NCBI GenBank assembly: GCA_965248475.1
Contig: OZ252106.1
Span: 1,455,640 to 1,519,639, forward strand
DNA: 64,000 nucleotides
Direction: 5' to 3'
Source: Dehalococcoidia bacterium
GTDB lineage: Bacteria; Chloroflexota; Dehalococcoidia; Lucifugimonadales; G965248475
Part shown: piece after piece, positions 1 to 64,000 of the stretch
Layout: each line of letters opens with the position of its first letter
Numbering within the stretch: position 1 is the stretch's first letter
Notes under the pieces: generated by a model
Seen by the model: the letters and a program-made list of their open reading frames with translations, nothing else
What the model was told of the DNA's origin: nothing
Databases searched by the model: none
Translations under genes and position numbers: made by a program

Positions 1-1335
1 TCGCGGGATTTTCATTCCGCAGACGCCCTGAACCCCAGTCGCGCCTTTCATTCGACTCCCTCCCAGTGGGGTACGCCTTCAGTCGTCGTGCTGCCCAGCT
101 CCACCAGTGAGGTGGCAGTAGTCCTGGGGCTGGCCCATAGACGCCGCATTCCTGTTGTTCCGTTCGGCGGAGGCACAGGCGTGATGGGCGCAGCGGTGCC
201 AACTGAGGGCGCTATCGTATTGGACATGAAGCGCATGGCCCGCGTACGCAGCATATCCTATGAAGACCGCGTCGCCTGGGTTGAGGCGGGCATGGTCCTT
301 AAAGACCTGGACGTAAAGCTGGGAGAGCACGGCCTGATGCTGGGCCACGACCCGTGGAGCACTCCCATCGCCACGGTAGGCGGCGCCATCTCCACCAACG
401 GTGTTGGCTATCGCGCAGCCCGATACGGCTCAATGGGCGCTCAGGTCCTGGGGCTGGAGGTGGTCCTGCCTACCGGCCAGATAGTGACTACCAAGTCCGT
501 ACCCAAAAAGGCGTCCGGGCCCAATCTCAACCTGTTCATCGGTGCCGAAGGCACACTGGGCGTGATTACAGCCGCCGGCCTGCGTGTCTTCCGCGTGCCG
601 GAGGAGCAAAGGTTCGCCACATTCTCCTTCCCATCCTTCGACGACGGGTTCCGCGCCGTGAGCGAAATGTTCGACATAGGGCTGCGTCCAGCCATTACCG
701 ATCTGACCGAGGAGCCCGTGGATTCGACAGGGGAGACAAGGGTGCTTCTCTACCTGGCATACGAGGGCTATAAAGAGGAGGTTGACGCCCAGGAGCGGAG
801 GACCGCGCGTATCTGCCAGGAAGCAGGCGGAGGTGACATAGGGCCCGGCGAGACCGAAGACTACTGGCGTGAGCGTCATCGCTCAGGAGAGAGGTACAAG
901 AGCGAGTCGCTCCCGCTACCGCCGTCTGAGCGGTGGAACCAGGGCTGGGGAAGGGGTAACTGGGACTACCTGCACGTCTCCCTACCCGTCTCCCAGGTGC
1001 TGGAGTTCCGGCGGCAGGCACAGGCCATCGCGCAGGAGGCTGGCCTCCACATCCGCGAGTATGCTATCTGGACGGAGCCGGAGCTGTTCTCCATCATCAT
1101 GACTGGTACGGCTCTTAGCAGCGACGGCTCCACCAACTCATTCGCGAAAGCGGTGGACCGGATACTGACGCTGGCCCAAGACATGGGGGGCACGATGGAG
1201 TACTGCCACGGCGTGGGAGTGAAGCTGGCGCATCTGGTGGAACGTGAGTGGGGCAGCGGTCTGGATGTAGCCCGGCGCATCAAAGATGCTCTTGACCCTC
1301 ACGGCATCATGAACCCTGGTAAACTGGGATTGTAA
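1..1335 (+). CDS. FAD-linked oxidase (GlcD / FAD-binding PCMH family), 5' end outside window
   Basis: Frame 1 is open from nt 1. It has an FAD-binding-domain-like stretch (VVPFGGGTGVMGAAVP) and a typical C-terminal end (EYCHGVGVKLAHL..DPHGIMNPGKL). Family recognised, substrate not. Confidence 0.85.
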   Translation, partial: SRDFHSADALNPSRAFHSTPSQWGTPSVVVLPSSTSEVAVVLGLAHRRRIPVVPFGGGTGVMGAAVPTEGAIVLDMKRMARVRSISYEDRVAWVEAGMVLKDLDVKLGEHGLMLGHDPWSTPIATVGGAISTNGVGYRAARYGSMGAQVLGLEVVLPTGQIVTTKSVPKKASGPNLNLFIGAEGTLGVITAAGLRVFRVPEEQRFATFSFPSFDDGFRAVSEMFDIGLRPAITDLTEEPVDSTGETRVLLYLAYEGYKEEVDAQERRTARICQEAGGGDIGPGETEDYWRERHRSGERYKSESLPLPPSERWNQGWGRGNWDYLHVSLPVSQVLEFRRQAQAIAQEAGLHIREYAIWTEPELFSIIMTGTALSSDGSTNSFAKAVDRILTLAQDMGGTMEYCHGVGVKLAHLVEREWGSGLDVARRIKDALDPHGIMNPGKLGL

Positions 1336-1364
1336 CGCTGTAGCAAGGTCTACGGGAGGGTGGG

Positions 1365-1979
1365 GTGGTAAAGTTTGGATCTGTTCTGCTGCTGGCGGGA
1401 ATAACCGCGCTGGGTGGATACGCCTTCTACCTGATACTTCGCGCACTGTTTAGAACGTGGACAAACGTGCCCATCATCCTGCAAATAGGAGTACCCGTAG
1501 TCCTGGCCGGGCTTGGGCTGCTGATGGCGGCGGTAGTGCGAGACCGGCTTCAGGACAGCAGCAAGCTGGTTATGGACAGGAGAACGAACAGAGCCCCGAG
1601 TAGGATGGTGAACCGGAACAGCGTGGCTTCCACGCCGCGGCGCGTACGGAAGGTGCTCTCAGCGCTACCGAACAGGGCAGCACCTCCGCCCCGTACCTGC
1701 ATCAGCACCACCGTAATGAGCACGATGGCCGTAATGATCGTCGCGATATTTAGAGACGTGTCCATGATAGTTGTTCCAAGTAACTACTTTAGCAGCGGTT
1801 GCGGCGGTGTCAAGATTGGAGCATGCGGGCCGCTAGTCCTCAATGCTTCCGATAGCCAGCTTCTCCTGATCCGGCCTATCCTCTTCGTCTCCCTATTGGG
1901 CTTCTATTTCGAGATTTCTCCGAGTGAACAGGTCACATCCATCCCTATTTCTCTTTCATGGCGTCCAGCTTCTCTGTGA
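1365..1979 (+). CDS. small 2-TM membrane protein; only the first ~60 codons are credible, true 3' end uncertain
   Basis: GTG start preceded by GGGAGGG. The N-terminus has two hydrophobic helices ([40 protein letters not shown]). From about nt 1550 the ORF runs antisense through secG and looks non-protein-like. Confidence 0.3.
1550..1765 (-). CDS. secG: preprotein translocase subunit SecG
   Basis: 71 aa, two TM segments flanking a Gly-rich loop ([33 protein letters not shown]), the typical SecG layout. Confidence 0.75.
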   Translation of the reverse strand: MDTSLNIATIITAIVLITVVLMQVRGGGAALFGSAESTFRTRRGVEATLFRFTILLGALFVLLSITSLLLS

Positions 1980-3441
1980 GGATCTGGGCCGCCATCTCCG
2001 GGTTGGCCTGGCCGCGGGTCAGCTTCATCACCTGCCCCAGCAGAAATCTAATTGCCGTATCTTTGCCCTTCAGGTAGTCGGCCACGGCGGGACTGTTGGC
2101 GGTTATGGCCTCCGTGACCACGGGTTCTATAGAAGCGGCGTCTGTAATCTGGCTGACGCCCTGCTCTTTGACCACATCCGCAGGGGTCTTGCCGGTAGCG
2201 AATGTCTGCTCCAGGACCGACTTAGCCAGGGTGGTGCTCAAGGTGCCCGCATCCAGGAGATAGAGCAGATTCGCCAGATGCTCAGGCTGCAGGCGGCTCT
2301 CCCCCACCTCTTGACCGGACAAGTTGAGCAGCCGTGCCACGTCGCCCAGCATCCAGTTGCCTGTGGCCTTGGCCCGTTGCTGAAGGGCATCACCTTGGTA
2401 GTCTCCAACGGCGACGACCCGCTCGAAGAAGTCGGCGGTCGCCTGGGAGGCGGTTAGGAGCACGGCGTCGTACTGGGACAGGCCGAACTGTGTTACATAC
2501 CTGTCACTACGAGCCCTGGGGAGCTCCGGCAGACTGACGCGCAGGTCATCCACCCACTGAGGCGTGACGACCAGAGGCGGTAAATCAGGCTCAGGAAAGA
2601 AACGATAGTCGTGGGCGTACTCTTTGGAGCGCTGGGAGGCGGTGACGCTGGTATCGTCAACCCATCCGCGCGTCTCTTGAACGATGTGGCCTCCCTCTTC
2701 CACCAACCGCACCTGGCGCTCGAACTCATATTCCAGAGCGCGGTAGACAGAGCGAAAGCTGTTCATGTTCTTGACCTCTACCTTGACGCCGAGCTGATCG
2801 CTGCCCTTGTGGCGGATGCTGATATTGGCGTCGCAGCGGAAGCTACCTTCCTCCATGTTGCCGGTGGAGACACCCAGGTACTGGAGAATGGCCCGCAGGG
2901 TTACCAGGTACTGCCGCGCCTCTTCGGGCGAACGCAGGTCCGGCTCTCCAACGATCTCCATAAGAGGAACGCCGGCTCGGTTGACGTCCAGCAGGCTGTA
3001 GGCCTCGCCTGAGCTGTCCCCGCGGTGAAACAGTTTGGCCACGTCCTCTTCCAGGTGCACGCGGGTGATTCCAGCCTGCTTCTCCTCTCCGTCCACGCTG
3101 ATCGTCATCCAGCCATCGCTGGCGATGGGCTGGTCGAACTGTGAGATCTGGTAGCCCTTCATCAGGTCCGGGTAGGGATAGTTCTTTCGATCGAACTTGG
3201 TTTCCCGATTGATGGTGCAGTTGAGAGCCAGGCCGGTCATGATGACGAACTCCACGGCCCGCTTGTTGATGACGGGCAAGACGCCTGGCATCCCCAGGCA
3301 GACGGGGCAGACTGTGGTGTTGGGGTCCGCGCCCTGGTAGTCCGCGCGGCAGGAGCAGAACATTTTGCTGTGTGTCAGGAGCTGGGCGTGGACCTCCAGC
3401 CCGATGACAGATTCGTATTTGGTCTCTACTGAGGTGGTCAT
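1945..3441 (-). CDS. gatB: Asp-tRNA(Asn)/Glu-tRNA(Gln) amidotransferase subunit B
   Basis: 498 aa. N-terminus [23 protein letters not shown] and overall length are typical GatB. Confidence 0.95.
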
Positions 3442-3487
3442 GGCTATCTCAGTATATCAGGGAGTGCCAACGGGATGTGAACCGCCC

Positions 3488-4156
3488 CTACACAAACACA
3501 GGTCCCGCCGGGGAGCCGCCGATATCGCCATCGCCCCAGGCGCCGGGGCCGATGAGAGGCACGAAGCGACACGGCCCAAGGTTTGTAACGGAGAACCCGC
3601 CGTGGTCCTTCTGCACGCGGTGCAGTTCTTGCTGGTGCAGCGACCCCACCGGTATCACCATCCTGCCGCCGTCAGCCAGCTGGTCCAGGAGCACGGAAGG
3701 CAGGCGCGGTGCCGCAGCGGCGACCACTATGGCATCGAAGGGGGCCTCTTCGGGACAGCCCAGCACATCTCCCGCCGGACGCACCACTACATTATCGTAT
3801 CCCAGAGAGGCCAGTCGCTCACGCGCGACATCAGCCAAGTAGGGCAGGCGCTCCGTAGTAACCACCTCCCCTGCCAGCAGGGACAGGACGGAGGCCTGAT
3901 AGCCGGAGCCCGTGCCCACCTCCAGTACCTTGTCGGTGGGCTTCAGGGCCAGGGCAGCGACCATCATAGCAACGATCAGCGGCTGAGAGATAGTCTGGTC
4001 CTGGCCTATGGGCAGCGGTATATCCTCATGGGCCAGGTGGCGACTGTCCTCGGGTACGAACAGCTCCCTGGGGACGCGAGATATGGCTTCCAACACTTGC
4101 GCGTCACTTATGTAACGCCCCAGGTGTCCAATGAGCCCCCGCTTCTTGTCCTCCAC
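3488..4156 (-). CDS. pcm: protein-L-isoaspartate O-methyltransferase
   Basis: 222 aa with TISQPLIVAMM and the SAM-binding motif VLEVGTGSGYQASVL. Confidence 0.9.
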   Translation of the reverse strand: MEDKKRGLIGHLGRYISDAQVLEAISRVPRELFVPEDSRHLAHEDIPLPIGQDQTISQPLIVAMMVAALALKPTDKVLEVGTGSGYQASVLSLLAGEVVTTERLPYLADVARERLASLGYDNVVVRPAGDVLGCPEEAPFDAIVVAAAAPRLPSVLLDQLADGGRMVIPVGSLHQQELHRVQKDHGGFSVTNLGPCRFVPLIGPGAWGDGDIGGSPAGPVFV

Positions 4157-4198
4157 GTCCTACTGCCACCCATCTGAATCTAACAGGGAGTACTCTGC

Positions 4199-4714
4199 TT
4201 ATGCCGGATAGACCAACTCACCGCCAGCGGCCTGGCGCGAGGCCTGGCGGCTGGTTTCTGCCCCCTTGGTCTTCCAGAATATCTCGGCGATACCCTGAAC
4301 GGCGGTCAGAAGGTCCTGAGCGGCCTGCATGTCATTGTTCTGCCTGGACCTTGAGCCCAGCTTCATCACGTTGAAGACACGCTCGTGGAGGTCGGTGTGC
4401 TCCTGGGCGTGTTCGGGTCGGAAGTAGTCTCCCCAGAGAACACGAATCTCACTCTTGCAAAGTTCAGCGTGCTGCTCCTTGGTAGCAACATAGCGGCCCA
4501 GGCTGGCATTATAGGCGGCGCGGTCCTGGGCCGATGCGTCATTGCCTGGGGCCTCCAGCGCCTCGATTAGCTGGTTCATACGTACGACTGTGAGGGCCGC
4601 GATCTGGGCCCCGTGGGGATCGTAGATACCACAGGGAACGTCGCAGTGGGCGTGTACCGCCATTGTCAGGGTAAGTCGGTCAACCACCCTGCTGAATACG
4701 CTAAGTAAAGACAT
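4199..4714 (-). CDS. sodN: nickel superoxide dismutase precursor
   Basis: Ni-hook motif HCDVPCGIYDP lies directly after a short propeptide (..TMAVHA|HCDVPCG). The cognate protease gene is adjacent and divergent. Confidence 0.9.
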   Translation of the reverse strand: MSLLSVFSRVVDRLTLTMAVHAHCDVPCGIYDPHGAQIAALTVVRMNQLIEALEAPGNDASAQDRAAYNASLGRYVATKEQHAELCKSEIRVLWGDYFRPEHAQEHTDLHERVFNVMKLGSRSRQNNDMQAAQDLLTAVQGIAEIFWKTKGAETSRQASRQAAGGELVYPA

Positions 4715-4785
4715 GTTTCCCTCCCAAAACCTGGTTCGTTTGTAGGTACATCAGCTTACAGTAAGAGCCGTCGCACAGCAACACC

Positions 4786-4831
4786 GGGCAGGGCGTGCCC
4801 TGCCCCCACAGTCCCGACAGGTCGGGACACC
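4786..4831. repeat. two adjacent GC-rich palindromes in the sodN/sodX divergent region
   Basis: GGGCAGGGC-GT-GCCCTGCCC at 4786-4805. GTCCCGAC-AG-GTCGGGAC followed by ACC at 4811-4831. The second is near-identical to the element at 49575-49595. Confidence 0.85.
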
Positions 4832-4966
4832 ACATTCTTCCGTCGTTCGCTTAGCCGAACCTATGCACCTAATAAATACCTTGGCAAAAGATGAGATGAC
4901 ACCAGAAGTTGTTGTACAAGTCGTGCGCTGCCCCCACATATTTACCACCCTGCTACAATCGCACCC

Positions 4967-5539
4967 ATGAGCGCACCTATGGGACACGGCCAATCAAACT
5001 CCGAATCTCCAGCGCTCCAACGTGGCGATTCCAGGCTGGCAAGAGCGGCTGGCCGGATATTACGCCTGCCCGGAGTGTTCCAAGTAGCAAGCCTATTGAC
5101 GTCAGTGCGAATCAGGGTGTACGGAGACAGCATGCGGCCTCTGCTGGCCGAAGGCCAGCGTCTCCTTGTTAGCCGTCTTGCCTACCATTGGTCTTCACCA
5201 CAGCGAGGCGACCTGGTGGTAATCAGAGACCCCATACAGCCAGACATGCGCTACATCAAGCGCATCGTAGGTCTGCCAGGGGAGCATGTCCAGATGGATG
5301 GCGGCAATGTTGCCATCGACGGGGAGACCCTAGTTGAACCGTACGCTCAGGGCAGCGAGAGTGTCGCCAGCCCGTTTCCCAGCCAGTGGGTGCCGGACGA
5401 GACAGAATTCTTTGTGCTGGGAGACCGGCGGCAGGACAGCCGGGACAGCCGTACCTTCGGCCCAGTAGGGAGGCGCAACATCATAGGAAAGACCTGGGTG
5501 AGATACTGGCCACCAAGGGCATTGGGGAGGCCGAGTTGA
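4967..5539 (+). CDS. sodX: S26-family peptidase, Ni-SOD maturation protease
   Basis: Signal-peptidase-I catalytic Ser box (YGDSMRPLL) and Lys box (YIKRIVGLPGEHV). Divergently paired with sodN. Exact start uncertain. Confidence 0.8.
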   Translation: MSAPMGHGQSNSESPALQRGDSRLARAAGRILRLPGVFQVASLLTSVRIRVYGDSMRPLLAEGQRLLVSRLAYHWSSPQRGDLVVIRDPIQPDMRYIKRIVGLPGEHVQMDGGNVAIDGETLVEPYAQGSESVASPFPSQWVPDETEFFVLGDRRQDSRDSRTFGPVGRRNIIGKTWVRYWPPRALGRPS

Positions 5540-5606
5540 AGTGACCCCTTGACCTTTTCGGAGTTTTCTTAGACAAATACCAACGATTCAGGAGGGCACG
5601 ATAGCG

Positions 5607-6367
5607 ATGTCGTGTCCTTTTTTTATGACCCGTTACAGGGGGATAGATATGGCTGAACTGTTGGATACCAGTGATCTGAGCAGTAAGGCGGCCTGGCGGG
5701 CTACGTTGGCGGAGCTTATAGCGGTAACCCTGTTCGCGTTCGTGGGGGCGGGGGCGATTGTCAGCATAGGTATGGTAGGTGCCGACGGCGACACTACTCT
5801 AATAATTGCGGCGCTGGCACACGGTCTGGCAATCGCCGTCCTGGTAGCGGCCATCGGCCGTATCTCCGGTGGGCACATCAACCCGGCTGTGACAGTTGCA
5901 GCGGTGGTGACCGGGAAGATGAGCCTGGTCAAAGGTGTGATGTACGTGGCGGCACAGCTGATCGGTGCGCTGGCGGGAGCCGAGCTGCGTTGAGCGTCAT
6001 TCCTCTAGCAGACCAGGGCACTCTCGGCGCCCACGCCCTAAGCGTGGACGTTGTGCCCGGCCTGATAGTAGAGATGGTCCTAACATTCACGCTGGTGTTC
6101 GTCATTTTTGCCACGGCCATAGACCCCAACGGCCCCGGACGCCTGGCCCCATTCGCCATTGGTCTAACGGTGATGGTAGACCTCTTCGTGAGTGTTCCGC
6201 TGACGGGCGCTTCCATGAACCCAGCCCGCAGCTTTGGCCCCGCTCTAGTGACCGGTGAATGGGCTAACCATTGGGTCTACTGGGTCGGCCCGATAGTGGG
6301 TGCGGTGCTTGCTGCGGTCATCTACGAGTTGATCTACATCCGTGGTCGCGAAGAAGAGGCCGCCTGA
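5607..6367 (+). pseudogene. MIP/aquaporin-family channel interrupted by a 1-nt deletion-type frameshift (or assembly indel)
   Basis: First NPA box (SGGHINPAVT) is in ORF 5607-5993. Second NPA box (GASMNPARSFGPAL) is in ORF 5990-6367 in another frame. The junction is at about 5988-5992. Likely start is ATG 5649, with AGGGGGA upstream. Confidence 0.8.
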
Positions 6368-6551
6368 TCGTTCAGCAGAGCGCGTCCTGCGCTCAGGTTT
6401 TCCACCGTGTGGGAGAACCTGTCCCTAAGCCACAACGAGAAGTATAGGTCTGTGCAAAGCCAGCTAGGCCACAGCCCATAGCCGCCGGCTTAGTCCCAGG
6501 AGCAGGGGCAGCATTCCCAGAGTGCAGGTTACATGTGGCCTCCTGAGGGGC

Positions 6552-6905
6552 CTACATGTAGTCCTCTCGCGGCGGGCTAAAGATGTCAGCGATATGGGCC
6601 CGCTCGCTGCCGGCAAATGCGCTGTGCTCCACGTCCGGCGGGACAAGATAGACCTCGCCCGGGTTGAGGACGCGCAGGTCGCCACCGATCACCATGGTCA
6701 CTCCACCCTCCAGGACCAACCCCATCTGCTCATGGGGATGCGTATGGGGCGGCACTTCAGAGCCAGGGGCCATATCTATCATGGACACCATGATGCGCTC
6801 GCCCCACGTTGGGCGGATCTGGACGCCGGGTGCAATGTCCTGGGGGGTGATCTGAGAGGGTTGGAAAAAGGTCATAGGATCTCCTTTTGGCGGTGTCCCG
6901 CTCAT
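6552..6905 (-). CDS. cupin-domain protein
   Basis: 117 aa with a cupin-2 metal-binding pattern ([17 protein letters not shown]...). Confidence 0.75.
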
Positions 6906-6995
6906 CTGAGTTGACTGGTCGACTGTTCGATGGGCCTGGCGAAGTCGTGACCCGCCATCCTGGTTGGAGCCCGCCGCAGCTTCTGCGAGCGGACG

Positions 6996-7705
6996 TTACT
7001 GGAACCCCAAACCGCGTTCCTTGAGGCTGACGACCCGGCCGTAGTCCGCCTGGCCAATTTATGATGTGGTCCAAAACCTCTATATCCAGCCTCCACAAGC
7101 TGCTGAGTAACATGTACATCATCCGTGCTGGGGGTTGGGTCTCCGGAGGGATGGTTGTGCACAAGGATTATCGCCGGGCAGTTGGAACGCACCGCCTCCT
7201 GAAACACCTCACCAGCACGAACCACCGCTGAGGAGACGTTGCCCTTGTAAACCTCTGAGACACCGACCACCTGGTTCCTGGTGTTCAGGAGCAACACATG
7301 GAAGTGCTCTTGGTCCAGAAAGGCCATCTCAGCGGAGAGGAGATTGGCTACGTCCTGAGGCGAGTTGATTGTTGGACGGACATCACCTGTGGTGGCCAGC
7401 AGTCTACCGCCTATCTCCAGGGCCGCTTTGAGCTGAGCCGTCTTGGCCTCACCCATGCCGTGGACAGTAGCTAGTTCCCTGAAGCTGGCCCTGGCAAGGC
7501 CATCCAGACCTCCGTAGGTTGCCAGAAGACGCGCTGCCAGATCAACGGCGTTCTCCGCAGGGGTGCCCGTCCGCAGCAGTATAGCAATAAGCTCCGAGTT
7601 GCTTAGATAGGACACACCGTGGTCTCGCAGTCGTTCGCGGGGCCGCTCGGAGGCGGGCAGGTCACGGATCAGCAACCGGTACTGGGGCCTCTGCTGACGG
7701 TCCAC
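6996..7705 (-). pseudogene. radC: RadC/UPF0758 JAB-domain protein with two +1 frameshifts near the 3' end (or assembly indels)
   Basis: ERPRERL, an HhH region and the JAB motif [11 protein letters not shown] are in frame A. The conserved C-terminus [10 protein letters not shown] reads in frame A+1, and [20 protein letters not shown]-stop reads in frame A+2. Shift sites are at about 7086-7093 and the AAA run at 7058-7060. GTG start at 7705 is inferred. Confidence 0.8.
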
Positions 7706-7718
7706 GTTGCTCCCCGTG

Positions 7719-7946
7719 TTACCCTTTTCCCTCGTCCCTGCAACTCTGGCACACAAAGGCATCTCCCTGCTCCGCGGCTACACCCACAGGTACATTACGC
7801 TTACGGCGACAAACGGTACAGGTCACAGCTTCCAGAGGGGTCTGACCTAGGCGATCCGGCTCCTGGGCATACCCACGGAACCCACTGTAGTCAGGATTGA
7901 GGCGCTTCATAGCCCCATATCGCAGACGATCTTTGCTCCGAGTCAC
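7719..7946 (-). CDS. hypothetical small zinc-ribbon protein
   Basis: 75 aa with two CxxC pairs (CTVC ... CQSC). No family recognised. Confidence 0.35.
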
Positions 7947-7984
7947 GGACTTACCCCCCCCCTTACAACTGATGCAAGGCGGTG

Positions 7985-8017
7985 TTAGAAAGATCGGCCG
8001 GGCACGAAGTGCCCGGG
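7985..8017 (-). terminator. hairpin terminator downstream of rplL
   Basis: CCGGGCAC-GAA-GTGCCCGG (7998-8016), followed on the minus strand by a T-rich CGATCTTTCT. Confidence 0.5.
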
Positions 8018-8027
8018 AAGCTCAGCG

Positions 8028-8420
8028 TTACTCTATCGCCACGGAGGCTCCAGCCTCCTCAAGCTTCTTCTGGATCTCGGAGGCCTCGTCCTTGGTGATG
8101 GAGTCCTTAACGGCTGTCGGTGCAGCCTCTACCAACTCCTTGGCCTCACGGAGGCCCAGTGAGGTGACTTCGCGCACAACCTTAATAACGTTGATCTTGT
8201 TGGCACCAATCTCCTTGAGCACCAGCGAGAACTCGGTCTGCTCCTCAGCAGCCGCCGCTTCAGGCGTGGCGGCAACAGCGCCAGCAGCACCCGGAGCCGC
8301 CGCTACAGCAACGGGGGCCGCGGCTGTTACGCCGAACTCCTCCTCAAGAGCCTTGACTAGCTCGGCCAGGTCCACCACGGACATCTCCTTGATGACCTTC
8401 ATTACTTCGTCTTTGTCCAC
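8028..8420 (-). CDS. rplL: 50S ribosomal protein L7/L12
   Basis: 130 aa with an Ala-rich hinge and the C-terminal domain (..[22 protein letters not shown]). Confidence 0.95.
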
Positions 8421-8474
8421 TTAATTCCTCCTTACAATTATCTGTCACGCCAGGCCGGCTGGCGTTTCGCCAAT

Positions 8475-9032
8475 CTAAGAGTTTGACTGCTGGGCTATTC
8501 GTTGGTTCAGCACATTGGTCAGCCCTTGCAATGGGCCGTTCAGCACGGTGACCAGACCTTGCAGCGGCCGGTTCAGTACCGAAGCCAAGCGGGTGATCGG
8601 ACTGGAGAGCTGGCCGACCAGCTGGGCCACCAGAACCTCCTTGGGCGGAAGGGTGGCCAGAGTCGTCAATTGAGCATCTCTATATACCCGGCCATCTATG
8701 GCAGCGGCGCGCAGCACTACCGGCAGCCTGTTTACACGGACGTAGTCAACGAGCGCCTTGATGGGTGCTATGGGGTCCTCATAGCCGAAAGCCATAGCCG
8801 TCGGGCCCTGCAGAAGCTCCTGGAACTCGGGGTGCTCAATGGCATCGGCGGCCCGCTCTGTCAGACTGTTCTTCACAACGCGATACTCCACACCCTGATC
8901 GCGCAGGTGGCGCCTCAGTGCCGTCATCGCATTTACAGACATCCCACTAAAGTCGGTGGACACGGCCACCGTGACATGGGACAGCTTCTCCGCGAGGTCA
9001 TCTACAGCCTTGATCTTCTTATTTGTCGGCAT
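8475..9032 (-). CDS. rplJ: 50S ribosomal protein L10
   Basis: 185 aa. Position upstream of rplL and typical L10 N-terminal sequence. Confidence 0.95.
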   Translation of the reverse strand: MPTNKKIKAVDDLAEKLSHVTVAVSTDFSGMSVNAMTALRRHLRDQGVEYRVVKNSLTERAADAIEHPEFQELLQGPTAMAFGYEDPIAPIKALVDYVRVNRLPVVLRAAAIDGRVYRDAQLTTLATLPPKEVLVAQLVGQLSSPITRLASVLNRPLQGLVTVLNGPLQGLTNVLNQRIAQQSNS

Positions 9033-9305
9033 GATATGTCCTTACAACAAGAATCCCCTGCGCCACAGGCGACAGGGGACGCGTTCATACATTCGAACGA
9101 TCATCGTGTACCTGCCTCGGCGGGCCATTACGCTTAAGCCTCCGGTGGAGGCACCCACTGTCTGTGGCGGTCTTGTCAATTCAGTTTAGATATTGGTCCG
9201 TAATTGGCCTCTGCATTAGATTTATGGCTACGGTCATACCGTACCGATCTATTCTACCCGTGTTGCGACCGGATAGCCAGTTCTCCGGCGTAACGGGTGC
9301 GACGC
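9033..9305 (-). promoter_or_regulatory. rplJ leader region (possible L10-leader autoregulatory RNA)
   Basis: 273-nt non-coding gap between rplA and rplJ, where L10(L12)4-binding leaders occur in many bacteria. I did not verify the structure. Confidence 0.3.
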
Positions 9306-10019
9306 CTACTCCGCGCGAGCGGTCAATAGAGATGAGACGTCCATCTCTATGCTGGGGCCCATCGTGCTGCACAGGTAGGCGCTCCGAATGAACTGGCCTT
9401 TGACGCTTGTTGGCCGGGCCCTTACCACCATGTCCACCACAGAGGCGACGTTTTCAGCTAGGGCTTCTTCATCGAAGCTGACCTTGCCCACGGCGGTGTG
9501 GATGATAGCGGTCCTGTCCATGCGGACCTCAACTCTACCCTGACGGGCTTCATCAACGGCCCGAGCGATATTCTGAGGCTGCACGACGGTACCGGTTCGA
9601 GGATTGGGCATCAGACCACGCCTGCCAAGGACTCTACCCAAACGAGCTACTTTGCTCATCATCTCCTGGGTAGCCAGAGCGGTATCAAATTCAACCCAGC
9701 CGCCCTCAATACTTTTGATAAGGTCATCATCGCCGACGTAGTCTGCACCTGCCTCCTGAGCGACCCGTGCGGCGTCACCCTGTGCAAAAACCAGGACTTT
9801 GACCGTTTTTCCCAGCCCGTGAGGAAGTATGACCACGCCCCTGACGGTCTGGTCGGCATGGCGGGGATCCGCGCCAGTGCGCAGATGCATTTCCACCGTC
9901 TCATCGAACTTGGTGCCAGCGGTCTGCTTCACCAGGGCCACGGCCTCGGCCAGGCCATAGCTCTTCGCCTTGTCCACCAGATCCGCGGACCCTTGATACC
10001 TTTTCCCATGTTTTGGCAT
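9306..10019 (-). CDS. rplA: 50S ribosomal protein L1
   Basis: 237 aa, MPKHGKRY.. N-terminus, in rplK-rplA synteny. Confidence 0.95.
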   Translation of the reverse strand: MPKHGKRYQGSADLVDKAKSYGLAEAVALVKQTAGTKFDETVEMHLRTGADPRHADQTVRGVVILPHGLGKTVKVLVFAQGDAARVAQEAGADYVGDDDLIKSIEGGWVEFDTALATQEMMSKVARLGRVLGRRGLMPNPRTGTVVQPQNIARAVDEARQGRVEVRMDRTAIIHTAVGKVSFDEEALAENVASVVDMVVRARPTSVKGQFIRSAYLCSTMGPSIEMDVSSLLTARAE

Positions 10020-10021
10020 GG

Positions 10022-10447
10022 CTACTCGACCACCTCAATGCCCATGCTTCGTGCTGAACCTTCGATTATGTTCATAGCTGCTTCCAAAGACGGCGCGTTC
10101 AGGTCAGGAAGCTTGGTTTCTGCAATCTTCTGTATGTCACGCCGGCTAATGCGACCCACATTCTCCCGATGAGGCTGAGGACTCCCCTTCTCCAGACCTG
10201 CTGCCTGACGCAGCAGTTCGGACGCAGGTGGCGTTTTGATGATGAATGAGAACGATCTGTCCTCAAATACGGTGACCTCAGCGGGGATGATGGTCCCGGC
10301 CTGTGAGGCTGTCTTGGCGTTGTACTCTTTGACAAAGCCCATGATGTTAACGCCATGCTGGCCCAGAGCCGGGCCTACCGGAGGAGCCGGCGTCGCCTGG
10401 CCCGCTGGTATCTGCAGTTTGATTATTGCTCTAATCTTTTTGGCCAT
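10022..10447 (-). CDS. rplK: 50S ribosomal protein L11
   Basis: 141 aa with [27 protein letters not shown]. Confidence 0.95.
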
Positions 10448-10489
10448 CTACTGTGCTCATGTCCACCGAGGCCGGCAGACCTCCAAATC

Positions 10490-11077
10490 TTACAGCTTCT
10501 CCACCTGGAGAAAATCCAACTCAACCGGGGTCTCCCGTCCAAAGAAGGAGACCAGAACAGAAACCCTTCCCTTATCGGTATCCACCTCATCCACAGTGCC
10601 TATGAAGTCGGCGAAGGGACCATCAGTTATTCGTACGCTCTGACCCTTGGTGTAGCCAATTCTGGGCTTGGGTGTCTCCGACTCAATCTGATGAAGGATA
10701 TCATCAACTTCCCAGGGTTCCAGGGCCACAGGCTTGGGTCGGCCCTCACTCTCGTCGTCTGAGGAAATGAAACCGGTGACACCCGGCGTGTTACGCACCA
10801 CGTACCAGCTTTCGTCATCCATCTCCATCTGAACCATAATGTAGCCTGGGTAGAGGCGCGCCCGCTTGGGTATGCGTTTCCCCTCGCGGATCTCCACAAC
10901 CTCCTCTGTTGGCACGACCACCTGGAATATCTTGCCCTGCATATCCATAGTCTCTATGCGCTGATCCAGGTTCTTCTTCACCCTCTCCTCCTGACCGGAG
11001 TAGGTATGGACGAAGTACCACCTGGCTTCAGCGGCCTGAACGGCGCTGTCTCTTGTTTCTGTCATATGATCAGTCAA
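10490..11077 (-). CDS. nusG: transcription termination/antitermination factor NusG
   Basis: 195 aa with WYFVHTYSGQEERVKKNL (NGN domain) and a C-terminal KOW. Confidence 0.95.
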   Translation of the reverse strand: MTDHMTETRDSAVQAAEARWYFVHTYSGQEERVKKNLDQRIETMDMQGKIFQVVVPTEEVVEIREGKRIPKRARLYPGYIMVQMEMDDESWYVVRNTPGVTGFISSDDESEGRPKPVALEPWEVDDILHQIESETPKPRIGYTKGQSVRITDGPFADFIGTVDEVDTDKGRVSVLVSFFGRETPVELDFLQVEKL

Positions 11078-11080
11078 TAT

Positions 11081-11314
11081 TCATGCTTGCAGCAGCAGGT
11101 CCAGAAGCACGTTGAACACCTGGTCGAAGGAAAACAGGAAAATCCCGATCACTATGGACACCATGATAACCAGAACGGTAAGCCGGGTAGTCTCCGGCCT
11201 AGAAGGCCAGGTAACCCTTTTCAGCTCACCGACGACTTCACCGAAGAAGTGGAACGGCGAGAAGCGAGGGCGCCTCTCGCCAGCGGACCGGCGCAGGAGT
11301 CGGCCACTTGCCAC
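11081..11314 (-). CDS. secE: preprotein translocase subunit SecE
   Basis: 77 aa with FFGEVVGELKRVTWPSRPET followed by a single TM. Confidence 0.85.
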   Translation of the reverse strand: MASGRLLRRSAGERRPRFSPFHFFGEVVGELKRVTWPSRPETTRLTVLVIMVSIVIGIFLFSFDQVFNVLLDLLLQA

Positions 11315-11316
11315 GT

Positions 11317-11487
11317 CTATCTAACCTCGCGGTGCATACGGCTACCGCGACACCGCGGGCAGTACTTGGTAAACTCCATTCGGTCCGGGTCATTATGCCG
11401 GTTCTTGCTTGTGGTGTAGTTGCGCTCCCGGCAATCCGTACACCCCAAGGTAACGATAATCCTAGCTCCTGCTTTACCTCTTGCCAT
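11317..11487 (-). CDS. rpmG: 50S ribosomal protein L33 (56 aa, below the ORF-track cutoff)
   Basis: Hand translation of the minus strand gives MARGKAGARIIVTLGCTDCRERNYTTSKNRHNDPDRMEFTKYCPRCRGSRMHREVR-stop. It sits between tuf and secE. Confidence 0.9.
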   Translation of the reverse strand: MARGKAGARIIVTLGCTDCRERNYTTSKNRHNDPDRMEFTKYCPRCRGSRMHREVR

Positions 11488-11492
11488 GATTG

Positions 11493-12677
11493 CTATCCCA
11501 CCTCTGTGATTACGCCGGAGCCGACCGTTCTGCCGCCTTCTCTGATGGCGAAACGGAGCCCAGGTTCCATAGCTATCGGGTAGATGAGCTTCATTCTTAC
11601 CGCCACGTTGTCACCTGGCATGACCATCTCCACACCCTCGGGCAGTTCGATCTCGCCAGTGATGTCGGTGGTCCGAATATAGAATTGGGGCTTGTAGCCG
11701 TTGAAGAAGGGCGTATGACGGCCTCCCTCATCCTTGGTGAGAACGTACACCTGCCCATGCGCCTCCATGCTGGGCGTCATAGTCCCAGGCTTGGCGAGCA
11801 CCTGACCACGGATCACCTGGTCCCGGTCGACGCCGCGCAGCAGGCAACCGACCGCGTCGCCCGGCTCACCCTCATCCAGCGTCTTATGGAACATCTCTAC
11901 GCCGGTGACGATGGTCTTTCGAGTATCTTCGATGCCCACGATCTCTATCTCGTCGCCAGTCTTGACAATGCCTCGCTCCACACGGCCGGTGACCACGGTA
12001 CCCCGACCCTTGATGCCAAATACGTCCTCCACAGGCATAAGGAAGGGTTGGTCCTTGGGCCGATCAGGAATTGGTATGTACTCATCCACCGCCTTCATCA
12101 GGTCCAAGATACCCTGCTTCGCCTCTTCGTCCCCATCCAGCGCCTTGAGGGCGGATACCCGAACTATCGGCGTGTCATCACCTGGGAAGTCATACCGGCT
12201 GAGGAGCTCTCTGACCTCCAGCTCCACAAGCTCCAGCAACTCTTCGTCCTCCATCATGTCAACCTTGTTTAGGGCAACCACGATACGAGGAACCTCCACC
12301 TGCCGGGCCAGGAGGATATGCTCCCGGGTCTGAGGCATGGGGCCGTCCGGAGCGCTGACCACCAGGATGGCACCATCCATCTGAGCAGCGCCGGTGATCA
12401 TGTTCTTTATGTAGTCGGCATGACCTGGGCAGTCCACATGGGCATAGTGCCGACTTTCCGTTTCATACTCAACGTGGGTGATGGCTATGGTCACGCCCCG
12501 CGCCTTCTCTTCTGGCGCGTTGTCAATGGAGTCAAATGACCTTATCTCGGTACCAGTCCCGGATTCGGCCAGTACCTGGGTAATGGCCGATGTGAGTGTA
12601 GTCTTACCATGGTCAACGTGACCTATTGTGCCCACGTTCACGTGGGGTTTGGTTCGCTCGAACTTCTGTTTAGCCAT
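11493..12677 (-). CDS. tuf: elongation factor Tu
   Basis: 394 aa with [18 protein letters not shown] and NKVD G-motifs. Confidence 0.98.
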
Positions 12678-12695
12678 AAACGATTCCTCCTAACA

Positions 12696-12771
12696 TGGAG
12701 CCCACAATCGGACTTGAACCGATGACCTCGTTCTTACCAAGAACGTGCTCTACCTGCTGAGCTATGTGGGC
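12696..12771 (-). tRNA. tRNA-Thr (anticodon GGT), CCA encoded
   Basis: Sense strand GCCCACA..TGTGGGC-T-CCA. Anticodon arm CGTTC-TTGGTAA-GAACG, T-loop TTCAAGT. Confidence 0.9.
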
Positions 12772-12813
12772 TTCTCCTAGTTTCCTTTAATTATCTGGCT
12801 GGTCGGGATTCGT

Positions 12814-12901
12814 TGGTGGAGGGGGTAGGATTCGAACCTACGAAGCCCTTCCGGGCGCCAGATTTACAGTCTGGTGGTATTAACCACTCACCCACCCCTC
12901 C
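12814..12901 (-). tRNA. tRNA-Tyr (anticodon GTA), long variable arm, CCA encoded
   Basis: Sense strand GGAGGGG..CCCCTCC-A-CCA. Anticodon arm CCAGA-CTGTAAA-TCTGG. Confidence 0.9.
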
Positions 12902-12966
12902 AAGCAACAATCCAGATTAGCATATCAAAACAGAGGATACGCCGCAAAGGGATATTCCTGTATTGG

Positions 12967-13042
12967 TGGAGCCCGAGAGGGGATTCGAACCCACCAACCT
13001 ACCGATTACAAATCGGTTGCGCTGCCATTGCGCCACTCGGGC
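12967..13042 (-). tRNA. tRNA-Thr (anticodon TGT), CCA encoded
   Basis: Sense strand GCCCGAG..CTCGGGC-T-CCA. Anticodon arm ACCGA-TTTGTAA-TCGGT. One mismatch in the T-stem. Confidence 0.85.
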
Positions 13043-13206
13043 ACCATCTGGTTCTAGCTCCTTCTAACTACGACTCAAGCTACCAAGCGGCTTGAGTCGT
13101 ACATAAGTGACGTCAGGCTACGGATTCAGCCTATTCAGATTCAGTATAGCCCTGCACCATTTGGCCGTCAAGGAACCGGCAAGGCCAGGGCGGTGGTCGA
13201 AAACCG

Positions 13207-13522
13207 TCACTCTAGAGACGCCTCCACGGCGGCGGCCAGCCACTCTTTGGGCGGCCTACCTGTCTCCTCTCCATCCTCTCCCAGATATACGCGAGGTTCC
13301 AGAGTGTACTCCGTACCGGGGATTTCAGCATCAACGTCCATGCCGTCAATGCGAACCGTAGGCGTACCGAGAAACTCCAGCTGTTCAGCCTGTTGCTGGG
13401 AAGTAACCCTGATGGACTCCATCTCGGCGTCAAGGTGGTTCTCTTTAAGTACGGCCGTCAACTCCTCCAAGGTCGCCTGCCAGTTAGGGCAGTCTTCGCT
13501 ATATTAGGAGTTCAACCTTCAT
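13207..13522 (-). CDS. thioredoxin-fold small protein; N-terminal 7 codons separated by a +1 frameshift (or assembly indel)
   Basis: ATG at 13522 gives MKVELLI-stop. The next frame continues YSEDCPNWQATLEELTAVL.. into ORF 13207-13470. Removing one A at about 13502-13506 gives MKVELLYSEDCPNW, the usual start of this small Trx-like family as I remember it. Confidence 0.6.
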
Positions 13523-13557
13523 ATCTGTCTCTCATCCGAAGCTGGTCATGGTGTGGA

Positions 13558-15042
13558 TCAGGTTAGGTCCGACAGTGAGGGCCGGTCCGCAGAGGTCACG
13601 GGCACCTCCAACGTTACGGGCTCCATGCTCACGTCCTGGTTACGCGTCCTGCGCCGACCGCCAAGGCCGCTCTTGGCACCAGGCAACAGACTGCGCACCA
13701 CCTCAGCCAGGGAGTGCGCTCCGATGATCTCTATCTCTGTACCGCGAACATCTTCAACCTGTGCTGCAGCAACCACGGCCCGACGGAATCCGAGACGAGC
13801 CGCTTCAACTAGACGTCTGCCTAGCTGCGGAACGCCCCTCAGCTCGCCACCCAGGCCGACCTCTGCGACAGCCACGATGTCAGGGTCGCAGGGCACATTA
13901 CGGAAGCTGGATACCAGGGCCAGGGCGGTGGCCAGATCAGCAGCCGGCTCCTGCAGCCGTAGCCCTCCGACCACGTTGACTATGATGTCCTGGTCTCCCA
14001 GGGGAATGCCCAGACGCTTGCTGGTAACAGCGGTTACGAGCATGAGGCGTTGAAAGTCGATACCGGTAGCCGTTCTTCTGGGCTGCGCGAACACCGTTGG
14101 AGTGGTCAGCGCCTGCACCTCCGCCAGCAATGGCCTGCTGCCCTCCATGCTGATCGTCACAGTGGAGCCAGGGACATCTCCGCGACGGCTCGAAAGGAAT
14201 AGGTTAGACGGTTCCCACACCTCTTCCAGTCCCCGTTGCACCATCTGGAATATGCCGATCTCGTCAGTTGAGCCAAAGCGATTCTTGGCACAGCGTAGGA
14301 TGCGGTACTGCCCAAGCGCATCGCCTTCCATGTAGAGGACCACGTCAACCATATGCTCCAGGGTACGGGGCCCCGCTACTGAGCCGTCCTTGGTCACGTG
14401 GCCAGCCAGGAGCACAGGGGCGCTATGACTTTTGGCCCACTTCATCAGCATACGGGTGCACTCCCTCACCTGTGTCACGCTACCGGGGCCCGACGGCACC
14501 TCTTCGGAGGAGAGTGTCTGAACGGAGTCGATGACCACCAAGGCGGGATGAACAACATCCATTTGGGCTACGATCTGCTCCAACTCAGTCTCACCCAGGA
14601 AGAGTACGCCTTCAGCGCTCACTCCCAGCCGCTCCGCACGAAGTCGCACCTGTTGTGCAGACTCCTCTCCTGAGACGTACAGCAGACGGTTACCCTGAAG
14701 GGCCAGGAAGGCGGCGGTCTGAAGAAGGAGAGTGGATTTCCCTACGCCCGGGTCACCGGCTATCAAGACCATTGCACCAGGGACAATACCGCCACCAAGA
14801 ACCCTATCTAATTCTTGGAATGAGGTCGTGATCCGGGGTACGTCACTGGTGGTCACAGTGGCCAGGTCCTGGACACCAGTGCCATCCTCCGGCAACCATC
14901 GTTCACGTTTTGAACGCATTGGCATTTGGACCTGAGCCAGGGTGTTCCACTGACCACAGTGGGAGCATCGGCCCTCCCATTTGGGCGACTGACCGCCACA
15001 CTCCTGACAAACGTATGAGGTACGAGACCTCGCCCGATTCAT
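13558..15042 (-). CDS. radA: DNA repair protein RadA/Sms
   Basis: N-terminal zinc finger (YVCQECGGQSPKWEGRCSHCGQWNT), Walker A GDPGVGKST, KNRFG motif and a Lon-like C-terminal domain. Start taken at the internal Met (MNRARS..). Confidence 0.92.
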   Translation of the reverse strand: MNRARSRTSYVCQECGGQSPKWEGRCSHCGQWNTLAQVQMPMRSKRERWLPEDGTGVQDLATVTTSDVPRITTSFQELDRVLGGGIVPGAMVLIAGDPGVGKSTLLLQTAAFLALQGNRLLYVSGEESAQQVRLRAERLGVSAEGVLFLGETELEQIVAQMDVVHPALVVIDSVQTLSSEEVPSGPGSVTQVRECTRMLMKWAKSHSAPVLLAGHVTKDGSVAGPRTLEHMVDVVLYMEGDALGQYRILRCAKNRFGSTDEIGIFQMVQRGLEEVWEPSNLFLSSRRGDVPGSTVTISMEGSRPLLAEVQALTTPTVFAQPRRTATGIDFQRLMLVTAVTSKRLGIPLGDQDIIVNVVGGLRLQEPAADLATALALVSSFRNVPCDPDIVAVAEVGLGGELRGVPQLGRRLVEAARLGFRRAVVAAAQVEDVRGTEIEIIGAHSLAEVVRSLLPGAKSGLGGRRRTRNQDVSMEPVTLEVPVTSADRPSLSDLT

Positions 15043-15223
15043 ATCAACTCCCGGGGCAATTTGGCGCCATTGTAGCATGCGTCCATGGAGCGGGTAAGCA
15101 CCGGGCGGCAGTGTTTGCCTCACATCCAGAGGGTGTGCCCTGCAACCAAGTTTCTCCAGCGTTCGACAGCAACACCAGCCTCTCGGCGTCGGTGAAAAGT
15201 ACGCTTCCGAGCGACGTTCAGGT

Positions 15224-15267
15224 AGGGAAAGAAGAGAGCCCCCTGGCCTAAGTCCAGAGGGCTCTCT
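15224..15267 (-). terminator. hairpin terminator downstream of clpC
   Basis: Minus strand reads AGAGAGCCCTCTGG-loop-CCAGGGGGCTCTCT followed by TCTTTCCC. Confidence 0.5.
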
Positions 15268-15294
15268 TGGTCACGCTATGTGAGAAGGAGAGGG

Positions 15295-17781
15295 CTATAC
15301 GGGAGCCGGGGCTTCCACCCGCAACGTGATTTCGTCGTCCTTCACGTCCACGTAAATCGTGTCTCCTGGGCCGAAGTTACCGGCCAGGAACTCCTCGGAC
15401 AGCTTGTCCTCCACCTGTTCCTGGATCTCCCGACGCAAGGGTCTCGCACCGAAGTCGGCGTCAAATCCCCTCTCGGCGAGCATCTCTTTGGCTTCCTGGC
15501 TCACCTCCATGGAAACGCCCTTCTCCAAGAGCTGTTTGGCCACGTCACGGAGCATAAGCTCCACGATCCGCACGATATCTTCCCTGCCCAAAGAATGGAA
15601 GACCACGGAGGCATCGATACGGTTCAGGAACTCGGGCCGGAAGAACTTCTTCACCTCATCCAGGACCTTATCCTTCATCCGCTCGTAGGCCTGCTCGGAA
15701 CTCTTGTCATCCTCACCCGGCTTGGAAAAGCCCAGGAAACTGCCGCGCCTGATGAGGTCCGAGCCAATATTGCTGGTCATAACCAGAATGGTGTTTCGGA
15801 AGTCCACCTTGCGGCCCTTGGCATCGGTCAGGTGTCCGTCATCGAACATCTGAAGAAGTATGTTGAAAACGTCTGGGTGCGCCTTCTCGATCTCGTCGAG
15901 CAGTATTGTGGTATAGGACTTGCGACGCACAGCCTCAGTCAGCTGGCCTCCTTCATCGTATCCCACGTACCCAGGAGGAGCACCAACGAGACGGGCTACA
16001 CTATGGCGCTCCATGAACTCAGACATGTCCAGTCGGACCATGCTGTCTTCACTACCGAACATGAATTCGGCAAGTGCTCTGACCAGATAGGTCTTGCCTA
16101 CACCCGTGGGGCCCAGGAATAGGAACACGCCGATAGGCCGCCTGGGATCCTTGATCCCGGCGCGGGCCCTACGTACGGCCTTTGCGACGGAAGCGATGGC
16201 TTCATCCTGGCCAACAACCCGGACATGCAGGTTCTCCTCCATTTGGAGTAGCCGCTGGCTCTCTTCAGTGGCCAGGCGGGTAACGGGTATGCCCGTCCAC
16301 ATGGAGGCAACCTCAGCTATGTCCTCCGCAGCGACAATGGGTAGTTCCTGCTCCTTATCTGAATCCGAATCCTGACCCTCCTCCTGCCACTCCTTCTCCA
16401 ACTGCTCCACCTTCTCGCGCAGCGACTGCTCACGCTGGGTCAGTTCCGCAGCATATTCGTACTGCTGCTGGGCAACGGCATCATCCTTGTCCTTACGCAC
16501 GTTCTCCAGCGCTTTGCCCACCTCCTTGACGGAGAGAGGCATGCTGGTCTTGCGTATGCGGACGCGGCTGGCGGCTTCATCCACCAGGTCAATTGCCTTG
16601 TCCGGCAGGAAGCGATCCGCAATGTAGCGAGTGGCCAGATGAGCGGCGGCCTCCAGGGCTTCGTCAAGGATCGTGAGTTTGTGATGCTCCTCGTATCGCT
16701 TTTTGATGCCCTTCAGTATCTCTACTGTCTCACTCTCAGTTGGCTCCTCCACCTGAACAGGCTGGAAGCGCCTCTCCAGAGCGGGATCCCGTTCAACATA
16801 CTTGCGATAGTCGTCCAGGGTAGTGGCGCCGATGCACTGGATTTCGCCGCGGGCCAGGGATGGCTTAAGGATGTTTGCGGCATCCACGGCGCCTTCAGCG
16901 GCGCCGGCACCAACCATGGTGTGCATTTCATCAATAAACAGAACACAGTTGCCTGAACTGCGAATCTCTTCGATCACCTTCTTGAGGCGCTCTTCGAATT
17001 CGCCCCGGTACTTGGTCCCGGCGACGAGGACACCCATGTCCAGCGTGACGACACGTCTGCGCTGAAGGCTTTCAGGCACGTCACCAGTAATTATCTGCTG
17101 GGCGAGGGCCTCCACGATGGCGGTCTTGCCAACACCAGGCTCACCAATGAGCACAGGGTTGTTCTTGGTGCGCCGGCTTAGGATCTGGATGACGCGTTGA
17201 ATCTCGTTCTGACGCCCCACCACAGGGTCCAGCTTGCTCTGCCTAGCCATATTGGTCAGGTCAATACCCAGCTGGTCCAGGGTCGGGGTTTTGCTAGACG
17301 AGCTGCGGCTGGAGGCGTGCCCGCTCTGGGGAACGCTCTGGCTGCTGATGCGGTTGGTCTCGGCGCGAACCTTCTCCAGACTGACTCCCAGGCTCTCCAG
17401 GACGCCGGCAGCCACGCCTTCGCCCTCACGCATAAGGCCGATGAGTAGGTGCTCAGTACCAATGTAGTGATGGTTGAGGCGCCGGGCCTCATCCACCGCC
17501 AGCTCAATGACCTTCTTGGATCTTGGCGTCAAGCCAATCTCACCGCTGGCGGCGCGGTCCCCCCGGCCGATGATAAACTCAACGGCCGAGCGTACCTTGC
17601 TCAATTCGATGTTAAGGCTTGCGAGAACCCGTGCGGCTACGCCGTCGGTCTCGCGCACAAGCCCCAAGAGAATGTGCTCCGTCCCTATGTAATTATGATT
17701 GAATCGCTGCGCCTCTTCCTGTGCAAGGGAGAGGACCCGCCGGGCACGCTCTGAAAACTTGTCAAATCTACTGGTGGCCAT
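15295..17781 (-). CDS. clpC: ATP-dependent Clp protease ATP-binding subunit ClpC
   Basis: 828 aa with duplicated Clp_N repeats, two AAA+ modules ([16 protein letters not shown]) and a UVR-like linker. Confidence 0.95.
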
Positions 17782-17818
17782 AATGGTCTCCGTAAGCAGT
17801 TTCTAGGCGCGGTTTTGG

Positions 17819-18964
17819 CTACTCTGTCTGCTCTATTTCTATATCCCAAGACTCCTCAGTCTGTTTAATGCTGAGGCCCAACCGCCGCCGCTCTGGCTCC
17901 ATCTTGATTATTCTCAGACTCAGTACATCTCCCTCTTTCACAACCTCCTTGGGATGATTTAGCACGCGGTCTGATAGCTCAGAAATATGTATTAGCCCCT
18001 CTATGGAACCTTCGATGCGCGCAAAGGCACCGAAGTTGGTCAGCTTAGTGACTGTGCCCGTAACCGTCTGCCCCACCGCATATCGGTCCCCAATGGTCTG
18101 CCATGGTTCCGGCTGAAGGCGGCGAAGGCTGAGAGCGATCTTCCTGGTTTCCCGGTCCACCCTCAGTACGTACACCTCCAACTCCTCACCTATGCTGACC
18201 ACTGTGCCCGGTGAGTCAACCTGCTCCCAGGACAGCTCAGATATATGTATCAAACCATCTGCGCCGCCCAGGTCCACGAACACCCCAAAGCTGGAGATAC
18301 CACTTACGCGACCACTACGAACCTCTCCCTCCGTCAGCTCATCCAGCAGGCGGTCCTTCTCCAACTCTCGCTGCTTCTGTAGTACCTGACGTTCGGAAAG
18401 AATGACTCGGTTCCTACGTCGGTCCAGCTCCAGCAGGCGCAGCTGCACGGACTCCCCCACGCGCTGAGCCAGTATCTCTTCCTGATCGGTATCACTGGAA
18501 CTCCGGGAGATGGGCGCCAACTGGGACAGAGGGATGAACCCCTGCAGCCCCTCCACCTCTACAACAGCACCACCCCGATTGAATCCCTGGATTACACCCT
18601 CTACAAGATCGGTGGTATCGAGGTATTGCTGAAGCAACGCCCAACCCCGTTCCCCCTTGGCCTTGTCCAGCGACAGAAGGGCCGGCTCTTCATCACTAGC
18701 GGTGCGTATGACATAAGCGAACACTTCGTCGCCAGGTTGAATCACATCCTGTTCTTCCGGGGGCAGTGACCGCATCTCCCGAGGCGGTATGACACCTTCG
18801 GTCTTGTGTCCGACGTTAACCAGGATGCCTTCAGAATCAACGCGCATGACCTCACCCATCACAACCTCGCCTCGGCGGAGGTTTCTAATAGGCTCAGCTT
18901 CGGCTAGAAGCTGTGCCATATCCTGCTGCGGCGGAGAATCCGCCTGTCCAGTGTGGGAGGTCAA
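17819..18964 (-). CDS. rpsA: 30S ribosomal protein S1 (four S1 domains)
   Basis: 381 aa of repeated S1 OB-fold units (GxVxG.V....G..V.L..G..GL.HISE). Start codon uncertain: TTG 18964 or ATG 18919. Confidence 0.85.
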   Translation of the reverse strand: MTSHTGQADSPPQQDMAQLLAEAEPIRNLRRGEVVMGEVMRVDSEGILVNVGHKTEGVIPPREMRSLPPEEQDVIQPGDEVFAYVIRTASDEEPALLSLDKAKGERGWALLQQYLDTTDLVEGVIQGFNRGGAVVEVEGLQGFIPLSQLAPISRSSSDTDQEEILAQRVGESVQLRLLELDRRRNRVILSERQVLQKQRELEKDRLLDELTEGEVRSGRVSGISSFGVFVDLGGADGLIHISELSWEQVDSPGTVVSIGEELEVYVLRVDRETRKIALSLRRLQPEPWQTIGDRYAVGQTVTGTVTKLTNFGAFARIEGSIEGLIHISELSDRVLNHPKEVVKEGDVLSLRIIKMEPERRRLGLSIKQTEESWDIEIEQTE

Positions 18965-19007
18965 CTTTGTGGTTCACTTTAGAAATGTACGCGGCACCCT
19001 CTTTAAG

Positions 19008-19036
19008 AGTATAGCGACGCAACCTTATAGCTGTAA
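19008..19036 (-). promoter_or_regulatory. candidate sigma70-type promoter for rpsA
   Basis: Minus strand reads TTACAG-17 nt-TATACT, about 40 nt upstream of the rpsA ORF. Confidence 0.35.
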
Positions 19037-19181
19037 AGGGAGGGCCAAGTCGCCAGCTAACTAACATGCCCAAACACTGTATCAGAGGCTAGCTGTCAAT
19101 GAAAGGGGCGAAAGCACTTCTTTCATGCAAGGGTTACCACCCAACGACTGAAAGCCAAACCTTGAAAAGATAAGAAATGCT

Positions 19182-19299
19182 CCCTGGCAGTGGCCTATTT
19201 TCCCATACCCCTGCGGGCAGAGTATCGTCAGCGCTGGGGCGTTTCACGACCGTGTTCGGGATGGGAACGGGTGGTTCCACCCCGCTCCAACCACCAGGG
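19182..19299 (-). rRNA. rrf: 5S ribosomal RNA, not linked to 16S/23S in this window
   Basis: Minus strand reads CCTGGTGGTTGGAGCGGGGTGGAACCACCCGTTCCCATCCCGAACACGGTCGTGAAACGCCCCAGCGCTGACGATACTCTGCCCGCAGGGGTATGGGAAAATAGGCCACTGCCAGGG. This carries the universal 5S loop motifs (CCCGAACACGG..AGCGC.GA.GATACT). Confidence 0.9.
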
Positions 19300-19308
19300 A
19301 GCATCCTT

Positions 19309-19317
19309 ATTATAGCA
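19309..19317 (-). promoter_or_regulatory. extended -10 element (TGCTATAAT) upstream of 5S rRNA
   Basis: Minus strand TGCTATAAT ends about 9 nt before the predicted 5S 5' end. Confidence 0.35.
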
Positions 19318-19366
19318 TCCACCGAGGTGGCGGTACAGAACAGCCTGGCGGATGTGGTATCGATGG

Positions 19367-20027
19367 CTAGGGGTGTCCCTCCATGATGGACCTGGGCATA
19401 GCGCGGGCGTCCGGACCTAACACGCGGGGCCTCTGAATATCGTAGACGCGGCGCAGCTCTGCCACGGGGTCCGGGTGCTCATCCACCTGAAGACGGAACA
19501 TTGAGTAGTCCTCATCGCCCATCACGAGCAGGGCCGCGGATACCCGGCCCCGCTTGTCGCCACCGCCTGCTTGGCCGCCCTCCAATGCGGCGACCAGGCG
19601 GTCTGAAAGGAAGCCGGTGGACGCGATGAAACTTTCAGCCATGGTTTCAATGGTCTCCTGCCCAACCAGCATATTCCCAGCGACTGAGAAGCCATCGCCG
19701 GTCCTGTGGCCGCACCAGTCCACGTTTTCGTCGCCGGTGTGGGCCGCAGTGCCACCCATCCCGTCCACGATGTGAAGCTGGCGGTTGGCCCGACCCGGGT
19801 CCAAGGAGATCACCTTCTCCAGAGCATCCTGAGCTGTGACCCCCCGCTCAAGAAGCTGAATAGCGTAGAGGGCCAGATACGGGTTGCTGCTAGCCTGTGA
19901 AGAGACTGCACCCACACCTGCGGCGGCATAAGGGCACAGTCCGCCGACGTTGGGCACCGCCGTAGAGATGGCGACGCCAAGGTGGCCGGTATCAGGGTCC
20001 CGCGCGACAGACAATAGAAAAGGTCAT
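19367..20027 (-). CDS. DUF1028-family (Ntn-hydrolase-like) protein; first 6 codons out of frame (net +1)
   Basis: AAGGAG SD plus ATG 20027 gives MTFSIV, the family's conserved N-terminus carrying the Thr nucleophile. The frame then slips at GTCTGTC (20006-20012) into ..ARDPDTGHLGVAISTAV... Confidence 0.75.
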
Positions 20028-20056
20028 CCGAATCTCCTTGGACTGGGCTGCTCTGG

Positions 20057-20092
20057 CCAGAAAGGCTAGCACCCCCAGAAAGGCTAGCACCC
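20057..20092. repeat. perfect tandem duplication, 2 x 18 bp (CCAGAAAGGCTAGCACCC)
   Basis: Read directly: copies at 20057-20074 and 20075-20092. Each contains the palindrome GCTAGC. It lies between the DUF1028 start and the selenoprotein promoter. Confidence 0.9.
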
Positions 20093-20138
20093 AATGTTTC
20101 CCTGCCTCAAGTGCCCAATCAATGTACGTTTTGAGCGG

Positions 20139-20167
20139 TGGACAGGATACGCCTCTTACCATATACT
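20139..20167 (+). promoter_or_regulatory. candidate promoter for the SelW-like gene
   Basis: TGGACA-17 nt-TATACT, about 55 nt upstream of ATG 20222. Confidence 0.35.
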
Positions 20168-20221
20168 ATCAGGCAGAGTAGATTGGGGTCGGTGTTGCGA
20201 AATATTAAGGAGGTGATGCCT

Positions 20222-20503
20222 ATGTTAGATAACTCAGGCAAAATGCAGATGGAGATTCGATACTGCCTCAGCTGAGGCTACCTCCCTCAGGCGGCGTGGA
20301 TCGCCGCTGAAGTCTGGTCCGAGTTCAAGAAGGACGTTGGCATCGCCATAATCCCCACTGACGACGGACGGCTTGAGATCCTGCTGGATGGTGAGATGCT
20401 GTTCGACCGCAAAGCGGAAGGCGGCGCCTACCCCTCCCTGGAAAAGGTCAGGGAGCTCAAGAAGACGGTGAGGACGCAGTTGGAGCGGGTTGCCGTAGCC
20501 TAG
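20222..20503 (+). CDS. SelW-like (Rdx family) selenoprotein, UGA-Sec at codon 18
   Basis: AAGGAGG (20207-20213) plus ATG 20222. Translation: MLDNSGKMQMEIRYCLS-[TGA 20273-20275]-GYLPQAAWIAAEVWSEFKKDVGIAIIPTDDGRLEILLDGEMLFDRKAEGGAYPSLEKVRELKKTVRTQLERVAVA-stop. YCLSUGY matches the SelW YCGAUGY redox motif. A hairpin and a terminator follow. Confidence 0.85.
20288..20310 (+). promoter_or_regulatory. putative bacterial SECIS hairpin
   Basis: GCGGCG-TGGAT-CGCCGC (20291-20307) starts 16 nt after the UGA. There are G residues in the apical loop. Confidence 0.6.
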
Positions 20504-20538
20504 CTAGCCTGGCTGACAGTAAAAGATCCTGAAGCATA

Positions 20539-20576
20539 AGAGGAGGCCTGGGAAACCAGGCCTCCTCTCTTTTTAC
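20539..20576 (+). terminator. rho-independent terminator of the SelW-like gene
   Basis: AGAGGAGGCCTGG-GAAA-CCAGGCCTCCTCT followed by CTTTTTAC. Confidence 0.75.
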
Positions 20577-20697
20577 TCTTTTTGCCGCTCTTGATCCTGA
20601 CTGGCCCGGACACCCACTCTCTCTACTGCTGGCGAAGGCTGCGACCTAAGCCACAATTGGAGATATGGGTGCAGGACACGCCCTACCAGGGGAAGAC

Positions 20698-21447
20698 CTA
20701 TCTGAACATATCCCGGTCAGGCGCCCGTATTAGGTCCCGCACCTTCCCGTCGGAGGGCGTGTAGGCATATCCCCGAGCAACCGCCGCAGGAACCATGTCC
20801 ACCTTGCCCATCACCAACTCAGCCGCCGACGCCAGCTCATCGACCACAGCGATGGCTGAGGCGTGAAGCTCCATCCCGAAAGGGTCCACAGTGCCACGAT
20901 AGTCACGCAGGGCGGCCATTCCCGCGGCACCAATGGCTATGTTGGTCAGACCTTCGCGCCATGGCCTGCCCCAGGAGTCGGTGATGATGACAGCCACCCG
21001 GATACCCGATGTCTGGAGAACAGCGTCTCGTATCCTGGCAGCGGAGCCGTCTGGGTCGTCAGGCAGCAGCACCACCATTCCGTCACCTGGAACGTTTGAG
21101 GCGTCCACACCGGCGTTGATGCAGTAGAAGCCGTGACGCGTCTCCGTGACAAGAACACCCCTGTCCATCCGGGAGATACGCTTGCTTTCTCTCATCGCCA
21201 CCTCCACCAGCCGCGGGTCGCGCTCGTAGTCCATGGCCCACTGCTCCGCCAGAGCGGAGGGTGTGACGGTGGCCAGGTCCAGCAGCTTACCCTCCTCCTT
21301 GGATACCACCTTCTGAGTGACAATCAGGATGTCGTCCTGTTGAAGTGGTGTGCCCTGGGCCTGGGCGGCCTGGAGTATAAGTGCGGTCAGGTCCATACCC
21401 GTGGCTATCTCCGGCACCCCCTCTATTCCAAACACTCTTATCTCCAT
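20698..21447 (-). CDS. cofE: coenzyme F420-0:L-glutamate ligase
   Basis: MEIRVFGIEGVPEI.., INAGVDASNV and ITDSWGRPWREG are typical CofE/FbiB-N sequences. Start taken at the internal Met; the ORF track extends to 21537. Confidence 0.88.
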   Translation of the reverse strand: MEIRVFGIEGVPEIATGMDLTALILQAAQAQGTPLQQDDILIVTQKVVSKEEGKLLDLATVTPSALAEQWAMDYERDPRLVEVAMRESKRISRMDRGVLVTETRHGFYCINAGVDASNVPGDGMVVLLPDDPDGSAARIRDAVLQTSGIRVAVIITDSWGRPWREGLTNIAIGAAGMAALRDYRGTVDPFGMELHASAIAVVDELASAAELVMGKVDMVPAAVARGYAYTPSDGKVRDLIRAPDRDMFR

Positions 21448-21486
21448 GTTGGTCTCGCTTCCGATGCAGGGTAGGGCTATTATAGC

Positions 21487-21538
21487 TCGCTCATCCCGAC
21501 TAGTCGGGATGAGCGAAGTGCCGACTCGGTCGAGCACT
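21487..21538. repeat. 30-nt perfect palindrome plus adjacent hairpin in the cofE/citE-like divergent region
   Basis: TCGCTCATCCCGAC-TA-GTCGGGATGAGCGA at 21487-21516. AGTGCCGAC-TCG-GTCGAGCACT (one bulge) at 21517-21538. Confidence 0.85.
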
Positions 21539-21754
21539 CGCGATGGAATCGGAGCATCATCGGACCTTAAGCCCCCGGCAGGAAATCAAGGTTCCTTACA
21601 ATCTTCCTGGGATTCATCTAGTAGTTCCTGCACAAAGCGACACCAGCTACAAGAACAGCGGCCCGTTTCCTCCTGTCTGAAAGGTGGTACGTGCTATACT
21701 TGCCAGCGCTCCGATGTTCAGTAGAACAGCGCCAATCCGCCCGGGAGGATTCCA

Positions 21755-22633
21755 ATGGACATGTTCCGAAGCCTGATGTTTGTCCCAGGCAACCGCGAGG
21801 AGATGCTCACCAAGGCCGGCGGCCTGCCCGCTGACGTGCTGGTCCCGGACCTTGAGGACTCCGTGCCTGACGGCGAGAAGGAGAACGCCAGGGAGATAGT
21901 ACGCGAGGTGGTGAAGACCCTGGCCCAGAACGGGCGGACGGTCATACCGCGCATCAATGCCCTGGACACCGGCCTAGCCAGGGATGACCTGGCGGTGGTG
22001 GTCGGCCCGAACGTGTACGGAATAACGGTTGGGAAGGTGCAGTCGGCGTGGGATATAGAGCAGGTCTCAGCCATCCTGGACGGCCTTGAGCAGCAAGCCG
22101 GCATTGAGGTTGGACACACACGGCTCATACCCTGGCTTGAGAGCGCCATGGCCATAGTGAACGCCTACCAGATAGCCAGCGCATCGCCCCGGATCGTAGG
22201 GGTAGCCATAGGCGCCGAAGATTTCACCAACGACATGTCGGTGCAGCGTTCTGACGATGGAGACGAAGTGCGCTACGCCCGTTCAGTGGTGGCAGTAGCA
22301 GCACGTGCCGCGGGTGTCCTGGCGATAGACACCCCCTACGTCAACTTCCGGGACGTGGAGGGTCTTGAGCGAGAGGTTCGCTCTGCGCTGCCCCTAGGCT
22401 TCAAGGCCAAATTCGCGATTCATCCCGGCCAGCTGGAAACGATCAACACACTGTTCAGCCCATCCGAGGAGGAGTTGGAGTACGCCCGGCAAGTGGTCGC
22501 TGCCTTTAGTGAGGCGGAGGCCGAAGGCCGCGGCAGCACCTCCCTGGACGGCAAGATGATAGACATTCCGGTGGTGAAGCGGGCCCGCAACCTACTGGCA
22601 CTGGCGGAGGCTATGACCAAGTCCGCCAGCTAG
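21755..22633 (+). CDS. HpcH/HpaI aldolase / citrate-lyase beta (CitE)-like, (malyl/citramalyl)-CoA lyase family
   Basis: 292 aa with FRSLMFVPGNREEML.. and ..VLVPDLEDSV, the typical CitE-like N-terminus. Confidence 0.85.
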   Translation: MDMFRSLMFVPGNREEMLTKAGGLPADVLVPDLEDSVPDGEKENAREIVREVVKTLAQNGRTVIPRINALDTGLARDDLAVVVGPNVYGITVGKVQSAWDIEQVSAILDGLEQQAGIEVGHTRLIPWLESAMAIVNAYQIASASPRIVGVAIGAEDFTNDMSVQRSDDGDEVRYARSVVAVAARAAGVLAIDTPYVNFRDVEGLEREVRSALPLGFKAKFAIHPGQLETINTLFSPSEEELEYARQVVAAFSEAEAEGRGSTSLDGKMIDIPVVKRARNLLALAEAMTKSAS

Positions 22634-22704
22634 GAGTGCCGGGAGCAGCTGCCACGTTTGGATTCCACGTTCCTTATATATATTGAGAGGCAATCCCGCA
22701 ACCG

Positions 22705-23163
22705 GTGTGGTTAGTGCCCGGTCGCACGGTGTTCCGATCCGAATATAACCCCATCCGCAAAGCGTACGGTTTGAGCAGCAGCGACAACGGCCCGCCACAC
22801 GACTCCATCACGCTGGAAGGCATGACCTTCTACGCCTACCACGGCGTCAACCCGGAGGAGAAAGAGCTGGGCCAGAGGTTTGTGGTGGACCTGACGATGG
22901 AGGCGGACCTGTCTGCCCCAGGCCGCTCGGACGAACTGTCTGACACGATCAACTACTCAGAGGTCTACGGGATGGTGAAAGCCGTTACGGAGGGAGAAAC
23001 GTATAACCTGCTAGAAGCGGTGGCAGAAGCCATCGCCCAGCGTGTACTAGCCTCCTTCCCCGTTGCAACCGTTCGGGCGAGAGTGACCAAGCCAGCGCCC
23101 CCCATCAGAGGCGCAGTGCTAGATGGAGTGTCAGTGGAGGTCTACAGGGAGCGTCAGCGGTAA
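22705..23163 (+). CDS. folB: dihydroneopterin aldolase
   Basis: ITLEGMTFYAYHGVNPEEKELGQRFVVDL...INYSEVY is typical FolB. The true start is probably downstream (TTG about 22771). Confidence 0.85.
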   Translation: MWLVPGRTVFRSEYNPIRKAYGLSSSDNGPPHDSITLEGMTFYAYHGVNPEEKELGQRFVVDLTMEADLSAPGRSDELSDTINYSEVYGMVKAVTEGETYNLLEAVAEAIAQRVLASFPVATVRARVTKPAPPIRGAVLDGVSVEVYRERQR

Positions 23164-23177
23164 CACCGTTCCAAGCA

Positions 23178-24077
23178 GTGATATCAATAACTTTGAAGAG
23201 GCTACTTCCAAATCTGATCCTCTTGGCCGCCCTGGTGCCGGCGGCATGCGCCGGTCCAACTCCGACTCCCACGCCTACCAGCGAGACCACGGTACTAACG
23301 CTGCGACCAGTCCTGGGCTCCACCGACCTGAGCATAGGCAGCAACCGGCTGGTGCTGGCGCTGCTGGACTCCAGGTCAGCACCGATACGGGCAACCGTGG
23401 CGGATCTGACGCTGGCCTTCGAGCAGGGGGACGCGACAGTCTTCCAGGACAGCGTGGATGCAATGTTCCGGCCATGGCCTACGGGATCGGGCGGTGTATT
23501 CATCGCCCAGATCGAGTTCGACCGCGCGGGCACGTGGCTGGCAGAGATCTCTCCACTGGACGGCGAGTTCGCCGGTGAGAAGGCACGACTGGTGTTCACT
23601 GTGGCGGAACAGAGCGCCACACCCGGCCTGGGCACATCCGCCCCCGCCAACGACACACGCACCGCCAGCAACGCGGCGACCCTGGAAGAGATCACCAGCG
23701 ACCTGGACCCTGACCCGGACCTGTACGCCATCTCCGTTGCCGACGCCGTACAGTCAGGGCTGCCGCTGGTGGTCAGCTTCGCCACGCCCGCCTTCTGCTC
23801 CAGCGCCACCTGCGGGCCGCAACTGGACGTTATAAAGCAGATCAAGGACTCCTACAGAGGTGAGGCCAACTTCATCCATATTGAGATATACGCCAACCCC
23901 AAGGAGATGCAGGGCAATCCCGACACAGCAGAGATATCGCCCACAGTAGCCGAGTGGGGCCTCCCTACCGAGCCGTACACATTCGTAATAGATGCGCAGG
24001 GCCGTGTGTCGGCCAAGTTCGAGGCGTTTGTCTCCTACCCTGAGTTGGTAGAGGCGCTGGTGCCGTTACTGGAGTGA
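23178..24077 (+). CDS. secreted lipoprotein with C-terminal thioredoxin-like (redoxin) domain
   Basis: Signal peptide with lipobox (LVPAAC), a Pro/Thr linker, and C-terminal PLVVSFATPAFCSSATCGPQL (redoxin-like Cys pair). Confidence 0.6.
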   Translation: MISITLKRLLPNLILLAALVPAACAGPTPTPTPTSETTVLTLRPVLGSTDLSIGSNRLVLALLDSRSAPIRATVADLTLAFEQGDATVFQDSVDAMFRPWPTGSGGVFIAQIEFDRAGTWLAEISPLDGEFAGEKARLVFTVAEQSATPGLGTSAPANDTRTASNAATLEEITSDLDPDPDLYAISVADAVQSGLPLVVSFATPAFCSSATCGPQLDVIKQIKDSYRGEANFIHIEIYANPKEMQGNPDTAEISPTVAEWGLPTEPYTFVIDAQGRVSAKFEAFVSYPELVEALVPLLE

Positions 24078-24083
24078 TGGCAG

Positions 24084-24401
24084 TCAGTCGGTAACCAGGA
24101 CTGCGATGAACAGCCCGTCACGCTCCCGGAAACGTACCGTCACCGCCTGGCCCTGCATCATGTGCTCGCGGATATGAGAGGGCGTGAATCCTACCGGCCG
24201 ATCAGCCTGGAACGTCCACACCTTCCCGGATCCCTCCTCCTCAATGGTGAAGGCTGCCACCTCCGAAATGGAGCGGGCCTCTGCCTCGACGACAACGCCA
24301 CGAACCGTCCTCTCTCCCCCTCCGCACGCCACAGTCAGAACGGCCGCCGCCGCGAGCAGAATGAACGTTATATTAATAGACGATACCTTTGACACCAGCA
24401 T
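24084..24401 (-). CDS. small lipoprotein, hypothetical
   Basis: An internal Met gives a signal peptide with lipobox LTVAC. No family recognised. Confidence 0.45.
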   Translation of the reverse strand: MLVSKVSSINITFILLAAAAVLTVACGGGERTVRGVVVEAEARSISEVAAFTIEEEGSGKVWTFQADRPVGFTPSHIREHMMQGQAVTVRFRERDGLFIAVLVTD

Positions 24402-24600
24402 GTCCTGCTTAACCCACATGCGCAAATGTGACTCTACTCCGTGAGAGCAGCAACGATTATATGACATGTCAGACAGGAGCACATGGGGCACATCACAGAA
24501 CCAGCGTGAGACACCGTTTTATCCGGCCACCAGAGCGTTGAACTACATCTACGAGGTCGGTATCATGGAGCGCACTGCGTCCATGTAAGGCAACGCCGCC

Positions 24601-24610
24601 GGGGGGGGGG
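24601..24610. repeat. G10 homopolymer immediately upstream of the ATPase RBS/start
   Basis: Read directly: GGGGGGGGGG-TAAGG-ATG(24616). Confidence 0.95.
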
Positions 24611-24615
24611 TAAGG

Positions 24616-26019
24616 ATGACCGCAACCAAACGACCCAGCAACATAAGGGAGCTTCGAGCTAGTGGCTACCAGGTAGTGCCCATCAGGGAAGAGATGAGAC
24701 AGAACCTGGTGAAGAAGCTGCGGGCCAAGGAAACGCTGTTCCCGGGCATCGTAGGCTTTGAGGACACCGTACTCCCCCAGTTGCAGAACTCCGTCCTGGC
24801 CGGCCAGGACATCATTTTGCTGGGCGAACGCGGCCAAGCCAAATCTCGGCTGATCCGCGCCCTGACCACCCTGCTGGACGATGAGGTCCCGGTCATCGCT
24901 GATTGCGAGATCAACGATAACCCCTTCGACCCCATCTGCAAGGCCTGCCGCGACAGGTGCGACGAACTGGGCGACAAGGTAGAGATCACATGGATGCCCA
25001 GGGAACATAGGTACGCTGAGAAGCTGGCCACGCCGGACATATCCATCTCCGACCTCATCGGCGAGGTGGACCCCATACGTGTGGCTGAAGGCCGCTACCT
25101 GGGCGACGAGATGACCATACATTTCGGCATGATTCCCCGGACCAACCGGGGCATCTTCGCAATCAACGAGCTGCCTGACCTGGCGGAGCGCATCCAGGTG
25201 GGCCTGTTCAACCTGATGGAGGAGCGGGACATCCAGATCAAGGGGTACAAGGTCAACCTGCCCCTGGATATCTTCGTAGTGGCCACCGCCAACCCGGAGG
25301 ACTACACCAACCGAGGTCGCATCATTACTCCCCTCAAGGATAGGTACGGAGCGCACATACGCACCCACTACCCACAGTCCATTGAGGAGGAGATCAGCAT
25401 CGTCGAGCAGGAACGGAGCCGCTTTGGCAATATAGACAAGATGGTAACGGTGCCCCAGTACATGAAGGAGATCATCACGGAGATCACCTCCCTTGCCCGC
25501 AGGAGTCCGGACATCAATCAGCGCTCCGGGGTAAGCGTGCGCGTCTCCATCGCAAATTACGAGACCGCGATGAGCAACTCGCTGAGAAGGGCTATCGTCC
25601 AGGGGGAGAAGGCGTGCGCCCCAAGGATCAGCGACCTGGGCGCAATAGTGTCCTCCACCACAGGCAAGATAGAGGTGGACAGCATTGAGGAGGGACGCGA
25701 TCCCAAACTCATAGAAGAGCTCACGAAGAAGGCCGTGTCCAACGTATTCGGCAGATACTTCAACGTGCACGACTTCGAGCCGCTGATAGCCCAGTTCGAC
25801 GAGGGTCTGGTGATAGACACAGGTAGCGACGTATCGTCCAAATCATACGTATCCAATGTCAAGAAGATGGAAGGTTTGGCCGAGGCACTGAAACGGCTGA
25901 ACTCTTCCAGCCCGGCGGAAAATGTGGCGGCGGGAACGGAGTTCATCCTAGAGGGGCTGCATCTCAACCGTCGCCTCAACCGGGACAAGGTCGAGGGCCG
26001 CTTCCGTTATCGGAGCTAA
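24616..26019 (+). CDS. AAA+ ATPase, Mg-chelatase ChlI/MoxR-like
   Basis: 467 aa with Walker A LLGERGQAKS, Walker B-like IFAINELPDL, and ATANPEDYTNRGRIITPLKDR. Followed by a vWA-domain gene. Confidence 0.85.
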   Translation: MTATKRPSNIRELRASGYQVVPIREEMRQNLVKKLRAKETLFPGIVGFEDTVLPQLQNSVLAGQDIILLGERGQAKSRLIRALTTLLDDEVPVIADCEINDNPFDPICKACRDRCDELGDKVEITWMPREHRYAEKLATPDISISDLIGEVDPIRVAEGRYLGDEMTIHFGMIPRTNRGIFAINELPDLAERIQVGLFNLMEERDIQIKGYKVNLPLDIFVVATANPEDYTNRGRIITPLKDRYGAHIRTHYPQSIEEEISIVEQERSRFGNIDKMVTVPQYMKEIITEITSLARRSPDINQRSGVSVRVSIANYETAMSNSLRRAIVQGEKACAPRISDLGAIVSSTTGKIEVDSIEEGRDPKLIEELTKKAVSNVFGRYFNVHDFEPLIAQFDEGLVIDTGSDVSSKSYVSNVKKMEGLAEALKRLNSSSPAENVAAGTEFILEGLHLNRRLNRDKVEGRFRYRS

Positions 26020-26172
26020 CGCTCTGCCCTGCAACCATCTCTATCCTTCCTGCAACGGGGCCACGCCAGAAGCGCGGATGAACCCCGAGGGCACACCCGA
26101 CGGTCAGACCACAGAGGGTTGCCCAGGGGAGAACAACCGCCAGGCGCACCGGCCTAGGAATACGGAACCAGT

Positions 26173-28221
26173 ATGACCAGCTACCGGTACTCCCGCTGGG
26201 ACGGCAGCCAGGACCCCTTCCAATTCCACGAGGACGACATCATGGAGCAGCTGTCCGACCAGCTGCTATACCACGGCGATGTCGCATCGGCGCTTCGGTC
26301 TATGATCCAGCGTGGTGCCACCAGGCGGGATGGACGGCAACTCGCAGGTATCCAGGACATGCGCCAACGGCTACGCGCACTGCGGCAGCAGACGCTGGAC
26401 CGGTACGGCCTCAACTCAGTTGCTGATGACATCGGGCAGCAGCTTCAGGACATTATAGATACGGAGCGAATGGGCATTAGCCAACGCCTGCAGGAGACCG
26501 CTTCCCGCCTGGAATCAGCCGACGCCGGGGAGCTATCCCAGGAGACGGGTCGTGAGCTGCTGCGGATGCTGGAGCAGCGGGCTGAACGCAACCGGGAGTT
26601 GCTGGACCAGCTCCCACCTGATGCCGCAGGCCGTATCCGGGAACTCAGCGACTACGACTTCATGGACGCAGATGCCAGAGCCCGGTTCGATGAGTTGATC
26701 AAGTCCCTGCAGCAACGGATGTTGGACTCTCACGCCCAAGACCTGTCGCAGCAGTTGCAGGATATGGGTCCCGCCGGCCGCCAGGGCCTGCCCAAGGGCT
26801 TGAAAGACATGCTGAGCGACCTGAGCGACCTGCTTGAGCAGCGGCTTCAAGGAGAACCCACCGACTTCGTCGCCTTTCGAGATAGGTATGGCAATCTCTT
26901 CGGGCCGGAGCCGCTCAAGGACATGGATGACCTGCTTCAACGGATGCAGCAGCAGAGGGCACAGATGCACAACCTGCTGCGCAACATGTCACCAGGCCAG
27001 CGCCAAGAACTCCAGCAACTTCTGGACGCGGCTCTGCAGGACCCGGCCCTCCAAGAGGAGATGAGGCGGCTAACCGACAACCTTCAGGCACTCTCCATAA
27101 TGGACTCCGTGGAGCGCGACTACCTCTTCCAGGGCGATTACCCGCTAACGCTGGAGGAGGCCATGGACGTGATGAAGGGTTTGGAAGGATGGAGGAGCTG
27201 GAGAGGCAGTTCCGGCGTACCCAACGAGAGGGCGTCAGCCCGGAGATAGATTCCGACCTGGTCAAGGACCTGCTGGGCGAGGAGGCCTACAACCAGCTTG
27301 AGCAGCTGAAGAGGCTGGGAGATATGCTGGAGGAGGCGGGGTACATCCGGAAGATGGGAAGCCGTTACGAACTCACGCCAAGGGGAATGCGTAAGATCGG
27401 CCAGAAGGCGCTTGAGGAGATATTCGCCCTCATACGGAAGGACAGGTCTGGCTCACACGACATCCGCCAGACTGGTGTCGGGGGGCGAACCCCAGCGGGA
27501 CGACACCAAATCGTATGAGTTCGGCGACCCGTTCCATCCAGACCTACAGAAGACACTGATGAACGCGCTCCAGCGGGGAGGAGGCGTACCCATCAGAATG
27601 AAGGCAGGGGACTTCGAGATGTACCGGCGGGACCAGGAGTCCCAGGCATCCTCCGTCTTGATGGTGGACATGAGCCTGTCCATGGCCATGCGAGGCAACT
27701 TCCTGGCGGCCAAAAAGGTAGCTCTTGCCCTGGACAACCTCATACGGACCCAGTTCCCCAGGGACTCCCTCTACATTGTGGGGTTTTCCACCTATGCACG
27801 GGAGATTACACCGGACAACTTGGCCTACCTCAGCTGGGATGAGTTCGATCCGTACACCAACATACAGGACGGCCTGGCGCTGGCCCGGAAACTGCTAGCG
27901 CGGTGTCCCAGCGGCAGCACCCGCCAGATCATCATGGTGTCTGACGGTGAGCCTACGGCCCACGTGGAGTCCGGACAGCTGTTCCTCCAGTACCCGCCCA
28001 GTCCGCAGACCATCCAGGAAACGCTGCTTGAGGTAAAACGGTGCACCCACATGGGCATCACAATCAACACATTCCTGCTGGACAGGAGTGCCCGACTTTT
28101 GGGCTTTATGGACCAGGTGACGCGAATCAACCGGGGCCGGGTTTTCCACACCAGTCCTGAGCGTCTGGGCCGGTACCTGCTGGTGGACTACTTCTCCAGC
28201 CGCCGCCGCGTTGTGGGGTAG
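26173..28221 (+). pseudogene. vWA-domain protein (COG4867-like partner of the ATPase) with two compensating frameshifts (or assembly indels)
   Basis: Three ORFs (26173-27249, 27189-27518, 27412-28221) read as one protein. Junction 1 is at 27187-27188 (..MKGLEG|MEELERQ..). Junction 2 is at the G6 run 27480-27485 (..TGVGG|EPQRDDTKSYEF..). The C-terminal vWA/MIDAS region is VLMVDMSLSM. Total length is 2049 nt, 683 codons. Confidence 0.8.
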
Positions 28222-28359
28222 CAGGGCGTGTCCTGGCCAACCTGCCCAAATAGTCGCGGATAGACTTTAGATGCAGGGGGTTACCCTGCACCTAAAGCCT
28301 TCCTAATTCATCCTGCCCCTGGCCTCATCCTAGCCACTGGATGGGAACCCGGACCACGC

Positions 28360-29685
28360 TTACGCCGTCGTACCCGCCGTGACCGCAGCGGATGTTGAGC
28401 GCAGGCTGGCAACGGGACAGCTGCCACAGGCAGCGCTTGCGCAGGAGGAACACCCGCCACTGGAGTGTGCAGTGAGGGATGCTACAGGCGGCTGCTCCTG
28501 GAACATGTCCAGCTTCAGCTGTTGAGAACGCTCGGGCCGATATCCAGCAAACCCCACGAATGCTTTGGCCCTCTTCGCCACCACGCCCATAGCCTGGAGG
28601 TCCCTCCAAGTATCAACGGAGTGTCTGCCCCTCTGAGCAACTATTCGTTTGGCAGAGGTGGGCCCTATTCCCGGCACCCGGATGAGCTGGCTGTAGTCGG
28701 CGTGGTTGATATCCACCGGCTCATCGCCCCACCGGTTCACGGCCAGTTGGAGCTTGGGGTCCACGTCTAGGGATAGGAACCCGTCTGGACTGAAGGCGGG
28801 CCTGAGCCCATCAGGAGAGTAGCCGTAGATACGGCTCAGCCAGTCCATCTGGTACAGCCGGTGGCCGCGCATCATGGGTGTGGCGGGGTGCTCTTCAAGA
28901 GGCGTGTACCGGGCGGGACGGAACGGCTGGTAGTACACTCGCTTGAAGTTCCACTGAGTGTACAGCTGGTCCATGCGCTCGTATATCTCCCAGTCGGACT
29001 CATCAGCAGCGCCGACGACCATCTGCGTAACCTGGCCGAATGCGCCGGTACCGTCCTCCCTGGTCAGGCGGTTTATAGCGCTCATAGGGTCCAGGATATG
29101 TGTCTGGTAGTCCTTCATGGAGCTGAGACGCTCCATGTGTTCGTGGCTGGTGGTCTCGATGTTGATGGAGAGCCGCGTACCCAGGCGGTATGCACGTTCC
29201 ACGTAGTCCGCAGATGTGCCGGGCATGACCTTGAGGTGGATGTAGCCATTGAAGTGATAATGCTTCCGTAGCATCTCCACCGTGTCCAGTATCTTGTCTG
29301 TGGTCTTGTCCGGGCTTCCCGCGATGCCGGAACTCAGGAACAGCCCCTCAACGGTCTGGCGCTGGTACAGCTCCATGAACAGGCGGGCCAGCTCATCCAC
29401 CTTGAAGGCGTATCGCTTCCGGGGCACCCAGGTGCTGTTGGGGCAGTAGGCGCAATCGTACTTACAGAAGTCGGTGAACATCACTCGCATCAGAGATATG
29501 GTCTTTCCGCCAGGCATAGCGGCGCGATATACGCCCGCCGGCAGGTCGCGGTTGCGTGGTTGGGTGTAGGCGTGACGGGGGACATTGAAGCGGCGCTCCG
29601 TGTCGTTGGATAGGACGTCGTCACCGGCCATGCCGCCAAGCAGCCGGAGCTTGTCGTAAGCATCGGGGGAACGGCTTATGAGCAT
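28360..29685 (-). CDS. radical SAM protein of the putative DNA modification/repair type, with C-terminal HhH
   Basis: CKYDCAYC radical-SAM cluster motif and HhH (LIRVPGIGPTSAKRIV). AAGGAGG SD sits 8 nt before ATG 29685. There is a Cys/Ser/Ala-rich C-terminal tail. Confidence 0.85.
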   Translation of the reverse strand: MLISRSPDAYDKLRLLGGMAGDDVLSNDTERRFNVPRHAYTQPRNRDLPAGVYRAAMPGGKTISLMRVMFTDFCKYDCAYCPNSTWVPRKRYAFKVDELARLFMELYQRQTVEGLFLSSGIAGSPDKTTDKILDTVEMLRKHYHFNGYIHLKVMPGTSADYVERAYRLGTRLSINIETTSHEHMERLSSMKDYQTHILDPMSAINRLTREDGTGAFGQVTQMVVGAADESDWEIYERMDQLYTQWNFKRVYYQPFRPARYTPLEEHPATPMMRGHRLYQMDWLSRIYGYSPDGLRPAFSPDGFLSLDVDPKLQLAVNRWGDEPVDINHADYSQLIRVPGIGPTSAKRIVAQRGRHSVDTWRDLQAMGVVAKRAKAFVGFAGYRPERSQQLKLDMFQEQPPVASLTAHSSGGCSSCASAACGSCPVASLRSTSAAVTAGTTA

Positions 29686-29818
29686 ATCTGTTGCCTCCTT
29701 ACTCTCTATGCAAACAAGAACAGATGTTCTATTTTGAGTAGGAGGCATGAAAATGTCAAGGGGGAGCCGGGGCAGTCTTGGTCAAAGAGGCGCAGGCAGT
29801 GGTAACCGGTGGTTTGAC

Positions 29819-30064
29819 CTACCCGTAACCCAAGGCCCTGAGCTCGGAGTCCAGCGACGGCAGCCATTCGTCCACAGGCATGGTAAACGGCACCACAATC
29901 TCGATAGCGCCGTCGTCCCGCTGCTGCACTGAGCCAGGGTCTTCCTTGGTCAAATCCACGCGGATGCTCTCCCGGTCTATGCCCAGCTCATCGGTCACCT
30001 GGAACACCAGGCCCATATCCTCCATGTTGATCATGTTTTCCATCGTCATACTACGCAACCACAC
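29819..30064 (-). CDS. hypothetical acidic small protein
   Basis: 81-aa ORF abutting the amidase stop and upstream of the radical-SAM gene. No family recognised; start uncertain. Confidence 0.4.
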   Translation of the reverse strand: MWLRSMTMENMINMEDMGLVFQVTDELGIDRESIRVDLTKEDPGSVQQRDDGAIEIVVPFTMPVDEWLPSLDSELRALGYG

Positions 30065-31486
30065 CTAGGAAACCATTGGACGACTGTCCGCCCAGGGCCG
30101 CGCCTGCTCAAAGGCCGCGCAGGCACGCAGCACCGTAGCCTCGTCGCCCATGCGCCCGATGACATGCAGTCCAATGGGCATTCCGTCAGCGGAAAAGCCG
30201 CAGGGGACGCTTGCGGCAGTGTGCCCGCTCATATTGATTGGGAAGCTGAATGGCGTAAAGCCCCAGATGGGGTCCACCTCCTGGCCGTCGATCACCTCGG
30301 GCCGCTCTCCCACAGGGAATGCCGATGTTGCCAGGGTGGGTGTCAGCAGCAGGTCGTAGCGACACACCAGGTCGTCCATGCGTGCCCTATGCCATTCCAG
30401 CTCCCTGAGCGCCAGGGCCAGCCGGGACACAGGCCAGGTCACCGCCTCCTCAATCAACTCCCGAAAGAAGGGCGACAGATCATCGCTGCGGGTCTCCAGC
30501 AGCCCGCCGAAATTGGCGGCGTAGTCGGAGAGCCAGATGGTGCTGAACACCTTTCTTATATGGTCATGGTCCAGGTCAACCTCCGCCTCTTCAACCGAAG
30601 CGCCCAACTCCTCGAATACTCGTGCCGCTTCCGAGGTAACGCGTCGAACCTCTGGATCGACGGGCAGCGAGCCCAGGCCGGGGCTCCAGCCCAGGCGCAT
30701 GCCGCGCACGCCCTCTTCCAGCCGGGCGGAGAAGTCCGGCGGCGGTGGCTGTATGGCGGTAGGATCACCTGGATCGGGACCGGCCATCACCTGCAACAGC
30801 ATGGCGGCATCACGGACTGTGTGTGCCATGGGGCCGTTCTGGGAGAACTGACCCCATCCGCCGGGGCCGGCGTATGGCCTGGGCACTCGCCCCTGTGTGG
30901 GCTTGATGCCGAATACACCGCACATGCTGGAAGGTATGCGAATGGACCCGCCGCCATCGCTGCCCTGGGCCAGTGGATGCATTCCAGCAGCAAGGCCCGC
31001 CCCTGCCCCACCGCTGGAGCCCCCTGACGTGCGCGCCGTGTCCCAGGGGTTACGGCCGTGATCGCCCAGCAGGTTCTCCGTTGTGGCCGAATGGCCGAAC
31101 TCCGGCGTATTGGTCTTGCCCAGGATGACGGCCCCTGCCCGCCTGATGCGCGCCACAACCGGCTCATCCGTATCGGGCACGAAGTCTGCGTATACCCTGG
31201 ACCCACGTGTGGTGCGCAGGCCCCCTGTAGCGTTCAAATCCTTGATGGCGATCGGAATGCCGTGCAGGGGGCCCAGCGCATCGCCTGACCGGACCGCAGC
31301 CTCGGCACGTCTGGCATCGGCCAGCGCCTGGTCTGCGGCGACGGTGATATAGGCGTTGAGGCGCGGGTTAAACTCGTCGATCCGCCGCAGGAACAGTTCC
31401 GTTAGATCCACCGGCGACAGTTGTCTGGACTGGATTAGATCCCGGAGCTTCCACGCCGACGTGAATGCCAGGTCCCGATCCGTCAT
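30065..31486 (-). CDS. amidase-signature family amidase
   Basis: 473 aa with GGSSGGAGAGLAAG and the Ser-cisSer-Lys signature region (..GSDGGGSIRIPSSMCG..). Confidence 0.9.
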   Translation of the reverse strand: MTDRDLAFTSAWKLRDLIQSRQLSPVDLTELFLRRIDEFNPRLNAYITVAADQALADARRAEAAVRSGDALGPLHGIPIAIKDLNATGGLRTTRGSRVYADFVPDTDEPVVARIRRAGAVILGKTNTPEFGHSATTENLLGDHGRNPWDTARTSGGSSGGAGAGLAAGMHPLAQGSDGGGSIRIPSSMCGVFGIKPTQGRVPRPYAGPGGWGQFSQNGPMAHTVRDAAMLLQVMAGPDPGDPTAIQPPPPDFSARLEEGVRGMRLGWSPGLGSLPVDPEVRRVTSEAARVFEELGASVEEAEVDLDHDHIRKVFSTIWLSDYAANFGGLLETRSDDLSPFFRELIEEAVTWPVSRLALALRELEWHRARMDDLVCRYDLLLTPTLATSAFPVGERPEVIDGQEVDPIWGFTPFSFPINMSGHTAASVPCGFSADGMPIGLHVIGRMGDEATVLRACAAFEQARPWADSRPMVS

Positions 31487-31628
31487 TTAGAGCCTCCTAT
31501 AGTTACACTACCTCCAGCCAGTCTAGGCCATCGGGTGCACCGTAGCAACGGTGTCTACCAGGTAGTGCCGTCCTTGGTTGACGCCCACGAACATATTCCA
31601 TGCCATCTGCCAAACGCGGAGGGAACGC

Positions 31629-31958
31629 ATGGCTTACGATGAGGGGCTGGCGCAGCGCATTCGAGAGGCTCTAACCGACCAACCCAACCTGGTGGAGCGC
31701 AAGATGTTCGGCGGCATCGGCTTCATGCTGCGGGACAATATGTGCTGCGGTGTGATGAACGACGAGATGATCGCGCGCGCGGGTCCGGATGGGCGCGACG
31801 CGGCAATGGCCAAGCCGCAAATCCATGAATTCGACTTCACGGGACGCTCCATGAAGGGGATGGTCCTGGTGCCGTCCCAGGTGTTGGAATCGGACGAGGT
31901 TCTGGAGGAGTGGATCGGACTGGCAGTGCGGTTCGCGCTGTCCCTACCCGCGAAGTAG
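31629..31958 (+). CDS. TfoX N-terminal-domain protein
   Basis: MAYDEGLAQRIREAL...ERKMFGGIGFMLRDNMCCGV is the typical TfoX_N pattern. Confidence 0.75.
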   Translation: MAYDEGLAQRIREALTDQPNLVERKMFGGIGFMLRDNMCCGVMNDEMIARAGPDGRDAAMAKPQIHEFDFTGRSMKGMVLVPSQVLESDEVLEEWIGLAVRFALSLPAK

Positions 31959-32007
31959 AATGGGGCGGTGGAGGAACGGCAAGCCAAGTAACAGGAAGGA
32001 ACGGCAT

Positions 32008-32328
32008 ATGGCTATCTACATTCAACTGCTGACACTGTCACCTGAGGGGCGGGAAAAGGCGCTCGAGGACCCCGAGAGTATCCTGCGGGCCCAGGGGGCC
32101 ATCTCGGTGCCGGGGGTGCAGGTGCTGGGCATATACAGCGTGCTGGGCGAATGTGACTTCGTGAGCATTGTTGAGGCATCCGACAATACAGCCATGGCCC
32201 ACTTCTCCATCGAACTGGGGGTCCGGGCCGGCGCCCACATCACCACCATGCCTGCCATTCCCATCGGCCGGCTGGAGGGTGCGGAGGGTCAGAGATCATC
32301 CAAGCTTGAGACGGAAGCTGCAACCTAG
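32008..32328 (+). CDS. GYD-domain protein
   Basis: MAIYIQLLTLSPEG....VLGIYSVLGECDFVSIVEASD is the typical GYD family pattern. Confidence 0.75.
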   Translation: MAIYIQLLTLSPEGREKALEDPESILRAQGAISVPGVQVLGIYSVLGECDFVSIVEASDNTAMAHFSIELGVRAGAHITTMPAIPIGRLEGAEGQRSSKLETEAAT

Positions 32329-32454
32329 TTGCCAGCCGCCACTCCGGCGATCAGATTGCCCTTGAGAACCGGCTTGCGAGCGAACATGAAGAAGTGTGGC
32401 TATCTGTTATCGTATCGTAGCACAATATAACCAAGGGTTTTGAGGAGGTGAGGT

Positions 32455-33126
32455 ATGGACTGCTGTTCCGTCAACGGGCTGGACGAGATGTTTGGCAGGT
32501 CGGTGGCTCAGGGGGATCTGAAGGCGTACCTGAAGAAAGGACTCAGCAAGCGAAGTCGCCACCTGGCCGATACGATCAGTGACCAGGGCATCACCGATTC
32601 CACCATCCTTGAGGTCGGGGGAGGCATAGGCAGCCTTCATCTGGAGTTGATCAAGGCTGGCGCGGCCAGCGCCGTGGGTTATGATGCCGCTGCGGCCTAC
32701 GTGGAGGCGGCGACCAGCCTAGCCGAACAGATGGGGCTAAAAGACTCGGTGGAGTACCACGTGGGCGACTTTGCAGAGATGGGCGCTTCCGCCGAGGACG
32801 CCGACATTGTGGTGTTGGACAGAGCCGTATGCTGCTACCCTGACATGAGGTCCCTGGTGACGACTGCGGCTGTGCGCGCCAGGCGCATCTGTGTTCTCGC
32901 ATATCCAAGGCGCAACTGGCTCAGCAGGGCCTTTGTCTCAACGGCCAACGTAGGGTTGGCCCTTGTCAGAAAGCGGTTCCGGGCCTATGTACACAAGCCA
33001 CAGGAGATAGCGGCGCTGATGGCGTCCCATGGGCTGGCCAGGGTGTCACTAGCCTACGCCGGGACCTTTCGCGAGTGGGAGGTGGTCGTCTACCGACGCC
33101 AGGGGGAACCTTCAGCGGCCGCCTAG
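32455..33126 (+). CDS. class I SAM-dependent methyltransferase
   Basis: Motif I ILEVGGGIGSLHLELIKAG and the acidic post-I residue pattern. Confidence 0.8.
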   Translation: MDCCSVNGLDEMFGRSVAQGDLKAYLKKGLSKRSRHLADTISDQGITDSTILEVGGGIGSLHLELIKAGAASAVGYDAAAAYVEAATSLAEQMGLKDSVEYHVGDFAEMGASAEDADIVVLDRAVCCYPDMRSLVTTAAVRARRICVLAYPRRNWLSRAFVSTANVGLALVRKRFRAYVHKPQEIAALMASHGLARVSLAYAGTFREWEVVVYRRQGEPSAAA

Positions 33127-33386
33127 CCGCCGCCGATAGCCGGCAGGAAGTGCACCTCGGACTCCGGGCCCACCTGCTCCAGCAGGCCAAGGGCAGATGT
33201 TTCACCGTCAACTATGACGGCGATGCCCGGCATAAGATCATCGTCCAGGCGTAGCGCATTCCTCATTCCGGGGAACTGGCGCTCCAAGCTGTCGATGACC
33301 TGCCTCACAGTGGATCCATCTGCCTGGACACGTTCCTGCCCGCCTGTCAGGTGTCGCATTGGAGCGTATATCCAGACCTCAGGCAT
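33123..33386 (-). CDS. MoaD/ThiS-family ubiquitin-like sulfur-carrier protein
   Basis: 87 aa ending ..VHFLPAIGGG (C-terminal Gly-Gly). Confidence 0.8.
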   Translation of the reverse strand: MPEVWIYAPMRHLTGGQERVQADGSTVRQVIDSLERQFPGMRNALRLDDDLMPGIAVIVDGETSALGLLEQVGPESEVHFLPAIGGG

Positions 33387-33413
33387 GGCGATTAGCAGGG
33401 TGTGCCCTGCCCC

Positions 33414-33698
33414 CTAATAGACGTCCAGCGTAAATCGCGGCCCATCGGGTGAGTCGATGAAGTCCAACACGGAGTCAGCTAGGTGGCCGGCCAGGTCCGA
33501 ATCCACAACAAGGATCGTCTGACCGTTGAACTCGACCAGTTGCTCCTCCTCACCCGACTCATCTATCACGACACCGAAATCGCCGGGGCCCGTCCACGCA
33601 GGTGGAGTGGTCAGGCGCAGGACCTTCCCCGGAGCCACGCTGGTCCGCTCCAGGGTACGTTGAAGCTCCTCTTTGGCGCTGTCGGTTACAGTAAACAT
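33414..33698 (-). CDS. hypothetical, HesB/IscA-like fold without conserved Cys
   Basis: MFTVTDSAKEEL..LRLT....GFGVVIDE......VVD.. resembles the IscA-type layout. Weak call. Confidence 0.4.
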   Translation of the reverse strand: MFTVTDSAKEELQRTLERTSVAPGKVLRLTTPPAWTGPGDFGVVIDESGEEEQLVEFNGQTILVVDSDLAGHLADSVLDFIDSPDGPRFTLDVY

Positions 33699-33759
33699 TA
33701 GAGCACTGGTGAAACGTTGCTGGTCAGTGTAGCATGTCCCGAAACTCATCGTTGCCAGT

Positions 33760-34131
33760 ATGCAGCTGTTGGAGGTAAGGATGACCAGCCTGTCGGAGCA
33801 GAGGTGCGTAGCCTGCCGGGCCGACTCGCCGCACGTGACCGATGCAGAGGTGGCGGAGCTTCACCCGCTGGTGCCAGAGTGGCGCCTGATCACGGAGAGC
33901 GACATCCGCAAACTACGCAGAACATTCCGGTTCCCCGACTTCCGGCAGGCTTTGACGTTCACAGGTTCGGTGGGCGATGCGGCGGAGAAGGAGGGCCACC
34001 ATCCCCGGCTTGTGACCGAGTGGGGTCGTGTCACGGTCACCTGGTGGACTCACGCCATAAGAAACATCCATCGCAACGATTTCATCATGGCAGCCAAGAC
34101 AGACCGGCTGTACAACTGGGACGGCGGCTAA
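33760..34131 (+). CDS. phhB: pterin-4-alpha-carbinolamine dehydratase
   Basis: FRFPDFRQALTFTGSVGDAAEKEGHHPRL...W.THA... is typical PCD/DCoH. Confidence 0.88.
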   Translation: MQLLEVRMTSLSEQRCVACRADSPHVTDAEVAELHPLVPEWRLITESDIRKLRRTFRFPDFRQALTFTGSVGDAAEKEGHHPRLVTEWGRVTVTWWTHAIRNIHRNDFIMAAKTDRLYNWDGG

Positions 34132-34144
34132 ATCAGGAGGGGTC

Positions 34145-35362
34145 ATGGCTTCAAAGCAGTATGACATAGCCATCATCGGAGGCGGCATCCTGGGGTTAGC
34201 CACAGCCATGCAGCTTTCGCACAACTACCCGAAACAACGGATCGTCGTGTTGGAGAAGGAGCAGGAGCTGGCCCGCCATCAGACGGGCCGCAACAGCGGC
34301 GTAATCCACTCCGGCCTGTACTACCGTCCCGGCTCTGCAAAGGCCACCTTCTGCGTGGATGGAGCCAAGCGCATGAGGGAGTTCTGCGACAATCACAACA
34401 TAAAGTACGACCTGGTGGGTAAGGTGGTCGTGGCCACCAGCGAGGAGGAGCTGCCGGCGCTGGATACCCTTTTCGAGCGCGGCACCGCCAACGGAGTCGA
34501 GGGGATCGAGATGATAGGGCGCGAGGAACTCAGCGAAATGGAGCCGTTTACGCAAGGCGTACGCGCAATTCGCTGTCCCATGACGGGGATTGTTGACTAC
34601 AAGCAGGTCTGCTCCGCCTACGCAACGGAGTTCCGGGAGAGTGGCGGGGATATCGTCACCGACACCAGGGTCCAGAAGATAGCCCGTTCCAACGGTCGCA
34701 CGCTCCTGGAGACCACCCAGGGAGACGTAGAAGCGGGGCACCTTATCAACTGCGCGGGCCTGCAGGCCGATGTCATGGTCAGCAGAATGGGCCTCCCTTC
34801 AGACGTGCGTATCATCCCTTTCCGAGGCGAATACTACACACTGGTGCCGGCGAAGCATCACATGGTCAAGGGGCTGATCTATCCTGTGCCCAACCCCTTA
34901 TTCCCATTCCTGGGGGTGCATTTCACGCGCAGGATAACCGGCGAGGTAGAGGCCGGGCCCAACGCTGTCCTAGCCTTTGCCCGTGAGGGATACCGCAAGA
35001 GAAACATCAATATGCCTGAGTTCATGGGAACGCTGACCTACCCCGGTTTCTGGCGTATGGCCAAGAGGTATTGGAAGACAGGTATGGGCGAGATGCAGCG
35101 CTCCTTCAGCAAGCGAGCGTTCACCAAGGCGCTTCAGAAGCTGATGCCGGAGCTTCAGGAGAGCGACCTGGCGCCGGCGGGTTCGGGCGTGAGGGCCCAA
35201 GCGGTGGACAGGAAAGGCAACCTTCTGGACGACTTCAGCATTGTGGAGACGGGGGACGCCATCCATGTGCTGAACGCCCCATCACCGGCAGCGACCTCGT
35301 CCCTGGCAATCGCCGACCATATCGTTGGGCTGGCGAGCAGCTCTTTTGGGCTGGAGAGATAA
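34145..35362 (+). CDS. lhgO: L-2-hydroxyglutarate oxidase/dehydrogenase (FAD)
   Basis: YDIAIIGGGILGLATA and TGRNSGVIHSGLYYRPGS. Confidence 0.88.
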   Translation: MASKQYDIAIIGGGILGLATAMQLSHNYPKQRIVVLEKEQELARHQTGRNSGVIHSGLYYRPGSAKATFCVDGAKRMREFCDNHNIKYDLVGKVVVATSEEELPALDTLFERGTANGVEGIEMIGREELSEMEPFTQGVRAIRCPMTGIVDYKQVCSAYATEFRESGGDIVTDTRVQKIARSNGRTLLETTQGDVEAGHLINCAGLQADVMVSRMGLPSDVRIIPFRGEYYTLVPAKHHMVKGLIYPVPNPLFPFLGVHFTRRITGEVEAGPNAVLAFAREGYRKRNINMPEFMGTLTYPGFWRMAKRYWKTGMGEMQRSFSKRAFTKALQKLMPELQESDLAPAGSGVRAQAVDRKGNLLDDFSIVETGDAIHVLNAPSPAATSSLAIADHIVGLASSSFGLER

Positions 35363-35718
35363 GAAGATCCAGTCGGGCCGTAGATAGCAATTTCGTCCGA
35401 TCCGGCAGGCGCTATCTACGATCGTCATCGCCTCCATCTGGTCGTTCAGTGCCGAGGGTTGCAATGAGCCCCGCCACCAAAACAGCCTTCTCAGAGTAGT
35501 CCTATCCCGACCTCCCCTACCCTACCCTACCGGATAGTATCACTGCGGCAAGCACCGTATCCGGAGACGGGCAATCTAGTTTAACGTCCCAGGAAAGTCG
35601 GCTGCACGCACTATCCCGACTCTCTTGCCTGGTGTACCATACAACTTGGAACCTAACATAGATTGTGTCCTCATAAAGCTGTAGGATGCACCGCCTGCTA
35701 CGGAGGAGTACAAGCGGA

Positions 35719-36969
35719 ATGGCTACCAAGGTGGTAATAACCGGTACCGGCACAGTGAACCCCGTAGGCTTGGGGACCAATGAGACGTGGAGCAACCTTC
35801 TTGCGGGTCAGAGCGGCATAGAGCGCATCCGGTCCTTTGACCCGGACGAATGGGGCATCCAGACCAAGATAGCGGGAGAGATCAACGGGTTCGACCCTGA
35901 ACAGTGGATGGATCGCAAAGAGGCCCGTCGAATTGATCGGTTCAGCCAGCTGGCTTTGGCAGCCGCCAAGGAGGCAGTTGAGCATGCGGGGCTGGTGCTG
36001 GAGGACGACACCAGGTACCAGGTGGGCACAATCATAGCCAGCGGCGTAGGGGGCCTCACCACAATTGTTGAGCAGACGAACACGCTGAAGGAACAGAGCG
36101 CCCGGCGCGTGAGTCCGTTCACGGTACCCATGATGATGCCCAATGCCGCAGCCGGTATAGTCTCCATACACCTGAACTGCTGGGGTCCCAGCTTCGCCAC
36201 GGTGTCGGCTTGCGCCTCCGCCGCCGACGCCCTGGGTATAGCATTGGACATGATCCGGTCCGGCCGAACCAATGCCATGCTAGCTGGCGGCAGCGAGGCC
36301 ACCATACTTCCTATAACCGTGGCCTCCTTCGACCAAGCCAATGCGCTGACATCCTCCCACAACGACGAGCCTACGAAGGCGTCACGCCCATTTGACCTGG
36401 ACCGCGACGGCTTCGTGCTTTCAGAAGGTGCAGCCGTACTCGTGCTAGAGAGCGAGGAGTTCGCCAGGGCCAGAGGCGCTCCCATACTGGCGGAGCTGGC
36501 GGGATACGGAGCAGGAGCGGACGGTTTCCACATAACCGCGCCGGAACCGGCTGGTCGCGGTGCAGTCAAGGCTATGCAGGACGCGCTGAAAGATGCAAGC
36601 GCAAGCCCTGATGAGGTAACTTACATAAACGCCCACGGCACCTCCACTCCAATGAACGACAAGGTGGAGACACTGGCCATATATAAGGTTTTTGGGGAAG
36701 CCGCAAGCACCATTCCTGTGAGCTCAACCAAGTCTATGACGGGTCACCTGGCCGGGGCGGCAGGCGCGCTGGAGGCGCTGGTCTGCACCAAGGTGGTAGA
36801 GACCGGATGGGCGCCCCCAACCATCAATTACGACACGCCTGATCCTGAGTGTCCCGTGGACTGCATACCGTGGGAAGCCCGGCAGATGAGGGATGGCGTG
36901 GTGCTCTCCAACTCCTTCGGGTTCGGCGGACATAGCTCCTGCCTTGCGTTCCGGAGATATCAACCTTAA
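35719..36969 (+). CDS. fabF: beta-ketoacyl-ACP synthase II
   Basis: KVVITGTGTVNPVGLG, active-site region ATVSACASAA, and INAHGTSTP / GHLAGAAG. Confidence 0.93.
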   Translation: MATKVVITGTGTVNPVGLGTNETWSNLLAGQSGIERIRSFDPDEWGIQTKIAGEINGFDPEQWMDRKEARRIDRFSQLALAAAKEAVEHAGLVLEDDTRYQVGTIIASGVGGLTTIVEQTNTLKEQSARRVSPFTVPMMMPNAAAGIVSIHLNCWGPSFATVSACASAADALGIALDMIRSGRTNAMLAGGSEATILPITVASFDQANALTSSHNDEPTKASRPFDLDRDGFVLSEGAAVLVLESEEFARARGAPILAELAGYGAGADGFHITAPEPAGRGAVKAMQDALKDASASPDEVTYINAHGTSTPMNDKVETLAIYKVFGEAASTIPVSSTKSMTGHLAGAAGALEALVCTKVVETGWAPPTINYDTPDPECPVDCIPWEARQMRDGVVLSNSFGFGGHSSCLAFRRYQP

Positions 36970-37036
36970 GCAGGTTGCGACTGGACAGGCTTGATCGGCT
37001 GCCACCTTAGCCTGTTCCTGCTCGCAGTCATATGAG

Positions 37037-37324
37037 TTACGCGATGGCCCCCTCCAGGGCCTGTCTTATGTGGCCCAGGCGCATCTCCTCCATCTCGACC
37101 ACGTGCTCCATAATCCGGCGTATGGTGTATTCCGGCTCCTGATCGCTCCGCGGCTGTAGGTGCTCCCTATAGTGGTCGCTCAGGGTATAAAGCACATGTC
37201 TGAGCGTGCGTGCGTCGTCAACGGCGGTGTCCAGTATAGGATCACGAAGATCGCCAAGACCTTCTAGGGCCTCCTCCCCCAGCCTGCGGAAAGTGTCCTG
37301 CAACTCTCTGATTTCATCTTCCAT
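37037..37324 (-). CDS. hypothetical protein
   Basis: ORF with plausible helical sequence from an internal Met (MEDEIRELQD..). No family recognised. Confidence 0.35.
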   Translation of the reverse strand: MEDEIRELQDTFRRLGEEALEGLGDLRDPILDTAVDDARTLRHVLYTLSDHYREHLQPRSDQEPEYTIRRIMEHVVEMEEMRLGHIRQALEGAIA

Positions 37325-37994
37325 AGACAACCTCCTGACGTTCAAGCAGGAGACTACCACTTTGAGGCCATGCGTGACCATGACTCCACCTCCCTAACCT
37401 GGCAGATGGGGTTATGTGCTGACGCTCCAGATGCTGTGCCCCCAGAAAAAGGCTCTTTCTCGCCGGAATTCCCATTGACCAGGCACCGCAGTGACTCGGT
37501 ACCATCGGTCTGTCATGTCCAGACGGCCACACGATCCCAACGAGATGCCAGTTGACGAGTGGCGGCAACGAACCGGCCACCGTAGCGTACGTGAGCAGGG
37601 GCCTTACACCAGGTGTTACGCGACCCTGTGCCGCTATGCCAAGCGCTGCCCGGCGAAGACCGCCCGCCCAACGTATATTCCCCAGGCCAAGTGCCCCCGC
37701 TACTGGCCGGAATACCTGCGTCCGCCAGCCTCATTATCCAGCCACCTGTTGAAGCTGCTGAGGCTCGATGATGAAACCAAGTAGTGTGATCGGAGCAGGC
37801 AGAGGTGTGCAGAGGTATGTTGCCGCCTGAGCTGTCGATCTCATCATGGTAACCCGTAACACTCCTACTCGCAGGGTCCATTCGCTAGCGTCTCAAGCGT
37901 ATTCCGTCAGGGGCGCGTCAGGCTACTATGATCTTGGAGTCAAGTATCCCCCTTTCTACTTCGGTAGAGTTCGGTCTCAAAGGAGGAATCCTCC

Positions 37995-38438
37995 ATGATA
38001 AACGGAGTGCCTGGATTACAAGTGTTCTTGATGCCTGTCGTAGCCGTCCCTGTGGGGCTGTCGTTAATATTCTTTCCGATCGGGGCGTACTTTCTGGGCT
38101 CCTCGTCAGGTGAGCTATCGGTGTCTAATATCATCATGGGAGCGATTCTTTGGGGCGCAGGTTGGACTGCTCTCCTCGTCGGTATTCATAGAGTGATTTT
38201 CGCGATAGCAGATACGGTAGCGGAACCATCTAACTTAGCTGGCACCGTATCCCATAAGGCGATAGTAGAAGGGTACAAATACGAATTCGACGAGGACACA
38301 TACTACCTAGTATGGGTTCAGGATCGCGCCTTCAAAGTCTCGGAGGACATCTACCGCTGGGTCGAAGTGGATGAAGAGGTGGTAGTCAGTTATTGGCAGC
38401 GATCAGAACGAGTGGTCAGGGTAGACAAGGTGGACTGA
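37995..38438 (+). CDS. hypothetical membrane protein (N-terminal TM helices plus C-terminal soluble domain)
   Basis: AGGAGG SD before ATG 37995. Hydrophobic N-terminal half and charged C-terminal half. AT-richer than its surroundings by eye. Confidence 0.5.
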   Translation: MINGVPGLQVFLMPVVAVPVGLSLIFFPIGAYFLGSSSGELSVSNIIMGAILWGAGWTALLVGIHRVIFAIADTVAEPSNLAGTVSHKAIVEGYKYEFDEDTYYLVWVQDRAFKVSEDIYRWVEVDEEVVVSYWQRSERVVRVDKVD

Positions 38439-38512
38439 GGAGCTGATGGTGCCCTACTCTAACTATCGTGCCGCACTGCTCACGCTTGGCCATGCGGTTG
38501 ACGCACGCCTGA

Positions 38513-39194
38513 TTACGAAGCCAGCAGATCAAAGTGGAAGCCAACAAGAAGTAGGAACACTGCCCCTATCTTGATCAGTGTATTGATCCGCCGCCGCTCC
38601 AGAATCCAAGCAGCTGGTCGAATGACCAATGTGTCACCAACAGTGAGCGCAAGCATCAGAGACAGGTTAATTGTCAGGAGAGCGAGAGGCACCAGGACCA
38701 TGTAGCCCAACACCATGGTAAAGACCCCTCCGACGACTGCTGCTACTAGACCTTGCTGTAGCCAGCCTTGCGTCGCAACGTAAGCGGCCCACACAAAGGT
38801 AATAGCCACATTCCAGCTGTCTATAGGGAATTTCTGCGCTTGTTCAGACGCCTCTCTCCATTTGACGGTGTGCCTCAGCCTCGGCACCGGTCAGTCGGTA
38901 CTGTGCGAGAGATCCAGCCAAGGAGGCAGTCCAGAACCAGCCCAGCCATTGGAACGTCCGAAAGGCGCGCGATCGAGCACCAGCGGTCCAGGTCTGAGTC
39001 CGCATGGATACACCGAAGGCACGAAGTCGCCGGGCGCCAATGATCTCCGCGACAATTGTTAGCCCCGACAGAAGCCCCAGCAGCTTCCCTATGCGGCCCC
39101 ACCACAGAATCTCAAACCAGCCAAGTTTCAGATTGACCAGGCTCTCTCCGGACAACCACCTGGCCCAGGCTTCGAAATACGAGACGTCTATCAC
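38513..39194 (-). CDS. hypothetical multi-TM membrane protein, possibly one gene split by a +1 frameshift
   Basis: ORFs 38844-39194 and 38513-38887 overlap by 44 nt in adjacent frames. The downstream ORF has only a GTG with no SD. The joined span is 682 nt, i.e. 3n+1. Confidence 0.45.
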
Positions 39195-39233
39195 ACTGCT
39201 CCATTGACCAGACGTGCGTACACGAGGCCAGAA

Positions 39234-39440
39234 CTACATATCCATACTCTTCTCACCAGACAGGTATGCTTGGGCGTCCTTGGAGAAGGCGACTCGGCAG
39301 CCGGGTCCGCAGAAATAGTAGACCGTTCCCTCATGCTCGTGAGTACCTCCCGGTGGATTCGCTGTGTCCACCTGCATGTGACAAACGGGGTCCTCCGCCA
39401 TCTCTGCCTTCTGTCCACGTCCGAATAGCCGCGCTAGCAT
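39234..39440 (-). CDS. YHS-domain (TRASH-like) metal-binding protein
   Basis: DPVCHMQV......YYFCGPGCRVAFSKDAQAY is the typical YHS pattern. Confidence 0.8.
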   Translation of the reverse strand: MLARLFGRGQKAEMAEDPVCHMQVDTANPPGGTHEHEGTVYYFCGPGCRVAFSKDAQAYLSGEKSMDM

Positions 39441-39628
39441 AGTATCCTCCTGGCTCTTTTGGAGTATGTGCTATACCCAAAGGCTATCATCGTACTAACG
39501 CAGGGGTCAATCACCGTGGTGATTGCAGCGGGACTTCAGCCTTGACGCCACCTCTTGCCCAACCTACCATCACGGCATCCCTAGACTACAGACTATGCCG
39601 CTTTGAGAGCGGTATGGAGGAGCGCGAG

Positions 39629-39916
39629 ATGGCAGCGTACGTGATCGCAGACGTGGAGGTCATCAACCCTGAGGCGTACGAGGAGTACCGGCCACGGGTT
39701 CCTGCCACCGTTGAGAAGTACGGCGGCAAGTATCTGGTCAGGGGCGGTGCTGCGGAGACTGCGGAGGGCAGCTGGACGCCCCAACGAATGGTCGTGTTGG
39801 AGTTTTCCAGCATGGAACGGGCAAGGGAGTGGTATAACTCCCCGGAATATTCAGAAATCAGGCCGATACGTCATAGAAACGCCAACTCCAACGTCATATT
39901 CGTGGACGGTGTGTGA
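39629..39916 (+). CDS. DUF1330-domain protein
   Basis: MAAYVIADVEVINPEAYEEYR...YGGKYLVRGG......VVLEFSSMERAREWYNSPEY. GGAGG SD upstream. Confidence 0.8.
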   Translation: MAAYVIADVEVINPEAYEEYRPRVPATVEKYGGKYLVRGGAAETAEGSWTPQRMVVLEFSSMERAREWYNSPEYSEIRPIRHRNANSNVIFVDGV

Positions 39917-39963
39917 TAACGATTGAGCCGCAGAAAAAGGTTACCGCTATCGTATCTGGCAAG

Positions 39964-40039
<76 letters not shown>

Positions 40040-40207
40040 ACATATCTAAAATTGCCGATTGCTGGCTCCGTCTCCCTGGTTTGACACCAACGCCAACAAT
40101 CCTCGGGATACATCGGGGAACATCACAGATGGTCGCCTTCGAAGAACGAGGCCGCCTGAGTATCTGGTGGAACAGCGGGAACAAGGGTATTCAGCATACC
40201 ATAGCTA

Positions 40208-41563
40208 CTACTCTGGGTCATCTGTGGCAGGGGCAGATGGTGAGACTGAGGTAGGTACAGTGTTCTCTCGTGAACTTCCGGATTGGGGTAAGACCACGGG
40301 TGGACACGCCAGGAAGATGAACAGGCTGGAAACTATGACCAAGCCCCCAAAGACCGAGAAGAGAAGGAAATAGTTTCCAGTGGTGTCATAGGCAATCGCA
40401 GCAATAATAGGGCCCACGGAGTTCGCTACCAACTGCACCGGCCAGAAGATACCACGGATAGCCCCCAGGGAGTCTCTACCATAGTAGTCTGCGAATACAA
40501 TCTGCTGGAGAGTGAATATCCCTCCACCACAGAGCCCAGAGTAGAAGCCCCAAATGAAACCCAGCACAGGAGAATCGACAATCAGCAAGATGAAGAAACC
40601 GCCGGCCATGAGTAGTATTCCTCCAGCTAAAACCAGGCGGACGTTGATGCGCTCTGCCAGGAAGCCAAAGGTGAGTCCTCCAATAGCGCCACTGGCAGAC
40701 CACACTGCTACGATTGCCACCGCGACCCCAGCAGATAGGCCCTGGTCAGTGAGGTAAGGGATCAGATGAAGCAAAGTACCTGGGAGCACCATGGACAACA
40801 AAGAGAAGGCAGCAGTCAGTAGATAGAACGAGGGGAGGCGGACCACCTGTCGGACAGACAGGGATACCTCCTGTCTCGGATTATGGGCTCCGGTGCCAGG
40901 TGCTGTGTCCAGGTTTTGCTCAAGCTCCTCGGATGTGACTCCATCGGGGAGGAGACCCATATCTTCAGGACGCCGCCGAAGGAAGATGGCGACTGGTAGG
41001 AGCGAGACCATCCAAATGACCACTCCCGTCACAGCGGTGCCTACTCGCCAGCTCCAGGTACTCACCAGGAACTGAACATAGATTGGGGTAATGGTGTTCC
41101 CTGCACGCATACCGAGTCCACTCAGGGCCACAGCTCTGCCGCGCTTCGCTACAAACCACTTCGGGATGATGGTCTGTGTAGCCATGGCGACAATCCCCAT
41201 CAGCATAACTCGGCCAATTATCTGGACGGCGTAGTATTGCCACAGTGCGCTGATTCCTGCCATAAGGATCAAGCTACCGCCAAGGATGATGAAGCCGATA
41301 GTGAGCATCCAGCGGGGGCCATAGCGATCAAGAAGGGGACCCGTTACCAGAGCCAGGAACCCTCCAAGCAGGGTGCCGATAGACGCTGCCCCAGTAAAGA
41401 CGCTGCGACTCCAGCCGAACTCCTCGGTCATGGGTTTCAGAAATACTCCCAGGACCGGATAGGTTTCCGCACTCTGAGTGAACCCCGCAAGGGCCACCAC
41501 TATCACTATTGTCCAACCGTAATAGAAGCGAGGCTTGCGGTATCCTGTGGAAGAATCGGTCAT
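40208..41563 (-). CDS. MFS transporter
   Basis: About 450 aa, roughly 12 TM segments, with an MFS loop motif (GPLLDRYGPRW). Start taken at the internal Met (MTDSSTGY..). Confidence 0.85.
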   Translation of the reverse strand: MTDSSTGYRKPRFYYGWTIVIVVALAGFTQSAETYPVLGVFLKPMTEEFGWSRSVFTGAASIGTLLGGFLALVTGPLLDRYGPRWMLTIGFIILGGSLILMAGISALWQYYAVQIIGRVMLMGIVAMATQTIIPKWFVAKRGRAVALSGLGMRAGNTITPIYVQFLVSTWSWRVGTAVTGVVIWMVSLLPVAIFLRRRPEDMGLLPDGVTSEELEQNLDTAPGTGAHNPRQEVSLSVRQVVRLPSFYLLTAAFSLLSMVLPGTLLHLIPYLTDQGLSAGVAVAIVAVWSASGAIGGLTFGFLAERINVRLVLAGGILLMAGGFFILLIVDSPVLGFIWGFYSGLCGGGIFTLQQIVFADYYGRDSLGAIRGIFWPVQLVANSVGPIIAAIAYDTTGNYFLLFSVFGGLVIVSSLFIFLACPPVVLPQSGSSRENTVPTSVSPSAPATDDPE

Positions 41564-42131
41564 GTTACCAACAGCTCCTTGGCCTGGATTCATTTGGGCG
41601 TCCCCGCCCATCCTGCTTGGTCTCGCGCATTGCCACAGGAATAAACAGCTATGCAAGACTTAGAGCAAGACACGCTTGCCGGGTCGCAAGGCCAAGAACG
41701 AGTCTAGCACGTCGCTGCTCCAAGTGTCCGCATGGGAAGTGGATCGGAGTTTCCTTTTCCATAGATGGCCATTTGGTTACGGCGATTGGGCTGAGTTATG
41801 TTACGTTGCCGGGCTGGCGGCCCCAGTCGGGCTAGCGTGTGACTCGAATACTGGTTGTGTCCTAGTCGGGGTAACACCGGTCAACGCGAAACGTACGGCG
41901 GCTGTGCGCAGCCAGGCAATGCGCTGGCAAAGAAGCCTGGCCATACAGTGAGACGTCGCATGGTAAGTCGCATCGTGGCGAGTATAGCTTGCTTGCCGCA
42001 GAGACGACAGCGGTCTCTCCTACCTAACCCATAGCTAACATGGATACATATATGTGTCTGGGATTGACAAACTGATATCTCACCGCTAGATTCCTGCCTG
42101 TCCGAGCAACCCAAGCCACCGGAGGAGCGCT

Positions 42132-42909
42132 ATGTACGCAGAAAGCCTGATCAATCTGGCCGCAAGGATAGCTCGTCCTGCCTCTTGGCAAACCGCTATG
42201 AAGAAGTGGCCTGGTCAAATAGCGCCGACTGTTCAGAGGGCTGGTTATCGGAGAAGGCCACAGCCAGGTTATATAGGGGCGGATTATGAGCGCACTCGGA
42301 TTGTGTTTCTTGGACAGAATCCAGGCTCAGGAAAAGGTCCTAATAACTCCAGGCCCTGGGACATCGAACTCTTCCAGGTACATCTGCCGAGGTTTCGCCG
42401 TGACCCCAACCAGGAGACTTTTTCGCAGCTTAACTTACACTTAGCTGAGAAACTGCCTGAATGGCCCTTCTTCAAGAGAATCGTCCCTGGTTTTCCAGAG
42501 TCGCTTGGCTTGCGCATTGAAGAGATTACGTACTCAAATGTACTGCCAGTGGACAGCACTGACGAGTTGAGCGCCAAACGGAAGGCGCCAAACTCAGCGG
42601 TATTTCGGCATTCTGTCGAGACGTTCATAGGGCCATGGCTCGACCTACTTAAGCCGAAGTTGGTGGTGGTGATTGGGAAGGGAGCAGCTGGATTTCTTGG
42701 GCAGAACTGGGCAGCAAGACCGCCGGGGGGTGCCAATCATTGCTATCACACACCCCAGTTCACAATGGAAGAACAAGAGGCCAGAGGAGTACCAAAGTGA
42801 ACTAGACGCTGCCAAGCGGGCTGTCGCAAAGGCTTTCCCTCCTGCACGGCAACGTCAACGACGATACGCAGACCGATTGATGAATGCCTGGCGGCTCCAT
42901 GCTCGATAG
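42132..42909 (+). pseudogene. UDG-superfamily-like protein split by a +1 frameshift at a G6 run (or assembly indel)
   Basis: Motif-A-like RIVFLGQNPGSG is in ORF 42132-42800. Motif-B-like PIIAITHPSS is in ORF 42673-42909. Frames join at the G6 run 42725-42730. The span is 778 nt, i.e. 3n+1. GGAGGA SD upstream. Confidence 0.6.
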
Positions 42910-42999
42910 TAGCGAGCCCCACCACCATGCTCACGCTATCCACGCTGGCCCATACCGGCTTAGCTTTGGAGCGCCTGCCCGCAGTTTCTAAGGAGAGGT

Positions 43000-43485
43000 T
43001 CAGTTCCTGAAGTTGACATACTGGAACGGCATGTCAATCTTCATTTCTTTAATTGCCTCGATCGTCTGCTGAAGATCGTCGCGCTTTTTCCCGCTGACAC
43101 GGAGTTCATCGCCCTGTATGGTCACCTGCACTTTGAGTTTGCTGCCCTTCACCATTTTGACGATCTGCCTGCCCGTATCGGCGTCAATGCCCTCGCGGAT
43201 GACGACCTCTTGCCGCAGGCTGCCCTTCGTGGCGCTCTGACTGGGCCCGAACTCCATCACACCATCGTCAACTCCACGTCGGACGCAGTACACGTGCAGT
43301 AGATCGTGCATCTGACGCATCAGCATGTCGTTGTCAGCGGTAATGGCGAGTATGTTGTCGGAGCGCTCAATAGAGCACATCCTCCCTTTTAGGTCGTAGC
43401 GCTGTTTGACCTCACGCGCAATGCCGTTAATGGCATTATCAACTTCCGCAAGGTTTGTCTTGGATACAACGTCAAAGGAGAGCAT
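43000..43485 (-). CDS. yajQ: YajQ-family nucleotide-binding protein (UPF0234)
   Basis: MLSFDVVSKTNLAEVDNAINGIAREVKQRYDLKG is a typical YajQ start; 161 aa. Confidence 0.9.
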   Translation of the reverse strand: MLSFDVVSKTNLAEVDNAINGIAREVKQRYDLKGRMCSIERSDNILAITADNDMLMRQMHDLLHVYCVRRGVDDGVMEFGPSQSATKGSLRQEVVIREGIDADTGRQIVKMVKGSKLKVQVTIQGDELRVSGKKRDDLQQTIEAIKEMKIDMPFQYVNFRN

Positions 43486-43763
43486 TCAGAATTCCTTTCT
43501 TTTCACCATCATCTTCCTCATCCACCGCTACTGGCTCGATTATCCGATTTTCCCGTGCCGCATACACAGGGCGACTTCCATAATAATCAACTCCTACGCA
43601 TACAACCTACCCGCTTTCCATCCACAATAGGGTCAGATCAGCCCCTTTTCATCATGCAGGCTGCACCCTTTGGCACCTATCGCAGTGCAGTATAGTAACG
43701 CTATCCTGTTAGCCGCGTCACGCGTGGGCTGGGACAGCAAGAGTCCCTTTCGCTTCCACCCCT

Positions 43764-44690
43764 GTGAGGAAAGGTTTTCTATTGCTGGACATATTCACCG
43801 GTTCGGTCCTGCCCGTCTTCATCATAGCAGGCATAGGTGCTGTCCTTGGTCGCACGCTCAACTTAGACCCTCGGCCCATCGGGAGACTGGCGCTCTACGT
43901 CTTTGCACCGGCCCTCGTATTCTCCTCCCTGTCTTCTGCGGACACTCCCATCGGAGATATGCTGGACATCTTCGCTTTCCAGGCCGCGTGGCTGCCGCTC
44001 CTGTACGCTGTTTGCTGGCTCCTCGCGTGGCGCTCGGGCTTAAGTGGACCAGGCAAAAGCGCCTTCCTCCTGAGCACTATGTTCATGAATGCCGTGAACT
44101 ACGGCCTGCCCGTTTCCCTGCTGGCCTTCGGGGAGGAAGGCCTGAACCGGGCGCTTCTATTCTTGGTCCCGCAGGCGCTGATGTCAGGAACCCTCGCAGT
44201 GTATGTGGCATCCAGCAGCGGATTGGCTCCCAAACAGGCTCTTTTGTCCATTGTCCGACTACCCATGTTCTATGCCACAACGGCAGCGCTTGCGATTAAT
44301 CCATTCGATGTTACGTTGCCTACCATTATCCGTACTCCGCTGGATATCCTGGGTGCGGCCGCCATACCCACCATGATAATCGCACTGGGAATTCAGATCG
44401 CCAGGGCATCCTTAACAAGAGACCTGCTGCCCGCAACTGCCGCAACAGTAGTGCGCCTGGTCGTCTCTCCAGCCCTGGCCTTCGGCGTCACAGTGCTGCT
44501 AGGTATCACCGGAGTCAGCCAGCAGGTAGTGGTTGTGCTGGCAGGCATGCCTACGGCCGTGTATACGACTCTGCTGGCGACAGAATTCAACACAAATCCC
44601 CGCCAGGTGACCAGCGCCGTGGCTTTGAGCACCGGCGCGAGTATGCTGACGATCACCACCTTGGTCTGGCTAATGCTACGGCTTCCCTAA
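43764..44690 (+). CDS. AEC (auxin efflux carrier) family transporter
   Basis: About 300 aa, 10 TM-like segments, N-terminus ..VLPVFIIAGIGAVLGR. Start uncertain. Confidence 0.85.
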   Translation: MRKGFLLLDIFTGSVLPVFIIAGIGAVLGRTLNLDPRPIGRLALYVFAPALVFSSLSSADTPIGDMLDIFAFQAAWLPLLYAVCWLLAWRSGLSGPGKSAFLLSTMFMNAVNYGLPVSLLAFGEEGLNRALLFLVPQALMSGTLAVYVASSSGLAPKQALLSIVRLPMFYATTAALAINPFDVTLPTIIRTPLDILGAAAIPTMIIALGIQIARASLTRDLLPATAATVVRLVVSPALAFGVTVLLGITGVSQQVVVVLAGMPTAVYTTLLATEFNTNPRQVTSAVALSTGASMLTITTLVWLMLRLP

Positions 44691-44826
44691 GAAGCGCCAG
44701 GAACCGGCCGGTGGCTGGGCAGAGGGGTTGGCAGGCATAGGGAACCGGAATCAGCGTGCGGCGTGGGATTGAAGGAGCTGCGGCGGTAAGCGCCGGGGAC
44801 ACCGCGCGTGGATCCAGGGTGAACCC

Positions 44827-44902
<76 letters not shown>

Positions 44903-44942
44903 ACTAACCAAATTGTATAGCCGACCCGTATAGGCGTCAAAC

Positions 44943-45725
44943 TTAATCGGCCTTAGGCTCGAAAAGGGGCTGCACCAGCCCTATCAGGCCCTGTATATCG
45001 GTCATGACAGTCTCAGCAGTAATGTCCGTGTTCAGAGGCGTCACGGAGATGCGCCTGTGCCGCACCGACCACACATCTGTGCCTTCATCCACGCTCCACG
45101 CCGGTCTGGTCCTGGTGATCCAGTAGTAGGGCCGTTTGCCATCGTCTCCAATCTTCACAGTATCGGCGTAGTGACGCCGTGCCAGGCGAGTCACGTCCAC
45201 ACCTTTGACCTCCTCTCTGACTACAGGCGGCACGTTGACGTTCAGCAGCACTGTTCCGGGCACCGCACCTTCGGCCAACTGCTGCACCAGGCCTGCCAGA
45301 ACGGCAGCGGCAGAGTCGAAGCGCACGTTGCGAAGCGATGCCACAGAGACCGCGATAGACTGGATACCTCGATTGTACCCTTGTAGTGCAGCTCCCACGG
45401 TGCCGGATATCATGACGTCCGCACCCAGGTTGGCGCCGCTGTTGATGCCGGCCACCACCAGGTCGACCTCTCCCACCAGGGTCTCCAGGGCCAGGATCAC
45501 GGCGTCGGCGGGGGTCCCCTCTACCGCGAACGTCTTGGTTCCCTCCACCGTTGGCACTATCTCCACGGCCCGAATCGGTTCGTTCAGCGTAACCGCCGTC
45601 CCCGTCCCGCTCTGCTCCCGGTCCGGGGCCACCACAACGACCTCTGCCATATCCGACAGCGCTTCCACCGCGGCCCACAAGCCCGGCGCGTATATGCCAT
45701 CGTCGTTGGTTACAAGTATCTTCAT
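44943..45725 (-). CDS. surE: 5'/3'-nucleotidase SurE
   Basis: MKILVTNDDGIYAPGL.., typical SurE; 260 aa. Confidence 0.92.
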   Translation of the reverse strand: MKILVTNDDGIYAPGLWAAVEALSDMAEVVVVAPDREQSGTGTAVTLNEPIRAVEIVPTVEGTKTFAVEGTPADAVILALETLVGEVDLVVAGINSGANLGADVMISGTVGAALQGYNRGIQSIAVSVASLRNVRFDSAAAVLAGLVQQLAEGAVPGTVLLNVNVPPVVREEVKGVDVTRLARRHYADTVKIGDDGKRPYYWITRTRPAWSVDEGTDVWSVRHRRISVTPLNTDITAETVMTDIQGLIGLVQPLFEPKAD

Positions 45726-46573
45726 GGGGCTGTGTCCGTGTCGCCCAACACCACGTTATCTATCAGGCGAGCCTTGCCGAACCGGGCCGCCACCAGTGCC
45801 AAGGCACGGCCATCGACCCGCTCCAGTTCCTCCAGCGTCTCGGCGTCGGCAACGCTGAAGTAGTCCAACTGCGCCAACGGCTCAGCTGCGATCATGGCTT
45901 CAGCCTCCCGTCGCAACAGATCGGCGTCCCGTACGCCATCCAGCCACATATCGCGCACCCGGCATAGAGAACTATAGAGCACGGGCGCGGCGCGGCGTTC
46001 ATCCTCAGTCAGATATACGTTGCGACTGCTCAAAGCCAGGCCGTCGGCCTCCCGTACCGTCGGCACGACGACGATCTCGGAGCCCAGGTTCAGGTCCAAA
46101 CTCATCCTTTTGACCACTGCCACCTGCTGGCCGTCCTTCTGGCCGAAGTAGGTGCGGTTCGGCCGCACGATGATCAGCAGCTTGGTTACAACGGTGGCCA
46201 CACCCCTGAAATGGACAGGACGCCGCTCACCCTCTAGTGGCTCGGTCACGCCCTGAACATCCACGTAGGTGGAGTAACCCTGCGGGTACACCTCCTCCTG
46301 CGAGGGTGAGAAGACCATATCCACCTGTTCTTCTTGCAGTAGGCTCAGGTCCCGCTCCATGTCCCTGGGATACGATGACAGGTCCTCACTGGGCCCGAAC
46401 TGGGTTGGGTTAACGAAGATGGACACCACCACGGTGCGGTCCTGCTCCCTGGCACGCCTGACCAGGGCCAGATGGCCTTCATGGAGGAAACCCATGGTTG
46501 GCACCAGGCCCAGCGGCCGCTCCGACCGGTCACGGGCAGATACCATATCGGCTACCGTGGTGAGTAGTTCCAT
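45722..46573 (-). CDS. panC: pantoate--beta-alanine ligase
   Basis: LGLVPTMGFLHEGHLALV (HIGH-like motif) and FGQKDGQQ. Start at the internal Met (MELLTT..). Confidence 0.92.
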   Translation of the reverse strand: MELLTTVADMVSARDRSERPLGLVPTMGFLHEGHLALVRRAREQDRTVVVSIFVNPTQFGPSEDLSSYPRDMERDLSLLQEEQVDMVFSPSQEEVYPQGYSTYVDVQGVTEPLEGERRPVHFRGVATVVTKLLIIVRPNRTYFGQKDGQQVAVVKRMSLDLNLGSEIVVVPTVREADGLALSSRNVYLTEDERRAAPVLYSSLCRVRDMWLDGVRDADLLRREAEAMIAAEPLAQLDYFSVADAETLEELERVDGRALALVAARFGKARLIDNVVLGDTDTAP

Positions 46574-46574
46574 C

Positions 46575-47408
46575 CTACAGGGTAGCCAGCTCCGCCAGGA
46601 CGGATTCGTCCATGGTAAAGCTCTCCTTCTCCGTAGGGAACGACTCCTCCCTGACCTCACGGACATAGGCGGCCAGCGCCTCTTGAAACACCTGGGCCAT
46701 CTCAGCGTAGTGCTTGGCGTGCTTGGGTACGAAGTCGGTGAACAGGCCCATCATATCGTGCAGCACCTGCACCTGACCGTCGCAATATAGCCCCGCACCA
46801 ATTCCGATTGTGGGTATAGACAGCCGCTCAGTAATCAGGCGGCTCAATGGCGTTGGAACGCTCTCCAGGACGATGGAGAAGGCGCCCGCCTCCTGGAGGG
46901 TCTGAGCGTCGCGTATCAGTCGAGCGGCGGCCTCGGGCGTCCTGCCCTGGACCTTGTAGCCGCCCAGCTGGTTCACGGACTGGGGCGTAAGTCCTATGTG
47001 GCCCATGACTGGAATACCCCACTCCACTATCCGGCTCACCGTCTCCGCCGCCGTCACGCCACCCTCCAGTTTCACCGCCTGCGCACCCGCCTCCTGGAGG
47101 AACCGCCCCGCGTTACGCAACGCCGTGGATATATCCGGCTGGTAGCTCATGAAGGGCATGTCCCCGACTATGAGCGCACGCTGCGTGCCCCGCACCACAG
47201 CCTTAGTGTGGTGCAGCATATCCTCCATAGTGACCTGCACCGTGGATGGATAGCCCAGGACCACCTGGCCCAGGCTGTCCCCTACCAGGATCATCGGCAC
47301 GCCCGACTCCTCTACCAGCTTGGCCGTCGGGTAGTCGTAGGCGGTGAGCATCGGTATGCGCTCGCCCTTCCGCTTCATCTCTTTGATCTGGCTTATGGTA
47401 ACTCTCAT
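46575..47408 (-). CDS. panB: 3-methyl-2-oxobutanoate hydroxymethyltransferase
   Basis: [11 protein letters not shown].., [12 protein letters not shown] and VKLEGG motifs. Confidence 0.93.
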
Positions 47409-47443
47409 AGCCTCGGCCTCCTGAGATGCTTCTTAGGTTCGAT

Positions 47444-48346
47444 CTAGCTGCCGACCGACTCTTCAACCAGCTCCATATGGGCGATGAGCAGCTCTTTCAA
47501 CTCACCCACCTTATCTGGCACCTTATCCGTGGTAAGAGATGTCAGCGACACCATCGCAAGCCCCGCCTGACAGTACAGCGGTAGGATATGCGGTGCCCGC
47601 TGAGCCAGCGTTTCAAGGTGAAGTCGCACGGTCTCCACGTCGCCCCGTACGATGGGCCCGGTGGCCCCCCAGCGTGTACCCAGAGACTCCACGTTGCTCA
47701 AAGTCCCACGTGCCAGCGGAAGCAGGGCACGGAGCGCCTCCTCCCGGGAGAAGCCCATGCTCTCCCACAGGCCGCAGGCGGCGTCCAGCATGGTAGCCAA
47801 ATACCCGCAGCTCATCACAGCCGCCGCATGATACAGAGGCCGGTCATGCTCGCCTATGCTCACCGTACTGCCTCCCAGGCTTGCCACCACCTCTTCCAGC
47901 CACTCACGCAGCGTACCGTCGCCCTGGACGGCAAAGGTGGTCCCGGCAAGGCCGGCTGCATTCATATCATTTCCAACGAATGTCTGGAGCGGGTGCAGTC
48001 CACCGACCAAGGCTCCATTCTCGTGGGCGGCATCCAGCACGTCCAGAGTCAGTGCCCCGCTGCAGTGGACAACCGCATGGCCCGCTTGCCAGGGAAGCGC
48101 CTCTGTCACCGAAGGCATGGCATCGTCAGGGACGGTGAGGAACATGACATCGCACCTGCTGGTAATATCTTCAAGGTTGGCCAACGGCTCGCATCCGGGA
48201 AGGCGGTCTGCCAGCCTGCGTGCCGACTCCGTAGAACGGCTGGCTGCAGCGGCCACGCCGTACCCGGCGTCACGCATCGCCAGGGACAGAGCGGTGGCTG
48301 TACGTCCAGCTCCCACAAAGCCGATCCGCTGGAATGAATTACCCAT
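47444..48346 (-). CDS. Rossmann + DUF2520-type NADP oxidoreductase, candidate ketopantoate reductase (PanG-like)
   Basis: IGFVGAGRTATALS dinucleotide fold and C-terminal TGPIVRGDVETV (DUF2520-like). Located immediately upstream of panB-panC. Confidence 0.7.
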   Translation of the reverse strand: MGNSFQRIGFVGAGRTATALSLAMRDAGYGVAAAASRSTESARRLADRLPGCEPLANLEDITSRCDVMFLTVPDDAMPSVTEALPWQAGHAVVHCSGALTLDVLDAAHENGALVGGLHPLQTFVGNDMNAAGLAGTTFAVQGDGTLREWLEEVVASLGGSTVSIGEHDRPLYHAAAVMSCGYLATMLDAACGLWESMGFSREEALRALLPLARGTLSNVESLGTRWGATGPIVRGDVETVRLHLETLAQRAPHILPLYCQAGLAMVSLTSLTTDKVPDKVGELKELLIAHMELVEESVGS

Positions 48347-49373
48347 TGGCCAACTCACCCACCGACGGTACTCCGCCAAGGCCAGTGGCCTGGGTTATCG
48401 CACGCACAATAGCAGTGGCCATGACGTGGGCCGCCACGGCGCCCAGCCGTGTGGCCAGTCCCCGGTCCGCCTCACCCTGCCACGTACCGGTGGCAAGGGC
48501 GAACACCAGGTCCCCATCACCCATGGTATGGCTGGGCCGTATGGCTAGAGCCAGCCCATCCTGACCCCGCTCGGCCAGCTTGTTGACCTGGGCCTTGGTC
48601 AGCGGGGCGTTGGTGGCCACAACACCAATGGTGGTATTCTCACGGCCAACCTCGGCAGGGACGTCGCCACTCGCTTGAACACGAGCCTGCGCCCGCTGCC
48701 GGGAGAAGCCCGGCTGCATCATTAAATCCACCGTGCTGTGGAACCCCTGTCCCTCTTCGCGTCGTGGCCCGGCCACGGTGCGTCCCGTACCAGGGTCAAC
48801 CACGTCACCGGCAGCGTTCACCGCCACCAGGGCTGCTACCACAAGGCCATCGCCCAGGTCTATGCTAGCTGTTCCCAGGCCGCCTTTGACGGCACGACCC
48901 ATTCCCAGCACCTTGGCTACCGTTGCACCCGTACCGGCGCCCACGCTGCCTTCAACCACGCCGTCATCCGAGGCGTTCATGCACGCCTGGTGGCCCTCCT
49001 CCGGGCCCGGCCGCACCTTGGAGCTAACGAACCCCAGGTCATACAGGATCGCCCCCGGGACTATGGGTACTACCACATCACCCATCCGAAACCCGATGCC
49101 CCGCTCCTCAAGGTAGCGCATGACGCCGGAGGCGGCATCCAGACCATATGCGCTGCCGCCGCTCAGGAGTATCGCGTGCACCTGCTCCACCATGTTTCCG
49201 GGATGCAGAAGGTCCGTCTCCCGTGTACCAGGCGCAGACCCGCGCACATCCACCCCGCCAACGGTCGCCTCCGGGCACAGGAGCACGGTGCACCCGGTGG
49301 CGTGCTCCACGTCAGTGTAGTGGCCCACTTGGATACCGGGTACGTCGGTTATGGCGCCGGTTTTACTAGTCAT
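48339..49373 (-). CDS. S58 (DmpA/BapA, P1) family aminopeptidase
   Basis: AITDVPGIQVGHYTD..GCTVLLC and the self-processing region ENTTIGVVATNAPL. The ORF track extends to 49418. Confidence 0.85.
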   Translation of the reverse strand: MTSKTGAITDVPGIQVGHYTDVEHATGCTVLLCPEATVGGVDVRGSAPGTRETDLLHPGNMVEQVHAILLSGGSAYGLDAASGVMRYLEERGIGFRMGDVVVPIVPGAILYDLGFVSSKVRPGPEEGHQACMNASDDGVVEGSVGAGTGATVAKVLGMGRAVKGGLGTASIDLGDGLVVAALVAVNAAGDVVDPGTGRTVAGPRREEGQGFHSTVDLMMQPGFSRQRAQARVQASGDVPAEVGRENTTIGVVATNAPLTKAQVNKLAERGQDGLALAIRPSHTMGDGDLVFALATGTWQGEADRGLATRLGAVAAHVMATAIVRAITQATGLGGVPSVGELANG

Positions 49374-49574
49374 TTGCACAAAATGGGCACAAAAAGACGC
49401 CATCCTGGGCCCGCCCAAGAAGGCGCTTCTCCAATGCGTACCTTATTTTCGCCGTCTCGGTCCACATGAGATCCCAGCGGCTGCTGCTATCTACCGGGTT
49501 CCTGCTCGCCCCCTTCCGGTGAGCGGCAAGATCATGTTACCAGCGCGGCTACCCACAGTCAACGCAAAACTCAG

Positions 49575-49595
49575 GTCCCGACATGTCGGGACACC
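49575..49595. repeat. 18-nt perfect palindrome GTCCCGACA|TGTCGGGAC (+ACC), copy of the 4811-4831 element
   Basis: Read directly. It differs from the 4811-4831 copy only at the central position. Confidence 0.85.
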
Positions 49596-49758
49596 CATGG
49601 ACTTCATCCGTACTGTCGATGAGTGGTTGCGCTTAAGCAACAGCGGTATGAAGGAGTCCAGACAGCGCTGTATGCTTCTAATGCCAACTCCCAACCAATC
49701 GACCCCTACAGACAACCAGTATAGGGTAATTCTATAGCAGGGATAGAAGCCACCCCTC

Positions 49759-49788
49759 TTGACTTATACCTGGCCCCATCCATACACT
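49759..49788 (+). promoter_or_regulatory. candidate promoter for aceB-aceA
   Basis: TTGACT-18 nt-TACACT. This would give a 5' UTR of about 240 nt. Confidence 0.3.
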
Positions 49789-50036
49789 ATCACCGTACTT
49801 TTTCGGCACAACCAGGAGAGACCACGTCGAATATCGGCCCACTGTCTCACCTCACCGTGCCCACGTACGACTGGCTAGACAGGCCATGAGAGTTCGGGGT
49901 CTGTGTACCATCACCGGAACAGCTTCACTATTGGTCAATGGCATTGCTCTGCATGCCCTGAGCCAGTGACTCCCCACCAGCGGACTACTAGACGGCTGAG
50001 ACAGCAGTAGCTTTAGAAGGTATAAGGCATTAAGGA

Positions 50037-51611
50037 ATGGAACCCGGCATTCAGGTCCTTGGCAAGATAACTCCAGAATTCGGCGAGATTTTGACGCCCG
50101 ATGCGCTGGCCTTTGTGGCCGGCCTTGCCAGGGAGTTCGAACCCACGCGTAGGTCCCTCATGAAGGCACGAGTGACCCGACAGGCTGAGATTGATGCTGG
50201 CCACATGCCGGACTTCCTCGCAGACACTCGTGGCATCCGTGAAATGGAGTGGCAGGTAGGCCAGGCACCCAAGGACCTGCTGGACCGGCGGGTGGAGCTC
50301 ACCGGCCCCAGCGCAGACCCTCGAATGGTCATCAACGCTCTCAACTCCGGCGCTCAGGTTTACATGACCGATTTTGAGGACGCTCATTCGCCCCACTGGA
50401 GCCGGACCATTCAGGGCCAGATCAACATCAGGGATGCGTCCAATGGAACTATCCAGCACGTGACTTCCGAGGGCAGGGAGTACAAGCTAAACGAGGAAAC
50501 CTCCACTCTGGTGGTGCGTCCCAGGGGATGGCACCTTCCTGAGCGGCACCTGTTGATAGACGGGCAGCCCATTGCGGCCAGCCTTTTCGACTTCGGCCTG
50601 TCCTTCTTCCACAACGCACGCTCCTTGATGGAGCGAGGTACCGGCCCCTACTTCTACCTGCCCAAGCTGCAGTCGCACCTGGAAGCCCGCCTCTGGAACG
50701 ACGTGTTCAACTACTCCCAGGACGGGCTGGACATTCCACGCGGCACCATCAAGACCACCGTCCTCATCGAGCACATCCTGGCCTCCTTCGAGATGGAGGA
50801 GATGCTGTACGAGCTGCGGGACCACATTACAGGCCTCAACCTGGGCCGGTGGGACTACATCTTCAGCTTCATTAAGACATTCTGCAAATACGACAGCATG
50901 GTCTTCCCGGACCGTGCCCAGGTCAATATGGCCACCCACTTCCTCACATCCGTCGCTGAGGCCTTGGTCCAAGCGTGCCACAAGCGCGGCGCCCATGCCA
51001 TGGGAGGAATGTCCACCTACATTCCGCGCAGGGACGACCCTGACGCTAACGAACTGGCTCTGGGCCAGGTACGAAGGGACAAGGAGCGCGAAGGCAGCCA
51101 GGGGTTCGATGGAGCCTGGGTAGCCCACCCCGGCCTGGTGCCCATAGTGCAGGAGGTGTTCGAAGGCTCTTTCCAGGGCATCAATCAGCTCTCCCACATG
51201 CCTGAGGTCAAGATCACTGCCTCCGATCTGCTGGAGGTCCCACAGGGTGAGATTACCGAGGCAGGGCTGCGGGGCAATATCAGCGTAACGCTCGACTATC
51301 TGGATCAATGGGTAGGGGGCAGTGGTGCCGTGGCCATCAATGGCATCATGGAGGACACTGCCACCGCGGAGATATCCCGCTCCCAGCTTTGGCAGTGGAT
51401 TTGGACCAACTCTCGCCTCTCCGACAACCGTATGATAAGCCAGTCCCTGTATATGGAGCTGCGTGCCGATGAGCTTTCTAAGCTGGCTGAGGGGCGTGAC
51501 TCAGAGAACATCGGCAACCTGGACAAGGCCACTGAGCTTCTGGATGAGCTGATAAGCAATCCCAACTACATAGACTTTCTCACGATACCTGGAAACCGGT
51601 ACCTGGAATGA
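50037..51611 (+). CDS. aceB: malate synthase A
   Basis: 524 aa with ..TDFEDAHSP.W, typical malate synthase A blocks. Followed by aceA. Confidence 0.93.
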   Translation: MEPGIQVLGKITPEFGEILTPDALAFVAGLAREFEPTRRSLMKARVTRQAEIDAGHMPDFLADTRGIREMEWQVGQAPKDLLDRRVELTGPSADPRMVINALNSGAQVYMTDFEDAHSPHWSRTIQGQINIRDASNGTIQHVTSEGREYKLNEETSTLVVRPRGWHLPERHLLIDGQPIAASLFDFGLSFFHNARSLMERGTGPYFYLPKLQSHLEARLWNDVFNYSQDGLDIPRGTIKTTVLIEHILASFEMEEMLYELRDHITGLNLGRWDYIFSFIKTFCKYDSMVFPDRAQVNMATHFLTSVAEALVQACHKRGAHAMGGMSTYIPRRDDPDANELALGQVRRDKEREGSQGFDGAWVAHPGLVPIVQEVFEGSFQGINQLSHMPEVKITASDLLEVPQGEITEAGLRGNISVTLDYLDQWVGGSGAVAINGIMEDTATAEISRSQLWQWIWTNSRLSDNRMISQSLYMELRADELSKLAEGRDSENIGNLDKATELLDELISNPNYIDFLTIPGNRYLE

Positions 51612-51649
51612 CGTCATCAAGTTCTATAGGCACGATCTAAGGAGGACAC

Positions 51650-52939
51650 ATGAGCACGAACGGGCATAACCCTAACGGTCAGGTGGCGGAGTTAGAGCGA
51701 AGCTGGGCCGCAGACCCTCGCTGGGCGGGGATCAAGCGCGACTACACAGCCAGTGACGTAGTAAAGCTCCGGGGCAGTCTCAGGGTAGAACACACAATCG
51801 CCAAAGTGGGCGCTGAGCGGCTATGGGACATGCTGACTACGGACCCGTACCTCACCACCTTCGGCGCGCTCAACGGGTCGCAGGCGGTACAGATGGTCAA
51901 GGCCGGCCTCAAGGCCATCTACATGAGCGGCTGGCAGGTAGCGGCCGATGGCAACCTGGCCGGTAGCACCTACCCCGACCAGAGCCTCTACCCATCCAAC
52001 AGCGTTCCAGCCCTGGTCAAAAGGCTCAACAACGCGCTGATGCGGGCCGACCAGATCCAGACGCTGGATGGCGATGGTGATGTCTACTGGTACGCCCCAA
52101 TCCTGGCCGACGCCGAAGCAGGGTTCGGCGGCGCCATCCATGCATTTGAGCTGATGAAGAACATGATCGAGGCCGGCGCCTCCGGTGTCCATTTCGAGGA
52201 CCAGTTGGCAGCTGAGAAGAAGTGCGGCCACATGGGCGGCAAGGTCCTGGTGCCCACGGCCCAGTTCCTCCGCACCCTCAACGCCGCTCGCCTCGCCGCC
52301 GACGTCCAGGGAGTGCCCACGCTTCTGGTAGCCCGCACCGATGCCTTGGACGCACCGCTGATCACATCCGACATTGACCCCAGGGATGCCGAATTCCTGA
52401 CAGGTGAGCGCACGGCTGAGGGGTACTTCAACGTACATGGTGGAATGGAGTCCATCATCGCTAGGGGCCTCTCGTACTCGCCATACGCCGACATGCTCTG
52501 GTATGAGACATCCCACCCGGACCTGGAGGAGGCACGCGTTTTCGCGGAAGCCATCCACGCCCAGTTCCCCGGCAAGTTGCTCATGTACAACTGCTCACCC
52601 TCCTTCAACTGGAAACAGGCCATGGACGACGACACCATCGCCCGGTTCCGGACCGAGTTGGCCAGCATGGGGTACAAGTTCCAGTTCATAACACTGGCCG
52701 GGTGGCACATGATGAACCTGAACGCCTTTGAGCTGGCCGGGGAGTTCTTGGAGGAAGGTATGCCCGCATACGTCCGCCTTCAGGAGCGTGAGTTTGCCAA
52801 CGAGAGCCTGGGCTACACAGCCACCAAGCACCAGCAAGAGGTCGGCGCTGGCTACTTCGATGAGATTATGCTGAGCATCTCCGGAGGTCAGGCCGCAACG
52901 ACAGCGCTGGCAGGCTCCACCGAGGAGCGGCAGTTCTGA
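51650..52939 (+). CDS. aceA: isocitrate lyase
   Basis: Signature [13 protein letters not shown]; 429 aa. Confidence 0.95.
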
Positions 52940-52968
52940 TAGAGCCCACCCTCTGACAGACGTAACGT

Positions 52969-53008
52969 AAAAAGGAGTCGCCTGCTCTTCAGCAGGCGAC
53001 TCCTTTTC
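52969..53008. terminator. bidirectional rho-independent terminator between aceA and the HEAT-repeat gene
   Basis: AAAAAGGAGTCGCCTGCT-CTTC-AGCAGGCGACTCCTTTT, with an A-tract on one side and a T-tract on the other. Confidence 0.75.
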
Positions 53009-53030
53009 TCTAATGGTTCCTAACTCGGAC

Positions 53031-53954
53031 CTAGCCCTGAACCTTGAAGCCCAACGGGTCTTCCTCCACCTCCAGCTCCTCCAATGCCGCTTGGGCCGCC
53101 TCCTGAATCAATTCATCCTCGGAGCGGACGCACTTCTGCAGCGCCCGTTTGGCCAGGTACCCTCCAATAGCTCCCAGCGCCTGGATGGACGATAGCTGGA
53201 CCTGAAGATCTTCGTCCTGGACCAGTACGATCAGGTGGGGCACCGCATCCTCCTCGCCCAACTCGCCGCAAGCCACGGCAGCCTCATACCGGATGGCAGG
53301 ATCTACGTCATCAGTGGCCTCCAGCAGCGTACTCAGCCAGTCTGGGTCGCAGGTCTTGCCCATGGCATACAGGGCACTGGTGCGTACGTTGAGCCCTGCA
53401 CTATCGTAGGCTTCGCTGATGAGCTCACTGATACGCGGAGTGTTGAACGCCGCTGCAGCCTCTAGCGACCGGCGGCGCACATCGGTAGAAGCCTCGTCAC
53501 CCTCCAACACCTCCAGCAACAACTCCTTGATCCGCTCACCATACCGGGAAAGGAGCTTGCCGCCCTGGGCCAGCGCCCCGAACTTACCAAGCACGGTGGC
53601 AGCAGCGGCTCGCACCTGCTCAGATGGATCCGTTTTCAGCAGGTCCATCAGAGGCGCCACAAGGTTGCGGTCATCACACTCCCACAAACCGATAACAGCG
53701 CGTTCTCGCACAAGATAGTCCGCATCTTCCAGGCAGTAGCGGAGTATGCTGTTGAAGTCCATCTCAGCGTTGTCTTCAGCCACCATTACAAGCTGCTCCA
53801 CCAGGCCTCTCCGTGTATCGTCAGGTATGTCCGGCCACCACTTCCTGAACTCCTCCAGCTCCTCGTCCACTAGTCCTGACAGTTCCATAAGGTCAGCGTA
53901 AACTATGGGCCCCTCGCTGTGGGCCAGTTCCTGAAGATACTGTTCAAGAGACAT
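53031..53954 (-). CDS. HEAT-repeat protein
   Basis: Repeated ..D.D..VR..A..ALG.. units (PBS-lyase/HEAT-like). Start at the internal Met (MSLEQYL..). Confidence 0.7.
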   Translation of the reverse strand: MSLEQYLQELAHSEGPIVYADLMELSGLVDEELEEFRKWWPDIPDDTRRGLVEQLVMVAEDNAEMDFNSILRYCLEDADYLVRERAVIGLWECDDRNLVAPLMDLLKTDPSEQVRAAAATVLGKFGALAQGGKLLSRYGERIKELLLEVLEGDEASTDVRRRSLEAAAAFNTPRISELISEAYDSAGLNVRTSALYAMGKTCDPDWLSTLLEATDDVDPAIRYEAAVACGELGEEDAVPHLIVLVQDEDLQVQLSSIQALGAIGGYLAKRALQKCVRSEDELIQEAAQAALEELEVEEDPLGFKVQG

Positions 53955-54293
53955 AACGACCTTGCTTACTCCCCAGCTGGCACGGAGATACTCCTCTGGA
54001 CAGGGCCGGACACTTGAGCCGCCAAACCGGCCACGCGGCCTGACTGCCGACACCAGCCAATAAAGACACAGCTAGCTCTTTGAATTGTGGCTTTGGGCAG
54101 TTCTGTGATCCGGTACCGCATTACACAGCCATTAACGAGGACTGAAGGGACATCCTAAAGTATATCATTCCACTTTAGCGGACTTACACCCCTGGCACAG
54201 CGACCTCCCGAAATCTAACGAGGCGGTCTATACTGTGGCGACTTCAGGCACTCTCATAAGTTACCAGCCCAGCCCATTGGTCGCAACGGGAAA

Positions 54294-55007
54294 ATGTCCA
54301 CATCTGACGCAATAATTCCTCCAACCGCAACGTTGAGTCCACGGGAGGTGCTGCAACGCTTGGACGTGGAGTACGGCCCGTTGACCTGGGATCAGCGCAA
54401 AGAGCCGGTGCCGGAGCTGGTAGTCACTATCCTCTCTCAGCATACCTCAGACCTGAATGCGGAACGGGCTTTCCAACAGCTAATGGAAACGTTCGGGTCG
54501 CTGGAAGCCGTGGCCCGCGCCGACGAAGAGGAGATCGCCAATAGCATACGCAGAGGAGGGTTGGCCCGCATCAAAGCGCCCCGGATCAAGGCGGTACTCA
54601 ATCAGATACTGGAGTCGAGAGGTGGGTTTGACCTGGACTTTCTGCGGGCCCTACCCTTGAATGAGGCCAAAGCCTGGCTCATGGCGCTCCCAGGGGTAGG
54701 TCCCAAGACTGCCGCCGTGGTACTACTTTTCGCCTTGGACATGCCGGCAATGCCGGTGGATACCCATGTGCACCGGGTGACCCGAAGGCTGGGTTTCATA
54801 GGTGAAACAACCTCTGCGAATGCCGCACACGACCTGCTAGAGGCCATGGTCTCCCCCAAAGACGTTTACCCGCTCCACGTGTACCTAATCACACACGGGC
54901 GGCGTGTGTGCAAGGCCCAGCGCCCGCTGTGTGAGTCCTGTGCACTGCTGGACGGCTGCCCTGAAGGACGTACAAGGCTGGGAATCGCGACGTCGTCAAC
55001 CGCATAA
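54294..55007 (+). CDS. nth: endonuclease III (HhH-GPD, 4Fe-4S)
   Basis: HhH LPGVGPKTAAVVLLF, VDTHVHRV, and C-terminal Cx6Cx2Cx5C (CKAQRPLCESCALLDGC). Confidence 0.88.
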   Translation: MSTSDAIIPPTATLSPREVLQRLDVEYGPLTWDQRKEPVPELVVTILSQHTSDLNAERAFQQLMETFGSLEAVARADEEEIANSIRRGGLARIKAPRIKAVLNQILESRGGFDLDFLRALPLNEAKAWLMALPGVGPKTAAVVLLFALDMPAMPVDTHVHRVTRRLGFIGETTSANAAHDLLEAMVSPKDVYPLHVYLITHGRRVCKAQRPLCESCALLDGCPEGRTRLGIATSSTA

Positions 55008-55096
55008 AGCACCGCTGGGAAGGCGAGCAGGCCACCCGGTCTGTACCCACGTTGTTGCCCCTGATATACTCTAGCTACACCTGTCAGGAGTTACGA

Positions 55097-56128
55097 ATGA
55101 AGGTCGGAATCATCAATGTCACGGGCTATGCCGGTGCGGAGTTGGTCCGTTTTCTATGGCACCACCCGGACGCGGAGGTGGTATCCGTCACCGGTAGGAG
55201 TGCCGCCGGTAAACGACTGCCGGAAGTCCTGCCTTACCTGTGGGACATTGATCTACCCATAACCGAGTCCATCGAAGGGTCCGTGGACGTGGCCTTTTCC
55301 GCCCTACCCAGCGGCGCAAGCGCTGCCGCTCTGGCACCCCTGGTGAACGATGGCGTCAAGGGCATAGACATAGCCGCCGACTTCCGAATCCACGATGCGG
55401 ATGTCTTCAACCGGGCCTACAGCGTTGAGCACCCGGCACCCCACCTTCTGGAGAAGGCCGTGTACGGTCTCCCAGAGATCCACCGGGAGGCCATAAAGGG
55501 CACCACCCTGGTGGCCAACCCAGGCTGCTTCCCGGAGGCGGCCATCCTTGCCCTGGCTCCTGCCGTCCGGGCGGGACTCGTCGCCGACGACATCATCGTG
55601 GACGCCAAGTCAGGTATATCCGGTGCCGGAAGAGGTGGGCTGACCAGCAGCACGCAGGACCAGTTCGCGGAGGCCAATGAAAACGCGCTTGCATACGGCC
55701 TGGATGGTCACGGCCACCAGCCGGAGATCGCCCAGGAGCTAGCGGAACTTAGAGAGGCGGCGGTGGCTGCCAGAGTAACATTCGTACCCCACCGCATTCC
55801 AATGACACGCGGCATTCTGGCTACCTGCTACGCCACCATCCTGGACCCTGGAGCCACCAAAGAGAGCATCCGGGAGATGTACCGCGATTTCTACAGCGAC
55901 GAGCCATTTGTCAGGGTCACGGACCTGCCCCCGCAGACCAAGCACACCACAGGCACAAATATGTGCCTGGTATACCCCTCCGTGGATACACATACCGGAC
56001 GCCTGGTGGTGGTAAGCTGCATCGATAACCTGGTCAAGGGAGCCGCCGGTCAGGCCATCCAGAACATGAACCTGATGTTCGGCATGCCCGAAACGGCCGG
56101 ACTTGAGGGCTTGCCGCTGTATCCCTGA
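55097..56128 (+). CDS. argC: N-acetyl-gamma-glutamyl-phosphate reductase
   Basis: MKVGIINVTGYAGAELVR and active-site region LVANPGCFPEA. Confidence 0.92.
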   Translation: MKVGIINVTGYAGAELVRFLWHHPDAEVVSVTGRSAAGKRLPEVLPYLWDIDLPITESIEGSVDVAFSALPSGASAAALAPLVNDGVKGIDIAADFRIHDADVFNRAYSVEHPAPHLLEKAVYGLPEIHREAIKGTTLVANPGCFPEAAILALAPAVRAGLVADDIIVDAKSGISGAGRGGLTSSTQDQFAEANENALAYGLDGHGHQPEIAQELAELREAAVAARVTFVPHRIPMTRGILATCYATILDPGATKESIREMYRDFYSDEPFVRVTDLPPQTKHTTGTNMCLVYPSVDTHTGRLVVVSCIDNLVKGAAGQAIQNMNLMFGMPETAGLEGLPLYP

Positions 56129-56178
56129 TACCACCGAGTAGCGGCCGTACGCACGGCGGCAGACTCGACACCCTCTAC

Positions 56179-56255
56179 GCCCCCATCGTCTAGCGGCCTA
56201 GGACGCCACCCTTTCAAGGTGGAGATCAGGGGTTCGAATCCCCTTGGGGGCACCA
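56179..56255 (+). tRNA. tRNA-Glu (anticodon TTC), CCA encoded
   Basis: GCCCCCA..TGGGGGC-A-CCA. Anticodon arm CCACC-CTTTCAA-GGTGG. T-loop TTCGAAT. Confidence 0.92.
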
Positions 56256-56709
56256 AAGTGCCGTTTCACGATGGCACTGATGTGGGAATGTTCCCCTTTA
56301 TCGACCTCATGGCCCACTTGAGCTTCTAAGGATTTGCCTGCTCAGAGAGGCAACGATCTGAATGGATGATACGGAGAGGCGAGCCCTTCAGAAATTCAGC
56401 CCCGACCCGGACTCCATTAAGAAGTGCCTATGGGGGTAGCCCGAGCCGGGGCGTCGTCCCGGAGGTCACCTTTAGTATCCTTCAAAACGGGCCCGCTTGA
56501 ACTACCATTTCTGGTAGTCCTTGCCCGCCAGTGACCCTGGATGCACGTGAATCGCATTGCCTGTGTATCAAATTGATAGCGCAGCCACCTTGTCCCTGCA
56601 CTATCATATTCTCACGGCGGGCCCCGCATGACGTGTAGGAGGCATGGCGTCTTTCCGGGAGCGGCGGCCCTCGAACTTCACCGGCCACTGAACGCCAAAA
56701 AGGAGCACC

Positions 56710-57147
56710 ATGACAGACGGTCCAACCATAGAGGTCAGCGGCGGCTGGCAAGGCGGCATGAAGTTCACCTTTGAGGACGGCTACGGACATAACCTGACCG
56801 TTGACGCACCTGAAGAGGACGGCGATCCATTTGACGGGTTCATGCCCGCCTATATGCTAATGGCCTCCCTGGCCGCCTGCGCCGGAATAGACATAGCCAA
56901 CATCCTTAGAAAGCAGCGCCAGGAGCTCTCTTCACTGGATATCAGGGTAAGGGGTGTCCAGGACCCAGACCCACCCTGGGCCTTCAACAGAGTCCACCTT
57001 CAGTACGACTTGAGAGGCGCCAAACTGGATGACCGCGCAGTCCAGCGGGCCATTGATCTTTCCGAGAATAGGTACTGCTCCATCGGCGCGACCATCAGTG
57101 GAAAAGTCGCCATCACCAGCAGCTACACCATCACACTGGAAGGGTAA
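56710..57147 (+). CDS. OsmC-family protein
   Basis: 145 aa with ..LMASLAACAGIDIANILRK.. and ..SENRYCSIGATI.. (the two conserved Cys). Confidence 0.85.
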   Translation: MTDGPTIEVSGGWQGGMKFTFEDGYGHNLTVDAPEEDGDPFDGFMPAYMLMASLAACAGIDIANILRKQRQELSSLDIRVRGVQDPDPPWAFNRVHLQYDLRGAKLDDRAVQRAIDLSENRYCSIGATISGKVAITSSYTITLEG

Positions 57148-57318
57148 TGCCCGCTTAACCGGGCGAATCTGAACGCAGATATCGGTGTAGAATGTTGATG
57201 GCTATCAGCCTTCTAACCCACCAACCGGTTACAGACCATTTCTCTGACGAGGAACGCCGTGGCGTAACAATCTGAAGGTCAGTGGCGAATACGTCCCGCT
57301 GATTCAGGGCTAAAGGTT

Positions 57319-57591
57319 TTGCTAGCCCGGTTGGCAGCCCACCTTTTCAGTATTCCAACAGCATATTTGGCCTTCCCCTGGCTATTCAACTGGTACCTTA
57401 GAGCGTGGTCCGGCCGTCTATCGATGGGCGGCAGGCACGTTCGCTACACGGGATCTGGTACCAGCCTCGCGGGAGTCTGGATAAGGGTCTGGCTCCTGAG
57501 TGTGGTCACATTCACGTTATACTGGTGGCTCCGCGGTTGCGGAGCAGTCAGCCGCTACGTTGACACCCACCTTTCCTGGGCGGAAGAGTAG
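57319..57591 (+). CDS. hypothetical membrane protein, possibly a remnant of a DUF898-like gene
   Basis: TTG-start ORF with two TM segments. Upstream frames contain short related-looking pieces. Weak call. Confidence 0.3.
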   Translation: MLARLAAHLFSIPTAYLAFPWLFNWYLRAWSGRLSMGGRHVRYTGSGTSLAGVWIRVWLLSVVTFTLYWWLRGCGAVSRYVDTHLSWAEE

Positions 57592-57621
57592 CGGGCGGCA
57601 CCCATACCCTCTGGAGATAGC

Positions 57622-58500
57622 ATGACAGACCGGGCCACAGACAGACAGGTTCAACTCAACGGCCTCTCCTTCCACTACCGCGACTGGGGCGGCACGGGCC
57701 AACCGTTAGTGCTGCTCCACGGCCTGGCCTCCAACTCCCACATCTGGGACCTTGTAGCCCCGGCACTCACAGACCGATTCTCCGTAACCGCCCTCGACCA
57801 ACGCGGTCATGGAAAGAGCGCCAAACCGGAAGACGGCTACGACTTCGATTCCGTCTGCAGTGACCTGGCCGCCTTTCTGGACCACCTGGGCGCGTCTCAG
57901 CCCATTATCATGGGCCACTCCTGGGGAGCTAACGTAGCATTGGAACTGGGTGCCTCTCATCCGGACGCGGTAGCCGGACTGGTCTTCGTAGACGGCGGTT
58001 TCATCAGCCCTAGGAGCGGCTCCAACGCTAGTTGGGAGGAGGTGCGGGAGCGCATGGCGCCGCCGGACCTGACCAGCTTCACAATGGATGAGCTGGTCGA
58101 GCGCGCCAGGGAGATGCGATGGGTCAACATGTCACGACCCGAGACGGAGACGGTTCTTCGCAATTCATTTGACACACAACCCGACGGGACCATCCGGCCA
58201 CGTTTGAGCCGGGACAACCACATGAAGATAGTGCGCGCCCTGTGGGACCGCATGCCTAGCGACCTCTTCACCAGCGTCCAGGCCCCGGTCCTGGTCATGC
58301 CGACACGCATAGAGAGTGAGGAGCCGCGCCAAGCTGGGGGCTACTCCAAAGAGGAGCAGGTAGCCCAGGCGGAGTCGATGTTGCCACGGGTACTCACAGT
58401 ATGGCTGGAAGATTCCATCCATGATGTCCCCCTTCAACACCCTGAGCTGGTAGCCGATACCTTTCTCCAAGCCTATGACGACGGTTTCTTCAGCCCGTAG
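57622..58500 (+). CDS. alpha/beta hydrolase
   Basis: HGLASNSHIW (oxyanion region) and nucleophile elbow GHSWG. Confidence 0.85.
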   Translation: MTDRATDRQVQLNGLSFHYRDWGGTGQPLVLLHGLASNSHIWDLVAPALTDRFSVTALDQRGHGKSAKPEDGYDFDSVCSDLAAFLDHLGASQPIIMGHSWGANVALELGASHPDAVAGLVFVDGGFISPRSGSNASWEEVRERMAPPDLTSFTMDELVERAREMRWVNMSRPETETVLRNSFDTQPDGTIRPRLSRDNHMKIVRALWDRMPSDLFTSVQAPVLVMPTRIESEEPRQAGGYSKEEQVAQAESMLPRVLTVWLEDSIHDVPLQHPELVADTFLQAYDDGFFSP

Positions 58501-58533
58501 GAGAGTGCCCGTCCCGCACGAGGTCCAGTAGAG

Positions 58534-59895
58534 ATGCGTAGAAATCGCCTCCGGTTAATCGTCGCCCTGCTCTCGGCGCTGGCACTGGCCGGAGGGCTAA
58601 TGGGCACCGCTCAGGCTCAACAGAGGCACATCCTCCTCATAGATGTGAAGGGTGTCATCGATCCGATCTCGGAAAGGTTTATCGCCAGGGCCATAGACCG
58701 AGCAGAGGTGGACGGTGCGGCGCTGCTGGTCATCCGACTGGACACACCCGGAGGTCTGCTGTCCTCCACCCGGGAGATAACTCAACACCTCCTTGAAGCA
58801 GACATACCGACGGTCGTGTACGTATCTCCCCGCGGAGCCAGGGCCGCTTCGGCAGGTACATTCATAGCTGCCGCCGCAAACTTCGCTGTCATGGCGCCGG
58901 GCACCAACATAGGCGCTGCCAGCCCGGTAAGCAACACAGGCGAAGACCTACCAGAGACTCTCAAGTCCAAGATAACCAGCGACGCTGCTGCCGAGATGCG
59001 CAGCATTGCGGCCGCGCGGGGCCGCAACCAGGAAAAGTTGGAGGAGACGGTCCTCCTGGCAGTGGCATTCACCGCAGAGGAGGCTGTGGAACTACGCATG
59101 GTAGACTTCATCGCCGGCGACATAGACGACCTTCTGGCCCAGCTCCATGGGCTAGAGACGGTACTACATCCCCCAGACGGTGAGCGAGTGGTGCTGGACA
59201 CACTGGAAGTGAATGTGCACACCATACAGCCGACCCTTGTAGAGCGGTTCCTAAGGTTCCTTGCCGATCCCAACGTATCTTACCTACTGCTCTCGCTGGG
59301 CAGCCTGGGACTTCTGCTGGAGCTACTGAACCCCGGCCTGGTCCTGCCTGGCGTTGTTGGGGCCATCCTCCTTATTCTCGCCCTTGTCAGCCTGGACAGC
59401 CTCCCCGTCAACTGGGCGGGCGTGGCCCTGGTACTCTTGGCGGTGGGACTGACCGTCCTGGAGTTCTACGTGGCGGGGTATGGCGTCCTGGGGGTCGGGG
59501 CCATCGTCAGCTTCGCCCTGGGAGGGTTCCTTCTGTTCTTCCACACCGGTGGCCCGTCCCCCACGGAGCCGTCCATAGGCGTCAGCATGTGGCTGCTGGT
59601 TCCGACGGTGCTTGCGCTGAGCGGCGGCGGCGGTTGGGCACTGTACACCATTATTCAGTCGCGACGGGGGCCACCGGAGCCTGGTGTGGTAGGCCTGATC
59701 GGCATGACGGCGGAGGTGACCACCGACCTGTCGCCCCGGGGAACGGTACACCTGCAAAACGAACTGTGGACGGCAGTCGTCGAGGGAGGGGAGCATATAG
59801 GCGCCGGAGAGACGGTGGTAGTGGTCAAAACAGACGGCATCGTACTTACCGTGGCCAGGCTGCCCGATAGCACCCAGGCGGCGAATGACTCCTAG
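58534..59895 (+). CDS. NfeD-family membrane-bound serine protease (long form)
   Basis: Signal peptide, a ClpP/S49-like N-domain (RLDTPGGLL..), a multi-TM middle and a C-terminal NfeD OB domain. Followed by an SPFH gene. Confidence 0.88.
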   Translation: MRRNRLRLIVALLSALALAGGLMGTAQAQQRHILLIDVKGVIDPISERFIARAIDRAEVDGAALLVIRLDTPGGLLSSTREITQHLLEADIPTVVYVSPRGARAASAGTFIAAAANFAVMAPGTNIGAASPVSNTGEDLPETLKSKITSDAAAEMRSIAAARGRNQEKLEETVLLAVAFTAEEAVELRMVDFIAGDIDDLLAQLHGLETVLHPPDGERVVLDTLEVNVHTIQPTLVERFLRFLADPNVSYLLLSLGSLGLLLELLNPGLVLPGVVGAILLILALVSLDSLPVNWAGVALVLLAVGLTVLEFYVAGYGVLGVGAIVSFALGGFLLFFHTGGPSPTEPSIGVSMWLLVPTVLALSGGGGWALYTIIQSRRGPPEPGVVGLIGMTAEVTTDLSPRGTVHLQNELWTAVVEGGEHIGAGETVVVVKTDGIVLTVARLPDSTQAANDS

Positions 59896-60053
59896 CTCCC
59901 CCAGCCATCCGAGTCGTGGACAGGCCACTGGTGGAATGGTAGTGTTACCTCATAGCACACTCGAGCTGCAACCAGGGGATCGGGCAACCCGCAGGAATAT
60001 AGAAGAATCGCATATCCGGCGCGAGTTCGTAGCCCAACCATTAGGAGGTGGTG

Positions 60054-60920
60054 ATGGCAACAGGCATAGTGATCGTCAAGCAGTACGAGAAGATGATCGT
60101 GTTTCGCCTCGGAAAGTATACCGGCACCCTCAAAGGTGCCGGGTTTCATCTTCTCATTCCCGGCTTCTACACCGGCAGGGTCGTTGACACCAGGGAGGTG
60201 CCAGAACGGGTGCCTACTCAGCAGTACATCACCAAGGATAACGTGGTGGTGGACATGGACTTCGTTCTCTACTACCGTGTCATCCCGGAAGAGGCGGAGA
60301 AGGCGATCCTTGAGGTGGCCGACCATCGCCTGGCGGTACGGAACCTCGCCGTGGCGGAGCTAAGGTCAATTATCGGCAACATAACGCTAGCCGATGCCCT
60401 AGGCGAGAGAGAGCGGATACAGAGTCAGCTCCAGGTAGCCCTCGACGAGAGCACCGGTCGCTGGGGAGTCAAGGTCCGCGGGGCCGCTATCAATGAGATA
60501 GACCCGCCTGACGGTGTGAAGGCCGCAATGGAACGGGAGAAGTCCGCCGAGGCTATCAAGACAGCTGACATCACAGAATCCGAGGGTCAACGCCAGTCTC
60601 AGATCAACCGGGCCGAAGGTGAGAAGCAGGCGGCGATTCTATCCGCTGAGGGGGAAAGGCAAGCCGCTATATTGAAGGCGGAAGGGACTCGCCAGGCGGA
60701 GATCCTGAACGCGGAAGGTTTCAGCAACGCACTGAGCCAGATCAACAGCGTGGCCCAGACCGCCGACGCCCGCACAATGAGCCTTCAATATTTCGAAACG
60801 TTGAAGCAGTTGGGCGAGGGATCGGCCACCAAGTTCATATTCCCCATGGAGTTCACCAGCATGCTTGAGTCATTCGTCAACAGGGCAACGGGCGGTGACT
60901 CCGGCGGCGGAACTAGCTAG
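60054..60920 (+). CDS. SPFH/band-7 (stomatin-like) protein
   Basis: VKQYEKMIVFRLGKY...GFHLLIPGF..., followed by a coiled-coil EA-repeat region. AGGAGG SD before ATG 60054. Confidence 0.9.
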   Translation: MATGIVIVKQYEKMIVFRLGKYTGTLKGAGFHLLIPGFYTGRVVDTREVPERVPTQQYITKDNVVVDMDFVLYYRVIPEEAEKAILEVADHRLAVRNLAVAELRSIIGNITLADALGERERIQSQLQVALDESTGRWGVKVRGAAINEIDPPDGVKAAMEREKSAEAIKTADITESEGQRQSQINRAEGEKQAAILSAEGERQAAILKAEGTRQAEILNAEGFSNALSQINSVAQTADARTMSLQYFETLKQLGEGSATKFIFPMEFTSMLESFVNRATGGDSGGGTS

Positions 60921-61292
60921 CCATCCACCTGATACTGGTCGCAGGTCGAGCAGGCTAATCGCCCACAGGTAATAGGGCATGACCAGAGAGGCTACCTGTG
61001 CCACGCTTCACCACTCCGAGGGTCGCACTGGAGCTTGCCTATCTCCGCCGACACCACCCCGCCCCTGTTATCCAGGTACGCCAGAGTGCCCAGATCGCCC
61101 CTGGCGTGACATATACCTGGGTGCGCGACGCTGCCACCGGGCACGTACATAGCGGGCGGACGCCGAACGCGCCCTTTGCCATGCGCCATCTGCTAAACCG
61201 CCGCTCTTCTACGCCATTCCATGCCGGAATCCAATGCCCCGCCCACGCCGTATACCCTTTGTACACTTAGAGCTTATTCAAAGGAGTCCTTC

Positions 61293-61874
61293 ATGAAGCG
61301 ACCTGGTCTTGTTATCATCCTTGCGGCTGCGGCACTGCTTCTGGCGACAGCATGCGGTGGCGAAGACACAACACCCACGCCCACTACATCTCTGCCAACG
61401 TCCACACCGACTCAGGAGGCAATGGACGATGAGATGAGCGGCGATACAGGCAGCGGAGATATGGGCATGATGGCACCATCCGGTGATCTTGTCCTCGCCC
61501 TCCACGAACTCAACGACTCCGGCCAGTCGGGCATCGCCGTCCTTACAGCCAACGGAAACCAGACCAATGTCACTATCATCGCCACCGCCAGTATCTCAGA
61601 GCTCAACCATATCCACTCCGGCGACTGCATGAACATCGGCGGCGTGGAGTATCCGCTAACCAACATGGCAGACGGTATGTCCATCACCATATTGGACACA
61701 TCGCTGGAAACCCTGCAGGCGGGTGGCCTAGCCGTCAACCTGCACATGGCCGGCGACCCGGCCACCTACACAGCGTGCGCCGACATACCTCAGGCCGAGA
61801 TGGGCGGCGGAGACACGGGCGCCTCGCCGCCCGCCACGACCCCCAACCCCGGTCAAGGGGAGGGCGACTACTAG
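61293..61874 (+). CDS. secreted lipoprotein, hypothetical (CHRD-like?)
   Basis: AAGGAG SD and a signal peptide with lipobox LLATAC. HIHSGDC / LAVNLH resemble CHRD-type patterns, but this is weak. Confidence 0.5.
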   Translation: MKRPGLVIILAAAALLLATACGGEDTTPTPTTSLPTSTPTQEAMDDEMSGDTGSGDMGMMAPSGDLVLALHELNDSGQSGIAVLTANGNQTNVTIIATASISELNHIHSGDCMNIGGVEYPLTNMADGMSITILDTSLETLQAGGLAVNLHMAGDPATYTACADIPQAEMGGGDTGASPPATTPNPGQGEGDY

Positions 61875-62896
61875 CCCAACTGCCTCAGGTTAGGCCTGTC
61901 CAGGACGTCCGGGTTGATCACCCTGGCAGGCTGCCCCCCCAAGTAGCTCTGGATGTTCTCGACAGCATGGCCATACATGCCCTGGTACCCCTCCAGTGTC
62001 ACGTAGCCAAGGTGGGGCGTGATAACGGTGTTCTCCAGTCGCCGCAGCGGATGGTCCGAGGGCAGCGGTTCTTGATCGAACACGTCCAGCCCGGCTCCGG
62101 CTATTGCCCTACGCTCCAGCGCATCCACAAGCGCGGCCTCATCCACTATTGGGCCGCGAGAGGTGTTGACCAGGTAGGCCGTAGGCTTCATCAGGCCCAA
62201 CTCTATGCGGCCTATAAGCCCCCGTGTCCGGTCGCTGAGGCGCAGGTGTATGGTCACGACGTCGGCCCTGGCAATAAGCTCGTCCTTGGTCACCAACGTA
62301 GCGTTGCATTCCGCAGCCTTCCCCGCCGTCAGGTTCTGGCTCCAGGCGATGACAGGCATCTGAAAGGCGTTGCCGATGGCCGCCATCCTTGAGCCTATGT
62401 TGCCAAGGCCAATGACACCCAGCATCTTGCCCGCCAGGCCGTCGCCAACGCTGGTCTGCCACTCCCCGGCTCGGGTGGCCCTGTCCTCGCTGGACACATG
62501 CCGCGCCAGCGCAAGGATCAGGCCCCAGGTCAGCTCCATGGTACCTGGGCCGCCTCCGCTGGATGTACCCGACGCTACGATGCCCAGCTCCGTACAGGCA
62601 TCGAAGTCGAATGCGGCGTTGCCCATCCCGGTAGTAATGAGCATCTTGAGGGCGGGCAAGCGCTCCAACAGCGATTTAGGAAATGGAGTACGCTCCCGCA
62701 TGCCGATGACAACGTCGAACCGCTCCAGCCGCTCCACCAAGGCATCCTCCCCCGCCAGGTGGTCATGGAACATCTCAACCTCAACGCTGGGAGGCAGAGC
62801 GCCCCAGTCCGCCATATCCTGAGCCGCCGACTGGTAGTCATCTAGTACCGCTACTTTAAGCAATGTATCACTGCCTTCCTCTGAGATGAAACACAA
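61871..62896 (-). CDS. D-isomer-specific 2-hydroxyacid dehydrogenase
   Basis: NAD fold GVIGLGNIGSRMA and the catalytic region (..NTSRG..D..AL, ..TPHLGY). Confidence 0.88.
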   Translation of the reverse strand: MCFISEEGSDTLLKVAVLDDYQSAAQDMADWGALPPSVEVEMFHDHLAGEDALVERLERFDVVIGMRERTPFPKSLLERLPALKMLITTGMGNAAFDFDACTELGIVASGTSSGGGPGTMELTWGLILALARHVSSEDRATRAGEWQTSVGDGLAGKMLGVIGLGNIGSRMAAIGNAFQMPVIAWSQNLTAGKAAECNATLVTKDELIARADVVTIHLRLSDRTRGLIGRIELGLMKPTAYLVNTSRGPIVDEAALVDALERRAIAGAGLDVFDQEPLPSDHPLRRLENTVITPHLGYVTLEGYQGMYGHAVENIQSYLGGQPARVINPDVLDRPNLRQLG

Positions 62897-63000
62897 CGCT
62901 ACTCAACAGTCCCGGGCCTGTCAACCGCGGGATGCCGTATCGGGATGGTGCTATACTTGCAACACTCTGCCGCCCTAGGCGGGCCAACTATGGAGGGGTA

Positions 63001-63831
63001 ATGCCGACAATCGCCGTTTCAACCTTCTCTTTCGGACCTGAATGCATGGCTAGAGAGGGGCTGGACTTCGCCATCCGGCAAGGCTTCCAGGGCCTTGAAC
63101 TGGGCTCATGGAACCTGTGGCCTGAACTCATGTCTCCGGAAGAGGTCAAATACGTCCGTGTGCAGGCCGCCAGCCACGGCATTGAGCTGTCCATTCATTT
63201 CATCCACAGAGGCGTAGCCCCGGCTACACACAACCAGGAGCGGCGGGCCAAGCACCTGAATGAGATGGAGGCCACACTGCGCCTGGCAGGAGAGATCGGC
63301 GCGCGGGTCATAGTGGTCCACCCCGGGCCCATAGACTCCCCGGACGTGGACCCGGCCAAAGCCTCCGAAGAGGTGCGAGGCCAGTCCATAGATAACCTCC
63401 AGCTCTTTCTGGAACAGTCGCTGCCCTGGGCTGAGGACGCGGGCGCTGTGCTTTGCCTTGAGAACCTGGCCCATGTGCCCGGCTATCTGTTCCAGAGCTA
63501 CGGCAAGCTGGTTGACCTGGCCAAAGAGATGGACAACCCACTAGTACGCATCATCCTGGACGTGGGCCATGCCGACCTGTCCGATGGACTGCGGCCCGCC
63601 TTTGACGCCTTCGGCCCGTACATTCGCCATATGCATCTGCACGACAGCGACGGACAGCGGGACCACCAGGAGATAGGAAAGGCGAAGCTGGACTTCACCG
63701 AATACCTGGATGTACTCAAGCCATTCCCATACACCCTGGCCATGGAGTCCCGCGATGAGAGCGATCCCGAGGGATGCGTCCTGCGCAGCCGGGACGCTTT
63801 GAAGCGCGTACTCCAGGAGGCGGCGCGATGA
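63001..63831 (+). CDS. sugar phosphate isomerase/epimerase (xylose-isomerase-like TIM barrel)
   Basis: AP-endonuclease-2/TIM pattern (..VVHPG.., ..LCLENL.., ..DVGHA.., ..HLHD..). Start at the internal Met. Confidence 0.8.
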   Translation: MPTIAVSTFSFGPECMAREGLDFAIRQGFQGLELGSWNLWPELMSPEEVKYVRVQAASHGIELSIHFIHRGVAPATHNQERRAKHLNEMEATLRLAGEIGARVIVVHPGPIDSPDVDPAKASEEVRGQSIDNLQLFLEQSLPWAEDAGAVLCLENLAHVPGYLFQSYGKLVDLAKEMDNPLVRIILDVGHADLSDGLRPAFDAFGPYIRHMHLHDSDGQRDHQEIGKAKLDFTEYLDVLKPFPYTLAMESRDESDPEGCVLRSRDALKRVLQEAAR

Positions 63832-63886
63832 ATACGGATAGCAACGTACGCTATCGTGGGTACCGGTGCGGTTAAGGCAGAAAACT

Positions 63887-64000
63887 ATGTCCCTTACCTT
63901 TGAAAGAGGCGACCCGGACCAGCCAAGGGGACACGCCGTCCTCTATTACAGGGCATCTGGCCAAATCCTGGCCACCTACGTGATAGTCCTGCCGCTGGCG
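63887..64000 (+). CDS. hypothetical protein, 3' end outside window
   Basis: ATG 63887 opens MSLTFERGDPDQPRGHAVLYYRASGQILATYVIVLPLA.., running to the window edge. Confidence 0.3.
   Translation, partial: MSLTFERGDPDQPRGHAVLYYRASGQILATYVIVLPLA

Follow-up and report, generated by a model that had tools for sequence, protein, structure and literature searches.

The 64,000-nucleotide stretch of Dehalococcoidia DNA analysed here (the window) carries on its forward strand a short gene with an in-frame TGA, flanked by a divergent DUF1028 gene and a convergent F420-glutamyl ligase gene. The wider setting consists of housekeeping genes (tuf, radA, clpC and rpsA) and a lone 5S rRNA gene. The mechanical ORF list gives just a 45-aa 5' piece of the short gene, 20138-20275, and an earlier note on this DNA had attributed the omission to the TGA. 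That note had also described a strong Shine-Dalgarno sequence ahead of the ATG, a read-through frame of 93 codons closed by TAG, a Y-C-L-S-[TGA]-G-Y context and a clean terminator on the 3' side. All of these are present, the frame with exactly the boundaries proposed (Table 1). Codons 13-20 read R-Y-C-L-S-TGA-G-Y, the frame runs MLDNSGKMQMEIRYCLS-TGA-GYLPQAAW..., and orthologues begin at the equivalent Met.

Table 1. Features of the SelW-like gene and its surroundings, in window coordinates.
Feature	Position	Strand	Evidence or remark
Promoter-like site TGGACA-17-TATACT	20139-20167	+	Consensus scan; some 55 nt ahead of the start codon
Shine-Dalgarno sequence AAGGAGG	20208-20214	+	Direct sequence reading; 7 nt 5' of ATG 20222
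Coding sequence, SelW-like (Rdx family) selenoprotein (predicted)	20222-20503	+	93 codons including Sec18; stop TAG 20501-20503
TGC, Cys15 of the C-x-x-U redox motif	20264-20266	+	Cys invariant in all orthologues
In-frame TGA, predicted Sec18 codon	20273-20275	+	TGA in 44/46 loci, TGC in 2/46
Bacterial SECIS hairpin (predicted)	20290-20308	+	Arms 20290-20296/20302-20308; apical loop UGGAU 20297-20301
Intrinsic terminator: 13-bp GC-rich stem, GAAA loop, T-run	20539-20577	+	Stem 20539-20568; fold z = -3.83

The promoter-like site agrees with the consensus at 10 of 12 positions, and one such site was found against 0.2 expected; it is a pattern match and as such a putative promoter. For the terminator, none of 200 shuffled sequences folded as well. 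With a promoter-like site, a Shine-Dalgarno sequence and a terminator of its own, the unit looks monocistronic. The first in-frame start after the TGA in the window is codon 59, which leaves 35 aa, and therefore no useful product is expected without read-through. Two repeats containing GCTAGC lie close by. A perfect 18-bp tandem duplication (CCAGAAAGGCTAGCACCC x2, 20057-20092), which includes the palindrome GCTAGC, sits between the two divergent genes, upstream of the promoter-like site, and a 9-nt repeat (TAGCCTAGC x2.1, 20496-20514) spans the stop codon. These repeats could be regulator sites or could have arisen by replication slippage.

Family membership was assessed by profile searches with the 93-aa read-through product, Cys being substituted for the TGA. 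As the earlier note had anticipated for the Rdx family, curated cutoffs were exceeded by both Pfam Rdx (PF10262; 56.7 bits versus a cutoff of 22.6, E = 2.9e-15) and the NCBIfam model TIGR02174 CXXU_selWTH (42.4 versus 34.2 bits). The PF10262 match covers profile positions 2-73 of 74 and residues 10-84 of the product, spanning the TGA. The equivalog model NF041051 SelTWH_Campy scored 52.7 bits, below its cutoff of 88, which marks the predicted protein as related to this Campylobacter-type group and no member of it. Judged from these matches, the predicted product belongs to the Rdx / SelW-SelT-SelH family. Among solved structures, sequence matches were obtained to 2FA8, 2OBK, 2P0G, 2OKA, 2OJL and 3DEX (E = 2.7e-13 to 3e-09), and these alignments set C-L-S-[TGA] against the CxxC motif of the solved bacterial SelW-related proteins (CTQC in 2FA8), the TGA standing opposite its second Cys. 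The fold was viewed in an AlphaFold model of orthologue P0001, a protein that shares 69% identity with the window product and has Trp at the Sec position (mean pLDDT 79.5, pTM 0.72). The model is thioredoxin-like, with the order beta1(8-15)-alpha1(21-38)-beta2-beta3-beta4-alpha2, and places the redox motif C15-L-S-U18 at the beta1/alpha1 junction, after strand 8-15 and before helix 21-38. Its best PDB matches by Foldseek are again these SelW-related proteins (TM 0.74-0.84, rmsd about 2.7 A), followed by mouse SelW (2NPB, TM 0.73) and then thioredoxins. The window gene product is accordingly expected to be a thioredoxin-like protein whose redox centre, Cys15-x-x-Sec18, would sit where strand beta1 gives way to helix alpha1.

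Among bacterial selenoproteins, a SelW-like family has been recognised since a survey of 2006, which found few Cys homologues of it in Sec-using organisms (PMC1794560). A 2026 review counts the "SELENOW-like protein, PF10262, CxxU" among the confidently predicted prokaryotic selenoproteins (PMC13188914). The window gene resembles the bacterial SelW-like selenoproteins in its CxxU at the beta1-alpha1 junction, its length of about 90 aa, its single Sec, a SECIS placed just downstream of the UGA and the small number of Cys forms in its clade. It differs from them in that its clade was found here only in Chloroflexota/Dehalococcoidia, and in that the SECIS apical loop UGGAU is fixed on an invariant Trp codon. 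The signature of this clade is FDRKAEGGxYP, compared with W/ERKxDGGFP in the solved homologues. The latter (2FA8, which is Atu0228, and 2OBK, 2P0G, 2OKA, 2OJL and 3DEX) have the redox motif at the same position; the solved bacterial SelW-related proteins, however, carry CxxC (e.g. CTQC) and involve no recoding, whereas the window gene combines CxxU with a SECIS. Mammalian SelW, which shares the C-x-x-U-G-Y motif with the window gene, is more distant. Mouse SelW has the same thioredoxin-like Rdx fold as the P0001 model, but its sequence similarity is marginal (E = 0.2). Furthermore, the SECIS of mammalian SelW lies in the 3' UTR and works with SBP2/eEFSec, whereas the window gene has its predicted SECIS within the coding sequence. 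The gene belongs to the SelW family and is no orthologue of mammalian SelW.

The status of the TGA was examined across relatives of the gene. A search of 5.8 billion proteins returned 11 relatives, 9 of them truncated at the N-terminus just after the TGA position and 2 full length with a Trp there. The DNA fetched for the full-length pair, P0001 and P0002, showed this Trp to be TGA called under code 4; the DNA upstream of the truncated relatives holds, in frame, the conserved ...EI[RK]YCxx-TGA-GY.... A scan of 185,579 species-representative genomes yielded 36 loci that are 43-64% identical to the window protein, 35 of which are labelled as Chloroflexota/Chloroflexi or Dehalococcoidia MAGs. The locus set compared below comprises 46 loci including the window, the 45 orthologous loci being nearly all from Dehalococcoidia/Chloroflexota MAGs. 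Within it, at protein identities of 43-70%, the Sec-position codon is TGA in all loci but two, L012 and L013, which have TGC and group apart as a somewhat divergent sub-branch marked by FDRLAQNGAFP. Protein-level conservation extends to both sides of the TGA (EI[RK]YCxx-TGA-GY[LF]P..AW) and takes in the 17 codons upstream, including the invariant Cys of the redox motif. Retention of TGA across this divergence, conservation of the protein on either side of it and a minority of Cys homologues together constitute the signature of a selenoprotein gene. A nonsense mutation private to this genome, which the earlier note had raised as the outcome that would overturn its reading, is excluded by the occurrence of TGA in 44 of the 46 loci.

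Public protein collections mis-annotate this SelW-like family systematically. The gene calls of orthologues P0003-P0011 begin just after the TGA, giving for example 72-aa products, and P0001 and P0002 (loci L005-L009) have the Sec-TGA rendered as Trp in public metagenome calls made with code 4 on short contigs; all orthologues in these collections other than P0001 and P0002 are cut to 54-73 aa. For the window itself, 8 of 10 other proteins are present in the protein collection, and the best match to the SelW-like ORF is at most 69% identical. The public annotation of this 2.4-Mb genome thus seems to lack the gene.

The hairpin proposed in the earlier note as SECIS-like, GCGGCG-TGGAT-CGCCGC at 20291-20307, is present and extends to 7 bp by a G-U pair between 20290 and 20308. 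Its dimensions are a 7-bp stem, a 5-nt loop UGGAU, a distance of 21 nt from UGA to loop and an MFE of -12.4 kcal/mol. The bacterial SECIS model describes a stem of 4-16 bp, a loop of 3-9 nt, a UGA-to-loop distance of 16-37 nt, a G as first or second loop nucleotide, mostly with G/U next to it on the 3' side, and an MFE of <= -7.5 kcal/mol (PMC13188914). Hairpin 20290-20308, whose loop starts U-G-G, satisfies every one of these published values. Compared with the E. coli fdhF-type SECIS and the bSECISearch consensus, the stem, loop, G position, spacing and MFE agree, but primary-sequence similarity to the fdhF element is absent. The third pair of the stem is a C-A mismatch in most orthologues, not a bulged U, and binding by SelB is predicted. 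As a single sequence, the 53-nt hairpin region does not fold better than chance (z = -0.86; 44 of 200 shuffles fold as well). The sequence is GC-rich and its own fold is not significant, so the case for a SECIS rests on comparative data.

For these data, 36 distinct sequences containing the TGA were aligned without gaps; 88% of cells are paired and 4 of the 7 pairs show compensatory changes, clustered in few sub-clades and thus representing perhaps 3-4 independent events. None of 500 shuffles reached the observed value on any of five measures, and a shift of the register by 1-3 columns abolished the signal. Moreover, hairpin 20290-20308 is the sole consensus structure predicted by RNAalifold. 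Most of the covariation falls on synonymous third positions. The third base of an Ala codon (GCC/GCG/GCU) follows that of the AUG/AUC/AUA codon (pair 39-45: C-G in 30, G-C in 4 and U-A in 2), and the third bases of two Ala codons swap together (pair 36-48: C-G in 32 and G-C in 4). In the arms, four codons are fourfold degenerate, and their third-position entropy is 0.20-0.89 bit; the range for 19 other conserved fourfold codons of the gene, 0.95-1.95 bit, lies entirely above it. Predicted hairpin energies are -4.6 to -13.1 kcal/mol for the Sec forms versus -1.9 and -3.5 kcal/mol for the two Cys forms, the only such controls, in which the hairpin is degraded. Collectively, the alignment indicates that the predicted hairpin is under constraint at the RNA level. 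It shows cleanly, by comparison, how a predicted SECIS is accommodated within conserved codons (A-A-W-I/M-A).

Decoding of the UGA as Sec would call for dedicated machinery, which we expect this genome to encode. We searched the window and 45 related loci by tblastn with E. coli SelA, SelB and SelD (NC_000913) as queries. Neither the 64-kb window nor the related loci, about 640 kb in total, yielded a selA, selB or selD gene, and ARAGORN and Rfam found no tRNA-Sec in the window or the related loci. The tblastn match in the window is EF-Tu and no Sec-machinery gene, and those in L011 and L014 are IF-2 by NCBIfam, adjoining nusA and truB. When 20100-20650 was scanned against Rfam at permissive settings, the matches were confined to the terminator and no better than chance. 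Within the class, Dehalogenimonas alkenigignens has selC, selA and selB together with a Sec-containing selD (PMC4918011), and two Dehalococcoidia MAGs, with 46-49 selenoprotein genes, are in the top ten of bacteria by selenoprotein number (PMC13326102).

Across the window, TGA terminates 22 of 68 long ORFs, radA (13558-15123) being one example; TGA is thus the normal stop here and has not been reassigned genome-wide. A scan of the window for other TGA-bridged ORFs found a Cys/Sec-type context in the SelW-like gene only. One candidate, 4199-4993 (-), proved to be an ordinary Ni superoxide dismutase gene with non-coding sequence upstream. The dismutase gene itself occupies 4199-4714 (-), matches PF09055 with 148 bits and contains the nickel-hook motif HCDVPCGIYDP. 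Its presence suggests that the organism is exposed to oxygen.

Several other accounts of the interrupted frame were weighed. The gene could be a pseudogene, a Cys-containing SelW-like gene in which TGC or TGT mutated to TGA in this genome. Relatives with Cys do exist, both L012 and L013 with TGC and the CxxC homologues in the PDB, and Sec machinery is not seen within the 64-kb window. Yet the TGA is common to nearly all loci across a wide range of protein identity; frame, Shine-Dalgarno sequence, promoter-like site, terminator and perfect 7-bp hairpin are all intact; and synonymous sites in the hairpin are constrained, which makes decay of this kind highly improbable. That TGA acts as a true stop, leaving only a 17-residue peptide or an internally initiated C-terminal fragment, would agree with the public calls of P0003-P0011 that start right after it. 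Such a fragment would be limited to the 35 aa that follow codon 59 in the window, however, and the arrangement would explain neither the protein-level conservation of the upstream codons with their redox Cys nor a Pfam domain that crosses the TGA; we regard it as extremely unlikely. Reassignment of TGA throughout the genome to Trp or Gly (codes 4/25), making it an ordinary sense codon, might seem to be favoured by the pipelines that gave Trp in P0001 and P0002, but these calls stem from contigs of 585-1672 bp called in metagenomic mode. The ORFs in the window that end in TGA include radA, with Pfam matches along its length, the GC content of about 60% is unlike that of known code-4/25 lineages, and homologues have Cys at the TGA position, not Trp or Gly. 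The chance of such reassignment is vanishingly small.

Two further proposals accept the hairpin as a recoding signal and differ from selenocysteine insertion in what is delivered. Mukai and colleagues have reportedly described systems in some anaerobes that recode UGA to Cys, and a tRNA(Sec)-like tRNA(Cys) with a SelB-like factor could act on the same hairpin. None of the observations speaks directly for Cys recoding. Against this, the family is defined by CxxU (TIGR02174; PMC13188914), Sec use is documented in Dehalococcoidia, and a plain TGC codon would do the same, as it does in two relatives; we consider recoding to Cys no more credible than the pseudogene. A broader version, in which the conserved UGA and hairpin are served by non-canonical recoding, for example a tRNA(Sec)-like tRNA delivering Cys via a SelB paralogue, would turn the Chloroflexota clade into a SelW-like subfamily peculiar to its lineage and with a function of its own, and this too seems very unlikely.

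The selenoprotein reading put forward in the earlier note is supported by the family profiles, the conservation of the TGA and the hairpin. We conclude that 20222-20503 on the forward strand is, with high probability, a functional, monocistronic gene for a Sec-containing SelW-like protein of the Rdx family of roughly 10 kDa. When a ribosome arrives at the UGA, the mRNA hairpin downstream would serve as a SECIS, presenting its apical loop 21 nt past the UGA in a structure predicted to recruit SelB-GTP-Sec-tRNA(Sec), and selenocysteine would be inserted in place of termination. The mature protein would most likely cycle between selenol/thiol and selenenylsulfide states as a predicted oxidoreductase of the thiol-disulfide type, a role that we infer generically from the family. 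The gene marks the organism as a probable user of selenocysteine. Its value is mainly that of an annotation correction and of a marker for the Sec trait. Dozens of Dehalococcoidia MAGs hold an orthologue that has been cut short or mistranslated. The understanding of selenoproteins is unchanged; the family is known and the recoding layout is standard for bacteria.

No gene neighbour is conserved across the SelW-like family; those found are specific to sub-clades, none being common to the window, so a functional partner cannot be inferred from shared neighbours. In the main Dehalococcoidia sub-clade, a FeS_assembly_P (PF01883) gene immediately precedes the SelW-like gene in 9 loci (L015 9051-9968 (+), for example), which would be one hint of a clade-specific function under the very unlikely non-canonical recoding. 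Hopanoid genes lie convergently downstream of the SelW-like gene in 12 loci of the same sub-clade (L015 10330-12144 (-)), the set comprising squalene-hopene cyclase, radical-SAM/DUF3463, PNP_UDP_1 and polyprenyl synthetase.

In the window, the divergent DUF1028 gene (19367-20027 (-)) has a 5' end that looks frameshifted. ATG 20027, preceded by an AAGGAG Shine-Dalgarno site, opens a frame that encodes MTFSIV, the N-terminus usual for the family, and stops after 11 codons. From TTG 20014 a different frame encodes the remainder of the gene (..SVARDPDTGHLGVAIST.., matching PF06267 from profile position 5). The reading frames suggest a 1-nt insertion or a GTCT duplication near 20008-20014, and the oddity may stem from a sequencing error, mark a pseudogene or reflect an alternative start.

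The 5S rRNA gene stands alone at 19182-19298 (-), 23S and 16S rRNA genes not being found in the 64 kb. The rRNA genes are thus unlinked, which is compatible with an origin in Chloroflexota/Dehalococcoidia. A tRNA-Thr/Tyr/Thr cluster (12696-13042 (-)) lies directly upstream of tuf, encoding EF-Tu (11493-12677 (-)). Elsewhere in the window, exact or near-identical matches in other sources name the product of 51650-52939 as isocitrate lyase and that of 34145-35362 as L-2-hydroxyglutarate oxidase.
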